DNA of 64,000 nt from Leptospira venezuelensis (GCF_002150035.1 NZ_NETS01000010.1:1075070-1139069); one strand, 5' to 3'; shown: positions 1 to 64,000, counted from the stretch's first letter. Numbers and translations are program-made. Notes: a model not told the origin generated them from the sequence alone.

Positions 1-340
1 CTTCTTCCATAGCCTTCTTTGCCCAGATACCAGTGACTGCAAAGTCAGCGGACTCTCCATCTTTCAGAAGATTTAAGGGTAGGGCGGAGAAGTGGAGGCT
101 AGCTCCTCCGGAAAGAAACATAATTTCGTAATTTTCAGGAACAGATAATAATTCTCGGAGCAAGGAAAGGGAAGTATCTAGGACTTCTTCAAAAAGTTTT
201 CCCCTATGGCTATCTTCCATAATGGACATACCGGACCCGCGGTAGTTCAGAAACTCGGAAGCTGCCTTCTCCATGACTGGAGTAGGTAACATCGCAGGAC
301 CTGCGCAAAAATTGTAGATTCGGCGCTCAAATTTGCTCAT
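1..340 (-). CDS. serC: Phosphoserine aminotransferase, N-terminal part. The gene continues past the window start.
   Basis: The reverse-complement translation starts [47 protein letters not shown], matching the SerC N-terminal signature (NFxAGPAxLP, EVSHRG-like). The ATG is at 338-340. It is not in the ORF track because it is truncated. Confidence 0.8.
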
Positions 341-497
341 GAGGTTAGGGTAAAAATCAGGTCTTGGGAGGCAACTTCTTACTGTTCCAACATTCTTAGA
401 GAATTGAAAAATCCTTGGCAGAGTCCTATCTAGAATCATAAGATAGCCATTCGTCTCTCCCAAGTTTGGGGGGTTCGTTTTTCAAAGGAGTTCCATA

Positions 498-2171
498 ATG
501 TCACGGATTCGACTGGCCGTATTTCTAATCTTCCTCGGAAGTTTTAGCTTTCCGATCTTCGCCCAAGAGGGGCCTAAACTTGGAGAAAAGGAAGTTCGTT
601 CTTCCGGAAAAGTGAACTTCGTCAATAGGTCTGCTGCAAGAGCTGACGAGGAGACAAAAGGAAGTAACGCAAGAACGGGTGCTGGATTATCCGAAGCATT
701 AAAGAAGGATCCAAAATCAGCAGCTTCTGCAGATGGGATCACCGCGATCCGTATTCTTCCAGATGAGAAAGAAAAAAAATTCGGAGCAGATCTAATCAGC
801 ATAGGTAAAGATGCGGATTATGGACATATCAACTCCATCCAAAGGATTCTTTCCGGATATGTGAAAGCAAACTTCGGATATTCTGAAGCAAACTCGGATA
901 CATTAGCGACATATATACTTTATTATAATGCGATCCATCGGAAGGGCGCAGATTACGTTAAACGTAAATACAATGCTGAAGTTGTGAAGAACGCACAAAA
1001 TGATAAGATTGGTATCGGCAGACGTTATACGGAATGGCCAGGAAAAACCCAGATCATTATCCCTATCGTAACTAATATTCTTTCCGATGATGGAAAAGAT
1101 CTGGATACAGACGAACTTGAGAAAGAAGTAAACAGAGACCTGGATAAAAAGAAAGAAGGTCAAGACGATAAGAAAAAAATGAACGACCTTCAAAATGAGA
1201 AGGCGGAAGAAGAAAAACGTAAACTCAAGGACAAGCAGGAAGAGAATCGCAAAAAACAAGAAGATGCTTCCAGCAAAGAAAGGAATGCAGAAAGAGAGAT
1301 CCAGGAACTGAACAAAGATCCTGTTAAGAACAAACAAAAGATCACTCAAAAACAAGAAGAACGTAAACAGGCCCAGCAAGAACAACAAAAGGCCAAAAAA
1401 GAAGAGCAACAATTAAAAGAGAAAGAGAAAGATATCGCTAAAAAAGAAGAATCTCGTAAATCGGATTCTAAATCTTCCTCATCTTCATCCGATTCCAAAA
1501 GTTCTTCTTCCGGAGACTCTAAAAAGTCCGAAGCTAAGTCCGACGACAATAAGTCCAAGGAAGAGATCAAACAAGAGCTGAAAGAAACTAAAAAAGAGTT
1601 AGAAACAGTTAAAGAAGAACAGAAGAAAAAAGAAGAATTCGACAAGAACGTTGTCGGTGGAAAAATTCTATTTCTTAAAACTTTAAAGTACACTTCTGAC
1701 GGACATTATAGCAATGAACTTCACGCGTTAGATCCGGCTAAGGATGATACGATCTTCAAAGGAGACTTTAACAAGATTTGTGGACGTACATTTGAAGTAG
1801 TGGATGGAAAAGCTCTTGTAGTAGGTTACGAGTCAGATCACTCTGCTGCTCACAAACTCATACTGATAGATCAAGAAACATTAAAACCTGCAGTTTGGTC
1901 CGGAGATTCTGTATTCTGGCGAACTCCAATGATCGTCAAAGGAGAAGAGATTTATGCCTTTGAAGAAAGAAACGGAAAATATTATTTAAGCCGTTACGAC
2001 AAAGGTTTAAAGAAAACTGCTGGAACTGAAGAAGAGATCAGCCCGAACTCGAACGTAACCTTCTTTGGTGAAAAAATTTACGTTACCGGTAAAGAAGAAG
2101 GTTCCGGAAAAACGGAAATTGCGGTATTCAGCAAGGCGGATCTGAAATTGATCAAGAAGATCAAACCATAA
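498..2171 (+). CDS. Secreted protein with a signal peptide, a long Lys/Glu-rich coiled-coil and Ser-rich low-complexity linker, and a C-terminal globular domain. Function unknown.
   Basis: 557-aa ORF. The N-terminus is MSRIRLAVFLIFLGSFSFPIFAQ (signal peptide). There is a ~190-aa KE-rich region plus an SSSSSSDSKSSSS run. A terminator follows. Confidence 0.6.
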   Translation: MSRIRLAVFLIFLGSFSFPIFAQEGPKLGEKEVRSSGKVNFVNRSAARADEETKGSNARTGAGLSEALKKDPKSAASADGITAIRILPDEKEKKFGADLISIGKDADYGHINSIQRILSGYVKANFGYSEANSDTLATYILYYNAIHRKGADYVKRKYNAEVVKNAQNDKIGIGRRYTEWPGKTQIIIPIVTNILSDDGKDLDTDELEKEVNRDLDKKKEGQDDKKKMNDLQNEKAEEEKRKLKDKQEENRKKQEDASSKERNAEREIQELNKDPVKNKQKITQKQEERKQAQQEQQKAKKEEQQLKEKEKDIAKKEESRKSDSKSSSSSSDSKSSSSGDSKKSEAKSDDNKSKEEIKQELKETKKELETVKEEQKKKEEFDKNVVGGKILFLKTLKYTSDGHYSNELHALDPAKDDTIFKGDFNKICGRTFEVVDGKALVVGYESDHSAAHKLILIDQETLKPAVWSGDSVFWRTPMIVKGEEIYAFEERNGKYYLSRYDKGLKKTAGTEEEISPNSNVTFFGEKIYVTGKEEGSGKTEIAVFSKADLKLIKKIKP

Positions 2172-2194
2172 GATTAGCTGATTGTTAAGATGAG

Positions 2195-2224
2195 AAGGCG
2201 GGCTTTCACCCGCCTTTTTTATTT
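2195..2224 (+). terminator. Rho-independent terminator
   Basis: aaGGCGGGctttcaCCCGCCtttttt follows directly after the stop at 2171. Confidence 0.6.
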
Positions 2225-2243
2225 CTGTAAAAGTTCCGTGTAC

Positions 2244-2696
2244 TTAGTTTCTTTTTAAAAGCCAAGCTCCCAAGAATACAGAAACAATTTCAGTTGCCAT
2301 GCTCAAGTAGATATATTCATTTCCTGGCCCGTCCAAGAATAGAGTATATAGTCTTGCTACGAACAATCCTGCTGCACTAGCTACTGAAAGAAGAATCGCC
2401 TGAATTTTGAACTCTGGCTTTACTAAACCATAATATACAATAAGCCCAACACCGAAACACAATCCTGAATACATTGCCCTGAAATCAGCAAGAGCTGCGC
2501 TAGAATGGATTGTATAACCGATTGTATTCGCTAGCGGAATCGGAAAGAAAAGGAAGGCTACGGTAAATCCGGCATATACAACTAAGTTTAGTGCCAGAAA
2601 AATTTTAGTGATCCAACCTATAAGTGAACCAGTTTGATCTGAAAGTGAATGAGTTTGCATCGTTGTCCTCTCGTTTGGGATGAGAAGAGGATACAC
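2244..2696 (-). CDS. Small integral membrane protein, hypothetical
   Basis: 150-aa ORF with four predicted hydrophobic helices. It is last in the minus-strand flagellar-rod gene string. Confidence 0.5.
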   Translation of the reverse strand: MYPLLIPNERTTMQTHSLSDQTGSLIGWITKIFLALNLVVYAGFTVAFLFFPIPLANTIGYTIHSSAALADFRAMYSGLCFGVGLIVYYGLVKPEFKIQAILLSVASAAGLFVARLYTLFLDGPGNEYIYLSMATEIVSVFLGAWLLKRN

Positions 2697-2722
2697 TGTT
2701 TCTGAAGGTCGGTCGTCCGGCG

Positions 2723-3802
2723 TTATAAAGGCTTACACATTTTTCTGTAAGAAATCGGGGTTTTTTGAGTAAGTTTCAAAAAAGCCTCATTAAAGGAAGA
2801 GCGGTTATTAAATCCAACGGTCATTGCGATTTCCAAAACAGTTTTGTCGGTCTCAGTTAAAAGTTGTTTTGCATCTTCTATCCGATGATGATTGATCAGA
2901 GAAAAATATCCTTTTCCGATCTTATTATTGATCAGTTCTGAAAATTGGTGAGTGGTCAGAGACAATTCTTTTGCAAGTTCTGCCAAGGATAGATCTTCTC
3001 TTCTATGTATTTTTTCGAATTCGAATAGAAGGTTTAGTTTTTCTAATATAAGGTCGATTTCGAGACCTTCTAATCTGGTCCTTGAATATTTTGACGTTGC
3101 CAGATCAGACCGAACAACTTCGGGAAAATCGAAATATTTCCTGCGGATATAATATACTAGTGAGACTGCAAGTGTTACAGTCAGAAGCGCCAGTTTCAGA
3201 AAGACAGGATTGAATATTAGTCCTATCATTCCAAAAATAGAAACGATCAAACAATCTAATGCAAAGATTCCGAATAAGATCTTAAATTTTAGTTCAGAGA
3301 TCTGAGGAAGTATCTTGAAGATCGGAAAAACAAAACTGAAAGAAAAAATCCCCGCTCCTAAATAAAGTATCCCTGCTCCAGAAATTGGATCTTGGATACT
3401 CCAATGGATCTCGGAAAAGGGGGAAGATCCGGTATATTCTCCCAATCTAAAAAATAAAATAACTCCCAAACAAAGTAAGAATGGAAGGAAGAAAAGTGTA
3501 TGTACCGGCTTATATTTGAAGTCTTCTTCCAAAAAAGCTAGAAGGGATAAAAAAGCAAAAGTGGGGGGAAGATATAAAAGAGGAAGGTTCCAAAGTTTTA
3601 GGTTTAGATCCTGGCCTGCATTCGGGTTCAGTACAAGAGAACCTGAAAGTTGCATAAATCCTAAGGAGACCAGAGTAAGAGAAAGGTAAACTTGGAATCT
3701 ATGTTTTCTATCGGAAGGAAATTCTCCGATTGCGAGCAAAAAAGAAAGAAATCCTCCGAAGAGGATCATCCCGTCAGAAAACCATCCGAGCAACTCAGGC
3801 AT
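2723..3802 (-). CDS. Membrane-anchored AraC-family transcriptional regulator (multi-TM N-terminus, C-terminal AraC HTH)
   Basis: The C-terminal ~100 aa (LSLAELAKELSLTTHQFSELINNKIGKGYFSLINHHRIEDAKQLL...GFNNRSSFNEAFLKLTQKTPISYRK) is a classic AraC HTH pair. The N-terminal 230 aa are hydrophobic helices. Confidence 0.7.
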   Translation of the reverse strand: MPELLGWFSDGMILFGGFLSFLLAIGEFPSDRKHRFQVYLSLTLVSLGFMQLSGSLVLNPNAGQDLNLKLWNLPLLYLPPTFAFLSLLAFLEEDFKYKPVHTLFFLPFLLCLGVILFFRLGEYTGSSPFSEIHWSIQDPISGAGILYLGAGIFSFSFVFPIFKILPQISELKFKILFGIFALDCLIVSIFGMIGLIFNPVFLKLALLTVTLAVSLVYYIRRKYFDFPEVVRSDLATSKYSRTRLEGLEIDLILEKLNLLFEFEKIHRREDLSLAELAKELSLTTHQFSELINNKIGKGYFSLINHHRIEDAKQLLTETDKTVLEIAMTVGFNNRSSFNEAFLKLTQKTPISYRKMCKPL

Positions 3803-3857
3803 GGTCTTATTGTATTTTAGGAATAGATTAGTCGAATCGAAATTCTAATTCGAAAAA

Positions 3858-4238
3858 TTATCTCATGGAAGTAAGATCTCTATAAGCTCTTACAACCCCA
3901 TCAGCTAATGTTTTAGTGAATGTGAGCGCTACTCTTGCTTTTTCAGAAGCAACCATTACTTCGTGAGCATCCACACTATTCGGATCATATACCATTTTTT
4001 GAGTGAGTTCGTCTGCTTCTACCTGTAGATCGTTTACAGATTTGAATGCGTTTCTCATTGCTTCTGAAAAACTTTCAGCAACATAGTCAGGAGCCACAGG
4101 TTCTTTCACATCTCCGTAATGACGTTGGTCATCTATCTTTACGGAAACCTTGTCTCCTTTTGGAGAAAGTGGAAAGCGAGAATCGGAATATCCGGAGTTA
4201 TAGTTGTACCAAAGTTTGGAATTAAAATCTACGTTCAT
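3858..4238 (-). CDS. fliE: Flagellar hook-basal body complex protein FliE
   Basis: The C-terminal region SFSEAMRNAFKSVNDLQVEADELTQKMVYDPNSVDAHEVMVASEKARVALTFTKTLADGVVRAYRDLTSM matches FliE family conservation. It sits in flgB-flgC-fliE order. Confidence 0.8.
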   Translation of the reverse strand: MNVDFNSKLWYNYNSGYSDSRFPLSPKGDKVSVKIDDQRHYGDVKEPVAPDYVAESFSEAMRNAFKSVNDLQVEADELTQKMVYDPNSVDAHEVMVASEKARVALTFTKTLADGVVRAYRDLTSMR

Positions 4239-4250
4239 TCTTCTCTCCTA

Positions 4251-4712
4251 TTAAGCTCTTCCGATCTCTAAGGCTTTATTGAACATAGCCTTGGATCCGT
4301 TGATCATCTGGACGTTTGCCTCGTAGGATCTGGAAGCAGAGATCATGTCCGTCATTTCGGTGACTATATTTACGTTCGGCATTTCCACATAGCCTTTTTT
4401 AGGTCCGATCTGGATCGCGTCAGGATGGGTCGGATCATAAGTTAATCGTAAAGGACTCATATCCTTCTCGATTTTCATTACTTTCACACCTTTACCTTCT
4501 CCAGGAGAAAGACCAAAAGGATAAACTGGACTTTTCCATTTAGTTCTAAGATTTACAGGAGTAAGGATCACTCTGTCCCTGCGGAAAGGGCCGTCTCCAT
4601 TAGTATTCCTTGTAGTGGTTGCGTTCGCGATATTGTTTCCGATCACATCCATACGAAGTCTTTGTGCGGAAAGTCCAGTGGCGGAGATATTAACTGCGCT
4701 AAATAGTCCCAT
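4251..4712 (-). CDS. flgC: Flagellar basal-body rod protein FlgC
   Basis: The N-terminus MGLFSAVNISATGLSAQRLRMDVIGNNIANATTT and the C-terminus SYEANVQMINGSKAMFNKALEIGR are rod-protein signatures. Confidence 0.9.
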   Translation of the reverse strand: MGLFSAVNISATGLSAQRLRMDVIGNNIANATTTRNTNGDGPFRRDRVILTPVNLRTKWKSPVYPFGLSPGEGKGVKVMKIEKDMSPLRLTYDPTHPDAIQIGPKKGYVEMPNVNIVTEMTDMISASRSYEANVQMINGSKAMFNKALEIGRA

Positions 4713-4749
4713 CTTCTTCCTCTAAATCTTAGCTATGTCTCTATTGAGA

Positions 4750-5181
4750 TTAAGCCAACCTCATTACGTTTTTCAAATCACGGAAGTTTGCATTCATTCT
4801 TTCGACCATCATCATGTATTGCATTTGAGAATTGGAAGCTTCCATTACCTCTTTCTCGGGATCTACGTTATTTCCGTCGGCTCTAACGGTGGTCAGATAA
4901 TCTATGTTTGCCTTAGGCTTTACGGATTTATAATCTAATGGAGTAAAAAAGGAGATATGACGTTCGTCTTCGATCCTGGTCGGGATGGCTTTAGAAGCTT
5001 CTATCTTTTCTGACTCCAATGCTCTTTTGATCATGGATTCGAAAAGTACTTCACTTCTTTTAAAATGGGGAACATCCGCATTTGCGATATTGTCTGCGAG
5101 GACTTTTCTTTTCATAGAGGCGGCGTTCATTCCCTTCTCTAGTAAGTCCTGAGTCTTCATGAAATGTGTTTTTTGGAACAT
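4750..5181 (-). CDS. flgB: Flagellar basal-body rod protein FlgB. The start is chosen at the internal ATG (MFQKTH); the track ORF extends to 5322.
   Basis: KRKVLADNIANADVPHFKRSEV...DGNNVDPEKEVMEASNSQMQYMMMVERMNANFRDLKNVMR. A GGGAGAG Shine-Dalgarno sequence sits 7 nt upstream of ATG 5181. The upstream 47 aa of the track ORF are low-complexity. Confidence 0.85.
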   Translation of the reverse strand: MFQKTHFMKTQDLLEKGMNAASMKRKVLADNIANADVPHFKRSEVLFESMIKRALESEKIEASKAIPTRIEDERHISFFTPLDYKSVKPKANIDYLTTVRADGNNVDPEKEVMEASNSQMQYMMMVERMNANFRDLKNVMRLA

Positions 5182-5290
5182 AAAGCTCTCCCATATAAAA
5201 TTTCGGTTGAATTTCAAAATTCCCAAAGATAAAAAAAGAAATCTGGCCGAAAATTTCTCAGAAAAGGCTAGAAAAGGACTCGAATCGAAA

Positions 5291-5581
5291 ATGGGTGAAA
5301 ATTCGGAGATTATCGAGATCAAGCCGGAGCTGACTGCCCTTTTTAACGACTATTACGCATTTCGAAACCAGTTGATGGATGCAATTGCCAAAAAACCGGT
5401 TAAAATCGTCCTAGATCTAAGCAAAATTCCAGTAATGAATTCAATTTCTATCAGCTCCCTGGTTTGGTTTTGTAAAAATGCTAAGTTAGAAGGTATCAAA
5501 ATCGATATAAGAGAGATACATCCCGATTTGATGAAAACTTTCGAAGTTCTCAAGATCGACGAATACTTTCAACGAATCTAA
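5291..5581 (+). CDS. STAS-domain protein (anti-sigma-factor antagonist-like). The start is chosen at MGENSE.
   Basis: ALFNDYYAFRNQLMDAIAKKPVKIVLDLSKIPVMNSISISSLVWFCKNAKLEGIKIDIREIHPDLMKTFEVLKIDEYF is a SpoIIAA/STAS-like fold pattern. It is divergent from flgB. Confidence 0.6.
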   Translation: MGENSEIIEIKPELTALFNDYYAFRNQLMDAIAKKPVKIVLDLSKIPVMNSISISSLVWFCKNAKLEGIKIDIREIHPDLMKTFEVLKIDEYFQRI

Positions 5582-5669
5582 AGTTCACAAGTTAAGCTCT
5601 CTCAACCCTCACGCTTTCAGGTTCAAAGGCGTCGGGAATTCCCTGGACATCCTTACTATTCGGTATAGC

Positions 5670-6083
5670 TTGGTTTCCATGAAAAAAAATCTTTTTTCCT
5701 TAGCGGTCTTATCCTTACTCATAGGCTGTCAACCCCCTCTGCAGGAAAGAATCTTAGGTATATGGGAAAGAACTTCCGTTTGTACCGCAGATGGTCAGTG
5801 TAAAAATTCTGAGCCAGGCAAGGCTCCTAAACTTTCTATTTTCAGACCTGGACTTGCGATCTATGAAAATCCCGAAGATCCAGAAAACCAACGCAGAATT
5901 GAATATGAGTTTTATGAAAAAGAAACCAAATCCAGAGAGCCTGAACTTATATTTAGATTTTTGAACCTTGGCTTTGATATTCGTTATATCGTGAAAAAAG
6001 CGAATAAAGAAACTCTCGAATTATCTAATCCCGATCTGAACAATACCGAAATTTATAAAAAATTAGGTCCTGCTCCAGAATGA
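5670..6083 (+). CDS. Lipoprotein, hypothetical
   Basis: Signal plus lipobox LSLLIGC. Its stop overlaps the next ORF start (ATGA). Confidence 0.5.
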   Translation: MVSMKKNLFSLAVLSLLIGCQPPLQERILGIWERTSVCTADGQCKNSEPGKAPKLSIFRPGLAIYENPEDPENQRRIEYEFYEKETKSREPELIFRFLNLGFDIRYIVKKANKETLELSNPDLNNTEIYKKLGPAPE

Positions 6084-7180
6084 TTATTAGTCGGAAGAAA
6101 CTTTCTGCATTACTCCTAGGCTTTATACTTCTGTTAGGAGCCGGCCTAGGATCTAAGGAAACCGAAACTTCCGACGAAAACCAATCCATACTTGCCCCTT
6201 CTCCGGAAGGGGAATTACCTCTTCCCCCTCAACCAACCGACCAAAGCGAAGTTTCTAGAAGAAAATATCAGATCTTGGCTTTGAATACTGAGACAATTAA
6301 TCTATTAAGATCCAATGCAATAGCGCGTGCCCAAGCAAATATAGAACGTTTGAAAAAATTGGATCCTGATTGTTTGGAATATCATTATCTGAATGGTGCG
6401 TATTTGTATGTGATTGGAAGATATCCCCAATCCAAAAAAGCACTTTTAAAAGCTGTGGAGATTAATCCAAGTCACGATCCATCCTATTATCTTCTTGGAA
6501 TGATATTCGTAAGAAGAAGTAAATGGGAATCTTCAGTTCAATACTTCCAAAAAGCAGTGGAACTTGCGAATTATAATCCTTTTTACAGATTGAATATGGC
6601 TCTGGCTTATTTTGAAACAGGGCAATATTTAAAAGCAAAAGCTGAAGCGGAGAAGGGAATAGAACTAAAACCTAATTATAGAAATCTAAAGCTGATATTA
6701 CTAAAAGTGAATTTTCTTTTAGGAAATAAAGCGGATGCTTTGGCTCAGTGTAAGGAATTTGCAAAAGAAGGTTTTGTTCATAGGGAATTCGCATATATCT
6801 ACGCAAGACTCGCGATGGATATAGATAAAAATTTTCGTAAGGCGATCAAACTTTATAATCAGTTCCCGGATCTTCCTTTTAACGAAAAAAGATTTTTGGC
6901 CCACGCTTACTTTCATACTTCGAATTACAGGGCTTCTGCAAATATTTATTCAATCATTTCAGGTTCTAAAATACTTACGGAAGAAGATAGAATTAACTAT
7001 CTCAGATCTTTAGTATATATTAAGGATTACAGAAGATTAGAAACTTTTGTAGCTTCTTGGATGTTAGAAGAACCAGAAAAAAAACTAAAGATCCAAGAAG
7101 CTTTGGATACTGCGGAACTTCTTAGAGAGAACGATCCGAAAGTGTATCATATGCTTCCTTCTCGTTCTCCGTATAACTGA
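6080..7180 (+). CDS. TPR-repeat protein with an N-terminal signal/anchor
   Basis: Multiple 34-aa TPR-like repeats (..YYLLGMIFVRRSKWESSVQYFQKAVELANYNPFYRLNMALAYFETGQYLKAKAEAEKGIELKPNY..). It is translationally coupled to the upstream lipoprotein. Confidence 0.6.
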   Translation: MIISRKKLSALLLGFILLLGAGLGSKETETSDENQSILAPSPEGELPLPPQPTDQSEVSRRKYQILALNTETINLLRSNAIARAQANIERLKKLDPDCLEYHYLNGAYLYVIGRYPQSKKALLKAVEINPSHDPSYYLLGMIFVRRSKWESSVQYFQKAVELANYNPFYRLNMALAYFETGQYLKAKAEAEKGIELKPNYRNLKLILLKVNFLLGNKADALAQCKEFAKEGFVHREFAYIYARLAMDIDKNFRKAIKLYNQFPDLPFNEKRFLAHAYFHTSNYRASANIYSIISGSKILTEEDRINYLRSLVYIKDYRRLETFVASWMLEEPEKKLKIQEALDTAELLRENDPKVYHMLPSRSPYN

Positions 7181-7606
7181 TCATTCAGCCATTTCTTCCT
7201 TTTTTGTAGGGAAGCGAAGAATATAAAAGATTACGCATGCACCTATTACTGCCATTCCGATGCGAACCGGTAATAGAGGAGCGAATACCGCACTCACTGT
7301 CATGGTAAGCACTATCGTAGAAACAGAGATAATCTTTGCTTTAAGTGGGATCGCTTTGTGGATTCTCCAATCTCTAATAAAACTTCCGAAATATTTATTA
7401 TTCATCAGCCAGTTATAGAACTTCTGAGAAGCCCTCGCATAACAAGCCGCGGTTAGAAGTAAGAATGGAGTAGTAGGAAGGACCGGGGTGAAGATCCCGA
7501 TAATCCCCAAAATCAAAGATATGGTTCCTATTATGATCAATAAATAACGAACGAATCCATATCTATGAAGTTTTACTTCGTGGCTATAATCCTTTTGTTC
7601 TGCCAA
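7181..7606 (-). CDS. ybaN: DUF454/YbaN-family inner membrane protein
   Basis: The N-terminal HRYGFVRYLLIIIGTISLILGIIGIFTPVLPTTPFLLLTAACYARAS is characteristic of YbaN/DUF454. Confidence 0.7.
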   Translation of the reverse strand: MAEQKDYSHEVKLHRYGFVRYLLIIIGTISLILGIIGIFTPVLPTTPFLLLTAACYARASQKFYNWLMNNKYFGSFIRDWRIHKAIPLKAKIISVSTIVLTMTVSAVFAPLLPVRIGMAVIGACVIFYILRFPTKKEEMAE

Positions 7607-7654
7607 TGGAATTCCTCTTGCTGAAGGTGTTTCGTTTTCAATTTGTGTTGAAAA

Positions 7655-7683
7655 TAAAAAGGGAGGCTATCGCCTCCCTTTTG
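7655..7683. terminator. Bidirectional hairpin terminator between ybaN and pntB
   Basis: aaaaaGGGAGGCtatCGCCTCCCtttt. T-runs are present on both strands. Confidence 0.6.
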
Positions 7684-7719
7684 CAAGAATCATTTCCTGA
7701 ATTTCTCGGAAAATTCTTA

Positions 7720-9129
<1,410 letters not shown>

Positions 9130-9136
9130 TTATGTA

Positions 9137-9418
9137 TTAATCCTTTTTCTTGAACATTCCCAACATACGGTGAGTTACTACGAACCCTCCAATTACGTTG
9201 ACGGTTGCTGCAACGATCGCGATAAATCCTAATACTTGAATAATCCAATGATTTGTAGTATGAAGAGTTAAGATCGCTCCGATGACTGTAATCCCCGAAA
9301 TGGCGTTAGAGCCTGACATAAGAGGGGTATGTAATAAAGGAGGAATACGGTTGATGACCTCGATTCCTACGAACACTGCGATTAAAAATATCGTCAGGTA
9401 GCTTACGAACTGTTCCAT
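9137..9418 (-). CDS. pntAB: NAD(P) transhydrogenase subunit alpha part 2 (small membrane subunit)
   Basis: 93-aa, three-TM protein lying immediately upstream of pntB. Confidence 0.85.
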   Translation of the reverse strand: MEQFVSYLTIFLIAVFVGIEVINRIPPLLHTPLMSGSNAISGITVIGAILTLHTTNHWIIQVLGFIAIVAATVNVIGGFVVTHRMLGMFKKKD

Positions 9419-9482
9419 ATTAGCTTCCTATGGACGGCGGCAGGGATAAATCCTCAAAACCGATGCCTTAAAATCTGTTCGT

Positions 9483-10190
9483 TCACTTTTCCGGGACGCC
9501 TGCTTCCTGAAAACCCTTTTTTCGAAGCAAGCAGGAGTCGCATTTTCCACAGGGTTTGCCTCCGACGGGATCATAGCAAGAATGAGTCATAGAGAACGGG
9601 ACACCTAGTTTAGAACCCAATAACACGATCTCTTTTTTATCTAAGAACTGCAAAGGTGTGCAGATCTCAAGAGGATGACCTTCCGATCCTGTTTTGGTCC
9701 CAATGTGGATCGCGTCTGAATATGCTTTTATAAATTCAGGTCTACAATCCGGATAACCTGAATAATCCAAAGCATTCACACCAATATAGAGTCTTTGGGC
9801 TCCGATACCTTCTGCCAAAGAAACTCCGAAAGATAAAAACAAAATATTCCTACCAGGAACATAAGTGTTTGGGATCTCAGAATGACCTAAAGAATTTTTA
9901 GGCACCTTGATCTTCTTTTCGGTAAGAGAAGAACCTTGGAAAAATTCAGGATTCAATTTTTGGATTAGATGAGGAACTTCTAAAAGTTTTGTGATCTTTT
10001 TGGCAGATTTGAGTTCTTGTTTGTGTTTTTGATTATAATCGAATGAAAGAGCAATGGGAGAATAACCGTCTTGAATGGCTTGGTACAAACAAGTGGTTGA
10101 ATCCAATCCACCTGAGAAAAGAACTACTGCTTTTGGATTTTTTGAATGAGATTTCGTTCGAACACCGTTCGACTTAGAAGAAGGACTCAT
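9483..10190 (-). CDS. queC: 7-cyano-7-deazaguanine synthase
   Basis: VLFSGGLDSTT PP-loop and a C-terminal Cys cluster (CGKCDSCLLRKKGF). Confidence 0.85.
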   Translation of the reverse strand: MSPSSKSNGVRTKSHSKNPKAVVLFSGGLDSTTCLYQAIQDGYSPIALSFDYNQKHKQELKSAKKITKLLEVPHLIQKLNPEFFQGSSLTEKKIKVPKNSLGHSEIPNTYVPGRNILFLSFGVSLAEGIGAQRLYIGVNALDYSGYPDCRPEFIKAYSDAIHIGTKTGSEGHPLEICTPLQFLDKKEIVLLGSKLGVPFSMTHSCYDPVGGKPCGKCDSCLLRKKGFQEAGVPEK

Positions 10191-10193
10191 TTT

Positions 10194-10571
10194 TTATTTC
10201 TCAGAAGGTCCGTTATAAACGCATGCGCTAGTGCAGGTTTCGTTTAAAGTGATCTTGTATAAAAGAGAAAGTTGAGGTTTTAGTTTTTTCCACAACCAGA
10301 TGCTGATATTCTCACTGGTTGGATTTTCCAGACCTTCTATTTCGTTCAAAAGATAATGATCTAGATAGTTTTCGAGTAAAGGTTTCACAACCTTACTTAC
10401 TTCGGCGAAGTCCATCAACCAACCTGTTTTTTCGTCCACCTTACCTTTCAGATGTAATTTGAAACGAAAGCTATGCCCATGCATCCTTCTGCACTTATGA
10501 CCTTCCGGAACATTCGGTAAGAAGTGAGCGGCATCGAAACGAAATTCTTTGGTAAGTTCTATTTCTTCCAT
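10194..10571 (-). CDS. queD: 6-carboxy-5,6,7,8-tetrahydropterin synthase
   Basis: PTPS-family motifs CRRMHGHSF and HKC. It is adjacent to queC. Confidence 0.85.
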   Translation of the reverse strand: MEEIELTKEFRFDAAHFLPNVPEGHKCRRMHGHSFRFKLHLKGKVDEKTGWLMDFAEVSKVVKPLLENYLDHYLLNEIEGLENPTSENISIWLWKKLKPQLSLLYKITLNETCTSACVYNGPSEK

Positions 10572-10686
10572 TTAGATGTTGGACGAATGGTTGATTCTGA
10601 AAAATGAAAGCCCGGTTTCGGAGTACCGATCCGGAAATACACGGACCGACTTTATTAAGTCGGTCTTAAGAAAGATCAGTAGCGGA

Positions 10687-10836
10687 TTACTTTTTAACCA
10701 GTTCTTTCAGGATTTCCTGTTTTTTCTGGTCCTTCTGAAATTCGTTTAATACCAGCCACTCACGTTTGATTTGTTTCTCGTTAATACCTTTTGCTTCCGC
10801 GTATTTTTTGAGAAGTTTAGCTGTTTTTTGGTTCAT
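10687..10836 (-). CDS. Candidate small protein (49 aa, highly charged, helical). It is below the ORF-track length cutoff.
   Basis: Reverse-complement ORF MNQKTAKLLKKYAEAKGINEKQIKREWLVLNEFQKDQKKQEILKELVKK. A TTGACA-like hexamer lies upstream. A perfect GACCGAC-N8-GTCGGTC hairpin lies just past its stop (10652-10673). Confidence 0.3.
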   Translation of the reverse strand: MNQKTAKLLKKYAEAKGINEKQIKREWLVLNEFQKDQKKQEILKELVKK

Positions 10837-10991
10837 ACCAACCAAAATCCGGGTCGTTTCCCCACTGTCAAGTATAGAAGGTCCGTTACTGCGGGGAAGG
10901 GCTGACTCGTGAGGGTAATGCGGTTTTAAGCGGCGGATTATGTCTCTTTAAGATATCGCACTAAGTTGTAGGAGCTCCTACAGCTTAGTCA

Positions 10992-11930
10992 TCAACATTC
11001 TTGGTAAGGGCATTCGGTGCCTGCGGGTTCAACTTCCACAGTTGCATGAGGGATATGGAATTCTTTAGTAATATTGCGGATCTTTTCTTTTAACTTCTGA
11101 GCTTGCGCGATAGAAGTTTCCTGAACACCAACATGAAGAGTAAGAACATGATAATCTCCATCCATGGACCAAAGATGAAGATCATGTACGGAGCGGACAC
11201 CTTTCAATTTCAAGATACGGCTTTCTAATTCTTTTGTATCGATCCCTTCCGGAGAAGATTGAAGATGTAAAAGAAGTATCTTTCGTAAATTACGGAAGGA
11301 TTGGATCCCGACCCAAAGTGAGATCGCGATAGATAACAGAGGATCTACCCAAGACCATCCGAATAAGATCAAAGCAATACTTCCGAAGAATACTGCAACC
11401 CATCCGAGTACATCTTCCAGAAGATGAAGAAATGCAGTCTTTGCATTTAGTCCGGAACTATTCTTTAATTTGAATAATGCCGCTCCGTTAACGATCACAC
11501 CTAAAATTGAAAGACCTAACATTCCCCAACCATTCGGAGAACCTGGCTCGTTCAATTTAGTAATAGCAAAGAATAAGATCCCGAAAGATCCTAAAAATAG
11601 AACAAAAGAATTTACTAATGCAGCAGAAAGACTGAGTCTCCTGTACCCGAATGTGAAGGTTTGGTTCCTTGGTTTTGCAGCGATCTTTTGAAAGATCCAA
11701 GCAAGAGCTAAGAAGCCGCTGTCTCCCAGATCATGAAGAGAATCGGAAAGGATTGCCAAACTTTCAAAAAAATATCCACCTACAAATTCTATTCCCGCAA
11801 ATCCAAAGTTTAATAAAAATGCGAATAAAAAAGCCCTGGAGTTTTCCGGCATTGAAGATGCATGAGGATCTCCCGAATGGGAATGAGAGTGTCCATGATG
11901 ATCATCGTGAGAATGATGATGCCCTTGCAT
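10992..11930 (-). CDS. czcD: Cation diffusion facilitator family divalent-metal efflux transporter with a His-rich N-terminus
   Basis: N-terminal MQGHHHSHDDHHGHSHSHSGDPH, then six TM helices and a C-terminal cytoplasmic CDF domain. Confidence 0.85.
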   Translation of the reverse strand: MQGHHHSHDDHHGHSHSHSGDPHASSMPENSRAFLFAFLLNFGFAGIEFVGGYFFESLAILSDSLHDLGDSGFLALAWIFQKIAAKPRNQTFTFGYRRLSLSAALVNSFVLFLGSFGILFFAITKLNEPGSPNGWGMLGLSILGVIVNGAALFKLKNSSGLNAKTAFLHLLEDVLGWVAVFFGSIALILFGWSWVDPLLSIAISLWVGIQSFRNLRKILLLHLQSSPEGIDTKELESRILKLKGVRSVHDLHLWSMDGDYHVLTLHVGVQETSIAQAQKLKEKIRNITKEFHIPHATVEVEPAGTECPYQEC

Positions 11931-11985
11931 GAATCTAAAATAATGAAAGTATCAAAATTCTTCCAGTACCTTTTTTAGAAATTGG

Positions 11986-12636
11986 TTGCAGGATAACGGG
12001 TTCTCTTTATCGATAAGAGCTGGTATGAGTGAATCTTCAAAAGAACAAGAGCTTGAGATCATTGCAAAAGAAGTGGCGCCTTGCGTTCGATGCAAATTGA
12101 GTTCGACTCGGACCCAAACTGTTTTTGGAGAAGGGAATCCAAATGCAGATATTATGTTCATAGGAGAAGGTCCAGGCAAACAAGAGGACCTGACCGGCAG
12201 GCCATTTGTAGGAAAAGCAGGAGAATTATTAACTAGAATTATAGAAAGGGGGATGGGAGTTTCCAGAGACAGTGTTTATATCGCGAACGTAACTAAATGT
12301 AGACCCACCGTAGATCTAAAATTCGAAAAAGACAGACCTCCTGAGGATGACGAAGTAATCGCATGTTCCCCTTTTTTACTCAGGCAAATTTCCGTCATAC
12401 AACCAAAGGTGATCATTACTTTAGGAAACCCTTCTACTAGATTCATTTTGAGAACGAAAGAAGGGATTACAAAACTCAGAGGGCATTGGGCAGATTTTCA
12501 CGGGATCCCTGTTATGCCTACTTATCATCCAAGTTATGTAATTCGCAACGGTGGCGAGAATAGTCCTTTAAAAAGAGATGTTTGGGAAGATATAAAAAAG
12601 GTCTTGGACAGATTGGACTGGAAACGTCCTGGATGA
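11986..12636 (+). CDS. Uracil-DNA glycosylase, family 4
   Basis: GEGPGKQEDLTGRPFVGKAGELLTRII and HPSYVIRNGG family-4 UDG motifs. Confidence 0.8.
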   Translation: MQDNGFSLSIRAGMSESSKEQELEIIAKEVAPCVRCKLSSTRTQTVFGEGNPNADIMFIGEGPGKQEDLTGRPFVGKAGELLTRIIERGMGVSRDSVYIANVTKCRPTVDLKFEKDRPPEDDEVIACSPFLLRQISVIQPKVIITLGNPSTRFILRTKEGITKLRGHWADFHGIPVMPTYHPSYVIRNGGENSPLKRDVWEDIKKVLDRLDWKRPG

Positions 12637-12696
12637 AATTTGCTTTTTACGCGATGTTGGAGTTCCAACATCGCATTTCAAAATGTGAGTAATGTA

Positions 12697-13623
12697 TTAC
12701 TCTCCCTTCTTCTTAGCTAACCAATCTGCGATCTTTTGATAGATATCAGAAGGAGCAGACTCATGTGCGAATAAGGAAAGATGATCATAATCTATTTTTC
12801 CACCGTTATCACGTCCTGCTTCCAAGAACTGAGTGAATCCTTTTTTTCTGCGATAAACTGGATGGATAGATTCTGAAGTAGCAATATTATCTAACTTACC
12901 AGCGACAAATAAAGTTGGGAAATCCATTAACTCAAAGTCCGCCCAAACTTTTGGATTTTCCTCTAATGAAGGAAGATAATTCCATAATGTTTGATAAAGA
13001 TATAATGTTGTAGGATTGTCTTCGTCCAAAGAAATAAATCTGGAACAGAAACTATCTTTGTTTTTACAAGAATTGGAAAGGTCAGTTCCGAAACGTTTTT
13101 CTTTTTTCATATCGTCTATGAAACTATCATTATATTTATAATCCATCCCCGTTCCCAAAAAGAAAACCTTAGAAATTGCAGGATCTTTTTTGGATCGGAT
13201 AAAATGAAGGATCGCTTGGCCTCCGACTGAGACCCCACCTAAAATATAATCTTTACGATTGCTTAGTCCTTGTACTTGAGAGACTGCCTGAGGTATGAGC
13301 TTTTCTCCCACTTCTTTCAGATCTAATCCAGGATATACTTCGAAATGTAAAAGGAAAACGGAGAATCCATTTCCGCTCAGAACTCCGATAAGTCCGTTGT
13401 AATCTCCAAGATACAAAGACTTTTTATTCACAAGGATCGGATCCAAAAGTAGAATAGGAGGATATTCGGAACTATGTTTTAAAAAGTTCGTGAGATATAC
13501 ATTAGACGCTATATTTGCGGTTTGATTCTTGAAGGCTTCTTCCGTGATCACTGCATAACGAGTGCAGGAAAAAAACAGAAAAATGGAAAATAAGAAAAAT
13601 ATAATTTTATTTTTGAATTTCAT
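12697..13623 (-). CDS. Lipoprotein, probable alpha/beta-hydrolase fold
   Basis: Signal plus lipobox (FLFFSC). Contains a GGVSVGG (GxSxG-like) motif. Confidence 0.5.
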   Translation of the reverse strand: MKFKNKIIFFLFSIFLFFSCTRYAVITEEAFKNQTANIASNVYLTNFLKHSSEYPPILLLDPILVNKKSLYLGDYNGLIGVLSGNGFSVFLLHFEVYPGLDLKEVGEKLIPQAVSQVQGLSNRKDYILGGVSVGGQAILHFIRSKKDPAISKVFFLGTGMDYKYNDSFIDDMKKEKRFGTDLSNSCKNKDSFCSRFISLDEDNPTTLYLYQTLWNYLPSLEENPKVWADFELMDFPTLFVAGKLDNIATSESIHPVYRRKKGFTQFLEAGRDNGGKIDYDHLSLFAHESAPSDIYQKIADWLAKKKGE

Positions 13624-13637
13624 TTTATGATCCAGAA

Positions 13638-14702
13638 TTAATTTCTTTTGTTCAACCAGTGGATGATAGTCGGAAATACTTCATCATCCGCCTTCTTTCC
13701 AACTACTAGGTCAGTATGGCCATAGTCTTCTGAAAAACCTTTCCCTTTCGAAAGTACGAATAAGGTTTTATCTGCAGAGCCTAATTGGTCGTAAACATAT
13801 CTGAGAGAATATGTGAATCCTAGTTTGTCCCTTCTGCCCGCGACTAACAGCACAGGGATCTTAATATTTCCGAAAGCTTGTGAATAAATGAGTTTGCCGT
13901 CTTCTGAACGGAAATGCCCTGTTTCTACGATCTTATCCATCTGTCTTGCTTCTCTTTTAGAAACAGTGGCGATGGAGTCGGTAAAGATACCGGAAACAAT
14001 TTTAGGATCTATATTTGTTTGGTGCCAAAATACTTCTTCGAAACTTCTTTTCGGAAAAATGGGGAGTCCTGTTCCTCCTCTGACCTGGGACCAAGTTTCA
14101 GTCGGAACTGCAGGCCACAGATTTAAAGCCCAAGTAAAACTAGACCATAATTTTAAAGCGTCTGATGGAGGATCCATGATCGCAGGAGAGCCGATCGCAA
14201 CAAAGTTAGCCACTCGATTCTCTCCTAAACTTCCGAGTCTTGCGTATTGGAGCATACCTCCCATACTATGACCGATCCAGTTTACTTTTTCTTTGCCTGT
14301 AGCTTTGAGAACATATTGGATAGCAGCATCTGCATCTTGTTTTATATAATCATCGATGGAATAATCAAAAGTTTTATCTCCCCAGAATAAGGAAGGAGAC
14401 CCGGCTTCTTGTTTTCCTCGTAACTCTAAAAGCCAAACATCATATCCTTCTTTTTGAAGATTAGCCACTATGGATGACTTTTCATTGATCTTAAGATAGA
14501 TACGATTCGCTATGAATCCGTGACAAAGTATCACAGGATATTTTTTATTAGTGGTTCCTTGCAGAGGAGGAAAATGTTCGAGAGTGATGTCCCAACCATC
14601 TGAGGTTTTCGGATGAAGGATCTCTCCTTTTAACGCGATATTCGCGGAACAAGAAACGATTAGCGGTACGCATACGAAGAATGCGGAAAGAAAACGAAGC
14701 AT
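13638..14702 (-). CDS. Secreted alpha/beta hydrolase (lipase/esterase-like)
   Basis: Signal peptide, HGF oxyanion-hole motif (ILCHGFIANRIY) and GHSMGG nucleophile elbow. Confidence 0.65.
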   Translation of the reverse strand: MLRFLSAFFVCVPLIVSCSANIALKGEILHPKTSDGWDITLEHFPPLQGTTNKKYPVILCHGFIANRIYLKINEKSSIVANLQKEGYDVWLLELRGKQEAGSPSLFWGDKTFDYSIDDYIKQDADAAIQYVLKATGKEKVNWIGHSMGGMLQYARLGSLGENRVANFVAIGSPAIMDPPSDALKLWSSFTWALNLWPAVPTETWSQVRGGTGLPIFPKRSFEEVFWHQTNIDPKIVSGIFTDSIATVSKREARQMDKIVETGHFRSEDGKLIYSQAFGNIKIPVLLVAGRRDKLGFTYSLRYVYDQLGSADKTLFVLSKGKGFSEDYGHTDLVVGKKADDEVFPTIIHWLNKRN

Positions 14703-14780
14703 ACCCGCGATCCTCCTCCTTGCCGAAATGGAATCAAGGAAAATTCAAAACTAAATTTCAAGTAAAGAACAATGTTCGTA

Positions 14781-15494
14781 CTAACCGATGTGTAGAAAAT
14801 TTAGAAAGGAGTCCACCGACTTCTTTATAGTAGGAAAGAATCGGATCTTATGCAGTAGAGGATTCCACCAACCTGTGGTGATACAAAAATACGTATCATA
14901 TGGAGCAGTATGATGTATTTTATGATGCTCGGGAGAAAGTATCCAACGCTTTTTTTGCATGTATTTGATAAGTTTATTTGGCTCGTCTTGGTGGGCCCAT
15001 TTATGGATCTGATTGGTAAAAAAGATCCCGACCAGAACGAGTATCCAGAATGTTCTCGCCCAAGGAAAAATCCCATCCTCTATAGAAGCAAAAAAACAAT
15101 ACAAAAGAATGGGAAGAGACACTAGACAATTATTTCCGTTAGTCTCCACAAAATCATGTCGAGTGATCCCTTTTGGGTCTACATGATGATCTCTAAAAGG
15201 AAAAATAAAAGCAGGTCCAATATAAGGAGTGAATTCGTTCCCGAAACTATCTCCCAAAAAATGAACAAAGCCGGAAAGAAAGTCTGCGGTAATATAAGCT
15301 AAGAATAAGAGAGCTACAAGTTCGGCTAAGAAAATCCATGGAGAATCCTTTAAGACCGACAAGGATAATATTCCGAACTCATACAGACATAGTCCGGCAA
15401 AAACTAAGAATAAAAGTATACTTAGAACTTCCACTAACCTGTGGATTTTAAAAGGAGAAGGGAATAAAATTTTCAGGAAGTTCATGGTTCTCAT
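14781..15494 (-). CDS. CarF/TMEM189-like histidine-box membrane lipid desaturase (plasmanylethanolamine-desaturase family)
   Basis: Multi-TM protein with three His boxes: FRDHHVDP, IHKWAHQ and EHHKIHH. Their spacing resembles the Kua/TMEM189/CarF family. Confidence 0.5.
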   Translation of the reverse strand: MRTMNFLKILFPSPFKIHRLVEVLSILLFLVFAGLCLYEFGILSLSVLKDSPWIFLAELVALLFLAYITADFLSGFVHFLGDSFGNEFTPYIGPAFIFPFRDHHVDPKGITRHDFVETNGNNCLVSLPILLYCFFASIEDGIFPWARTFWILVLVGIFFTNQIHKWAHQDEPNKLIKYMQKKRWILSPEHHKIHHTAPYDTYFCITTGWWNPLLHKIRFFPTIKKSVDSFLNFLHIG

Positions 15495-15699
15495 TTATAG
15501 CCTAGGTCCCGATTTGCAAAATTTTTTTACCTGATCTCTTTGCCTAGGCAAAAAAATGATCCTTATAAAACCGATACATAAGAGATAGATCGGTTAAGAA
15601 TTTAGATATTTCGGATTAACGGAATGTTCTCGTACCCTTGAATTTTATTCGGATTTTTAAATCCTTCTTTTCAATCCCGAATAAGAAATTCTTATTTGA

Positions 15700-18102
15700 A
15701 TGTTCACGGCAGTAAGAATGATTTTACAACGTCTTAAAAGATCGATTTCTCCCCCATTGTCAGCAGACCCCGAAAAAGACGTTTCGATCAGACTTCTTTA
15801 TGGTCTGATGTATGTCACTTTCGCAGTAGCAGTTTTATATCGGATACTTCATCCACTTATTTCTGAAAAACCGAAGAACGCGTATTACTCTTTCTATCTC
15901 ATTCCAACTGCAGTGATCATTTGCCACCTTCTCGCAAAATCGGGAAGGATAAAGCTCGGCGCACATATCATGATCTTCTTACAATGGTTGGCTCTTTGTA
16001 TTGTATCAATGAGAGAAGGTGGAGTCTATGCCACATCATTCTCTCAATTTATGATCATTATAGTGTTGGCATCTTTGATTCTAGGACAGGGCGGAGCATT
16101 ATTCTATGCACTTCTCTCATTCTTCACAGGGCTTTTAAGTATTTATTTGAAATCAAAGGGAATGATACCTGCTCCAAATTATCCTACTGGAGAATGGTCT
16201 GCATTTATAGGGAATTCCGTAGGTTTATTTATGTCTTGGATCCTGATGAAATTTGGTTTATCAGGATTATCTAAAATACGAGAAGAATTGTCTAGAGCTC
16301 AAATCGATGCCAAGTTAGGAGCGATCACTTTAAATTTGGAAACCAAAGAAGTGACTTTATCCAAAGAATATCGCATCATGCTCGGAAATAAGAGCGCCAA
16401 AGAATCTATTACAATTCATATGAATAAGTTCATTGAAAAGTATGTGGAAGGCGAAGATAAAGAAAGGATACCGGCAATACTCGCAGAAGGTGCGCAATAT
16501 TTTAGCGATCCGTCTTACGTTACTGAGTTTATTTTTAGAACAAAAGGAGATGACGGCAAGACCAGATACATTTTGGCCAAGGGAAAATATAAAGATTCTA
16601 TAATGGGTTATGGAACTGGCCAAGATATTACGGAAAAACATATAGCCGGCGAGGAGATTAAAGCAAGTCAGGAATTATTTTCTAAAGTATTCAAACTAAG
16701 TCCATATGCAACTTCCATTTCAAATTTCGAGGATGGAAAATATGTAGATATAAATGATGGATTTACCGAATTACTCGGTTACACCAGAGAAGAAGTGATA
16801 GGTCGCACTAGCATTGAATTGGGGGTCTGGTTGCATCCGGCTGAAAGAGATTCCTTTAAAGAAAAGATCAAAAAAGACGGATTCTTATATAATGAAGAAG
16901 TAACATTTAGGGCCAAAGATGGGCGTTTGCTGCAAGTGGAGTTTTCTACTAGATTTGCGATCATCGACGGAGAAACCCGTATGATCAATATGGTGAAAGA
17001 TATTTCTTCCAAAAAAGAAGCAGCAGAATTAAGAGTTTTGAATAATGAAATCTCTGCTCAAAACGAATTGATTGCAAAACAAAAAGCAGAATTAGAATCC
17101 ACACTTGATTATCTTCAAAAGACGCAAAACCAACTGATACTTTCTGAAAAGATGGCTTCGCTTGGACAGTTGGTTGCTGGGATTGCACATGAGATCAATA
17201 ATCCGATTGGAGTGATCCGAGCAGCGAATGAATCTGTTAAAAGCCATTTTGATCGCGTCTTGGATAGAATGCAGGAAGCTGCTTCTGTCTTAGAAAATCT
17301 GGGTAATGATGCAAAGATAGAATTCCAAACCTTATTAAAGAAGGGAAGGGCTTATCAAGAAATTATTCCTCCTAAAGAAGTACGAGCTAAAACTAAAATT
17401 TTAGAATCTAGATTTAAGGAACTTGGAATTCCAGAAGCCAGAAATTTAGCGGAAGGTTTAGTAGAGGCAGGATTGGAAGATGCGTTAGAAGATTTTCCAA
17501 AACTATTCATCGGAGAAAAAATCCAACAAGTAATCCAGTATGCATTGGATGAGATCCAAGCGAGTAGAAGTTCCAAATTGGTGGATATGTCGGTAGATAG
17601 GACTTCTAAAATAGTATATGCGCTTAAGAACTTTTCTCATTTCAGTAATGGTGGACCGAAGGCCCCCGTTGATATTAGAGAAAGTATAAATACAGTTCTT
17701 ACAATCTATCAAAACCAATTGAAATCAGGAATAGAGATCATAAAAGAATATGAACCAGAAACCCCTGTTGTCCAAGGATATTCAGATGATCTATTACATG
17801 TCTGGACCAACCTGATCTATAATGCTGCCCAAGCGATGGGATTCAAAGGAATCCTAAAAATAAATGTAGGCGGTGGAGGGGGGAAGGACCATATCTGCGT
17901 CAGAATTTCGGATAACGGACCTGGAATTCCTGAATCGATCCAAGAAAGAATTTTCGAACCATTCTTTACAACTAAAGCTCCCGGAGAAGGTTCCGGATTA
18001 GGCTTAGACATTGTAAAACGTATCGTGGAAAACCACGGAGGATCGATCGGATTCGAAACTTCTCCCAAAGGCACAGCGTTCTTAGTAACTTTACCTCAAT
18101 GA
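15700..18102 (+). CDS. Sensor histidine kinase (multi-TM N-terminus, PAS domains, HisKA, HATPase_c). No cognate response regulator is adjacent.
   Basis: H-box AGIAHEINNP. G-boxes DNGPGIP and GSGLGLDIVKRIVENHGGS. Confidence 0.85.
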   Translation: MFTAVRMILQRLKRSISPPLSADPEKDVSIRLLYGLMYVTFAVAVLYRILHPLISEKPKNAYYSFYLIPTAVIICHLLAKSGRIKLGAHIMIFLQWLALCIVSMREGGVYATSFSQFMIIIVLASLILGQGGALFYALLSFFTGLLSIYLKSKGMIPAPNYPTGEWSAFIGNSVGLFMSWILMKFGLSGLSKIREELSRAQIDAKLGAITLNLETKEVTLSKEYRIMLGNKSAKESITIHMNKFIEKYVEGEDKERIPAILAEGAQYFSDPSYVTEFIFRTKGDDGKTRYILAKGKYKDSIMGYGTGQDITEKHIAGEEIKASQELFSKVFKLSPYATSISNFEDGKYVDINDGFTELLGYTREEVIGRTSIELGVWLHPAERDSFKEKIKKDGFLYNEEVTFRAKDGRLLQVEFSTRFAIIDGETRMINMVKDISSKKEAAELRVLNNEISAQNELIAKQKAELESTLDYLQKTQNQLILSEKMASLGQLVAGIAHEINNPIGVIRAANESVKSHFDRVLDRMQEAASVLENLGNDAKIEFQTLLKKGRAYQEIIPPKEVRAKTKILESRFKELGIPEARNLAEGLVEAGLEDALEDFPKLFIGEKIQQVIQYALDEIQASRSSKLVDMSVDRTSKIVYALKNFSHFSNGGPKAPVDIRESINTVLTIYQNQLKSGIEIIKEYEPETPVVQGYSDDLLHVWTNLIYNAAQAMGFKGILKINVGGGGGKDHICVRISDNGPGIPESIQERIFEPFFTTKAPGEGSGLGLDIVKRIVENHGGSIGFETSPKGTAFLVTLPQ

Positions 18103-18626
18103 GTTTTCTTTTTTAGGAATTTCTCTATTTTAGGACGGATCACATAATGACAGTAAGGCTGTCCTGGATTCAGTCTGAAATAATTTTGATGATAATTTTC
18201 CGCGGGGAAAAATTTCTCTAAGGCCACAATCTCTGTTACGATAGGAGAGGCAAATTTGGGTCCTGCTTCTGTTCTGGAAGTTTCTGCAATTTCCTTCTGA
18301 GTTTGATTTTCATATAAAATGATACTTCTGTATTGAGGCCCTTCGTCGTTACCTTGTTTGTTCCTTGTAGTTGGATCGTGAGCTTCCCAAAAAATTTGCA
18401 AAATGTCTTTATAGGAGATCTTAGTTGGATCAAATCCTACTCGGATCACTTCTGCATGACCCGTAAGTCCCGTACAAATTGATTTATAATTTGGTGCAGG
18501 ATCATGTCCTCCTGCATAACCGGAGACAATAGATTCTACACCATCTACCAATTGATAGATCGCTTCGACACACCAAAAACATCCCCCACCTAAAATTGCA
18601 TATTCCAGATCTTTTTGTTCTGACAT
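18096..18626 (-). CDS. msrA: Peptide methionine sulfoxide reductase A
   Basis: GGGCFWC active-site motif. Its 3' end overlaps the histidine-kinase stop by 7 bp (convergent). Confidence 0.9.
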   Translation of the reverse strand: MSEQKDLEYAILGGGCFWCVEAIYQLVDGVESIVSGYAGGHDPAPNYKSICTGLTGHAEVIRVGFDPTKISYKDILQIFWEAHDPTTRNKQGNDEGPQYRSIILYENQTQKEIAETSRTEAGPKFASPIVTEIVALEKFFPAENYHQNYFRLNPGQPYCHYVIRPKIEKFLKKKTH

Positions 18627-18744
18627 CCCATCCTCCTCTATTATTAGATTTGATTCCGGTCAGAAAGTCAAATTGCGGAAACATTTTTCCGAATTTATTC
18701 CGAAAAAACGTAAGCGCTAAACACGAAATGAGACCGGGACGGGT

Positions 18745-19182
18745 ATGAAGTTCAAACTAATATTAAACCCCAAACCGATCAAAAGTAAATCGTGGAAAGC
18801 AAAGTCTCCCAGAGAATCTATGCCAGTTTGTACATTGATACTTCCAGATAAGTTATACAAAAATTATCTGAAAAACTGGCACGGGTCAAGGCCAGGAGCA
18901 ACATGTCTGAAGGATTTGTTACAACTATACGGACCGGATTTGCAATTCCAAGAAAAACTAAATCCTGATTCAGCTTTAATGATGTACCAAAAAAAGGAAG
19001 GAAGGAGGCAAGCGGGCTGGAATCGTCTGAATTTTAGACCTGATCTGGAAGATTGGAATCTATTAGGGAATTATGCAAGAAAACACGGAGTTTCGAAGTG
19101 TTATTTGTTTACGTTTTTATTAAATAAATTCTTTTCGGATTCTCCTTCTTCGGAGGTTTCCAAAAAGAAGAAGGTGGCCTGA
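18745..19182 (+). CDS. Hypothetical basic protein
   Basis: 145-aa ORF with no recognisable domain. The start is uncertain. Confidence 0.35.
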   Translation: MKFKLILNPKPIKSKSWKAKSPRESMPVCTLILPDKLYKNYLKNWHGSRPGATCLKDLLQLYGPDLQFQEKLNPDSALMMYQKKEGRRQAGWNRLNFRPDLEDWNLLGNYARKHGVSKCYLFTFLLNKFFSDSPSSEVSKKKKVA

Positions 19183-19195
19183 TCGAAAATTACTC

Positions 19196-19615
19196 TTAAC
19201 TTCGGATCGGATGAATAGGTTGTCCTGCACTTAATTTTGAGATTTCATCTTCTACAGAAACCAATCTATGGATTGTGGTATTTAGTAGTAGTGAGAAAAA
19301 TTTAGGGTTTGTTTGTCCGATCCTATAGAACATTTCTTGATCCAAAATGCCTATCTTTGCTTTTTCAGTGATCACCCTTGCGGTCGCGGCTCTTGGCACA
19401 TTATTGATCAATGCAATTTCTCCGAAAAATGACCCTGGCTCTAAATTTCGAATTACCCTTTCCTCTCCGTCATAAGACTTTCTGATTTCTAGAGAGCCGG
19501 TAAAAACAAAATACATCATTCCATTAGAAGGATCTTTCTCTTTAAAGACATCTTCTCCGGCTAGATAGGTTTTAACGGATACGTTATTGATGAACTCTAA
19601 AATATTGATTCCCAT
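19196..19615 (-). CDS. Cyclic-nucleotide-binding domain protein
   Basis: CAP effector-domain motif FGEIALINNVPRAATARV. Confidence 0.75.
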   Translation of the reverse strand: MGINILEFINNVSVKTYLAGEDVFKEKDPSNGMMYFVFTGSLEIRKSYDGEERVIRNLEPGSFFGEIALINNVPRAATARVITEKAKIGILDQEMFYRIGQTNPKFFSLLLNTTIHRLVSVEDEISKLSAGQPIHPIRS

Positions 19616-19616
19616 C

Positions 19617-20147
19617 TTATGATTCCTTATTTGCGGCCGCTTCGGCAGGAGTTTCTTCTTGAGTGGCCTCAGTTTTTGTTGCTTCTGAAACTTCTGTTCG
19701 TTTTTCGGCTACTGGTGCTTCTGAAGATTTAGATTCTTCTTCTTTTTTGTGGATCTCTGTATAAAGAGTTTCCAGTTTCATCTCTGCTCTATTCAGTTTT
19801 TCGAAAGTGTTTTTGAGAAGTAAAAGTAAGAATTGAGGACTGGTTTTTTCCAGTTTTTCGAAAACACCTTTGTTCAAGACTCCTAGTTTTGCAGAAGGAG
19901 AAAGAACTTGGACCGACATCGCTCTCGCTCTTCCTGAAATTAAAGCGATCTCTCCAAAAAATTCTCCAGGGAAAACTTCCTTAATGGATTTGTCTCCAGC
20001 ATCAGGACGATTCTTGCTGACCATTAAATGTCCTTGAAAAAGGAAATACATGTTTCCGTCGGATTCTTCTCCTTCTTTGAATATGAAGGAATCTTTGGGA
20101 TAAACCCGAGTAAAAACGCTATGAACGAAATCCAGAATGGTCGGCAT
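19617..20147 (-). CDS. Cyclic-nucleotide-binding domain protein with an acidic C-terminal tail
   Basis: FGEIALISGRARAMSVQV. It abuts the downstream cNMP gene with a 1-nt gap. Confidence 0.75.
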   Translation of the reverse strand: MPTILDFVHSVFTRVYPKDSFIFKEGEESDGNMYFLFQGHLMVSKNRPDAGDKSIKEVFPGEFFGEIALISGRARAMSVQVLSPSAKLGVLNKGVFEKLEKTSPQFLLLLLKNTFEKLNRAEMKLETLYTEIHKKEEESKSSEAPVAEKRTEVSEATKTEATQEETPAEAAANKES

Positions 20148-20247
20148 GTTTTTTAAGACGGGAAAAAGCCTACATATCCAAACCAGATTTAAAATTTTTC
20201 AAAAATCGTTTTCAGCGACCTGTTCTAAAATGTGGTCCGACCTTGTT

Positions 20248-20772
20248 TCAGTCGAATCCATCCAAGCTTGCCAGCTTAAGAAATGAGAGCATAAAACTAA
20301 TATAAACTATGATTTGAAATACTGCCGTAAAGATGAGATAGGCAGATCTGAATTTTAAACCAATCGTTCTAGTTAGAAAATTTTCCCAGGTTGCAACTAA
20401 GATAATAGGAACGGCCATTAGAAGTTCCGGTGTACTTATATCTGCTTTGAATAAACTTCCAACTTTAGAGCCAATTAAAAAAAGAACGAGGCTTAAAACG
20501 CTAAAAAGCAATGCTTCGAGACTTCTGTAACCTTCTTGGGCTACAGAAAAATTTTCTAAGAATAAATTCCGAAAAAACGCAATTCCTGCATTATATAAAA
20601 TTAATACAGTAATTACTAACCAGATTAGTCCTACAATCTCGGTATTTGTAGCAGACGTTTGACTTCTTGCTATAGGAGAAGAATAGGTCATCACAAAAAT
20701 AAATATTGATATTGCGGAAACTATAGATAGAACAAAGAGGATTAGAACAGGATTTAGAATTTTAGACTTCAA
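20248..20772 (-). CDS. Integral membrane protein, hypothetical
   Basis: 174 aa with 5-6 hydrophobic helices. Confidence 0.5.
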   Translation of the reverse strand: MKSKILNPVLILFVLSIVSAISIFIFVMTYSSPIARSQTSATNTEIVGLIWLVITVLILYNAGIAFFRNLFLENFSVAQEGYRSLEALLFSVLSLVLFLIGSKVGSLFKADISTPELLMAVPIILVATWENFLTRTIGLKFRSAYLIFTAVFQIIVYISFMLSFLKLASLDGFD

Positions 20773-20962
20773 GTGCGCCTTCCGGTTTCGGAAAGGATCA
20801 AACTCTCTATATTTTCAGCAAGGAAAAGATAATATTATAAGGACAGACCACCTATTTTAAGTAAGGTGATATTACGCGAATAACGTTATTGAAAAATAGA
20901 TCTGTTATTCTTATAAAAACGTTATACGTAGAGTATAGTTTTTTGAAACTTCGATCTTATTT

Positions 20963-21670
20963 TCAAATTCCCTTTCTTAAGATCAGAAAGGAGAGCCCTT
21001 TTCTATCCAGTAAAACCGAATGAAATGATTTATACGTACTATAATCCAAAATTGCCAGATTCTTTGTTTGGTCTGCGGCCGCGTTCAGAGAGAATGGGAT
21101 CCAAGGTTTGAACTGATTGGCTTGGCCTAGACCAAACTCTGATTGATTCACTCCAGAAAGAACAGGGATCGGTTTTTCTATAAATGCAGAAAGACCGGAA
21201 GAGAATGGAAAAAGCGGAGCAGAATCCAAACCAGGAGAGTAGATGATCGGCTCTATAGGTGAGATAAGTCCGTTATCCGCAAGAACTGCAATATCAAGGT
21301 CGGATAAATGTCTGAGCACATCGCCAACTTTTCCACCTAACAAATCATCAGAGAATAAAGAGCGAGCGGCTCCTAATAGAAGCAAGTCGATTTCCTTACT
21401 TTTTGCAATCTCTACAATCCCTGGAACAATCCAGTCGGAAGGGAATCCTACAGTTTCAAAACTGAATTCAGAACCGGCAGCTTCTTCTCTAACTGCTTGG
21501 AAAATTTCATCTTCTTCTAATATAGGAAATCCTTCCGATTTGGATTCCACTGAAACGACGTGTAACGCTACTATAGAAAGATTCTCTTTGGATTTAGAGA
21601 ATAGAGCCCTCGTTAGCCCGAAAAGTTTTGCTCCCATCTTGGGATTGGCAAACGAAATTAGAACTTTCAT
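20963..21670 (-). CDS. Universal stress protein family (UspA domain plus a C-terminal extension)
   Basis: IDLLLLGAARSLFSDDLLGGKVGDVLRHLSDLDIAVL resembles the Usp C-terminal ATP-binding motif. An AGGAGG Shine-Dalgarno sequence lies upstream. Confidence 0.55.
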   Translation of the reverse strand: MKVLISFANPKMGAKLFGLTRALFSKSKENLSIVALHVVSVESKSEGFPILEEDEIFQAVREEAAGSEFSFETVGFPSDWIVPGIVEIAKSKEIDLLLLGAARSLFSDDLLGGKVGDVLRHLSDLDIAVLADNGLISPIEPIIYSPGLDSAPLFPFSSGLSAFIEKPIPVLSGVNQSEFGLGQANQFKPWIPFSLNAAADQTKNLAILDYSTYKSFHSVLLDRKGLSFLILRKGI

Positions 21671-21981
21671 TTTCGCCTCCTAGGTTATAATTACCCCGGA
21701 ACTATTTCACTGGTTGAAAAAATCCCAGGGTCAGAATGAGCCGGGAAGATTGGAAGGAACTCCTGTCTTCTCTCCATGCTTACGAAGTTAGCTGACGGGC
21801 TAGGAAAGAGAGATTTCCCCCGTAAGAAACGGTTAGCCCCAAAAATTGGTTCCTCCGCTCCGATTTCTGTCGGATTAAGCAGACTCGCAAGGAAGTGTAG
21901 CTAGAAAAATGAATTTGTCAAGTAGTAGATTGAAGTGTTTATGGGCCGACTATAAGACAAACAAATGAATTCAGGATTCTT

Positions 21982-22674
21982 TTAAGCTGGTTTTCTTTTT
22001 CGAAATAACCAAGTTGTCGGAACCAAATACATTAGTATCAATATCACAAAGCCTGCGATACTCAACCACACGTTTATGAAAGCAAGAATAGTTACAAAAG
22101 AGTAAATATAAGGGCCTTTTATAAAATGTTTAGAGATCATTTCAATTTCTGCAATATCAGCATCAGGATTTCTGAGATATTCTTTTTTAACTCCATATCT
22201 CCAGACTAGATTAAAGGGAATTCCACCTAAAGCAATCCAGCCACCGTAAATCAAAGCTGCAATTTTGGAGTTTTCATTATCTAAAAGAATATATTCTCCT
22301 AACATTTCTGAACAAAAGGGGATAATGATTATGTTTAATAAAAGTAAGTTATTTAGGATGGTTAAGTTATGATCCACATACTTTACGTATCTGAAAATTG
22401 TATGGTGATTTGTCCAAACAACTGTGATGATCATAAAGCTAATCAAAAAACTTAAATAAGCAGGCCAGGCTTCTCCCAAGGCAACTAATAGATTTTTAGA
22501 ACCGATCTGCTCTGGAGTTGGGATCTTTATTTCAAGCGCCATTAGAGTTAATGCGATAGAAAAGATTGCGTCACTATAAGCAACAGTCCGTCCTGATTCT
22601 GTCAAAACAGGAGAAGGTTGTGAGATTGCGATAGTCTCTGTTTGCTTTTTTGATTTAGTTTTTTTAGCGGCCAT
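21982..22674 (-). CDS. DUF1211/TMEM175-like membrane protein (putative K+ channel family)
   Basis: RTVAYSDAIFSIALTLMALEI matches the R-x-x-x-FSD signature helix-1 of TMEM175/DUF1211. Confidence 0.65.
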   Translation of the reverse strand: MAAKKTKSKKQTETIAISQPSPVLTESGRTVAYSDAIFSIALTLMALEIKIPTPEQIGSKNLLVALGEAWPAYLSFLISFMIITVVWTNHHTIFRYVKYVDHNLTILNNLLLLNIIIIPFCSEMLGEYILLDNENSKIAALIYGGWIALGGIPFNLVWRYGVKKEYLRNPDADIAEIEMISKHFIKGPYIYSFVTILAFINVWLSIAGFVILILMYLVPTTWLFRKRKPA

Positions 22675-22715
22675 CTTTTTCCTAAAAGCCGAGTTCCCCC
22701 GGCTTTATCAAGTCA

Positions 22716-23030
22716 TTACTTAATATAGGAACAGCAATAGTCGCTCAGTTTTTTAACATTCAGTTTGAATTTGGAATTTGCAGGAACTTCAAAAGATTGT
22801 CCACCTTTGATTTCTTTCCATTCAGGATTTCCAGGTAGTTGGACCAACAGATCTCCATCTAGAATTTCCATAATTTCTTTATCATCAGTTCCGAATTCGT
22901 ATTCTCCTGGCATTAGGATACCTAGGGTCTTCTTTTCTCCGTTAGAGAATAATACAGTTCGACTGGTGACCTTACCGTCAAAGTATACATTCGCTTTTTT
23001 AATTACTGTTACGTTCTCGAATTGTTGCAT
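22716..23030 (-). CDS. ppnP: Pyrimidine/purine nucleoside phosphorylase (YaiE/DUF1255)
   Basis: [62 protein letters not shown] is collinear with PpnP family proteins. Confidence 0.8.
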
Positions 23031-23090
23031 TATAGAATAGCTCCGAAACTAAAATTTAGTACGGAGCTTAGAACGATACCAAATAATTTG

Positions 23091-24785
23091 TTATTTGGAG
23101 GTCAACCAACGCATTCCTTCTTCTCTCGAAGGAGTATTGATCAGATCTATATTACCTGCTTTCATAGATTTAGTATCAATAGAAAGTTCGGAAAGAACTG
23201 ATTGAGGGATTACGATAGCGATCTTTTTTAAAGGAGAAGCCATCGCTTTTGGAAACCAAATCTCGTTTACCCAGGTTTGTGCTTCCGCAGAAACGATTCC
23301 CATATTAGATGTATCTGCCATCCATTTGGTAACTTGGAATTCTTTCACAAGTTCCAGGCCCTTCTCTAACATTTCACGATAACCTTCGTAACTAAAATTT
23401 TCGGTCCAGACTATCTCTACAAGATCGTATTTTTTAACGTAATATATCTTTCCGATCGCAGCTGTGAATTTTAGCTCATGAGTTTTGGAATCCATGACCT
23501 TCTCTGCTGCTTTTGTTTTTGCGGCGATCTGGAACATTCCTACGGTATTTCCGAGCTTGTTTGCAGTATTAGAGATCCCTAAAATTCTTTCTGCTAAAGA
23601 ATCACTATTTTCTGAATTACTTACAGCTAAATTACTGATAGAAGAAACCGAATCCACAACTTCTCTTGTTGCGGTATTATGCTCTGTAACTGCGTTTCGA
23701 ATCTCATCGGATCGTTTAAGAACAAAGTCTGCTTCTTTGAGAACAGAGTTTCTGAGTTCTTGTTGGGAATTGACAGCTGCTCTCACTTCTGTAATTTGAG
23801 CGGACATTCTATCTATTGTTTCTATAATTTCTTGGATCTCTTTTGTTGTGATCTGGATCCTTTCCAAACCTTGAAACATATCATCTTGGTTCTTTTTCAC
23901 TAATTCATTGATACTTCTTACGCTCAAAGCAGTTCTTTCTGCAAGTTTAGAAACCTCATCTGCAACTACTGCAAAACCTCTTCCTGCTTCTCCGGCTCTT
24001 GCTGCCTCAATAGACGCGTTAAGTGCTAACATATTAATTTTTTCACTGATATCAGCGATATTCCCGATCGTTTTTGTAATCTCTTTAGAACTTTTTGAAA
24101 GATTGTCTATGGCCTGGCCCATATAGTTTAAGGATTGGGAACCTTTCTCTGCACGTTTGGAAATATCTTCAAAGGAAATTAAGGTTTCATCCACTTGGCC
24201 TTTTGTCTTTTCGATCGCAGAAGAAAGTTTTTCCACCTCTGTAACTAAGCTACCCATACTATGCGCGTTTTCTCCTGCAATTGAAGAAATTGAAGTTGCT
24301 ACTCCGGAAATTTCTTCGATGGATGCGGAGACTTCTTCTGTTGCAGCTGACTGGGATTGTATATTAGAACCGAAGTCTAAAACAACAGTCCTCATTTCTC
24401 CAGATTCCGTAGAAAGATTTTCTGCTGTGCTTCTGATCAGACCGATCAACTCAGATTGGCCTTGTAACATTCTATGAAAACTTTCATAAAAATCAAAAAG
24501 TAGATCTTTCGAATTTGTTTCTATTCTCGCAGTTAGATCACCTTTACTCACCTTCTTAAATGAATCTTGTATAGTTTGGAAAGTGCTAGCAAGCCAGGTA
24601 CCTGAAAAAATTCCCATACATAAAGAAAAGAAAATCCCAACTCCTGCAGAGATGGAAGTCGCGAATCCGAATTTTTCCGCAGGAAGGACCCCTAAAAAGT
24701 AGAATGTTCCGAGTATGGATCCGAGGACCAAAGAAGTGAAAATTGAGTAAGAGAAAAAATAATAAAGCCTAAGTTTGAATAACAT
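23091..24785 (-). CDS. Methyl-accepting chemotaxis protein with an additional ~150-aa C-terminal domain of unknown function
   Basis: Two N-terminal TM helices and an MCP signalling domain (LALNASIEAARAGEAGRGFAVVADEVSKLAERT). An extra C-terminal alpha/beta-looking domain lies after the methyl-accepting region. Confidence 0.85.
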   Translation of the reverse strand: MLFKLRLYYFFSYSIFTSLVLGSILGTFYFLGVLPAEKFGFATSISAGVGIFFSLCMGIFSGTWLASTFQTIQDSFKKVSKGDLTARIETNSKDLLFDFYESFHRMLQGQSELIGLIRSTAENLSTESGEMRTVVLDFGSNIQSQSAATEEVSASIEEISGVATSISSIAGENAHSMGSLVTEVEKLSSAIEKTKGQVDETLISFEDISKRAEKGSQSLNYMGQAIDNLSKSSKEITKTIGNIADISEKINMLALNASIEAARAGEAGRGFAVVADEVSKLAERTALSVRSINELVKKNQDDMFQGLERIQITTKEIQEIIETIDRMSAQITEVRAAVNSQQELRNSVLKEADFVLKRSDEIRNAVTEHNTATREVVDSVSSISNLAVSNSENSDSLAERILGISNTANKLGNTVGMFQIAAKTKAAEKVMDSKTHELKFTAAIGKIYYVKKYDLVEIVWTENFSYEGYREMLEKGLELVKEFQVTKWMADTSNMGIVSAEAQTWVNEIWFPKAMASPLKKIAIVIPQSVLSELSIDTKSMKAGNIDLINTPSREEGMRWLTSK

Positions 24786-25035
24786 TGAGATTCCTTTCTG
24801 TATAGGACGGAGAACTTATTTTGGAACCTATTCTAAGTCAGTCTTAAATTGAAAATAGGCCCGAATCCTCTGGCACTTCCTCCTTGCTTTTGCAAGGATA
24901 GGTGGAGAAGTTTCGCTCTTTGGGAATCTGATTTATCCCTTATGGGATATTTTTTGTTTATTTTTTCTGTCAGACGAACACCGGGACTGCTTAAAATCCA
25001 AAATTCTTGACTTTTTTAGAATATTAAGGAAACTT

Positions 25036-25062
25036 GAGAGATACTTTGGCACTCTAACTTGC
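25036..25062 (+). promoter_or_regulatory. CIRCE operator (HrcA binding site) of the heat-shock operon
   Basis: TTGGCACTC-N9-GAGTGCCAA is a perfect 9-bp inverted repeat matching the CIRCE consensus TTAGCACTC-N9-GAGTGCTAA. It lies about 20 nt upstream of hrcA. Confidence 0.85.
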
Positions 25063-25083
25063 AGAGTGCCAATAAGAGTAGAT

Positions 25084-26112
25084 ATGGAACTATCCCAAAG
25101 ACATAGGATGATCCTGAAAGCCACGGTGGATGAGTTTATACAAGAGAACCGTCCAGTTGGCTCTAAAACCTTATTCGATAAACATGATATAGGTTTGTCC
25201 CCGGCATCTATACGTACCGTTCTCAAAGAACTGGAAGAGATGGGATATCTCGCTTCTCGACATACTTCGGGGGGAAGGATCCCAACAGAGATAGGCTATC
25301 GATTCTATGTGGATTCTTTAGTGGTTCTTTATGAGTTAACCATTAAGGAAAAACAAAGGATTCAGGAAGAATACCTAAAGATGCAGTTTAAACTGGATCA
25401 GATCCTGAAAGCGACAGCAAGTGTTCTCGCTAGTCTTTCAAATTCGGCGGGAGTGGTTTTAGGACCGGCCAAAAGTTTAGACACTCTAAAACATGTTGAG
25501 TTGATCCATGTTCATGGGGACGAGGTTCTGATGATCATGGTAATGCGATCCGGAGCTGTGCTGAACCGGAGCGTATTCTTAGATAGGAATTATAGCCAGG
25601 AAGAGTTGTATCAGATCTCAAAGTATCTGAATGATAACGCAAAAGGTTATGATATGTTCGAGATCCAGGAGAAGGTGATCCCTTCTCTATTGCTGAGAAA
25701 AGACGGACCATTAGATTTTTATAAAGTGTCTGGAGTGATCTCTTCCGCAATGACGCCGGATAATTCCGAAGTGTCTTTGTATATTGATGGTCTCAAGAAT
25801 TTATACGGAAGATTTAAGGACGAAGAGGAAAAACTTAACCAGGTTCTCTCCTTACTGGATGATAAAAGATTCCTCACCGGAATGTTTGGGGATTATCCTG
25901 AACATGATGGAGTGTATACCGTCATTGGAAAGGACGGAGACGGAAGAATGGGCGGAGTGAGTATCATTACTTCTGGATATAGAATGGGAGAAAAAAGGAT
26001 AGGCGCTATGGGAATCATAGGTCCACAGAGGATGGATTATCATAGAGCACTTCCACTTGTAGATTTTACTTCGAAACTGGTTTCGGAGATGATCACGCGT
26101 ATTAGTAAGTAG
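25084..26112 (+). CDS. hrcA: Heat-inducible transcription repressor HrcA. The start is chosen at MELSQRH; the track ORF starts at 25066.
   Basis: N-terminal winged-helix LSQRHRMILKATVDEFIQENRPVGSKTL. It heads the hrcA-grpE-dnaK-dnaJ operon. AAGAG lies 6 nt upstream of ATG 25084. Confidence 0.85.
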   Translation: MELSQRHRMILKATVDEFIQENRPVGSKTLFDKHDIGLSPASIRTVLKELEEMGYLASRHTSGGRIPTEIGYRFYVDSLVVLYELTIKEKQRIQEEYLKMQFKLDQILKATASVLASLSNSAGVVLGPAKSLDTLKHVELIHVHGDEVLMIMVMRSGAVLNRSVFLDRNYSQEELYQISKYLNDNAKGYDMFEIQEKVIPSLLLRKDGPLDFYKVSGVISSAMTPDNSEVSLYIDGLKNLYGRFKDEEEKLNQVLSLLDDKRFLTGMFGDYPEHDGVYTVIGKDGDGRMGGVSIITSGYRMGEKRIGAMGIIGPQRMDYHRALPLVDFTSKLVSEMITRISK

Positions 26113-26121
26113 TAATGAACC

Positions 26122-26697
26122 ATGCAAGGAAATGATAGAGAGATGAGTCAAGAAGAAGCGGTCGCAACGCCTACCGGAGAAAATTCGGCTGATTCCCAAA
26201 AGCCGGAAAGCGTAGAGGAAACTTTACGTAAGGAATTGGAGATTGCGAAAAAAGAGATCGAATCCTTAAAAGATTCTTGGACTCGTGAAAGAGCCGAGTT
26301 TCAGAATTATAAGAGGAGATCTGCGCAAGAATTTTCTAATATTAAGAAGGAAGCAGTCAAATCTCTGGTAGCGGAGTTTTTGAATCCGATCGATAATTTG
26401 GATCGTGTTGGTTCCGGTGTAAATGTTACGGAAGAGGTAAAACCTTTCGTGGACGGAGTAACGATGATCCTAAAGGAATTTTATTCCGTATTAGAAAGAT
26501 CGAATGTGTTTAGGCAGTATCCGCAAGGAGAAACGTTTGATCCAACTTCGATGGAAGCATTGTCTTCTGAAGAAGGGGAGCAATATACAGAAGAGACCGT
26601 GATAGAAGTCTATCAGGCAGGGTTCTATATTAAGGAAAACGAAGATAAGTTCTCCTTAAGACCTGCAAGGGTGAGAATTGGAAAACCTAAAGCTTAA
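26122..26697 (+). CDS. grpE: Nucleotide exchange factor GrpE
   Basis: WTRERAEFQNYKRR and a C-terminal GrpE domain. Confidence 0.9.
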   Translation: MQGNDREMSQEEAVATPTGENSADSQKPESVEETLRKELEIAKKEIESLKDSWTRERAEFQNYKRRSAQEFSNIKKEAVKSLVAEFLNPIDNLDRVGSGVNVTEEVKPFVDGVTMILKEFYSVLERSNVFRQYPQGETFDPTSMEALSSEEGEQYTEETVIEVYQAGFYIKENEDKFSLRPARVRIGKPKA

Positions 26698-26794
26698 TGC
26701 TTTGGGACTTAGGCACATGGTGCCTTGAATAAAACGAATTAAATCATGAATAACCGCCGGGGTAAGGACTCAAATGGCGGAAGGAGAAACCAAA

Positions 26795-28729
26795 ATGTCA
26801 AAAGAGAAGATTATCGGAATCGACTTAGGAACCACAAACTCTTGCGTTTCCGTTATGGAAGGTGGAGACCCGGTAGTAATCCAAAACTCCGAAGGTGCTA
26901 GAACTACTCCGTCGATCGTTGCTTTTACCGCTAAAGGGGAAACTTTGGTAGGCCAGTTCGCTAAGAACCAGGCTATTACTAACGCGGTAAATACGATTCG
27001 TTCCGCAAAAAGATTTATAGGACGCAGATTCAACGAGACCGAACAAGAGATGAAGCACGTTTCCTATAAAGTAATCAAAAGTGGTAACGATGGATTAAAA
27101 TTCGAAACTGCTAACGGTGAGTTCACTGCTCAAGAGATCTCTGCTCGTGTTCTTCAAAAGATGAAACAAACTGCAGAAGATTATCTTGGTCACAAAGTGA
27201 CCAAGGCGGTGATCACAGTTCCTGCTTATTTCAATGACGAACAACGTCAGGCAACTAAAGATGCAGGAAGAATCGCTGGTCTGGAAGTAGAAAGGATCAT
27301 TAACGAGCCTACTGCTGCTGCACTTGCTTACGGTTTCGATAAGAAGAAGAGTAATGCAAAAATCGCCGTTTATGACTTGGGAGGAGGAACCTTCGACGTT
27401 TCTATCCTTGAGTTAGGAGACGGTGTATTCGAAGTAAAATCTACCAATGGTGACACTCACTTAGGTGGCGACGATTTCGATATGGTCATCATGGAATGGA
27501 TGATCGAAGAATTCAAAAAGCAGTACGGGATCGATATCTCCCAAGATAAGAATACCGTTCAACGTTTGAAAGAAGCTGCAGAAAAAGCAAAAATCGAACT
27601 TTCCGGGACCATGTCTACTCAAGTGAACTTGCCGTTCATCACTGCTGATGCTACTGGACCAAAACACTTGGATATGAATCTTACAAGAGCTAAGTTCGAT
27701 CAGTTGACTAGCCGTTTGGTAGAAAGAACTCGTATTCCGTGTGAAAACGCGTTACGTGATGCTGGATTAAAAGCTTCCGATATCGACGAAGTGATATTAG
27801 TGGGAGGATCCACTCGTATCCCTGCTGTACAAGAACTTGTAAAAGGAATTTTTGGTAAAGAACCGAATCGTTCTGTAAACCCTGACGAGGTAGTTGCAAT
27901 CGGTGCTGCTATCCAAGGCGGAGTTTTAGCTGGAGAAGTTTCAGACGTTCTTCTATTGGATGTAACCCCACTTTCACTCGGTATCGAGACATTGGGTGGC
28001 GTAATGACCAAGTTGATCGACAGAAATACTACGATCCCAACTAAAAAATCTCAGGTGTTCTCTACTGCTGCGGACAATCAAAATGCAGTGTCTATCCATG
28101 TTCTCCAAGGAGAAAGAGATATGGCTGCCGGTAACCGCACGCTCGGAAGATTCGATCTGATTGGAATTGCACCTGCACCTAGAGGAGTTCCTCAAATTGA
28201 AGTTACATTCGATATCGATGCGAACGGTATAGTGCATGTTTCTGCAAAAGATCTGGGAACTGGTAAAGAACAAAAGATACGTATTGAATCTTCTTCTGGA
28301 TTAAGCGAAGACGAGATCTCTAAAATGGTAAAAGATGCAGAGGCACATGCTGCTGCAGATAAAGCTGCTAGGGAACTTGTAGAAGCTAAGAACGAGTTGG
28401 ATACGATCACTTATTCTTTGGAAAAAGCGGTTACAGATGCTGCGGATAAACTTTCAGACAGCGAAAAACAATTGGCGAATGACGAGATCAAACGCGCAAG
28501 AGAAGCGATCGAATCAGGTGATATCGGTCGTATTAACGCTGCGAAAGAATCCATTACCAAGAGAGCTTCGGAAATAGGTTCCAAAATTTATTCCCAAGGA
28601 GCTCCAGGCGAGGAAGCAGGTCCAGGACCTAACGGTGCGGGACCAGGAGAAGGCGCAGACAATTCCCAAGCTAAGGGAGAAAAGGTCGTGGACGCCGACT
28701 ATACCGTAGTGGACGATGAGAAAAAGTAA
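26795..28729 (+). CDS. dnaK: Chaperone DnaK (Hsp70). The start is at [16 protein letters not shown].
   Basis: Hsp70 signatures IDLGTTNS and [15 protein letters not shown] Shine-Dalgarno sequence lies before ATG 26795. Confidence 0.95.
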
Positions 28730-28736
28730 CTAAGAC

Positions 28737-29864
28737 ATGAGTGACAAAAGTTACTACGATATCCTCGGAGTTTCCAAATCCGCGACTGATGAAGAAATCA
28801 AGTCTGCGTATCGGAAGTTAGCTATCAAATATCACCCTGATAAGAACCAGGGTGATAAAGCTGCTGAAGAGAAATTTAAGGAAGCTACCGAGGCCTACGA
28901 AGTTTTAAGAGACGCCAATAAGCGTCGCATGTACGACCAATACGGCAAAGCCGGAGTGGGTGCAGGCGCTCAAGGTGGATTTGGAGGAGGAGCATATACT
29001 GACTTCTCTGATATCTTCGGTGATTTCGGAGATATTTTCGGCGACTTCTTCGGAGGGGGAGCAGGAAGAGGTGCTGGAGGCGGTGCTCGCAGATCCGGTC
29101 CACAACGCGGCTCCGATCTTCGTTATAATCTAGAAGTTTCCCTCGAAGACGCAGCTCTAGGCAGGGAATATAAAATCGAAATCCCAAGACTGGAAACCTG
29201 TGTAGATTGTGGAGGTTCCGGTGCAAACAAGGGAAGCACTCCTCAAACTTGTCCGGATTGCGGCGGTTCAGGGCAGATCCGTAGATCTCAGGGATTCTTC
29301 TCCGTTGCAACTACATGTGGAACCTGTCGTGGAAAAGGTACAATCATATCTAATCCGTGCAAGACCTGTCATGGACAAGGCCTAGTAGAAAAAAGACGTA
29401 CTATCAATATTAAGATCCCACCTGGTATCGAATCAGGAAGCAGACTAAAAGTTTCCGGCGAAGGGGAAGCAGGACCTAATGGTGGTCCTCATGGAGATCT
29501 ATATGTGGTAACACATATTAAAAAACATGAATTATTCGAACGCCAAGCAAACGACTTGATCTTAAACAAAAAGATCAGTTTAACACAAGCAATCTTAGGT
29601 GGAGACATTGAAGTTCCAACCATAGACGGCAAAAAGGTGAAGATGAAAATTCCGGAAGGAACCGAGTCAGGCCAAGTGTTCCGTTTGAAAGGTCATGGAA
29701 TTCCGTATCTAGGTGGATATGGAAAAGGGGACCAACACGTGATCGTTCGCATCGAGATCCCTAAAAAACTAACTAGACGACAAAGAGAATTGATCGAAGA
29801 ATTCGCCCGTGAGTCCGGAGAATCTGTTTCCGGTTCTAAGGGTAAAATTTTTACGAATAAGTAA
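28737..29864 (+). CDS. dnaJ: Chaperone DnaJ
   Basis: J-domain with HPD motif, G/F-rich region, and four CxxCxGxG zinc-finger repeats. Confidence 0.95.
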
Positions 29865-29885
29865 TATCCACAAAAAGGAAGTTTC

Positions 29886-30845
29886 ATGACTAACAAAGTC
29901 AAGATCGGAGTAATCGGGACAGGCCATATGGGCCAATACCACGTGAACGTGGCCAAAACATTAAGCGATGCGGAGTTGATCGGTATTTATGACTCTGATT
30001 CCGAAAGAGCCTCCCAGATGGCGGAAAAACATAAAACTTCTGCCTTCTCAACTGTAGACGATCTGATCAAGCATACTGATTCTGTGATCATTGCGGTGCC
30101 TACATTCTTGCACCACGAAATTGGTAAGAAGGCACTCCTGGCCGGCAAACATGTTTTGGTAGAGAAGCCGATCGCAGAAACATTAGAACAAGCCAAAGAA
30201 TTAGTGGAACTCGCTTCTAAAAACAATTTGGTCTTACAAGTAGGTCACGTTGAACGTTTTAACGGTGCGGTCCTAGAACTTGGAAAGATCGTAACTGAAC
30301 CTTTATTGATCGAATCCAGAAGATTAGCCCCTTTTAATCCTAGAATTAAGGATGTCGGAGTAGTTCTGGATATGATGATCCACGATATTGATATCGTATT
30401 GAATCTTGTAAAATCTCCCGTCAAATATCTAAGTGCAGTGGGGACCAAAGTGGTTTCCGCTCACGAAGATATTGCATCCGTTATTCTCCATTTCGAGAAT
30501 GGTGCGATTGCGAATATTTCCGCGAGCAGAAATACACAAGCCAAAATTCGGACCCTGAATATCACTCAAAAAGACGTGTACATCACATTAGATTTTAGCG
30601 ACCAAGAGATCGAGCTTCATAGACAAGCTACTTCGGATATTCTACTTAGGACCGGAGAGATCAAATATCGCCAAGAATCCATTGTTGAGAAGATATTCGT
30701 TCATAAGGATAACCCTTTAAAACAGGAACATGAACATTTTGTAAAATGTATCCTAAAAGAAACGGAACCTTTAGTGGATGGAAGATCCGATATCCAAACT
30801 CTGGAGATCGCGTACAGAATTTTGAAAGAGATACATAAAAACTGA
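29886..30845 (+). CDS. Gfo/Idh/MocA-family NAD(P)-dependent oxidoreductase
   Basis: Rossmann N-terminus KIGVIGTGHMGQYHV and the EKP motif. Confidence 0.8.
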   Translation: MTNKVKIGVIGTGHMGQYHVNVAKTLSDAELIGIYDSDSERASQMAEKHKTSAFSTVDDLIKHTDSVIIAVPTFLHHEIGKKALLAGKHVLVEKPIAETLEQAKELVELASKNNLVLQVGHVERFNGAVLELGKIVTEPLLIESRRLAPFNPRIKDVGVVLDMMIHDIDIVLNLVKSPVKYLSAVGTKVVSAHEDIASVILHFENGAIANISASRNTQAKIRTLNITQKDVYITLDFSDQEIELHRQATSDILLRTGEIKYRQESIVEKIFVHKDNPLKQEHEHFVKCILKETEPLVDGRSDIQTLEIAYRILKEIHKN

Positions 30846-30854
30846 TCGGGTAGT

Positions 30855-31409
30855 ATGGAAAACGGATTCAGCGGAAAAGTATTAATCTCTAATTCGTCTA
30901 TCGTAACGGATTATTTCAATCGTACTGTGATCCTAATGGTGGAACACGATCAATCGGGCGCATTCGGCCTTGTATTGAATAAAAAGATGGATGTTGCATT
31001 GAGCGAAGTGATCCAAGGAATTCCGGAAGGAATAGACGGATCTTCTCCGATCTATTCCGGAGGTCCTGTAGATCCTACCTTTGTCTCCATTCTTCATGAT
31101 AATCCTAAATTAAAACAACCTGGGATCGAAGTTATCCCTGGTGTGTTTCTTGCCAGAAGTTTTGAAGCTCTGGTGGAATTATTAGAACATCCTGATAAAA
31201 CCAAATTTAACGTATACCAAGGATATTCCGGTTGGGGAGCTTCTCAACTAGAAGGTGAGATGGAGCGTAAATCTTGGGTGGTTCATGATCCAAACGCGGA
31301 GTGGATCTTTACAGAAGATCCGGAAGCAACTTGGCAAGAAGCCTTAAAGAGCAAAGGTGGATTGTATAAGTATTTCGTGGAACATACCAAAGATCCAATG
31401 TTGAACTAG
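30855..31409 (+). CDS. yqgE: YqgE/AlgH family protein (UPF0301)
   Basis: GKVLISNSSIVTDYFNRTVILMVEHDQSGAFGLVLNK is typical of DUF179. Confidence 0.8.
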   Translation: MENGFSGKVLISNSSIVTDYFNRTVILMVEHDQSGAFGLVLNKKMDVALSEVIQGIPEGIDGSSPIYSGGPVDPTFVSILHDNPKLKQPGIEVIPGVFLARSFEALVELLEHPDKTKFNVYQGYSGWGASQLEGEMERKSWVVHDPNAEWIFTEDPEATWQEALKSKGGLYKYFVEHTKDPMLN

Positions 31410-31445
31410 GGTTTTTAAACAGATTAATGAAAGAGGCTTCCCTTT

Positions 31446-40499: not shown

Positions 40500-41585
40500 T
40501 TATTTCAAAAGAATAAAGGCAAGTAATCCAACTAGCAAGACCACTCCAACCAAAATCGCGTAGTTGAGAGCATTATTGCTTTCGGATTGTTTTGAACCCA
40601 TACCTGCAGGACGCGGAGCATTCGCTGCAGTTTTCGGTCTAGCTAAGCGAACAGGCCTTTCTTCGAATGCTTGTAATAGAACGCCAGCAGGACCTTTTGC
40701 AAAAATATGATATTCGTTTTTACCGGAAGCGATTGCTACGAAAGAGCCGATCACAGGTTTTACATTTCCATCTTTGTCCATCGCGCCTAAAGTTTTAGCT
40801 AAAGCTTTTTCCTCAGGAGAAACAGAAGGAAGTTGCAAGAGGATCTTGTCTCCCTCGTTAAGATCATCGAAGTCGATTCCATTTACAGGAGATAAGATCG
40901 TTTTAGCCAACACCACTCTTCCGAAACCTTTTCGAATGGTTTCGATTTGGCGCATTACTGCCGCTTTTTCTGGATCTAAATTTTCTATAGGAGTAGCACC
41001 CTCTGGCGGATCTTCAGGTGGTTTAGGAATGGATTGGATAATACCTGCAAAAAAACTTTTGCCTCTACATTTTAAACTAGATACATATTCCACGTCTGCT
41101 TGGACACGGATCATATTGATCTTCATACTAGCTTTGATTTGATTCTCTAACAAGTTAACTAGCGCAGCGGTATCATTACGATCCCACATTGGATAATATT
41201 GTTCTAATATTTGTTTTGTTAATTTAGTATGAAGGATTCTCGCAACTTGATCAGACAAACCTGGATCTGGAGCTTCTTGTCTGGCAGCTTCTGCAATATC
41301 ATGAGAGATTTGACCAAAATCTTCGAAGGTTCTGATCTTTCGGATCACAGAAGAGTTGGAGAATAAGGAATATAATTCTAAAAATTCGTTTTTATATCTG
41401 GATAATAATCCTAAAACTACGCCTGCTTTGTTCTCAACATCGATCCTTAATTTTAGAAGATAGGCGTCTTTGATTTTTCCTTGGATAAGTTCTATCGCTT
41501 GTTCTTCTGTATGAACGGATTCCAAGGCAAGATTCATTTGGTTTGCCTGCTCTTGGAGTTTACTTGTCTGAGGATTCTGTTCCAT
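40500..41585 (-). CDS. Hypothetical protein with a C-terminal transmembrane anchor
   Basis: 361 aa with no recognised domain. The C-terminus is NYAILVGVVLLVGLLAFILLK. Confidence 0.5.
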   Translation of the reverse strand: MEQNPQTSKLQEQANQMNLALESVHTEEQAIELIQGKIKDAYLLKLRIDVENKAGVVLGLLSRYKNEFLELYSLFSNSSVIRKIRTFEDFGQISHDIAEAARQEAPDPGLSDQVARILHTKLTKQILEQYYPMWDRNDTAALVNLLENQIKASMKINMIRVQADVEYVSSLKCRGKSFFAGIIQSIPKPPEDPPEGATPIENLDPEKAAVMRQIETIRKGFGRVVLAKTILSPVNGIDFDDLNEGDKILLQLPSVSPEEKALAKTLGAMDKDGNVKPVIGSFVAIASGKNEYHIFAKGPAGVLLQAFEERPVRLARPKTAANAPRPAGMGSKQSESNNALNYAILVGVVLLVGLLAFILLK

Positions 41586-41623
41586 ATTGCTAAAGACCTA
41601 ACTGAAGTAAGGAGAACTTTAGG

Positions 41624-42358
41624 TCATGTTAAGCCGCTAGCCTTTTCTTGTAACCATTTTTGGTATCTTTGCCTTCTGGGCACATAATTCTGATCCAAGG
41701 GGATTTCGACTCTAGCTACTGTTCTATTTTCCGCCTGGCGACTATAGATCGTAAACAAATGGCGGTCATAGCCGCTTTGGGCTACCAAGATCTCCACCAT
41801 TGTGATACCCATACCTGCACCTTCTGTAGTATCACCATATTTCATATAGTATTCGAATAGATTGTCAAATTCTTTAGAGTGAACAAATTTCTCTCTGATC
41901 CGTTTCTCTTCTCGAACTGCGAGAGTGAAATTATTTTGTACGAATAGAATAATCCGGTCTGAACTGAAACTTAGAGTAACTTTTACAAATAGACCATGCT
42001 CTTTCATTTTCCTACGATAGTAGGGAAACTTTCTACTGACTAGGTTTTCCTTAAAAGACTCCATTCCCAAATCATATTGAGAAGGGTCAGCGATATTAAG
42101 ACCTAGTTCCTTAAATAGAACTCGTTTAATTGCTGCTTTGGTCGCGTTTACGATCAGCTCTTTCGCGGAAGTAAATATTAGTTCGGTGAGATCCTCTCTT
42201 TTATATTTGGAAAGGACGGTTTGGATGATATGTTTAAGCTTATTTTCGCCCCGAGTACTCAGGACATAAGTAATAATAGAAATTGGCTCTTCTTTTTTTA
42301 CGGCCGTCTCGACCTCGAAGAGGAATTCCTGAGGAAGTTCCTCGATTCCCTCGTACAT
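41624..42358 (-). CDS. Hypothetical protein with a possible GHKL-type ATPase fold (anti-sigma-factor-kinase-like)
   Basis: N-box-like ELIVNATKAA and G-box-like GDTTEGAGMGITMVEIL. The similarity is weak. Confidence 0.4.
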   Translation of the reverse strand: MYEGIEELPQEFLFEVETAVKKEEPISIITYVLSTRGENKLKHIIQTVLSKYKREDLTELIFTSAKELIVNATKAAIKRVLFKELGLNIADPSQYDLGMESFKENLVSRKFPYYRRKMKEHGLFVKVTLSFSSDRIILFVQNNFTLAVREEKRIREKFVHSKEFDNLFEYYMKYGDTTEGAGMGITMVEILVAQSGYDRHLFTIYSRQAENRTVARVEIPLDQNYVPRRQRYQKWLQEKASGLT

Positions 42359-42457
42359 TTGGATTCTCGATTATATGGACCCCGGCGCGCTTACGAGAAA
42401 AAAACGAAAAACGCCCAGGAAAAAAGAACGGGAATTTCCAATGGGAAATGAAAAATT

Positions 42458-43810
42458 TTAACCTTTCATCTGTAGAAAACCGCTGATTTCGTCCATGACG
42501 GCTCCTACTTCAGGTTTGCAGGATCGAATAACGTTAATCAGTTTTTGATCGGTTCCAGGGATCTTTCCTTCATGGAATTTGAGTTTAAATTCTGTGAATT
42601 TTAAACCGTGGGCGGTGGAGATTACGACCACCTGATCACCTTTTGCAATGGTTCCCTTGCCCATAAGTTTGTATAAAGCAGCAAGTGCTACTCCAGTATG
42701 AGGATCATTGTAAAGGCCATATAGATCAGTTTTGGCAGAAGCATCTGAAAGTTCAGCTTCACTTGCTTGTTCTACAATTCCATTGAATTTTTTTAATGTA
42801 CGAATTGCCTTTTGAACTGATACAGGATTCCCGATCTGTATTGCAGAGGCAAGAGTAGGCTTCGCATCCACAGGACTGAACTCTTCGAAATTTTTCAGAT
42901 AAGAAAGATAGAGTGGGTTTGCATTCTTAGCTTGGGCCAGAACAATCCTAGGAAGTTTATCGATCAGACCTAATTCTTTCGCCATCTCGAAACCTGCTCC
43001 GAGTGCGGAAACATTTCCTAAATTTCCGCCAGGGATAATGACCCAGTCAGGAACCTTCCATTCCAATTGTTGAACGATCTCAGGTGCGATTGTTTTTTGA
43101 CCTTCGATGCGAAGACTGTTCATTGAATTTGCAAGATAGATACCAGCTTCTTTGGTAACTTCTTTCACAATCTTCATACAACCGTCAAAATCTGTTTCGA
43201 GCGCGATTACTTTTGCACCGTTAGAAACAGGTTGGATCAATTGTGCTTGGGAAACTTTTCCTGCAGGAAGAAAAATGATCGCAGGAATCCCTGCTTTTGC
43301 AGCGTAAGAAGCGAGCGCTGCAGAAGTATCTCCGGAACTTGCACATGCTACAGCTCTGATCTTAGCTCCCTTGTTCAACATATGTTTTACTTGGGAGAGA
43401 AGAACTGTCATGCCTAGGTCCTTAAAAGAACCTGTGTGGGAGATCCCACATTGTTTGATCCAAAGACCACCTAGACCAAAATGTTTTGTTAATCTTTCGG
43501 AATTGAATAAATGAGAAAGGCCTTCGCCAGAACTTACGATTTCAGAATCTTCTACATGAGGAAGAACCCATTCTCTTTTATTCCAGATACCTGAACTGTT
43601 CGGAAATTTTACCGAACCCAATCTGGAATCGAATAGGTCCTTCCATTCCTTACCTGATTTTTCTTTAAGAGCACCCATATCATGAGAAACCTGGAGAAGG
43701 CTTCCACATATACGACACTCGTATATGATATCATTTAGATCGTAAGTTGCTCCGCAAGAATCGTTGATACAGCGAAATTCCGCTTTCAACTTGGTGAAGG
43801 TAAGGCTCAT
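42458..43810 (-). CDS. thrC: Threonine synthase
   Basis: PLP-lysine motif HTGSFKDLGM. 450 aa, long-form ThrC. Confidence 0.85.
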   Translation of the reverse strand: MSLTFTKLKAEFRCINDSCGATYDLNDIIYECRICGSLLQVSHDMGALKEKSGKEWKDLFDSRLGSVKFPNSSGIWNKREWVLPHVEDSEIVSSGEGLSHLFNSERLTKHFGLGGLWIKQCGISHTGSFKDLGMTVLLSQVKHMLNKGAKIRAVACASSGDTSAALASYAAKAGIPAIIFLPAGKVSQAQLIQPVSNGAKVIALETDFDGCMKIVKEVTKEAGIYLANSMNSLRIEGQKTIAPEIVQQLEWKVPDWVIIPGGNLGNVSALGAGFEMAKELGLIDKLPRIVLAQAKNANPLYLSYLKNFEEFSPVDAKPTLASAIQIGNPVSVQKAIRTLKKFNGIVEQASEAELSDASAKTDLYGLYNDPHTGVALAALYKLMGKGTIAKGDQVVVISTAHGLKFTEFKLKFHEGKIPGTDQKLINVIRSCKPEVGAVMDEISGFLQMKG

Positions 43811-43813
43811 ACT

Positions 43814-44806
43814 TTAGATAGAATTTAGAATGTCCTTTTTTTTGGCATCAAATTCTTCCTGAGAAATCAGGCCCTGATCCAACATACTTTTGAGTTTTGT
43901 AAGTCTTGCGGTAGCGTCATTCTGGTTGGAATTCCCACCGGCATTGTTCTGTCCCATCATTCCAGCCATCATATTGCCCATATTCATTCCCATTCCTAGC
44001 CCCATACCAGCAGACATACCCTGTCCAGCATTACCACCTTCGTTCTTGGCCGCAGCTTCACCAATATCCAACATTCTTTTTTGTTGGTACATACCTCCGA
44101 GAGCGTCGATCTCGAATTTGTCAGCGAGAACTTTTTGGATCTTTTGAAAGTTCGGATCGTTTTGATCGAAGTTGATGGATTGAACAAAAAAATCTAAAAC
44201 TTCTATTCCATACTTGGAGAAGTCAGGTTGAATCTTAGTTTTTCCTGCAGAAGAAGCTTCTTCTAAATGTTGGTTTAGACGAGTGATCGGTTCTCCGGAT
44301 TTTAAAACAACTTCTGCCAAGAAATCGCTTAGCCTAGTCACGATCATTGGTCTTAAGAAATTATCCACTTCGTCTTGCGAATAGGCTCCTCTAGAGCCCA
44401 CTACTCCAACGGCGAATGCTTTCGAGTCGACGATCTTAATATTATAAGAACCGTTTGCTCTTACTCCTAACGTGATCGTATATTTTGGATCTTCTACTTG
44501 GATAGGAGCTGGAGTCCCCCATTTTAATTGGATGAGAGCCTTATTTATATAAACTACTTCCGCAGTAAAAGGAGTCTGTCCTCCAAAAGGAAGGTTCACT
44601 AATTTTTCTAAAATAGGAACGTTCCCTGTTTTTAAAGTATGAGTTCCTGGTCCGAAAATATCCAGAGCCTTACCTTCTTTGAAGAAGATAGCTTCTTGGC
44701 TTTCGTTCACTACCAACTGTCCGAAGGTACTGATATCGTTACGGGGAAACTTCCATACAATCTCTCCCGGTTTTCCTTCGTATTTTATTACGTCTATTAA
44801 TGCCAT
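43814..44806 (-). CDS. SPFH-like (COG4260 putative virion-core/band-7 type) protein with a Gly/Met-rich linker and a C-terminal SHOCT domain
   Basis: C-terminus ARLTKLKSMLDQGLISQEEFDAKKKDILNSI (SHOCT). It is preceded by a GMGLGMGMNMGNMMAGMMGQ low-complexity stretch. Confidence 0.6.
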   Translation of the reverse strand: MALIDVIKYEGKPGEIVWKFPRNDISTFGQLVVNESQEAIFFKEGKALDIFGPGTHTLKTGNVPILEKLVNLPFGGQTPFTAEVVYINKALIQLKWGTPAPIQVEDPKYTITLGVRANGSYNIKIVDSKAFAVGVVGSRGAYSQDEVDNFLRPMIVTRLSDFLAEVVLKSGEPITRLNQHLEEASSAGKTKIQPDFSKYGIEVLDFFVQSINFDQNDPNFQKIQKVLADKFEIDALGGMYQQKRMLDIGEAAAKNEGGNAGQGMSAGMGLGMGMNMGNMMAGMMGQNNAGGNSNQNDATARLTKLKSMLDQGLISQEEFDAKKKDILNSI

Positions 44807-44864
44807 AAGAACTCCTTGGAAATATATTATTCACTACTCAACATTCGGCAAATCAAAAATAAGA

Positions 44865-45440
44865 CTATCGTTTTAAGAAGACATCCTTTCTACTTTTTAA
44901 GGCAGAATCGAACTCATCTAATTCAGATCTAAACTTACTAATCCAATCTCTCACAGTGTCTACTGAAACTTCTGGAGAAAAGTTGGAGGATTTAATATTT
45001 GCGGATAATTCTTCTGCATGATGGATCAATGAATAATCCCATTCTGCTAAAGCTTCCAGCTCTGATTCAGTCGCCTTAAATCCAGTTCCTAATCCGTTCA
45101 GACCGTAACTTGCTCCAATAATTTCGTTTTTGAGTCTTTCTACGATGGAAAGTAAGACCTCCGTAGAACCGATTAGGTCCAATCTTCTCTCTCGGACGAA
45201 ATTTTCTTCAATCCTGCGTATAGGCTCTTTGAGAGAATCCAATTTTTTGGATAATTCATTTCGAGAGATCCTATCCGCTTCGTAATACTGATGATTCTTT
45301 AAGACTTCTCCATAAAAAGGAAATGCTGAAAGAAAGGATAAAATCTTTCCCTTCTCTGCTTTGAATCTGGAAACATATTGTGAGATCGGGCTGTTCGAAG
45401 TCATGGGTAGAAGGATGATCCGGAATTTCTTTCCAAGCAA
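44865..45440 (-). CDS. Hypothetical protein
   Basis: 191-aa ORF, helical, no recognised motif. Confidence 0.4.
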   Translation of the reverse strand: MLGKKFRIILLPMTSNSPISQYVSRFKAEKGKILSFLSAFPFYGEVLKNHQYYEADRISRNELSKKLDSLKEPIRRIEENFVRERRLDLIGSTEVLLSIVERLKNEIIGASYGLNGLGTGFKATESELEALAEWDYSLIHHAEELSANIKSSNFSPEVSVDTVRDWISKFRSELDEFDSALKSRKDVFLKR

Positions 45441-45572
45441 GACAAATACTTATCTTTTCTTATCATATCTATGAAATCGTAACTTAAGATCTAAAGTTTC
45501 CCCGGATTTATTTCTTGCTAGCAGATACCCGAAAAGTTTTTAATTCAATTCAGGAAACGGAATCTTCTCTTT

Positions 45573-46763
45573 ATGAAATCCTATATATTATCTATTTTTG
45601 CGTCCAAAAAGGGAGAAATAGAATCATTAAACGGAATTAGAGCGATTGGAATTTTGATGGTAATGACTAACCATCTTTGGGTCTCCAAACAGCCGATCAT
45701 GGGTGAGATGCCTTTCTGGTTATCCTGGTTTGTAGAGAATCAAACGACCATTGTAGACGTATTTTTCGTATTGGGTGGCTTTCTAAATTACGGTGGTATA
45801 CTCCAATCGTATAAAAAAGAGAACAAATTTCCTTATCGCAAATTTATTACGAATCGTTCTTTAAGAATACTTCCTGCTTATTACGCTGCATTAGCTTTTT
45901 CTTATTATTATTTTTATAAACAACTTAATGCTCTGAAAAATATACCGAATCCGAGTCAAGATCTGATTTGGTTGATAGATAAAGGTCAAAAGGCATCGGA
46001 TTATGTTTGGGCCGACGGTATCTTTTTATCTAACTTCTTTCCTAGAGTTTTGGACGTGGGTTGGTATATATCCTTAGAGCAACAGATCTATCTTTTGATG
46101 GTGGTTCTTGGTCCCTTCTTCTTATTTTCTAAAACCAAAAAAACAAGAGTAATCATATTATCGATAATTTATATTATTCCATTCTTATCTAGATGTTATC
46201 TATATTCTAAGGGGTCCATGAACGCAGAGGCACTTTTTTGGACCGAGAATCGATTCGATTCAATGATCGCAGGAATGCTTTTGGCAGAATATGTGGATTA
46301 TAGACCAGTAAAAGAAAGTTTAGGAAAACTAAAATATTCTCTTATTGGAATAACTGCGATCGCTTTTATATTAATCTCTTATTCATTCAATTGGAAGCAT
46401 TTCATCCGATTGACTCTTGCGAATAATTTTTATAATATTGCCTTAGCTCTAATTATCTATCTGGCGATCCAGAAAGATGGAATATTCAAAACAATTTTAG
46501 GATTACCGATCTTCCGTCCACTATCCAGGATCACATTTACGGTTTATTTATGGAATATCCCTTTGATGGGGATTGCAACTAGGTGGGCCCTCAAAGGGGA
46601 AACTTTAGTTACATTAAGCGTACTTCCAAAATTATATTTTATATGTTTTGGGTTTACTATCTTAGCTGCTTGGCCAATCTTTTTGCTGATAGAACAACCT
46701 TTTATTTGGTGGAAAGAGAAACAGAAAGTTATGGAAAATAAGATCGAGACTAAGACTGCATAG
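45573..46763 (+). CDS. Acyltransferase family 3 (OafA-like) membrane protein
   Basis: LNGIRAIGILMVMTNHL N-terminal motif and ~10 TM helices. Confidence 0.75.
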   Translation: MKSYILSIFASKKGEIESLNGIRAIGILMVMTNHLWVSKQPIMGEMPFWLSWFVENQTTIVDVFFVLGGFLNYGGILQSYKKENKFPYRKFITNRSLRILPAYYAALAFSYYYFYKQLNALKNIPNPSQDLIWLIDKGQKASDYVWADGIFLSNFFPRVLDVGWYISLEQQIYLLMVVLGPFFLFSKTKKTRVIILSIIYIIPFLSRCYLYSKGSMNAEALFWTENRFDSMIAGMLLAEYVDYRPVKESLGKLKYSLIGITAIAFILISYSFNWKHFIRLTLANNFYNIALALIIYLAIQKDGIFKTILGLPIFRPLSRITFTVYLWNIPLMGIATRWALKGETLVTLSVLPKLYFICFGFTILAAWPIFLLIEQPFIWWKEKQKVMENKIETKTA

Positions 46764-46790
46764 TCTCGTCCAATCAATAAGAAATATAGT

Positions 46791-47387
46791 ATGAAATTTG
46801 ATTCGGAAATAATTCGGTCGATCAGGCAGTCTGCATTTCGTTGGATCAGACTTTCTTTTCCGATCCTATTTGCGATATTCTTCATATTATATTTCAGGAT
46901 TTTTGTAATCCAATTCTATTTGATCAGTGGCACGAGCATGATGCCTAGCTACAAAGAGAATGATTGGGTCTTGGTAAAAAAATGGGGCTTCCCCGCGCAG
47001 ATAGGACCTTGGGTTTTATATATCTTAGAACCTGCTGTGGATAGATTTGATGTACTGGTCTTGGATGGGATTGGTGCAGAACTAAGTTTAAAAAGAGTAG
47101 TCGGACTTCCTGGAGATTTTTTCAGATTCTCGGAAGGAAGAATTTTAATAAACGATTCTTCCTTGGAGGAACCATTTCTAAATACAGGCTATACTACACA
47201 GGCGCCATCTGCATCCATTCTACCTGTGATCGGAGTCTCGGGAAATATTGGTATTGGAGATTCAGGCAGGATTCCTCCCGGTTACGTCCTGGTTTTGGGA
47301 GATAACCGAGAATTTTCCACAGATTCCAGAAATTACGGCCTAATTCCTTTCAAAAAATTGAGAGGAAAGGTAATCTCCAGCTTTTAA
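46791..47387 (+). CDS. lepB: Signal peptidase I
   Basis: S26 motifs SGTSMMPSY and LGDNREFSTDSRNYG. Confidence 0.8.
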   Translation: MKFDSEIIRSIRQSAFRWIRLSFPILFAIFFILYFRIFVIQFYLISGTSMMPSYKENDWVLVKKWGFPAQIGPWVLYILEPAVDRFDVLVLDGIGAELSLKRVVGLPGDFFRFSEGRILINDSSLEEPFLNTGYTTQAPSASILPVIGVSGNIGIGDSGRIPPGYVLVLGDNREFSTDSRNYGLIPFKKLRGKVISSF

Positions 47388-47480
47388 ATCATTATTCCTA
47401 TTCGGATTTCACTTGTACTAGAAAAGCTCTTTAATCATTCTGAAAAAGACCGAAATTAATAAAAGCGGTTAGTTTCATAG

Positions 47481-49295
47481 ATGGATTATAACCTTCTCAA
47501 TCGAAAACGATTTACCATCTTATTCATTCTTTTATGTGTATTTTTCTCCGGATTATTGATCCGGGTAGGCTATCTAGTATTTTTTAATGATAGAGAGATA
47601 GCTTTCAAGAATGGAGAAAGAATTGGTCGAGGAGCTATCTATGATAGAAGAGGAATTGAGTTGGCATTGTCCATTGATTCTTCTACGATCGGGATTTATC
47701 CAGGAAACGTATACGATCCGAATTTTACCGCAGTACAAATCTCTCCTTATCTAGATATTCCTCCTGAAAAGATAGAATCATTGATCCGCGAAAAAAGCAG
47801 ATATTTCCTCTTAAAGAGAGAGATAGATGATACAACTGCAAGTCGTATCATGGAAATGGCGCTTCCAGGAGTGAGAAGAGAAAGAGAATTTAAAAGAGTT
47901 TATCCTCATGGAAGTCTGGCAGCAAGTCTTATTGGCTTTACAGGAATGGATGATGATAAGGCTCTCTCTGGTCTAGAATATTATTATAATCAAGAATTGA
48001 TGACACCTACTGAGGCAGATTCTGCACGAGGTGCAAATCTTCATTTAACTTTAGATGGGCTCATTCAATTTAAATTGGAAAAGTCTCTCGGAAAAAGATT
48101 CGAAGAAGCCGGTGCGAAAAGAGCGGTAGGGCTTTTGATGGAGATCCATACTGGAAGAATATTGGCAATGGCCAGTTTTCCTTCTTTTGATCCAAATCGT
48201 TATTCATCTTTTGAAGAATATTCCCATACAAATTGGGCGATCAGGCATGTATACGAGCCCGGATCTACCATGAAAATTTTTCTAGCGAGCATACTTCTTA
48301 ACGAAAACTTAATACATCCAAACGAAAAATTCGATTGTCCCGGATATGTGGACTACGGAAAGACCAGGATCAAATGTACTCATGTCCACGGAAAAGTGAA
48401 CCTGGAAGAAATCCTGCAGTATTCCTGCAACGCAGGTATTATCAAAGCAGCTTCGAAGATCCCGAATGATGTACTTTATGAATATATGAAAAGATTTAGA
48501 TTCGGAGATAGAGCGGGACTTCTACCAAACGAATCAGTCGGCTATATGCCTACCTTGAACAAATGGACGCCAACAACTCCAATGTTCATGGCGATTGGCC
48601 AAGGAATTTCAGTAACTCCAATACAGTTGGTTGCATCTGCAGCTTCAATAGTTAACGGAGGAAGATTTATTACTCCTCGAGTGGTTTCTCATATCACTGA
48701 TTCGTATGGAGAAGTCCTACAGGAATTTCAATCTGAAGAAACTCCTGTAGGCATCAAAGAATACTCCACCGAAAAATTATTGAAGGCGATGACACGAGTC
48801 GTCCAAGCAGGAACAGGAAAGAACGCATACATCCAAGAATATTCCATCGCAGGAAAAACAGGGACCGGACAAAAGGCAGTATCTGGTCGAGGTTACCAAG
48901 ATGGATTATGGTCCGCTTCCTTTTTAGGATTTTTTCCAGCGGACAAACCTAAGGTCGTTGGACTGATACTCTTTGATGAGCCCAAGGGAGACAGTCACAC
49001 TGGAGGAGGACTTGCCGCTCCTGTATTCAGAGAAGTGGTGGAGAATATCATTCCAATCATAGAACAGGGAGAAAGAACTGTGAACGTGAATCTTCCAAAG
49101 TTAGAAAGAAAACCGCTTACAGGAAAATCAGAACGTATACCTGATTTGGTCGGAAGAAGTAAAAGAGAAGTAGTAGAATTATTATCTCCTTTAGGAGTTC
49201 CTTATAAACTTCACGGAAGCGGTTTCTGTTACGAACAAGACCCTTCTCCGGGTTCTTCTTACGAAGGTAAAAGGATAAACGTATTTTTCCAATGA
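47481..49295 (+). CDS. Class B penicillin-binding protein (peptidoglycan D,D-transpeptidase)
   Basis: SxxK (GSTMKI), SxN (YSCNAG), KTG (AGKTGTG). Confidence 0.85.
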
Positions 49296-51172
49296 AGGAA
49301 TTCAGGTCGGATTTACTCGAAAAAAATTTGGCCTCACTTCGCAGCTTCGCGCCGGAAGCCTCAGAAAGAATTGGATCTTCCCAGATCAATTTCGAGATCG
49401 TTCCTACAAAAACAGAAGATCCTAGTTTAAAGATCGATAATATTCTTTTGCACAGTTCTATGGATCCTCGTAAAGAAGCAGAAAGGCAGCTTGCAGATCT
49501 AAAAAAAGGAGATGAAGAAAGAGCATTTCTATTTTTCGGTGCAGGTCTCGGTTATTCCATACAATATGCATTAGGATTTGATAAAATAATTTGCGTGTGG
49601 ATGGAACCTTTCCCAGAAATTATTAAGGCAGCGTTTTCACTTTTTGATTTTTCCCCTATGATACTATCAGGGAAGTTAAGGATATTCCTTCCACCATATG
49701 AAGAATCTGCATTTTACGAAGGTTTTAAAGGGATTTCCGGCTATCCTGTAAGTTTTATTCCTCATAGAGGAAGTCTACAATGGAAAAAAGAAGAATACCA
49801 AGAACTTCGGTTTTTGGCAGAGACTTTCTTTCATAAGAAAGATGTAAATACTGCAACATTAACTAGATTTGAAAAAGTCTGGACCGGCAATTTTATCAGA
49901 AACCTTCCTGAGCTTGTAGATATGCAGCCCATAAAGGAATTATTCGGTTTATGTAAATCTAAAGTGGATGTAGTTGTTTGTGGGGCGGGACCTTCTCTTT
50001 ATCTTTCCTTACAAGAACTGAAAGAATATAGAGAAAACTTTATATTGATCGCAGTAGACACTGCACTTCTTATTCTACAAAAATCGGGGATAGATCCGGA
50101 CCTTGTGTTTAGTGTTGACCCCCAGCCTTTAAATTCAAAATATTTAGAAGGTTATTCTGGAAAGGCAAAGTTTATATTTGATCCAACTACTTCGTATCAT
50201 TCATTAAGAATGCCTTATATAGGAAAAAATCACTTTCTGACTTCTTCTCCTTTTCCTTGGATCAAACTTTTGGAGAATGCTTCTGAGAACGGATTAGGGG
50301 CAGTGGATTTTGGCGGCTCCGTTTCTACAAATGCTGCCAGTTTAGCGGAAAAGATGGATGCAAGATCCATTTTACTTTTGGGGCAGGATCTTTCCTTTCC
50401 GGGTTCACAGGCTCATTGTAAGGGTGCGATCTTAGAAGAAAGATTGAACTTTCTAGAATCCAGGACTCAAAGAAGGGAACATCATAATTATAAACAAATG
50501 ACTGCTTTGCCGCCAAAGTGGATCGAATCTGCAGAAGGAAAAAAACTCAGGACGAACGAAAAACTTCTAATTTTCAAAAAATGGTTCGAAGAAAGACAAA
50601 AAGACCGTCCTTGGGCCAATCTTGGAAAAGACGGAGCGAAATTAGAAGGGATCAGGAATATTACGTTTAAAGAATGGTTTAAACAAAATCTTCCGAATAC
50701 AAAAGAGGTTTCTGGGATTAAAGAGAAGATCCAGTCACTTCTATCTTCTAAAATCAACGGAAAAAAAGTATCTGCAGAATTGAATAAGATCCGCAACGAG
50801 CTAAAAGAATTCGGAATACAAGTCTCTACGGGAGAAATTATTTCCGAAAAAATATACAGCCTCATCCAAAATGGAGAGAAGGACAAAGAATCAATTCGAA
50901 AGGCGCTACATGAGATTTCTGTAATAGACGATCGCATAAGTTCTAAAAAAGGACTCACTGAATTCTTAGGGATCAGCTTACAAAGAGTGATCTTGGCAAT
51001 CACAGAAGGATATGATACGGAACTCACATTAGAAGAAAAGAAGAACGATAGACTTGCAGTCGCGAAAAAGAGCCTTCTTCTTTATTCTGGATTGAAAAAG
51101 AGTGCAGAAATGAACATTGGTTTACTCAATAGATCCATAATGCGATTTTCTTCTGACAAAATTTCCGATTAA
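49292..51172 (+). CDS. Large DUF115-domain protein (MptE-like / motility-accessory-factor-like)
   Basis: [17 protein letters not shown]...[11 protein letters not shown] resembles the DUF115 core. It overlaps the PBP stop by 4 nt. Confidence 0.5.
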
Positions 51173-51303
51173 CAAGCGTTCATTTTTTTTAAATTCAATT
51201 TTTTCCTCTCTCCCCTTGACATTCTCTCTCTTTTGTAGATAATTTGGCCCCAAAGTATATAAGGGGTTCCGCTTGGGATCGTTTGTATATTAAAAATATA
51301 TAA

Positions 51304-52527
51304 TTGAAGAGAATTAGTATGTATAGGGATTTTTTCCGATTGAAAGTCGGCGTTTTTGCGCTGTTATTGTGTTTTAATCTTTTGTTATTTAACTGCAAAA
51401 AGGAAGAAGCAGATTCGATGGGGCAATTGGGAGCCATCCAAGCGGCACTTGCATGTAAGACCTTAAACGAATGTTTTGATTCGACTGCATCTCTATCCAA
51501 AAGCGGAGCTTCTTTCCAAGTTTTTAAAAAAGACGGAACAAGAGTGTACTTTAGAGAAAAAGGGGCATTGGGTGCTGATAAGGTCGGACCGATTTTTTCT
51601 GCATCAAAATTGGTAACTGCATCCGTAATCATGGCGTTCGTGAGCGGGACTTGTGGGTCTTCAGCAAATTCGATGAATTTAAATACTACAACCGGAAATA
51701 TCTTAGGTTGGACGGGAGTAAAAGGAACTATAACCTTAAGGCAACTAATGTCTTTCACTTCAGGATTATATTCGGATAATAGTTCCGATGAAATGGGTAG
51801 TTGTGTTTTTACTCTACCTAACGGTGCAAGTTCTGGAGATAAAAATTTATGTACGGATTTTATCCGAGACAATACACAAACTACTAAACAGCCAGGAGAA
51901 GAATTCTACTATAATTCTTATCATATGGCCGTGGCTCAAAGAATGGCGGAAATAGATTCAGGAAAAAATTGGCAGGACCTTTTTGAAGATTGTATTGCTT
52001 CTCCTTTAAGTATTACCGTGGATCCAGGAACAGGAAACGGTATCTGGTATGCTGACATTTCTAATAAGAGCGGAGATGGAAGTTTAGCGGGAGCTTATGG
52101 GTTATATCTGACTGCAAACGATTATGCGAAGATCATGCATATGCTTGCGAATGAAGGGAATTCAGGCGCGATTATATCTGCTTCAAATGTGAATGAAATT
52201 TTTAAAGATCAATATGAAGAGGATACTAAGATCAAATATTCACAGTTCGCTTTGTTCGGATATTATTGGCATTATGGATTAGGAAATTGGAGATTTTGTT
52301 CTCAGCCCAATGATTCGACTGATTGCGATCAGGACGTAAATAATCACAGTTTTGGAGCTAATGGATTCTATCCTTGGATAGATCGAAATAAAGAGTATTA
52401 TGCTGTTTTTGGAGTGAACGAATTTAATTCGAATCCATTTAATATCATCAGTATCCTACAACCGAACTCGGCAGCATTGTTTTTCGGACAAGATGCAAAG
52501 AAATATATTCCAGCTCTTTTGGAATAA
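51304..52527 (+). CDS. Serine hydrolase of the beta-lactamase/transpeptidase-like superfamily (class C-type), lipoprotein
   Basis: Lipobox LLLFNC. SxxK motif FSASKLV. Confidence 0.7.
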   Translation: MKRISMYRDFFRLKVGVFALLLCFNLLLFNCKKEEADSMGQLGAIQAALACKTLNECFDSTASLSKSGASFQVFKKDGTRVYFREKGALGADKVGPIFSASKLVTASVIMAFVSGTCGSSANSMNLNTTTGNILGWTGVKGTITLRQLMSFTSGLYSDNSSDEMGSCVFTLPNGASSGDKNLCTDFIRDNTQTTKQPGEEFYYNSYHMAVAQRMAEIDSGKNWQDLFEDCIASPLSITVDPGTGNGIWYADISNKSGDGSLAGAYGLYLTANDYAKIMHMLANEGNSGAIISASNVNEIFKDQYEEDTKIKYSQFALFGYYWHYGLGNWRFCSQPNDSTDCDQDVNNHSFGANGFYPWIDRNKEYYAVFGVNEFNSNPFNIISILQPNSAALFFGQDAKKYIPALLE

Positions 52528-52745
52528 AAAATTTTGAGAATGGCTCCGTGAAACATCGGAGTTTTAAAAAGTTGAAAAATTTTCATTCTTTAGAGCTATC
52601 ATATGTGTATAACCTGTAAATAACCCCGCTCGAATACACTTTGCTCAGCAAATTTTATATAAATCTCGGTAAAATCCTGCCATATGGCGTCTCATTTCGG
52701 AAATAATGTAAAAATTCGCCTTTGAAACTTTTTTTCATTTTTTAG

Positions 52746-52791
52746 TTGACTCAATTTGTGCTACGCACTACAAATGGATTGTGCGCCGCAC
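52746..52791 (+). promoter_or_regulatory. Sigma70-like promoter with two GTGC-N3-GCAC palindromic operators (phasin-like gene 1)
   Basis: TTGACT-17nt-TACAAA. GTGCtacGCAC lies inside the spacer (52758-52768) and GTGCgccGCAC lies 6 nt past the -10 (52781-52791). Confidence 0.4.
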
Positions 52792-52814
52792 AACGGTGTG
52801 CCAAGGAGCTAAAA

Positions 52815-53195
52815 ATGGAAAAACAAATTCTAGATGTACTGAACGCAGGTCTTGGTTTGGTTAAAAGTGGACAAGAAGGTCTGGATAAAGCGAAAGCAGA
52901 ATTTACTAAGAGTTTTCAAGAACTCGCAGCTAAAGGCGCTTCCGACAATTCAGAAGCATCTGTTCGTGTTCGTGAGTTCGTAGACAAATTCTTAAACGAA
53001 GCAAAAGAATTATCTACTGCTGCTACTAAAACCTACGAAGATTCTCGCGCTAAGGCTCTTGAAGTTTATAACCAGATTGCAGAAGAAGCTAAGAAATTAG
53101 TTCCTGCTGAACAAATCGAAGCTATCAAGGCAAAATTTAGCGAAGTTACGGAGACAGTTAAAAAAACCGCTGCTCCAACTAAAAAAACTGCTTAA
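52815..53195 (+). CDS. Phasin-family (PHA-granule-associated-protein-like) alpha-helical protein, paralog 1. The start is at MEKQIL.
   Basis: [22 protein letters not shown] resembles the phasin (TIGR01837-type) N-terminus. An AAGGAG Shine-Dalgarno sequence lies 7 nt upstream. The track ORF begins upstream in the leader. Confidence 0.55.
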   Translation: MEKQILDVLNAGLGLVKSGQEGLDKAKAEFTKSFQELAAKGASDNSEASVRVREFVDKFLNEAKELSTAATKTYEDSRAKALEVYNQIAEEAKKLVPAEQIEAIKAKFSEVTETVKKTAAPTKKTA

Positions 53196-53219
53196 TATAA
53201 GCCTTTTGAACCTCCATAT

Positions 53220-53251
53220 CGGCGGGGGATTCCTCCCGCCGAAAATTTTTT
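53220..53251 (+). terminator. Rho-independent terminator
   Basis: CGGCGGGGGattcCTCCCGCCGaaaatttttt. Confidence 0.65.
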
Positions 53252-53266
53252 CCTCTTCTCTCAGTT

Positions 53267-53767
53267 TTGAATCCGATTAAGTTCCTAATGACTAAAATTA
53301 CATCAGTATATGTAATTCTCTTTCTCCTTTTCATTGTAGATTGCCGCATGAGTGGTTCCGGCGAAGAAGAAAGAAGGTTTATACATTCTTTTCGGAAAGA
53401 AGTGTATCTCGGAAATGCATTAAACGCGGAAAAAATGATCTGCGAACATGTGCTTTTCAGCCCTGAGCGCAAGAAAGTAGAAAAAATGTTTTCTCGCATA
53501 AACCAAGTTGGCGCAAGGGCGAACATTGTACACGAAAGTACAACGTGGAAGTTTTCGGAATTTAACGGAATCGATATTAACTTTTTAGTATTGGATGCGG
53601 TTCGAAGAAAGAAAGACTATTATAGAGAGCAAGTTATTGCAGGTAAGTTGGAAGGAAAACTTTGCATTTTTGGCTATACCATGTATAAAGATAATAATTT
53701 AAAAAAGGGCCTAGGAGAAATGAAAGATAGTATGGGGCAACCTTTTGACATTGAGTTTGAAGAATAA
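53267..53767 (+). CDS. Lipoprotein, hypothetical
   Basis: Signal peptide plus lipobox FIVDC. Confidence 0.45.
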   Translation: MNPIKFLMTKITSVYVILFLLFIVDCRMSGSGEEERRFIHSFRKEVYLGNALNAEKMICEHVLFSPERKKVEKMFSRINQVGARANIVHESTTWKFSEFNGIDINFLVLDAVRRKKDYYREQVIAGKLEGKLCIFGYTMYKDNNLKKGLGEMKDSMGQPFDIEFEE

Positions 53768-53782
53768 AAAGAAGGTATATTC

Positions 53783-55003
53783 CTACATACCTTTATAAAC
53801 CTGAAATAATCTCCTAATTCCTTCTTCTGTTTCTTCCTCAGATGCTTTTGAAAAATTCCATCTTAAATGATTTCTTTCCGGCTTACCAACGAAGAAGGAA
53901 GATCCTGGAACCGCTGCCAGCCCCGCCTCCAAACATTTTTGGAAAAGGAGATCGGTATTGATCTCTCGTGGGAATTCCAACCAATAGAATAGCCCACCCT
54001 TAGAAATTTGTAATGGAATCGAGTCTCCAAAATTATTTTTAAAACAATCAAACGTATGATTTGCTTTCTTGTGATAAACACTTCGGATCAAGGAAAGATG
54101 TTCTTCGTATTTTGGAGAAGATACAAATCCGTATACTAATTCCTGATTCAAAGTTGGAGAATGTAAATCCATCGATTGTTTTTGTACAATCAGATCTTTT
54201 AGGATCTTTTTTGGTGCCTTGATCCATCCTACTCGCAGTGCAGGTGCAAGTGTTTTGGAGAATGTTCCGATAGAGATGGTGTGTTCCGGACCTAACTCAC
54301 ATAAAGAAACCGGAAGATCTTTTTCGAAGTATAATTCTCTGTAAGCAGTATCTTCTAAGATAGGAACTCCATTCTCCAGGAGTAATTTAGAAACAGAATT
54401 TCGAACCGCCAAAGAATAAGAATAGGAAGACGGATTTTGAAAATCAGGAATACAATAAAAGAATTTTGGCTTTTCGGAAGAAGTTTCCAGCGAGTACTTT
54501 AATTCTTCGATGTCCGGACCTTCTTCTGTATAATTAATCCCAATAAAAGAAGGTGCATAAGAAGAAAACACTTGGATTACGCCTAAATAGCTCGGCCTTT
54601 CTAAGAGGATCGGTGAACCTTCTTCTATAAAGTATCTACTGAGTAGATCCAATGCCTGTTGAGATCCTGAGGTTAAAAGAATTTCATCTGCAGAAGAACC
54701 TGAGTAATATCGATCCGCAATCCAGGCGCGTAAGTCGGAATGTCCCTGTGTGTCTGCGTATTGAAATAGTTTTGGGCCTTTTTTGGAAATAGAAGTTTCG
54801 AAAATACTTTTTAGATCTTCAATTGGGAACAAAGAATCATCGGGAAGTCCGCCTGCGAATGAGATCATTCCAGGTGTATCGATCACCTTTAAAATATCTC
54901 TCGTCACCGATGCAGGAGTTCTTGCAGTCCTTGCAGAAGGTCTGAAAATTTCGGATCTATTTTCTAGAATTAACTTGCCCATCTTCTTATTTCGTTTATA
55001 CAT
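53783..55003 (-). CDS. PLP-dependent aminotransferase, class I/II
   Basis: PLP-lysine context SFSKTLAPALRVGW. Confidence 0.75.
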   Translation of the reverse strand: MYKRNKKMGKLILENRSEIFRPSARTARTPASVTRDILKVIDTPGMISFAGGLPDDSLFPIEDLKSIFETSISKKGPKLFQYADTQGHSDLRAWIADRYYSGSSADEILLTSGSQQALDLLSRYFIEEGSPILLERPSYLGVIQVFSSYAPSFIGINYTEEGPDIEELKYSLETSSEKPKFFYCIPDFQNPSSYSYSLAVRNSVSKLLLENGVPILEDTAYRELYFEKDLPVSLCELGPEHTISIGTFSKTLAPALRVGWIKAPKKILKDLIVQKQSMDLHSPTLNQELVYGFVSSPKYEEHLSLIRSVYHKKANHTFDCFKNNFGDSIPLQISKGGLFYWLEFPREINTDLLFQKCLEAGLAAVPGSSFFVGKPERNHLRWNFSKASEEETEEGIRRLFQVYKGM

Positions 55004-55041
55004 TAAATTGAGATAACCATACAGATACAGAAACTGTTTTT

Positions 55042-56466
55042 ATGACCAATACAGATCGACTCATTACTAAGTATTCTAAGATCGCAAATTCTTTGATAGG
55101 AAGGATAGAATCTGGGGAATTTCCTCCTGGTTCCAAATTACCATCTCTTAGAAAGATTTGTTTATTCGAAGAATGTAATCTTTCTACTGCTGTGGAGGCT
55201 TTTGGTATTCTTCAAGAAAGAGGCTTTATTAGCGGGAGGGAAAGGTCCGGTTATTTCGTCCTTCCTCGACCTGAACTGTATCCGAAATTCAAATTGGAAA
55301 AACCTGTAAGAGTTCCAAATCCATCCGTTCCGGAGGAGGTGAGTTCTCTTATGTCAGAACTTGCCGATCCAGGATTTATTCCTTTTGGAGCAGCAGTTCC
55401 TGATCCTCAGTTTTTACCCTATTCTTCTTTGCAAAAAGCATATAAGAAATCCCTAAAGGACTCTCAGGTTTATAAATATTCGGATGCAGCTGGAATTTTG
55501 GAACTTAGGAAAAAGATCGCAATTCGTTCTTCCGGTAAGGAAAGAAGGATCCATCCCGATGAAGTGTTCATTACTTTGGGTTGTTCAGAAGCGGCATTCT
55601 TAGCCTTGAGTCTTTCCTTAAAACCTGGTGATAAGGTCGCAGTAGAGAGTCCTCTTCATTTTGTTTTGTATCAAATTCTTTCTGAATTAAAATTAAAAGC
55701 GATCGAGATACCAACGGATCCTTTTACTGGTTTGGATCTTCAATCTTATATTTCCGTAATAAAGAAAGAATCTCCTAAGTATTTGATCACCGTTCCAACT
55801 TTTTCGAACCCAACTGGAAGTCTTATGCCTCTGGAGTCTAAAAAGGAACTTCTCAAAGTTTCCTCTAAGTATGGTGTAAAAATTCTTGAGGACGATATTT
55901 ATGGCGACTTGCAGCATAACGGAGAGATTCGTCCTTCTTCCCTTTTGTCTTTAGATATGGAAGGGATTGTGACTCATGTCTCTTCTCTTTCTAAATCCGT
56001 AAATCCGGGACTTAGGATTGGTTGGATGATCGGCGATAAGAACAAAGTGGAGAATGCAAAACGTCTTCGTTTAGCAGAATCAATCTCTTTGCCTGCCATT
56101 CCTCAACTTGCTTCTTCTTATTTTATGGGATCACTTGCTCATGAAAGACATTTGAGAGAATTTAGACGAAGGTTGGGCGGTTTGGTACTTTCTTATACGG
56201 ATTCTTTTTTGGAATATTTTCCGAAGGGAACCAAGATCGCTATTCCGAAAGGAGGTTTTCTTCTTTGGATAGAACTTCCTAAGGGAAAAGATTCTAGAAT
56301 TCTGAGATTTCAAGCCGCAAAGAAGAAGATTAGTTTAGTTCCAGGAAATCTTTTCTCTCTTTCCGGTAAGTATGTGAATAATTTCAGAATTAATGCAGGA
56401 GTACTGATGGGACCTAAGGTGATCTCTGCCATCCAGGCTCTCGGAAAAATTGCAAAAGAAATTTAG
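55042..56466 (+). CDS. MocR-family transcriptional regulator (GntR HTH plus aminotransferase-like domain)
   Basis: N-terminal HTH LPSLRKICLFEECNLSTAVEAFGILQERGFI. C-terminal SLSKSVNPGLRIGW. Confidence 0.8.
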   Translation: MTNTDRLITKYSKIANSLIGRIESGEFPPGSKLPSLRKICLFEECNLSTAVEAFGILQERGFISGRERSGYFVLPRPELYPKFKLEKPVRVPNPSVPEEVSSLMSELADPGFIPFGAAVPDPQFLPYSSLQKAYKKSLKDSQVYKYSDAAGILELRKKIAIRSSGKERRIHPDEVFITLGCSEAAFLALSLSLKPGDKVAVESPLHFVLYQILSELKLKAIEIPTDPFTGLDLQSYISVIKKESPKYLITVPTFSNPTGSLMPLESKKELLKVSSKYGVKILEDDIYGDLQHNGEIRPSSLLSLDMEGIVTHVSSLSKSVNPGLRIGWMIGDKNKVENAKRLRLAESISLPAIPQLASSYFMGSLAHERHLREFRRRLGGLVLSYTDSFLEYFPKGTKIAIPKGGFLLWIELPKGKDSRILRFQAAKKKISLVPGNLFSLSGKYVNNFRINAGVLMGPKVISAIQALGKIAKEI

Positions 56467-56469
56467 ATT

Positions 56470-57528
56470 GTGGGTCCGTACATGCTTCCTGTATTGTCCT
56501 TTGATAGCATGAATTTAGAAACAGAAATCCAACAACCTACCATTTTATGTGATCCTTCCGGTAAAGTGAATCGGAATGCGATCGGCTGGTCCAAAACTCC
56601 CTTACATAGATGTAATGTAAAAGGACATTGGCTTCGTAAGAAAAAATGGAATTACTGGTGTTTTTATGATCAAAACTTTTTGGCTTCCTTCACTGTTTCG
56701 GATATCGATTATGCGGGAGTGATCTTTTGTTATTGGTTGGATAGAAGGACTGGAGAGTTCCAAGAGGCAACTGTAATCACACCATTTGGAAAAGGCACTT
56801 TACTCGGACAAACTGTTTCCAGCACTGCTCGATACGAAGGAAAGGAAGGATTTTTAGATTTCCAAATCGATGAGAATGGAAATTACAAGATCAAGGTGGA
56901 TTTTCTTAAAGGAACTAACAAGTCCATACAAGCAGATCTTACATTAGAAGTCCCTAATCAATGGGAAAGTTTGAATGTTGTAGTTCCTTGGAATAAAAAT
57001 CGTTTTCAATTCACCCACAAATTATTCGGATTAGGAGCAAAAGGAAAAGTCACAACTGCTTCTAAATCATACGAATTCAATCCTAAGGATTCATTTGGAG
57101 TTCTAGATTATGGAAGGGGAGTGTGGCCTTATTTCAGCAAATGGAATTGGGCATCCATGTCTTATCGTCCAGGCAATAATGAAGTTTATGGAATGAATCT
57201 CGGTGGTGGTTGGACAGACGGAACTGGAACCACTGAAAATGCTCTTCTGATTAATGGTAGAATTTATAAAATTCCTTCCGTGATTGCTTTTGAGTTCGAT
57301 AAAAAAGATCCTAAAAAACCTTGGATGATCTATTCCAAGGAAAGTAAGGCAGTCGAGCTTGTATTTACTCCTGATTTTCACAGAAAGGCTTATTCCAATA
57401 TGGGATTAATTGCTTCTAAAGTAAATCAGATGATCGGAAGTTTTGACGGCGTATTCCGTATCGGCAAAAGTGAATTTAGGATTGAAAGTGGGCAAGGCTG
57501 GGCAGAGGATCATATCGCTCGCTGGTAG
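56470..57528 (+). CDS. DUF2804-like protein
   Basis: 352 aa, WNYWCF-containing, beta-rich. It follows mocR with a 3-nt gap. Confidence 0.5.
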   Translation: MGPYMLPVLSFDSMNLETEIQQPTILCDPSGKVNRNAIGWSKTPLHRCNVKGHWLRKKKWNYWCFYDQNFLASFTVSDIDYAGVIFCYWLDRRTGEFQEATVITPFGKGTLLGQTVSSTARYEGKEGFLDFQIDENGNYKIKVDFLKGTNKSIQADLTLEVPNQWESLNVVVPWNKNRFQFTHKLFGLGAKGKVTTASKSYEFNPKDSFGVLDYGRGVWPYFSKWNWASMSYRPGNNEVYGMNLGGGWTDGTGTTENALLINGRIYKIPSVIAFEFDKKDPKKPWMIYSKESKAVELVFTPDFHRKAYSNMGLIASKVNQMIGSFDGVFRIGKSEFRIESGQGWAEDHIARW

Positions 57529-57534
57529 GTCAGA

Positions 57535-58293
57535 ATGATTAAACTTTCTGAATATTCGACAGAACCGAACGAAGATCTTTCCAAAGAGAAAGCGGAAGAA
57601 CTTCGCCTGAAGGAATTGGAAAGGATAGAAGAACTGCAGATTCGCCTTTTTGCAGGTAAAAAGAAATCATTACTCATCATACTTCAGGGAGTGGATGCTT
57701 CGGGAAAAGACGGATCGGTCAAAAGACTATTTTCTGTTTTAAATCCTTTAGGCTGCACTTGCAAGGCATGGAAGGCTCCTACACAAGAAGAGTTGAGTCG
57801 TGACTTTCTTTGGAGAATCCATAAAGAACTTCCACAAAAAGGTTGGATCCAGATCTTCAATCGATCTCATTACGAGGATATTTTAGTTCCATACGTTTCC
57901 GAAAGTTTATCTAAAGATAAGTTGAAAGAACGAGTAGATTTCATAGATTCTTTTGAAGAATTTATCTATAAGGAAAATCATACTCATATCCTAAAATTTT
58001 TCTTACATATATCCCAAGAAGAGCAAATCAAAAGGATAGAAGAGAGATTATCCAATCCTGAAAAGAATTGGAAGTTTGATCCAAGCGACCTAGAGGCTCA
58101 TAAAAATTTTAAAAAATACCAGAACGCGTATGAATGGGTATTTTCTCATTCAAAAGATCGTTTTCCTTGGGTGATCGTTCCTTCTGACAAGAAATGGTAT
58201 AGGGACTATCTGATAGCAAAGTCAGTTCGTAAAGAATTGGAAGATATGGATCTTAAATATCCTAAGTTGGAAGTCCAACCAGGTAAGATCTGA
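57535..58293 (+). CDS. ppk2: Polyphosphate kinase 2 family (polyphosphate:nucleotide phosphotransferase)
   Basis: Walker A LQGVDASGKDGSV and the FNRSHYEDILV motif. Confidence 0.85.
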   Translation: MIKLSEYSTEPNEDLSKEKAEELRLKELERIEELQIRLFAGKKKSLLIILQGVDASGKDGSVKRLFSVLNPLGCTCKAWKAPTQEELSRDFLWRIHKELPQKGWIQIFNRSHYEDILVPYVSESLSKDKLKERVDFIDSFEEFIYKENHTHILKFFLHISQEEQIKRIEERLSNPEKNWKFDPSDLEAHKNFKKYQNAYEWVFSHSKDRFPWVIVPSDKKWYRDYLIAKSVRKELEDMDLKYPKLEVQPGKI

Positions 58294-58339
58294 CCTAGTT
58301 TTCTTTTTCATTTTTTTCTGAATTTTTGTAATTTAGGGG

Positions 58340-58385
58340 TTGACCTCTATAGTGCGGTGCAATATGAATGGATTGTGCGCTGCAC
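58340..58385 (+). promoter_or_regulatory. Sigma70-like promoter with GTGC-N3-GCAC operators (phasin-like gene 2)
   Basis: TTGACC-17nt-TATGAA. GTGCggtGCA lies in the spacer and GTGCgctGCAC lies 6 nt past the -10. The geometry is the same as at 52746-52791. Confidence 0.4.
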
Positions 58386-58414
58386 CAAAAGTGTGGCGGA
58401 AAAAGGAGAGAAAA

Positions 58415-58786
58415 ATGGAAAAACAACTGTTGGACATTCTTAATGCTGGAATCGGACTTTTGAAATCTGGACAAGAAGGATTAGACAAAGCGAAAGTGGA
58501 TTTGGAAAAAACCTACGGAGAATTAGTAGCTAAAGGTGCTGCAGACAATTCTGAAGGTTCTGTAAAAATTCGCGAATCTGTGGATAAACTTTTGAACGAA
58601 ATCAAAGAAGTTTCCACCGTTGCTGGTAAAAACTACGAAGAAACTCGTGGTAAAATCGTTGAGAAGTACAATCAAATCTCCGAAGAGATCAAAAAACGCG
58701 TTCCAGAAGGCCAATTAGAAGCAGTTAAAGCTAAATTGACCGAAGTAGCTGAAACAATCAAAGCTACTGCAAAAGGAAAAGCTTAA
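58415..58786 (+). CDS. Phasin-family alpha-helical protein, paralog 2. The start is at MEKQLL.
   Basis: [32 protein letters not shown]. It is ~55% identical to paralog 1. A GGAGAG Shine-Dalgarno sequence lies upstream. Confidence 0.55.
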
Positions 58787-58888
58787 TTTCCGACGAGCGG
58801 GCGAAGGGAAACCTCGCCTGCTAATTTCTTCCCTCCTCTCAGTTTCCACTGCTTGACATTTTCTTTTTTCAGGTGTCTTTGCTAAGGG

Positions 58889-59704
58889 ATGTTCTCCCGT
58901 TCAAAACTGCCCGCTCCGTTTCTTCTGATTTTAATTATTCTTCTGTGTATCATATCTTCCCAAGTTTCGTCCCAGCCTACGGAACCTTCTCCTGATAAAA
59001 CTATAGAACAAAAGCCAAGTCTTATGAATGGGCTACCTCCTGAAAAAACTCCAACTGGGCCTAGCCAAGCAGAACTTAGGGAGAAGTTCAAGAACCAGAT
59101 CGGTGGTTTTGCATTTGGGAGTTCAGAAAAATATTATTCTTTGCAGGTTGCGAGAATGTTAGATTCTCAATGGGCTATTGGGCTTAACGGTTATAGTAAT
59201 ACTTATGTGAATCGTTTTGATAATGATGCCGCATATTCTTATTATCTTCCCCCTCATGATTTTTACGGAAGATTGAGAAACCATCAAGAGAAGTATTGGG
59301 GAGGAGCTTTCTTTGTTCAAAGGTTCATAGCAGATTCTCCTTTTTTCGTTTCTCTTTGGTTAGGAAGAGAACATTACCAAAAGAATCAAACTGCTCTTTA
59401 TTGGGAATCCGCAGGCAATACATATCGTTTCGAAAAAGATTCTTATAGTTCGGGGCCAAGGAATTATGCGGGTTTCGGAGTTGGATTTAGATTCCAAGCT
59501 GGTTCTGGTTTATTTTTTGGTTGGGAAGGTGTTTGGAGTTGGTATGCTCCTTACAGTAATTCATTCTCTGTTTCAGATCTTTATTATTCGGATAGAACTG
59601 CAAGTATTGGAGATTTGCTATATAGAAGATACGCTTACCAGAATTCAGAAAGATTACCAGGCACTAGCTTCGGCTTAAATCTTTTCGTAGGCTGGGCCTT
59701 CTAA
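58889..59704 (+). CDS. Putative outer-membrane beta-barrel protein
   Basis: Signal peptide. Aromatic-rich alternating strands. C-terminal ...LNLFVGWAF with a terminal Phe. Confidence 0.45.
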   Translation: MFSRSKLPAPFLLILIILLCIISSQVSSQPTEPSPDKTIEQKPSLMNGLPPEKTPTGPSQAELREKFKNQIGGFAFGSSEKYYSLQVARMLDSQWAIGLNGYSNTYVNRFDNDAAYSYYLPPHDFYGRLRNHQEKYWGGAFFVQRFIADSPFFVSLWLGREHYQKNQTALYWESAGNTYRFEKDSYSSGPRNYAGFGVGFRFQAGSGLFFGWEGVWSWYAPYSNSFSVSDLYYSDRTASIGDLLYRRYAYQNSERLPGTSFGLNLFVGWAF

Positions 59705-60471
59705 TGAATTCGGATCTATTTCTTCTTCCTAAACCTTGGGTAATTGCTCATAGAGGAGACAGCGGAGAATATCCTGAAAACACAATGAGTTCGTTTCAAA
59801 ACGCCTGGGAGCTCAAGGCGGATTGGATAGAATTGGATATTACACATTCTGCTGATGCTAAGATAGTAGTTATTCATGATGATACATTGGACAGAACGAC
59901 AGATCAAAAAGGAGAAGTGAAACTTCTTCCATTTAATATGATCCGCAAAGCGGATGCAGGTTCTTGGAAAGACCCAAGGTTTAAAGGGGAGAAGGTGCCA
60001 GATCTTTGGGAAGTCTGGGATTATCTAAAGTCCAAAAATATCGGATTGAATGTGGAGATCAAATCAGGAGCTTATGAAGAGATTCCTATAGAAACTCCAA
60101 TTGAACAAGAGCTGATCGATTATACTAGGCAAAATTCGCTCTTTCATAAAACATTATTCTCTTCTTTTTGTTGGGACTCCTTGATACGTATTAGAGAATT
60201 ATCAACAGAGGCAAAGCTTGGCATCTTGATCGGAGACGAAACTTCTTCTTGGATGGAAGCATTAGAGCTTGGTTTTAGATTGAACGCATTCAGTTTGAAT
60301 CTTTCTGCCAGGGGTTTGGATAAAGAGACTGTTTCCAAAATCCAGATGGAAGGTTTTAAGGTTTTAGTTTACACTCTGAATACGGAAGAAGAGCTGAAGT
60401 CAGGAATAGATTTAGGAGTAGATGGGATCTTTACGAATTATCCTAAACGAATGAGATCTCTTATTACTTGA
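59704..60471 (+). CDS. glpQ: Glycerophosphodiester phosphodiesterase
   Basis: HRGDSGEYPENT and ELDITHSADAKIVVIHDDTLDRTT are GDPD motifs. Confidence 0.85.
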   Translation: MNSDLFLLPKPWVIAHRGDSGEYPENTMSSFQNAWELKADWIELDITHSADAKIVVIHDDTLDRTTDQKGEVKLLPFNMIRKADAGSWKDPRFKGEKVPDLWEVWDYLKSKNIGLNVEIKSGAYEEIPIETPIEQELIDYTRQNSLFHKTLFSSFCWDSLIRIRELSTEAKLGILIGDETSSWMEALELGFRLNAFSLNLSARGLDKETVSKIQMEGFKVLVYTLNTEEELKSGIDLGVDGIFTNYPKRMRSLIT

Positions 60472-61063
60472 TCTCTACTCTTGCAAATTGGTCCAGCTCT
60501 ACCTGCCAATTATCTATCATATTTTTTAAAACCGTTACAACCTTTTCAGACGGAACATCATAATTATCGGAGGCGAATGCGTCAGTCTCATTGAAGCCTG
60601 GTACGTTCTTTAGATCTTCTCCTTCTGCTCTGAATCTATAGATCTCAAATTCTTCTGCCCCTCTTGCTTCTCCGTTCTTTATGAAGAATGGTTTGATGAG
60701 GCTCATTCTATATTTTCCGAAACGAAAACTTTGTAAAGATTGTAGGAATTTATAAGTACCGAGAGCTAATTCCAATTTCATATGATCAGAATATTTTTCC
60801 GAACCTAAGAACGTAAGTGCAGACGTTCCTCCAAATCCTAAATAAACTTCGAATTTTGGTCCTTTCTCATCTTGAACTTTTACTAGATCAATTTCTTTCA
60901 ACCTTTCGCCAAATAATGCAAACGCTGCCATTTTGATCTTTTCTTCTTCGTTTAATTGTGCATCAGAAAGTATCGTTTTTACTTTTTCTTGGGGTGATTT
61001 AGAGCAGGAAGTTAATTGGAAGAAAGCTAGAGAAATTAATAAGATATGAACAGTTGTTTTCAT
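60464..61063 (-). CDS. Lipoprotein, hypothetical
   Basis: Signal plus lipobox FQLTSC. Confidence 0.5.
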   Translation of the reverse strand: MKTTVHILLISLAFFQLTSCSKSPQEKVKTILSDAQLNEEEKIKMAAFALFGERLKEIDLVKVQDEKGPKFEVYLGFGGTSALTFLGSEKYSDHMKLELALGTYKFLQSLQSFRFGKYRMSLIKPFFIKNGEARGAEEFEIYRFRAEGEDLKNVPGFNETDAFASDNYDVPSEKVVTVLKNMIDNWQVELDQFARVEIK

Positions 61064-61513
61064 AATAAATTCTAAAACCGACCTGCCTTCTAATATGACT
61101 TATTTTCTAAGAAAAATCCATCGATAAAAATGCAATTTTGGCGTTCAAGCCTTCAAGTAATGATTTTTTGAATAGGTAAATATAGATCGTCATATCCCTT
61201 AAAGGCTCGGCTTTTCATCGTTAGTTTAAATCTTTATGTTTTGCTATAATCGCCTAATGAATTCTCCGTTATATGTCAGAGCTATGGAAATAAATTTCCA
61301 TATTTATTGAGAATTGGTATAAAACGACTTAACGTTGCCCTGGGCGAAATAATCGAATATTTTAATTGTTAATCGTTAGCCGAAACAGGGGAGCCCTCAG
61401 ACGAATAAATTTATTAAAAAAATAGTAACCTAATATGAGTTTTGTCAAAAAATTTTATGCAGTGTTATGCGGAAAATTAAAAACACTTTACTAACTCTGT
61501 AAGAATATAACTG

Positions 61514-61819
61514 TTGTTACGTCAGTTAACATTTATGAAACCAAAGAAAGTCACTAACGATGATTTGGAAAAGATCATCGCCGGGGTAAAAACTCAAGCT
61601 GTTGAAGCGATAGGTAATTACCTCTACAAAGGATTTCGCATTCAGGTTAGTAAATACAACCTGTCTGGGGCGGAGAGGGTTCAGCTCCTTTATCAAAGGA
61701 GAAGGAAAGAAGGTCTTTGTATCGTCTGCGGCACTAAAGTAGGTAAAAAAAATCCGTCTACTGGCCGGTTGTATCGCCTCTGCGAATTCCATCGGAAGAA
61801 AATAGATAAAAAAAAGTAA
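61514..61819 (+). CDS. Small basic protein with a C-terminal CxxC...C-x2-H zinc-binding motif
   Basis: GLCIVCGTKVGKKNPSTGRLYRLCEFHRKK. It is preceded by a 450-bp AT-rich intergenic region. Confidence 0.4.
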   Translation: MLRQLTFMKPKKVTNDDLEKIIAGVKTQAVEAIGNYLYKGFRIQVSKYNLSGAERVQLLYQRRRKEGLCIVCGTKVGKKNPSTGRLYRLCEFHRKKIDKKK

Positions 61820-61824
61820 TTCAT

Positions 61825-61894
61825 AAAATCCGGAAAACGACTGATAATCTATATAGAGCTTAGCTCTGGTAGGTACTCTTGTTTTCCGGATTTT
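61825..61894 (+). terminator. Large nested inverted repeat (14-bp perfect arms AAAATCCGGAAAAC / GTTTTCCGGATTTT around an internal AGAGCT-T-AGCTCT palindrome), followed by a T-run
   Basis: It lies 6 nt after the stop at 61819. Its 3' arm overlaps the TTG start of the next ORF. Confidence 0.5.
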
Positions 61895-62469
61895 ATTTTA
61901 AGGGCACACGTTTTCCCTCTTTTTCAAAGGCAACTTTCAAATCGTTCTGCCTTTCGCGAATCCTGATCGTCTTCCTCCTAATTTTTTCATTCTCCTTCTC
62001 CGCATTTGGCCAAGGGGAAAATCCTTCCAAGCAAGGACCTTCTGATCCTGATATTTTGTTTCGGATTGCTGAGGAGGCATATAAGGACCGCCGTTTTTAT
62101 AAAGCAGCCGAAAGTCTTCGTAACTTCTTGGTTCTATATCCTGGAAATTCCAAAAAAAACAGGGTGCTAGGCCTTCTTAAAGATTGTTTCGTGAAATTGG
62201 ATCGTCCTGAGAAAGCCTTGGAAGTGAGTCTGGATCTTTATAAAATGGAACCCACAGGAGAATCTGGGTTAGAATCCTACTTGGAAGCGGGGCGCCTACT
62301 GGCCAAGATGGGAGAAATCGACCAGGCGAAACAGATTTTCTCCTCTATTTGCAGGCAATCTTACTCCAGAGCAATGGCAGAAAAAGCCGCCCTGGAATTT
62401 TCCGGTATCGATTTACTTTCGGATGGGGAAGAATCTTCTCCGGAAGGGGAATCTTGTCGCGAAAAATAA
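61879..62469 (+). CDS. Secreted/anchored TPR-like protein (TTG start in the track)
   Basis: Basic n-region then hydrophobic FKSFCLSRILIVFLLIFSFSFSAFGQ signal. No in-frame ATG near the 5' end. Confidence 0.45.
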   Translation: MFSGFYFKGTRFPSFSKATFKSFCLSRILIVFLLIFSFSFSAFGQGENPSKQGPSDPDILFRIAEEAYKDRRFYKAAESLRNFLVLYPGNSKKNRVLGLLKDCFVKLDRPEKALEVSLDLYKMEPTGESGLESYLEAGRLLAKMGEIDQAKQIFSSICRQSYSRAMAEKAALEFSGIDLLSDGEESSPEGESCREK

Positions 62470-62565
62470 GGAAATACTCGGATTTCAGTCCGAATTCCCT
62501 CATCTCGAGCCGATACTAGTTTATAGTTGAATTCCCACGGAAGAATTTTTTAATCTCTGGTAAGT

Positions 62566-63779
<1,214 letters not shown>

Positions 63780-63783
<4 letters not shown>

Positions 63784-64000
63784 ATATTGATCCCGGCTGC
63801 CTTACAATCTGCTTTGATCATTATCTCTACTAGTTCTTTGAACTTGACCTTAGGTTCCCAACCAAGTTTTGCCTTTGCTTTTGCTGGATCGCCGATAAGA
63901 AGGTCCACTTCGGTTGGTCTGTAAAAAGCAGGATTTACTTCGATTAAAAGTTTTCCGTCCTTCTTATTATAACCTTTCTCTTGGTCTCCTGTTCCTTTCC
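63780..64000 (-). CDS. gmd: GDP-mannose 4,6-dehydratase, C-terminal part. The gene continues beyond the window end.
   Basis: Reverse-complement translation ...[47 protein letters not shown] matches the Gmd C-terminus. Stop at 63780-63782. Confidence 0.75.

Follow-up and report, generated by a model that had tools for sequence, protein, structure and literature searches.

In Leptospira venezuelensis, two genes coding for phasin-related proteins are each preceded by a promoter carrying a pair of palindromes of the PhaR type. Because each promoter bears two such sites, the known PhaR–phasin circuit seems to be at work in a spirochete that is not noted for PHA granules, an explanation to which we give a probability of about three in four. 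We regard it as a genuine variant of the circuit that had so far gone unreported. Searches of the literature on Leptospira with phasin, PhaR or PHA synthesis, and on the palindrome, found nothing relevant. The analysis proposes a regulatory assignment (operator, start site and candidate repressor) for a top-transcribed Leptospira gene of unknown function, long named 'chemotaxis protein' in databases. It points to a DNA specificity of PhaR conserved from Alphaproteobacteria to spirochetes, and raises the question of what a module of the PhaR–phasin type senses and coats in bacteria nourished by long-chain fatty acids and lacking an annotated PHA synthase.

Two transcription units with the same promoter layout

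The window, i.e., the whole 64-kb stretch of DNA analysed, contains two paralogs with matching promoter and operator layouts, as a preliminary description had reported with exact coordinates (Table 1). Both promoters are of the form TTGAC(T/C), 17 nt, TA(C/T)(A/G)AA, combined with two TTGTGC-N3-GCAC(A)A palindromes, and the 17-mer TGGATTGTGCGCNGCAC is found at exactly these two places. From one copy to the other, the promoter core has changed less than the coding DNA, and the encoded proteins share 66% identity. Each copy probably constitutes a single-gene transcription unit, with a sigma-70-type promoter, a leader of 35 to 41 nt, a Shine-Dalgarno sequence, a coding sequence of about 125 codons and an intrinsic terminator.

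Table 1. Features of the two phasin-related units and of the region between them (positions in the window).
Feature	Position	Strand	Remarks
Copy A, -35 hexamer TTGACT	52746..52751	+	read from sequence; followed by 17-nt spacer
Copy A, putative PhaR box 1 TTGTGCTACGCACTA	52756..52770	+	core GTGCTACGCAC at 52758-52768 (site 1); within -35/-10 spacer, about -24 to -10
Copy A, -10 hexamer TACAAA	52769..52774	+	read from sequence; tggatt next
Copy A, putative PhaR box 2 TTGTGCGCCGCACAA	52779..52793	+	core GTGCGCCGCAC at 52781-52791 (site 2); about -1 to +14; matches TGCRNYGCASMA on both strands
Copy A, ribosome-binding site AAGGAG	52803..52808	+	read from sequence
Copy A, coding sequence	52815..53195	+	126 aa, phasin-related domain protein
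Copy A, intrinsic terminator	53219..53252	+	10-bp GC-rich stem and T run; -20.3 kcal/mol, z = -3.4
P2-clade-specific cluster	53267..58293	.	166-aa protein, aminotransferase (-), GntR/MocR regulator, DUF2804, PPK2 (Pfam)
Copy B, -35 hexamer TTGACC	58340..58345	+	read from sequence; followed by 17-nt spacer
Copy B, putative PhaR box 1 TAGTGCGGTGCAATA, degenerate	58350..58364	+	core GTGCGGTGCA at 58352-58361 (site 1); within spacer
Copy B, -10 hexamer TATGAA	58363..58368	+	read from sequence; tggatt next
Copy B, putative PhaR box 2 TTGTGCGCTGCACCA	58373..58387	+	core GTGCGCTGCAC at 58375-58385 (site 2); matches TGCRNYGCASMA on both strands
Copy B, ribosome-binding site AAGGAG	58403..58408	+	read from sequence
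Copy B, coding sequence	58415..58786	+	123 aa, phasin-related domain protein
Copy B, terminator-like hairpin	58796..58830	+	followed by AAUUUCUU; -19.6 kcal/mol, z = -2.1

With regard to the start of transcription, the L. interrogans ortholog LMANv2_450023 has a primary start site, determined by dRNA-seq, at position 3444860, which falls on the second T of the box 2 arm TTGTGC, and its promoter carries TATAAA at -11 to -6, the counterpart of TACAAA in copy A, with TTGACT 17 nt further upstream. By orthology, +1 would be T52780 in copy A and T58374 in copy B, and the L. interrogans start agrees with the +1 near GGATTGTGC that had been predicted from the window. The operators of the PhaR regulon overlap the core promoter or the start site, and the same is seen here, where the L. 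interrogans start lies inside box 2 and box 1 between the -35 and -10 elements, an arrangement transferred to the window by alignment. The -35 sequence TTGAC is conserved among P1 and P2 orthologous promoters. Two other readings of the promoter were dropped, namely, a sigma-54 element made of TGGATT...GC, whose GG is not kept in saprophytes, and a target of a MerR-type activator, the spacer being 17 nt long.

Paired palindromes as probable PhaR-type operators

DNase I footprints in Bradyrhizobium diazoefficiens, on TGCGACGCACAA, TGCGTCGCACAA and the phaP4 site TGCGCTGCACAA, yielded the PhaR consensus TGCRNYGCASMA (PMC6201568). Box 2 agrees with this consensus at 12 of 12 positions, the R-N-Y bias of the spacer included, and that of copy B differs by one base from the phaP4 site; furthermore, 12-mers of the footprinted sites recur identically in Leptospira-type orthologous promoters. 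Within the window, GTGCNNNGCAC has three matches, all in the two promoters, where 0.06 would be expected, and TGCRNYGCASMA has four, with 0.12 expected, each of its two sites being counted on either strand. A scan allowing up to two mismatches, which covered the window and some 700 kb of flanking Leptospira sequence, revealed no further box outside these promoters, the remaining matches being non-palindromic and at chance level. The operator can be written (TTG)TGC-RNY-GCA(CAA), with two per promoter at 23 bp centre to centre, a spacing close to two helical turns, so that both boxes would face the same side of the double helix.

From 36 Leptospira-type genomes (P1, P2, S1 and S2 clades, and two related MAGs), 43 promoters of orthologs or paralogs were recovered, and every one keeps both boxes at a spacing of 22 to 24 bp. 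The palindromes are therefore conserved in related species, a condition on which the preliminary description had made its reading depend. The arms TTGTGC/GCA of box 1 are present in 43/43, and the flanking T, G, C and A positions of the boxes are invariant or nearly so, while the central triplet takes 12 to 17 different values and is always R-N-Y in box 2. In related Leptospiraceae MAGs outside the genus, the gene is present and the boxes are absent.

The pattern of conservation also bears on a role at the RNA level, where a hairpin in the 5' leader, rather than a DNA operator, would govern stability or translation. The transcript includes box 2 (+1 to +14), and in copy A orthologs the leader can fold into UGCNNNG-CACAA-CNNNGYR (8 bp), two pairs of which covary among seven P2 sequences. 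However, box 1, of the same sequence, lies upstream of the mapped start site, the arms are invariant rather than covarying, and inspection of the promoter alignment indicates that the hairpin is not kept in the P1 or S clades. Besides, the leader folds have weak z-scores (-0.8 and -2.6), and no Rfam match was obtained between 50000 and 61000 at E <= 1, which together make this reading very improbable.

The same box pair was searched for in metagenome contigs, yielding 93 non-tandem loci. A phasin-type gene lies within 2 kb at 31 of them, 20 being Phasin_2-like and 11 phasin-related, and PhaR is also present at four of the Phasin_2 loci. The Phasin_2 assignment exceeded the Pfam threshold for all five proteins tested, the model scoring 43 to 86 bits on proteobacterial phasins downstream of the same boxes, and the PhaR of locus L046 matches PF07879 and PF05233. 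In Proteobacteria, paired boxes occur upstream of Phasin_2 genes, some of which adjoin phaR.

In Leptospira, the candidate repressor is LMANv2_20040 of L. interrogans, designated a putative PhaR in the published genome annotation, with COG5394 and, unlike classical PhaR, an additional COG3937 (phasin-like) assignment. When a proteobacterial PhaR served as query, no Leptospira name appeared among the best 120 of 7,992 matches, all of which were close to the query. Also unlike the situation in the known circuit, phaR does not adjoin the Leptospira target genes; a local PhaR HMM revealed no PhaR gene in the window or in the fetched sequence around any of the Leptospira loci.

Dimeric regulators commonly have sites of this general shape, a 6-3-6 palindrome around a GT...AC core. 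The boxes could then be operators of a GntR-, TetR- or Rrf2-type dimer that resemble PhaR boxes by chance, in keeping with the absence, in any clade, of a regulator gene conserved beside the phasin-like gene (that of MocR being restricted to P2) and with a Leptospira PhaR known from annotation. Against this reading stand the agreement at every consensus position, R-N-Y included, the 12-mers identical to footprinted PhaR sites, the paired boxes of proteobacterial Phasin_2 genes beside phaR, and the PhaR homolog annotated in L. interrogans, and we regard it as unlikely. The first description of the window had taken the palindromes for operators of a PhaR-like repressor, and it gains from the match to the footprint consensus, the genus-wide conservation, the occurrence of the same pair at Phasin_2 genes, some of them beside phaR, and the annotated PhaR. 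The assignment of the palindromes as PhaR-type operators is thereby supported at the sequence level, and PhaR would be the protein that binds them.

The phasin-related proteins and the proposed circuit

Both proteins belong to the NCBIfam family NF047773 (phas_rel_Lepto), whose phasin-related domain covers residues 2 to 67 with 85.1 bits for copy A and 80.8 for copy B (cutoff 35). This family is found mainly in Leptospirales and has only 90 cluster representatives among 1.84 billion proteins. The initial comparison with PHA-granule phasins holds in so far as the proteins are small, predicted to be all-helical and amphipathic, and score above the NF047773 cutoff. It does not extend to the phasin families themselves, since Pfam Phasin PF05597 gives 8.7 and 10.7 bits, below its cutoff of 28.8. 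The two models that had been proposed as a check fare no better: TIGR01837 (PHA_granule_1) detects copy B only, with 16.1 bits (E = 0.009) against a cutoff of 94.7, and Phasin_2 PF09361 matches neither protein even at E <= 10. The other name in use, methyl-accepting chemotaxis protein (COG0840), was rejected as a legacy annotation, the proteins having only 123 to 126 residues and no PF00015 match.

AlphaFold2 runs on 17 and 55 sequences gave low-confidence models (pLDDT 59 and 68) with five predicted helices per protein. The helical hydrophobic moment amounts to 1.11–1.13, compared with 0.65 +/- 0.1 for shuffled sequences (about 4.5 SD above), and the helical repeats are of about 20 residues, separated by short turns and balanced in charge. 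As far as such helix models allow, the proteins thus have the small, amphipathic, alpha-helical character that defines phasins as a functional class. A Foldseek search of the models against the PDB returned nothing below E = 1, and the family profile nothing below E = 0.15 against PDB sequences. Remote relatives exhibit weak matches to Apolipoprotein (23/55) and to Phasin PF05597 (14/55, with E of 1.7e-5 or weaker), as well as to YtxH and ApoLp-III. With PF05597, TIGR01837 and COG3937 proteins, the similarity is weak and co-linear, with similar size and helical character, but scores for the first two stay well below the curated thresholds, and matches to apolipoprotein A1/A4/E repeats are no less frequent. 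This points to a general resemblance between amphipathic helices, homology not being demonstrated. The exchangeable apolipoproteins, apolipophorin III and YtxH-type bundles share the 20-residue repeats, the strong hydrophobic moment and the balanced charge, but offer no significant sequence or fold match. The comparison with apolipoproteins suggests, by analogy, a common way of working, i.e., reversible coating of a hydrophobic surface, rather than membership.

The closest known system is the PhaR–PhaP circuit of Ralstonia eutropha, Paracoccus denitrificans and B. diazoefficiens, which uses the same operator, placed over core promoter elements, and whose target is likewise a small, abundant, amphipathic helical protein; B. 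diazoefficiens phaP1 also has two operators per promoter, and Leptospira, too, has an annotated PhaR homolog. In contrast, the Leptospira targets form their own family outside Phasin_2, Phasin and TIGR01837. In this circuit as proposed for Leptospira, the PhaR homolog would occupy both boxes and block RNA polymerase. A hydrophobic surface, classically that of PHB granules, would draw PhaR off and let the promoter fire, and the phasin-like protein would then coat this surface and displace PhaR, which would repress again. LMANv2_450023 ranks about 17th in coverage among protein-coding genes at 30 C, and such a high expression in ordinary culture implies that any repression would be mostly lifted under these conditions.

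Searched by keyword, the gene table of L. interrogans L495 lists no phaC, no phbC, and no 'alkanoate' synthase or depolymerase; this is a further difference from the known circuit, and the classical ligand of PhaR may therefore be absent. We can tentatively propose that the Leptospira circuit operates without PHA, PhaR sensing another hydrophobic body or surface that the abundant phasin-related proteins coat, a possibility that we hold to be real but rather doubtful. Candidate surfaces would be droplets of neutral lipids or fatty acids derived from long-chain fatty acids, or stressed membrane. If true, a major zoonotic pathogen would be using the PhaR switch independently of PHA.

Origin of the two copies and of the intervening cluster

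The aminotransferase, MocR, DUF2804 and PPK2 genes previously noticed between the copies were identified by Pfam; the supposed lipoprotein corresponds to a gene that is present but has no Pfam match. Copy A and the MocR–PPK2 cluster occur only in the intermediate (P2) clade (L001-L006). The phasin-like pair and the MocR-DUF2804-PPK2 genes could be viewed as one functional unit tying granule proteins to polyphosphate, since they adjoin in the window as well as in L001-L004 and L006 of the P2 clade, and PPK2 and DUF2804 are confirmed by Pfam. However, the arrangement is confined to P2, L. perolatii (L005) possesses both copies without DUF2804 and PPK2 between them, and no PhaR box precedes any gene of the cluster. 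P1 species have a single gene between the same outer neighbours, and saprophytes a single gene with different neighbours. We give such a unit very little chance. The link between phasins and polyphosphate drawn in the preliminary description, at odds with this P2-only arrangement and with the single gene in unrelated surroundings of pathogens and saprophytes, was misleading and can be removed. The cluster probably came to lie between the copies by insertion, and would have no functional tie to the phasin-like genes.

The duplicated unit begins some 50 nt before the -35 hexamer and ends just past the terminator. It could be argued that the likeness of the promoters is a mere relic of recent duplication devoid of regulatory meaning, but the coding sequences have diverged while the boxes remain intact, and the conservation of the boxes in single-copy species throughout the genus effectively refutes this explanation. 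Copy A, a P2-specific and faster-evolving paralog, would have arisen within this clade through a duplication that took in the entire unit with its operators. Copy B would be the ancestral gene, orthologous to the single-copy gene found genus-wide; it is 92–93% identical to the two other P2 copy-B orthologs compared, 72–75% to P1 orthologs and 69–71% to those of saprophytes (S clade).

Two phasin-like genes and their shared promoter layout

The two phasin-like genes of the window, copy A and copy B, encode proteins with 66% identity, and their promoters share one layout: a TTGAC(T/C) -35 element, a 17-nt spacer, a TA(C/T)(A/G)AA -10 element, tggatt and a GTGC-N3-GCAC palindrome (site 2), with a further GTGC-N3-GCA(C) inside the spacer (site 1). 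Both palindromes are present in both copies just as set out in the preliminary description. Their extended form is TTGTGC-N3-GCAC(A)A, with a centre-to-centre distance of 23 bp, and GTGCNNNGCAC occurs three times in 64 kb (0.06 expected), each time within these two promoters. Between the copies, the coding DNA has diverged more than the promoter core. The duplicated unit begins some 50 nt before the -35 element and ends just past the hairpin terminator found at the end of each copy, and a search of Rfam found no RNA family in the region of both copies.

Coordinates of the genes and start sites (window coordinates unless a sequence or metagenome locus is named)
Feature	Location	Strand	Size or content
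Copy A CDS	52815-53195	+	126 aa
Copy B CDS	58415-58786	+	123 aa
Copy A +1, by alignment with L. interrogans	T52780		
Copy B +1, by alignment with L. interrogans	T58374		
Upstream neighbours common to P1 gene and window pair			PBP, MptE-like and beta-lactamase-like genes
Downstream neighbours common to P1 gene and window pair			outer-membrane-like protein, GlpQ
L. interrogans ortholog LMANv2_450023	LT962963.1 3444435-3444815	-	
Primary start site of LMANv2_450023	3444860		
Paralog	L065:289-555	-	87-88 aa
Paralog	L102		87-88 aa
Paralog	L117:1427-1693	+	87-88 aa
Paralog	L143:4365-4631	+	87-88 aa
Protein without Pfam match	L062:1067-1294		75-87 aa
Protein of no assigned type	L127:4845-5291	-	148-162 aa
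Protein of no assigned type	L128:4387-4875	+	148-162 aa

With regard to the proteins, the proposed phasin kinship holds through NCBIfam NF047773 ("phasin-related domain"), strongly matched by both copies, and not through the classical families, outside which they lie: similarity to Pfam Phasin and TIGR01837 is co-linear and sub-threshold, and Phasin_2 gives no match. This is a small family, with 90 representatives among 1.84 billion at E <= 0.001, and its few named relatives are all Leptospirales; two members lie in 53-56% GC contigs, with paired boxes upstream there too. Remote relatives match weakly to Apolipoprotein (23/55) and Phasin (14/55), and also to ApoLp-III and YtxH. Five helices are predicted, at low confidence; neither fold searches nor a comparison of the family with PDB sequences gave a match, and the helical hydrophobic moment exceeds that of shuffled sequence by about 4.5 SD. 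We conclude from sequence and modelling that these proteins would act in the manner of a phasin or exchangeable apolipoprotein; nothing supports the family's database name, "chemotaxis protein". A weak likeness (19-22 bits) was noticed between the N-terminus of the copy A and B proteins and the 80-aa NCBIfam NF047664 "LIMLP_16025 family"; in PMC7567364, L. interrogans LIMLP_16025 appears in a table of up-regulated non-coding RNAs, as the gene flanking one of them, and is itself marked for differential expression under peroxide.

The window proteins are 98% identical to their Leptospira haakeii counterparts, which places the window in the intermediate clade (P2). Across Leptospira the ortholog of copy B is a single-copy gene; copy B has 92-93% identity to its orthologs in the two other P2 species compared, 72-75% to those of pathogens (P1) and 69-71% to those of saprophytes (S). 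Copy A, confined to P2 species, is the faster-evolving of the two (77-82% identity inside P2, 50-62% to all others). Since the single P1 gene has the same outer neighbours as the window pair, copy A and the aminotransferase-MocR-DUF2804-PPK2 cluster are an insertion, about 5.6 kb long, that only P2 carries. The suggestion that the enclosed MocR-PPK2 cluster ties the pair to polyphosphate is not borne out: L. perolatii has both copies without DUF2804 and PPK2, the neighbours in saprophytes are entirely different and the cluster is restricted to the P2 insertion, so that the link is a positional accident in one clade.

Conservation of the palindromes and their likeness to PhaR boxes

A scan of species-representative genomes yielded 43 loci. 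The promoters of the family gene recovered from 36 genomes, Leptospira proper and two close MAGs, also number 43, and each has both sites, 22-24 bp apart. The TGC and GCA positions served as search anchors, and conservation was counted outside them: in site 2, T, T and G precede TGC in 43, 41 and 43 promoters, and C, A and A follow GCA in 43, 36 and 43. At the centre, 17 different triplets occur in site 1 and 12 in site 2, those of site 2 being R-N-Y in all 43 promoters. These invariant arms, the free centre and the absence of covariation speak against an RNA stem and favour a protein-binding site; the palindromes are, as judged from their sequence, conserved operators for a sequence-specific protein. 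As a separate observation, the copy A mRNA can form, at its 5' end (52780-52801, and the equivalents in L001-L006), an 8-bp hairpin, UGCNNNG-CACAA-CNNNGYR, which takes in the left half of box 2 (site 2) and has two pairs covarying among seven P2 sequences; not seen in the P1 or S clades, this hairpin may serve to stabilise the 5' terminus.

The repressor-operator reading, of the PhaR type, put forward in the preliminary description is supported by three independent lines that agree: a consensus match, a metagenome link to phasin and phaR genes, and a putative PhaR annotated in L. interrogans. In B. diazoefficiens, DNase I footprinting located PhaR sites at TGCGACGCACAA, TGCGTCGCACAA and TGCGCTGCACAA, with the consensus TGCRNYGCASMA (PMC6201568). 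Site 2 of both copies fits TGCRNYGCASMA on both strands (four window matches against 0.12 expected), and 12-mers identical to footprinted sites are present in other Leptospira promoters. We therefore read the palindromes as probable PhaR boxes, and give the whole PhaR-circuit explanation a probability of roughly three in four.

Putative PhaR itself comes from annotation in L. interrogans, a species other than the window organism: LMANv2_20040 (186 aa) is annotated as putative PhaR with COG5394 (PhaR) and COG3937 (phasin) assignments, which may mean that the repressor has a phasin-like C-terminal region, and the annotated gene is expressed from its own start site (PMC5243855, supplementary tables 3 and 5).

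The sites are absent upstream of the gene in seven more distant Leptospiraceae/Leptospirales-type MAG loci (one labelled only Spirochaetota). Five Leptospiraceae MAG loci outside the genus (L035, L036, L038-L040), without PhaR boxes upstream of the orthologous gene, have another common upstream element, TATATA(A/T)ATGAGTCAAC..TATAACTTTGGTCATATATTG.TAAATCTTTT, whose sequence suggests a different regulator. In saprophyte promoters (L018-L033), a nearly invariant leader, AAATAGGTGAAAACCAGGAGCTAAA, runs from box 2 to the start codon, and the -35 (TTTACA/CTTGNN) and -10 elements are weaker than those of pathogens.

Start site and proposed circuit

The primary start site of LMANv2_450023, mapped in a dRNA-seq study, falls on the second T of the site 2 TTGTGC, with TATAAA at -11 to -6 and TTGACT 17 nt further upstream, in agreement with the +1 predicted earlier. 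Positions transferred by alignment put site 1 at about -24 to -10 and site 2 at -1 to +14; a protein on either would block RNA polymerase, from which we infer repression. By coverage at 30 °C, LMANv2_450023 is roughly the 17th protein-coding gene and stands above lipL41, so the promoter is largely open in standard fatty-acid medium.

If Leptospira follows the R. eutropha and B. diazoefficiens model outlined in PMC6201568, PhaR would occupy both boxes until a hydrophobic surface draws it off the DNA; the phasin-like protein would then be made, coat that surface and displace PhaR, which would re-bind the operators and restore repression. The Leptospira system differs from the known PhaR-phasin circuit in its target family and in its unlinked putative phaR, and it may act independently of PHA; we regard it as a variant of that circuit. 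A keyword test of the L. interrogans gene table, in this one species, found no gene named PHA synthase or depolymerase. No paper tying Leptospira to phasins or PhaR was found; the regulatory link, operators and regulon appear undescribed so far, single components carrying automated names only.

Box pairs in metagenomes

Scanning metagenome contigs for the exact pattern TTGTGCNNNGCA-N10-12-TTGTGCNNNGCAC gave at least 120 loci, of which, among those listed, 27 are tandem repeats and 93 are not. A phasin-type gene lies within 2 kb in 31 of the 93 non-tandem loci among the matches listed (20 Phasin_2-type, 11 of the phasin-related copy A/B family), and phaR is also present at four of these 20 listed Phasin_2 loci. 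All five proteobacterial proteins tested are Phasin_2 above threshold (43-86 bits), the regulator at L046 carries PF07879 and PF05233, and the L072 promoter is laid out like those of the window (TTGATT, 17 nt with a box, TATAAT, 5 nt, TTGTGCAAAGCACAA). The 27 tandem loci among the matches listed (L066, L068, L070, L085, L123, L126, L132, L136 and others) have 22-24 bp repeats, each with TTGTGCNNNGCAC, on contigs of widely varying G+C (36-76%), and look unrelated to PhaR promoters.

Leptospira-like contigs of 38-43% GC encode a paralog of 87-88 aa that scores 68-70 bits against the phasin-related domain (NF047773); it lies behind the same PhaR box pair and is divergent from mtnA. Because of this paralog, and because L102 and L049 (with the 125-aa gene) belong to a single assembly, each genome probably has a regulon of at least two or three members.

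Metagenome contigs of 55-58% GC (L055, L062, L156) encode a 75-87-aa protein (MT.A.AQPL..E.ELTKAH..L.EADMLVTDV..LF...), 29-36 nt downstream of paired PhaR boxes with a TTGACA-type promoter; it may be an undescribed PhaR regulon member in Proteobacteria. A further candidate PhaR target is the 148-162-aa protein that follows paired boxes in contigs of 47-51% GC. Finally, in L047, L064 and L074 a conserved 198-aa protein (MWNMPTKYKSIRDFTAY...) is preceded by paired sites that are perfect palindromes, CTTGTGCCCGGCACAAG ... TTGTGCCCCGCACAAG; these may belong to a replication- or plasmid-type element rather than to a PhaR target.
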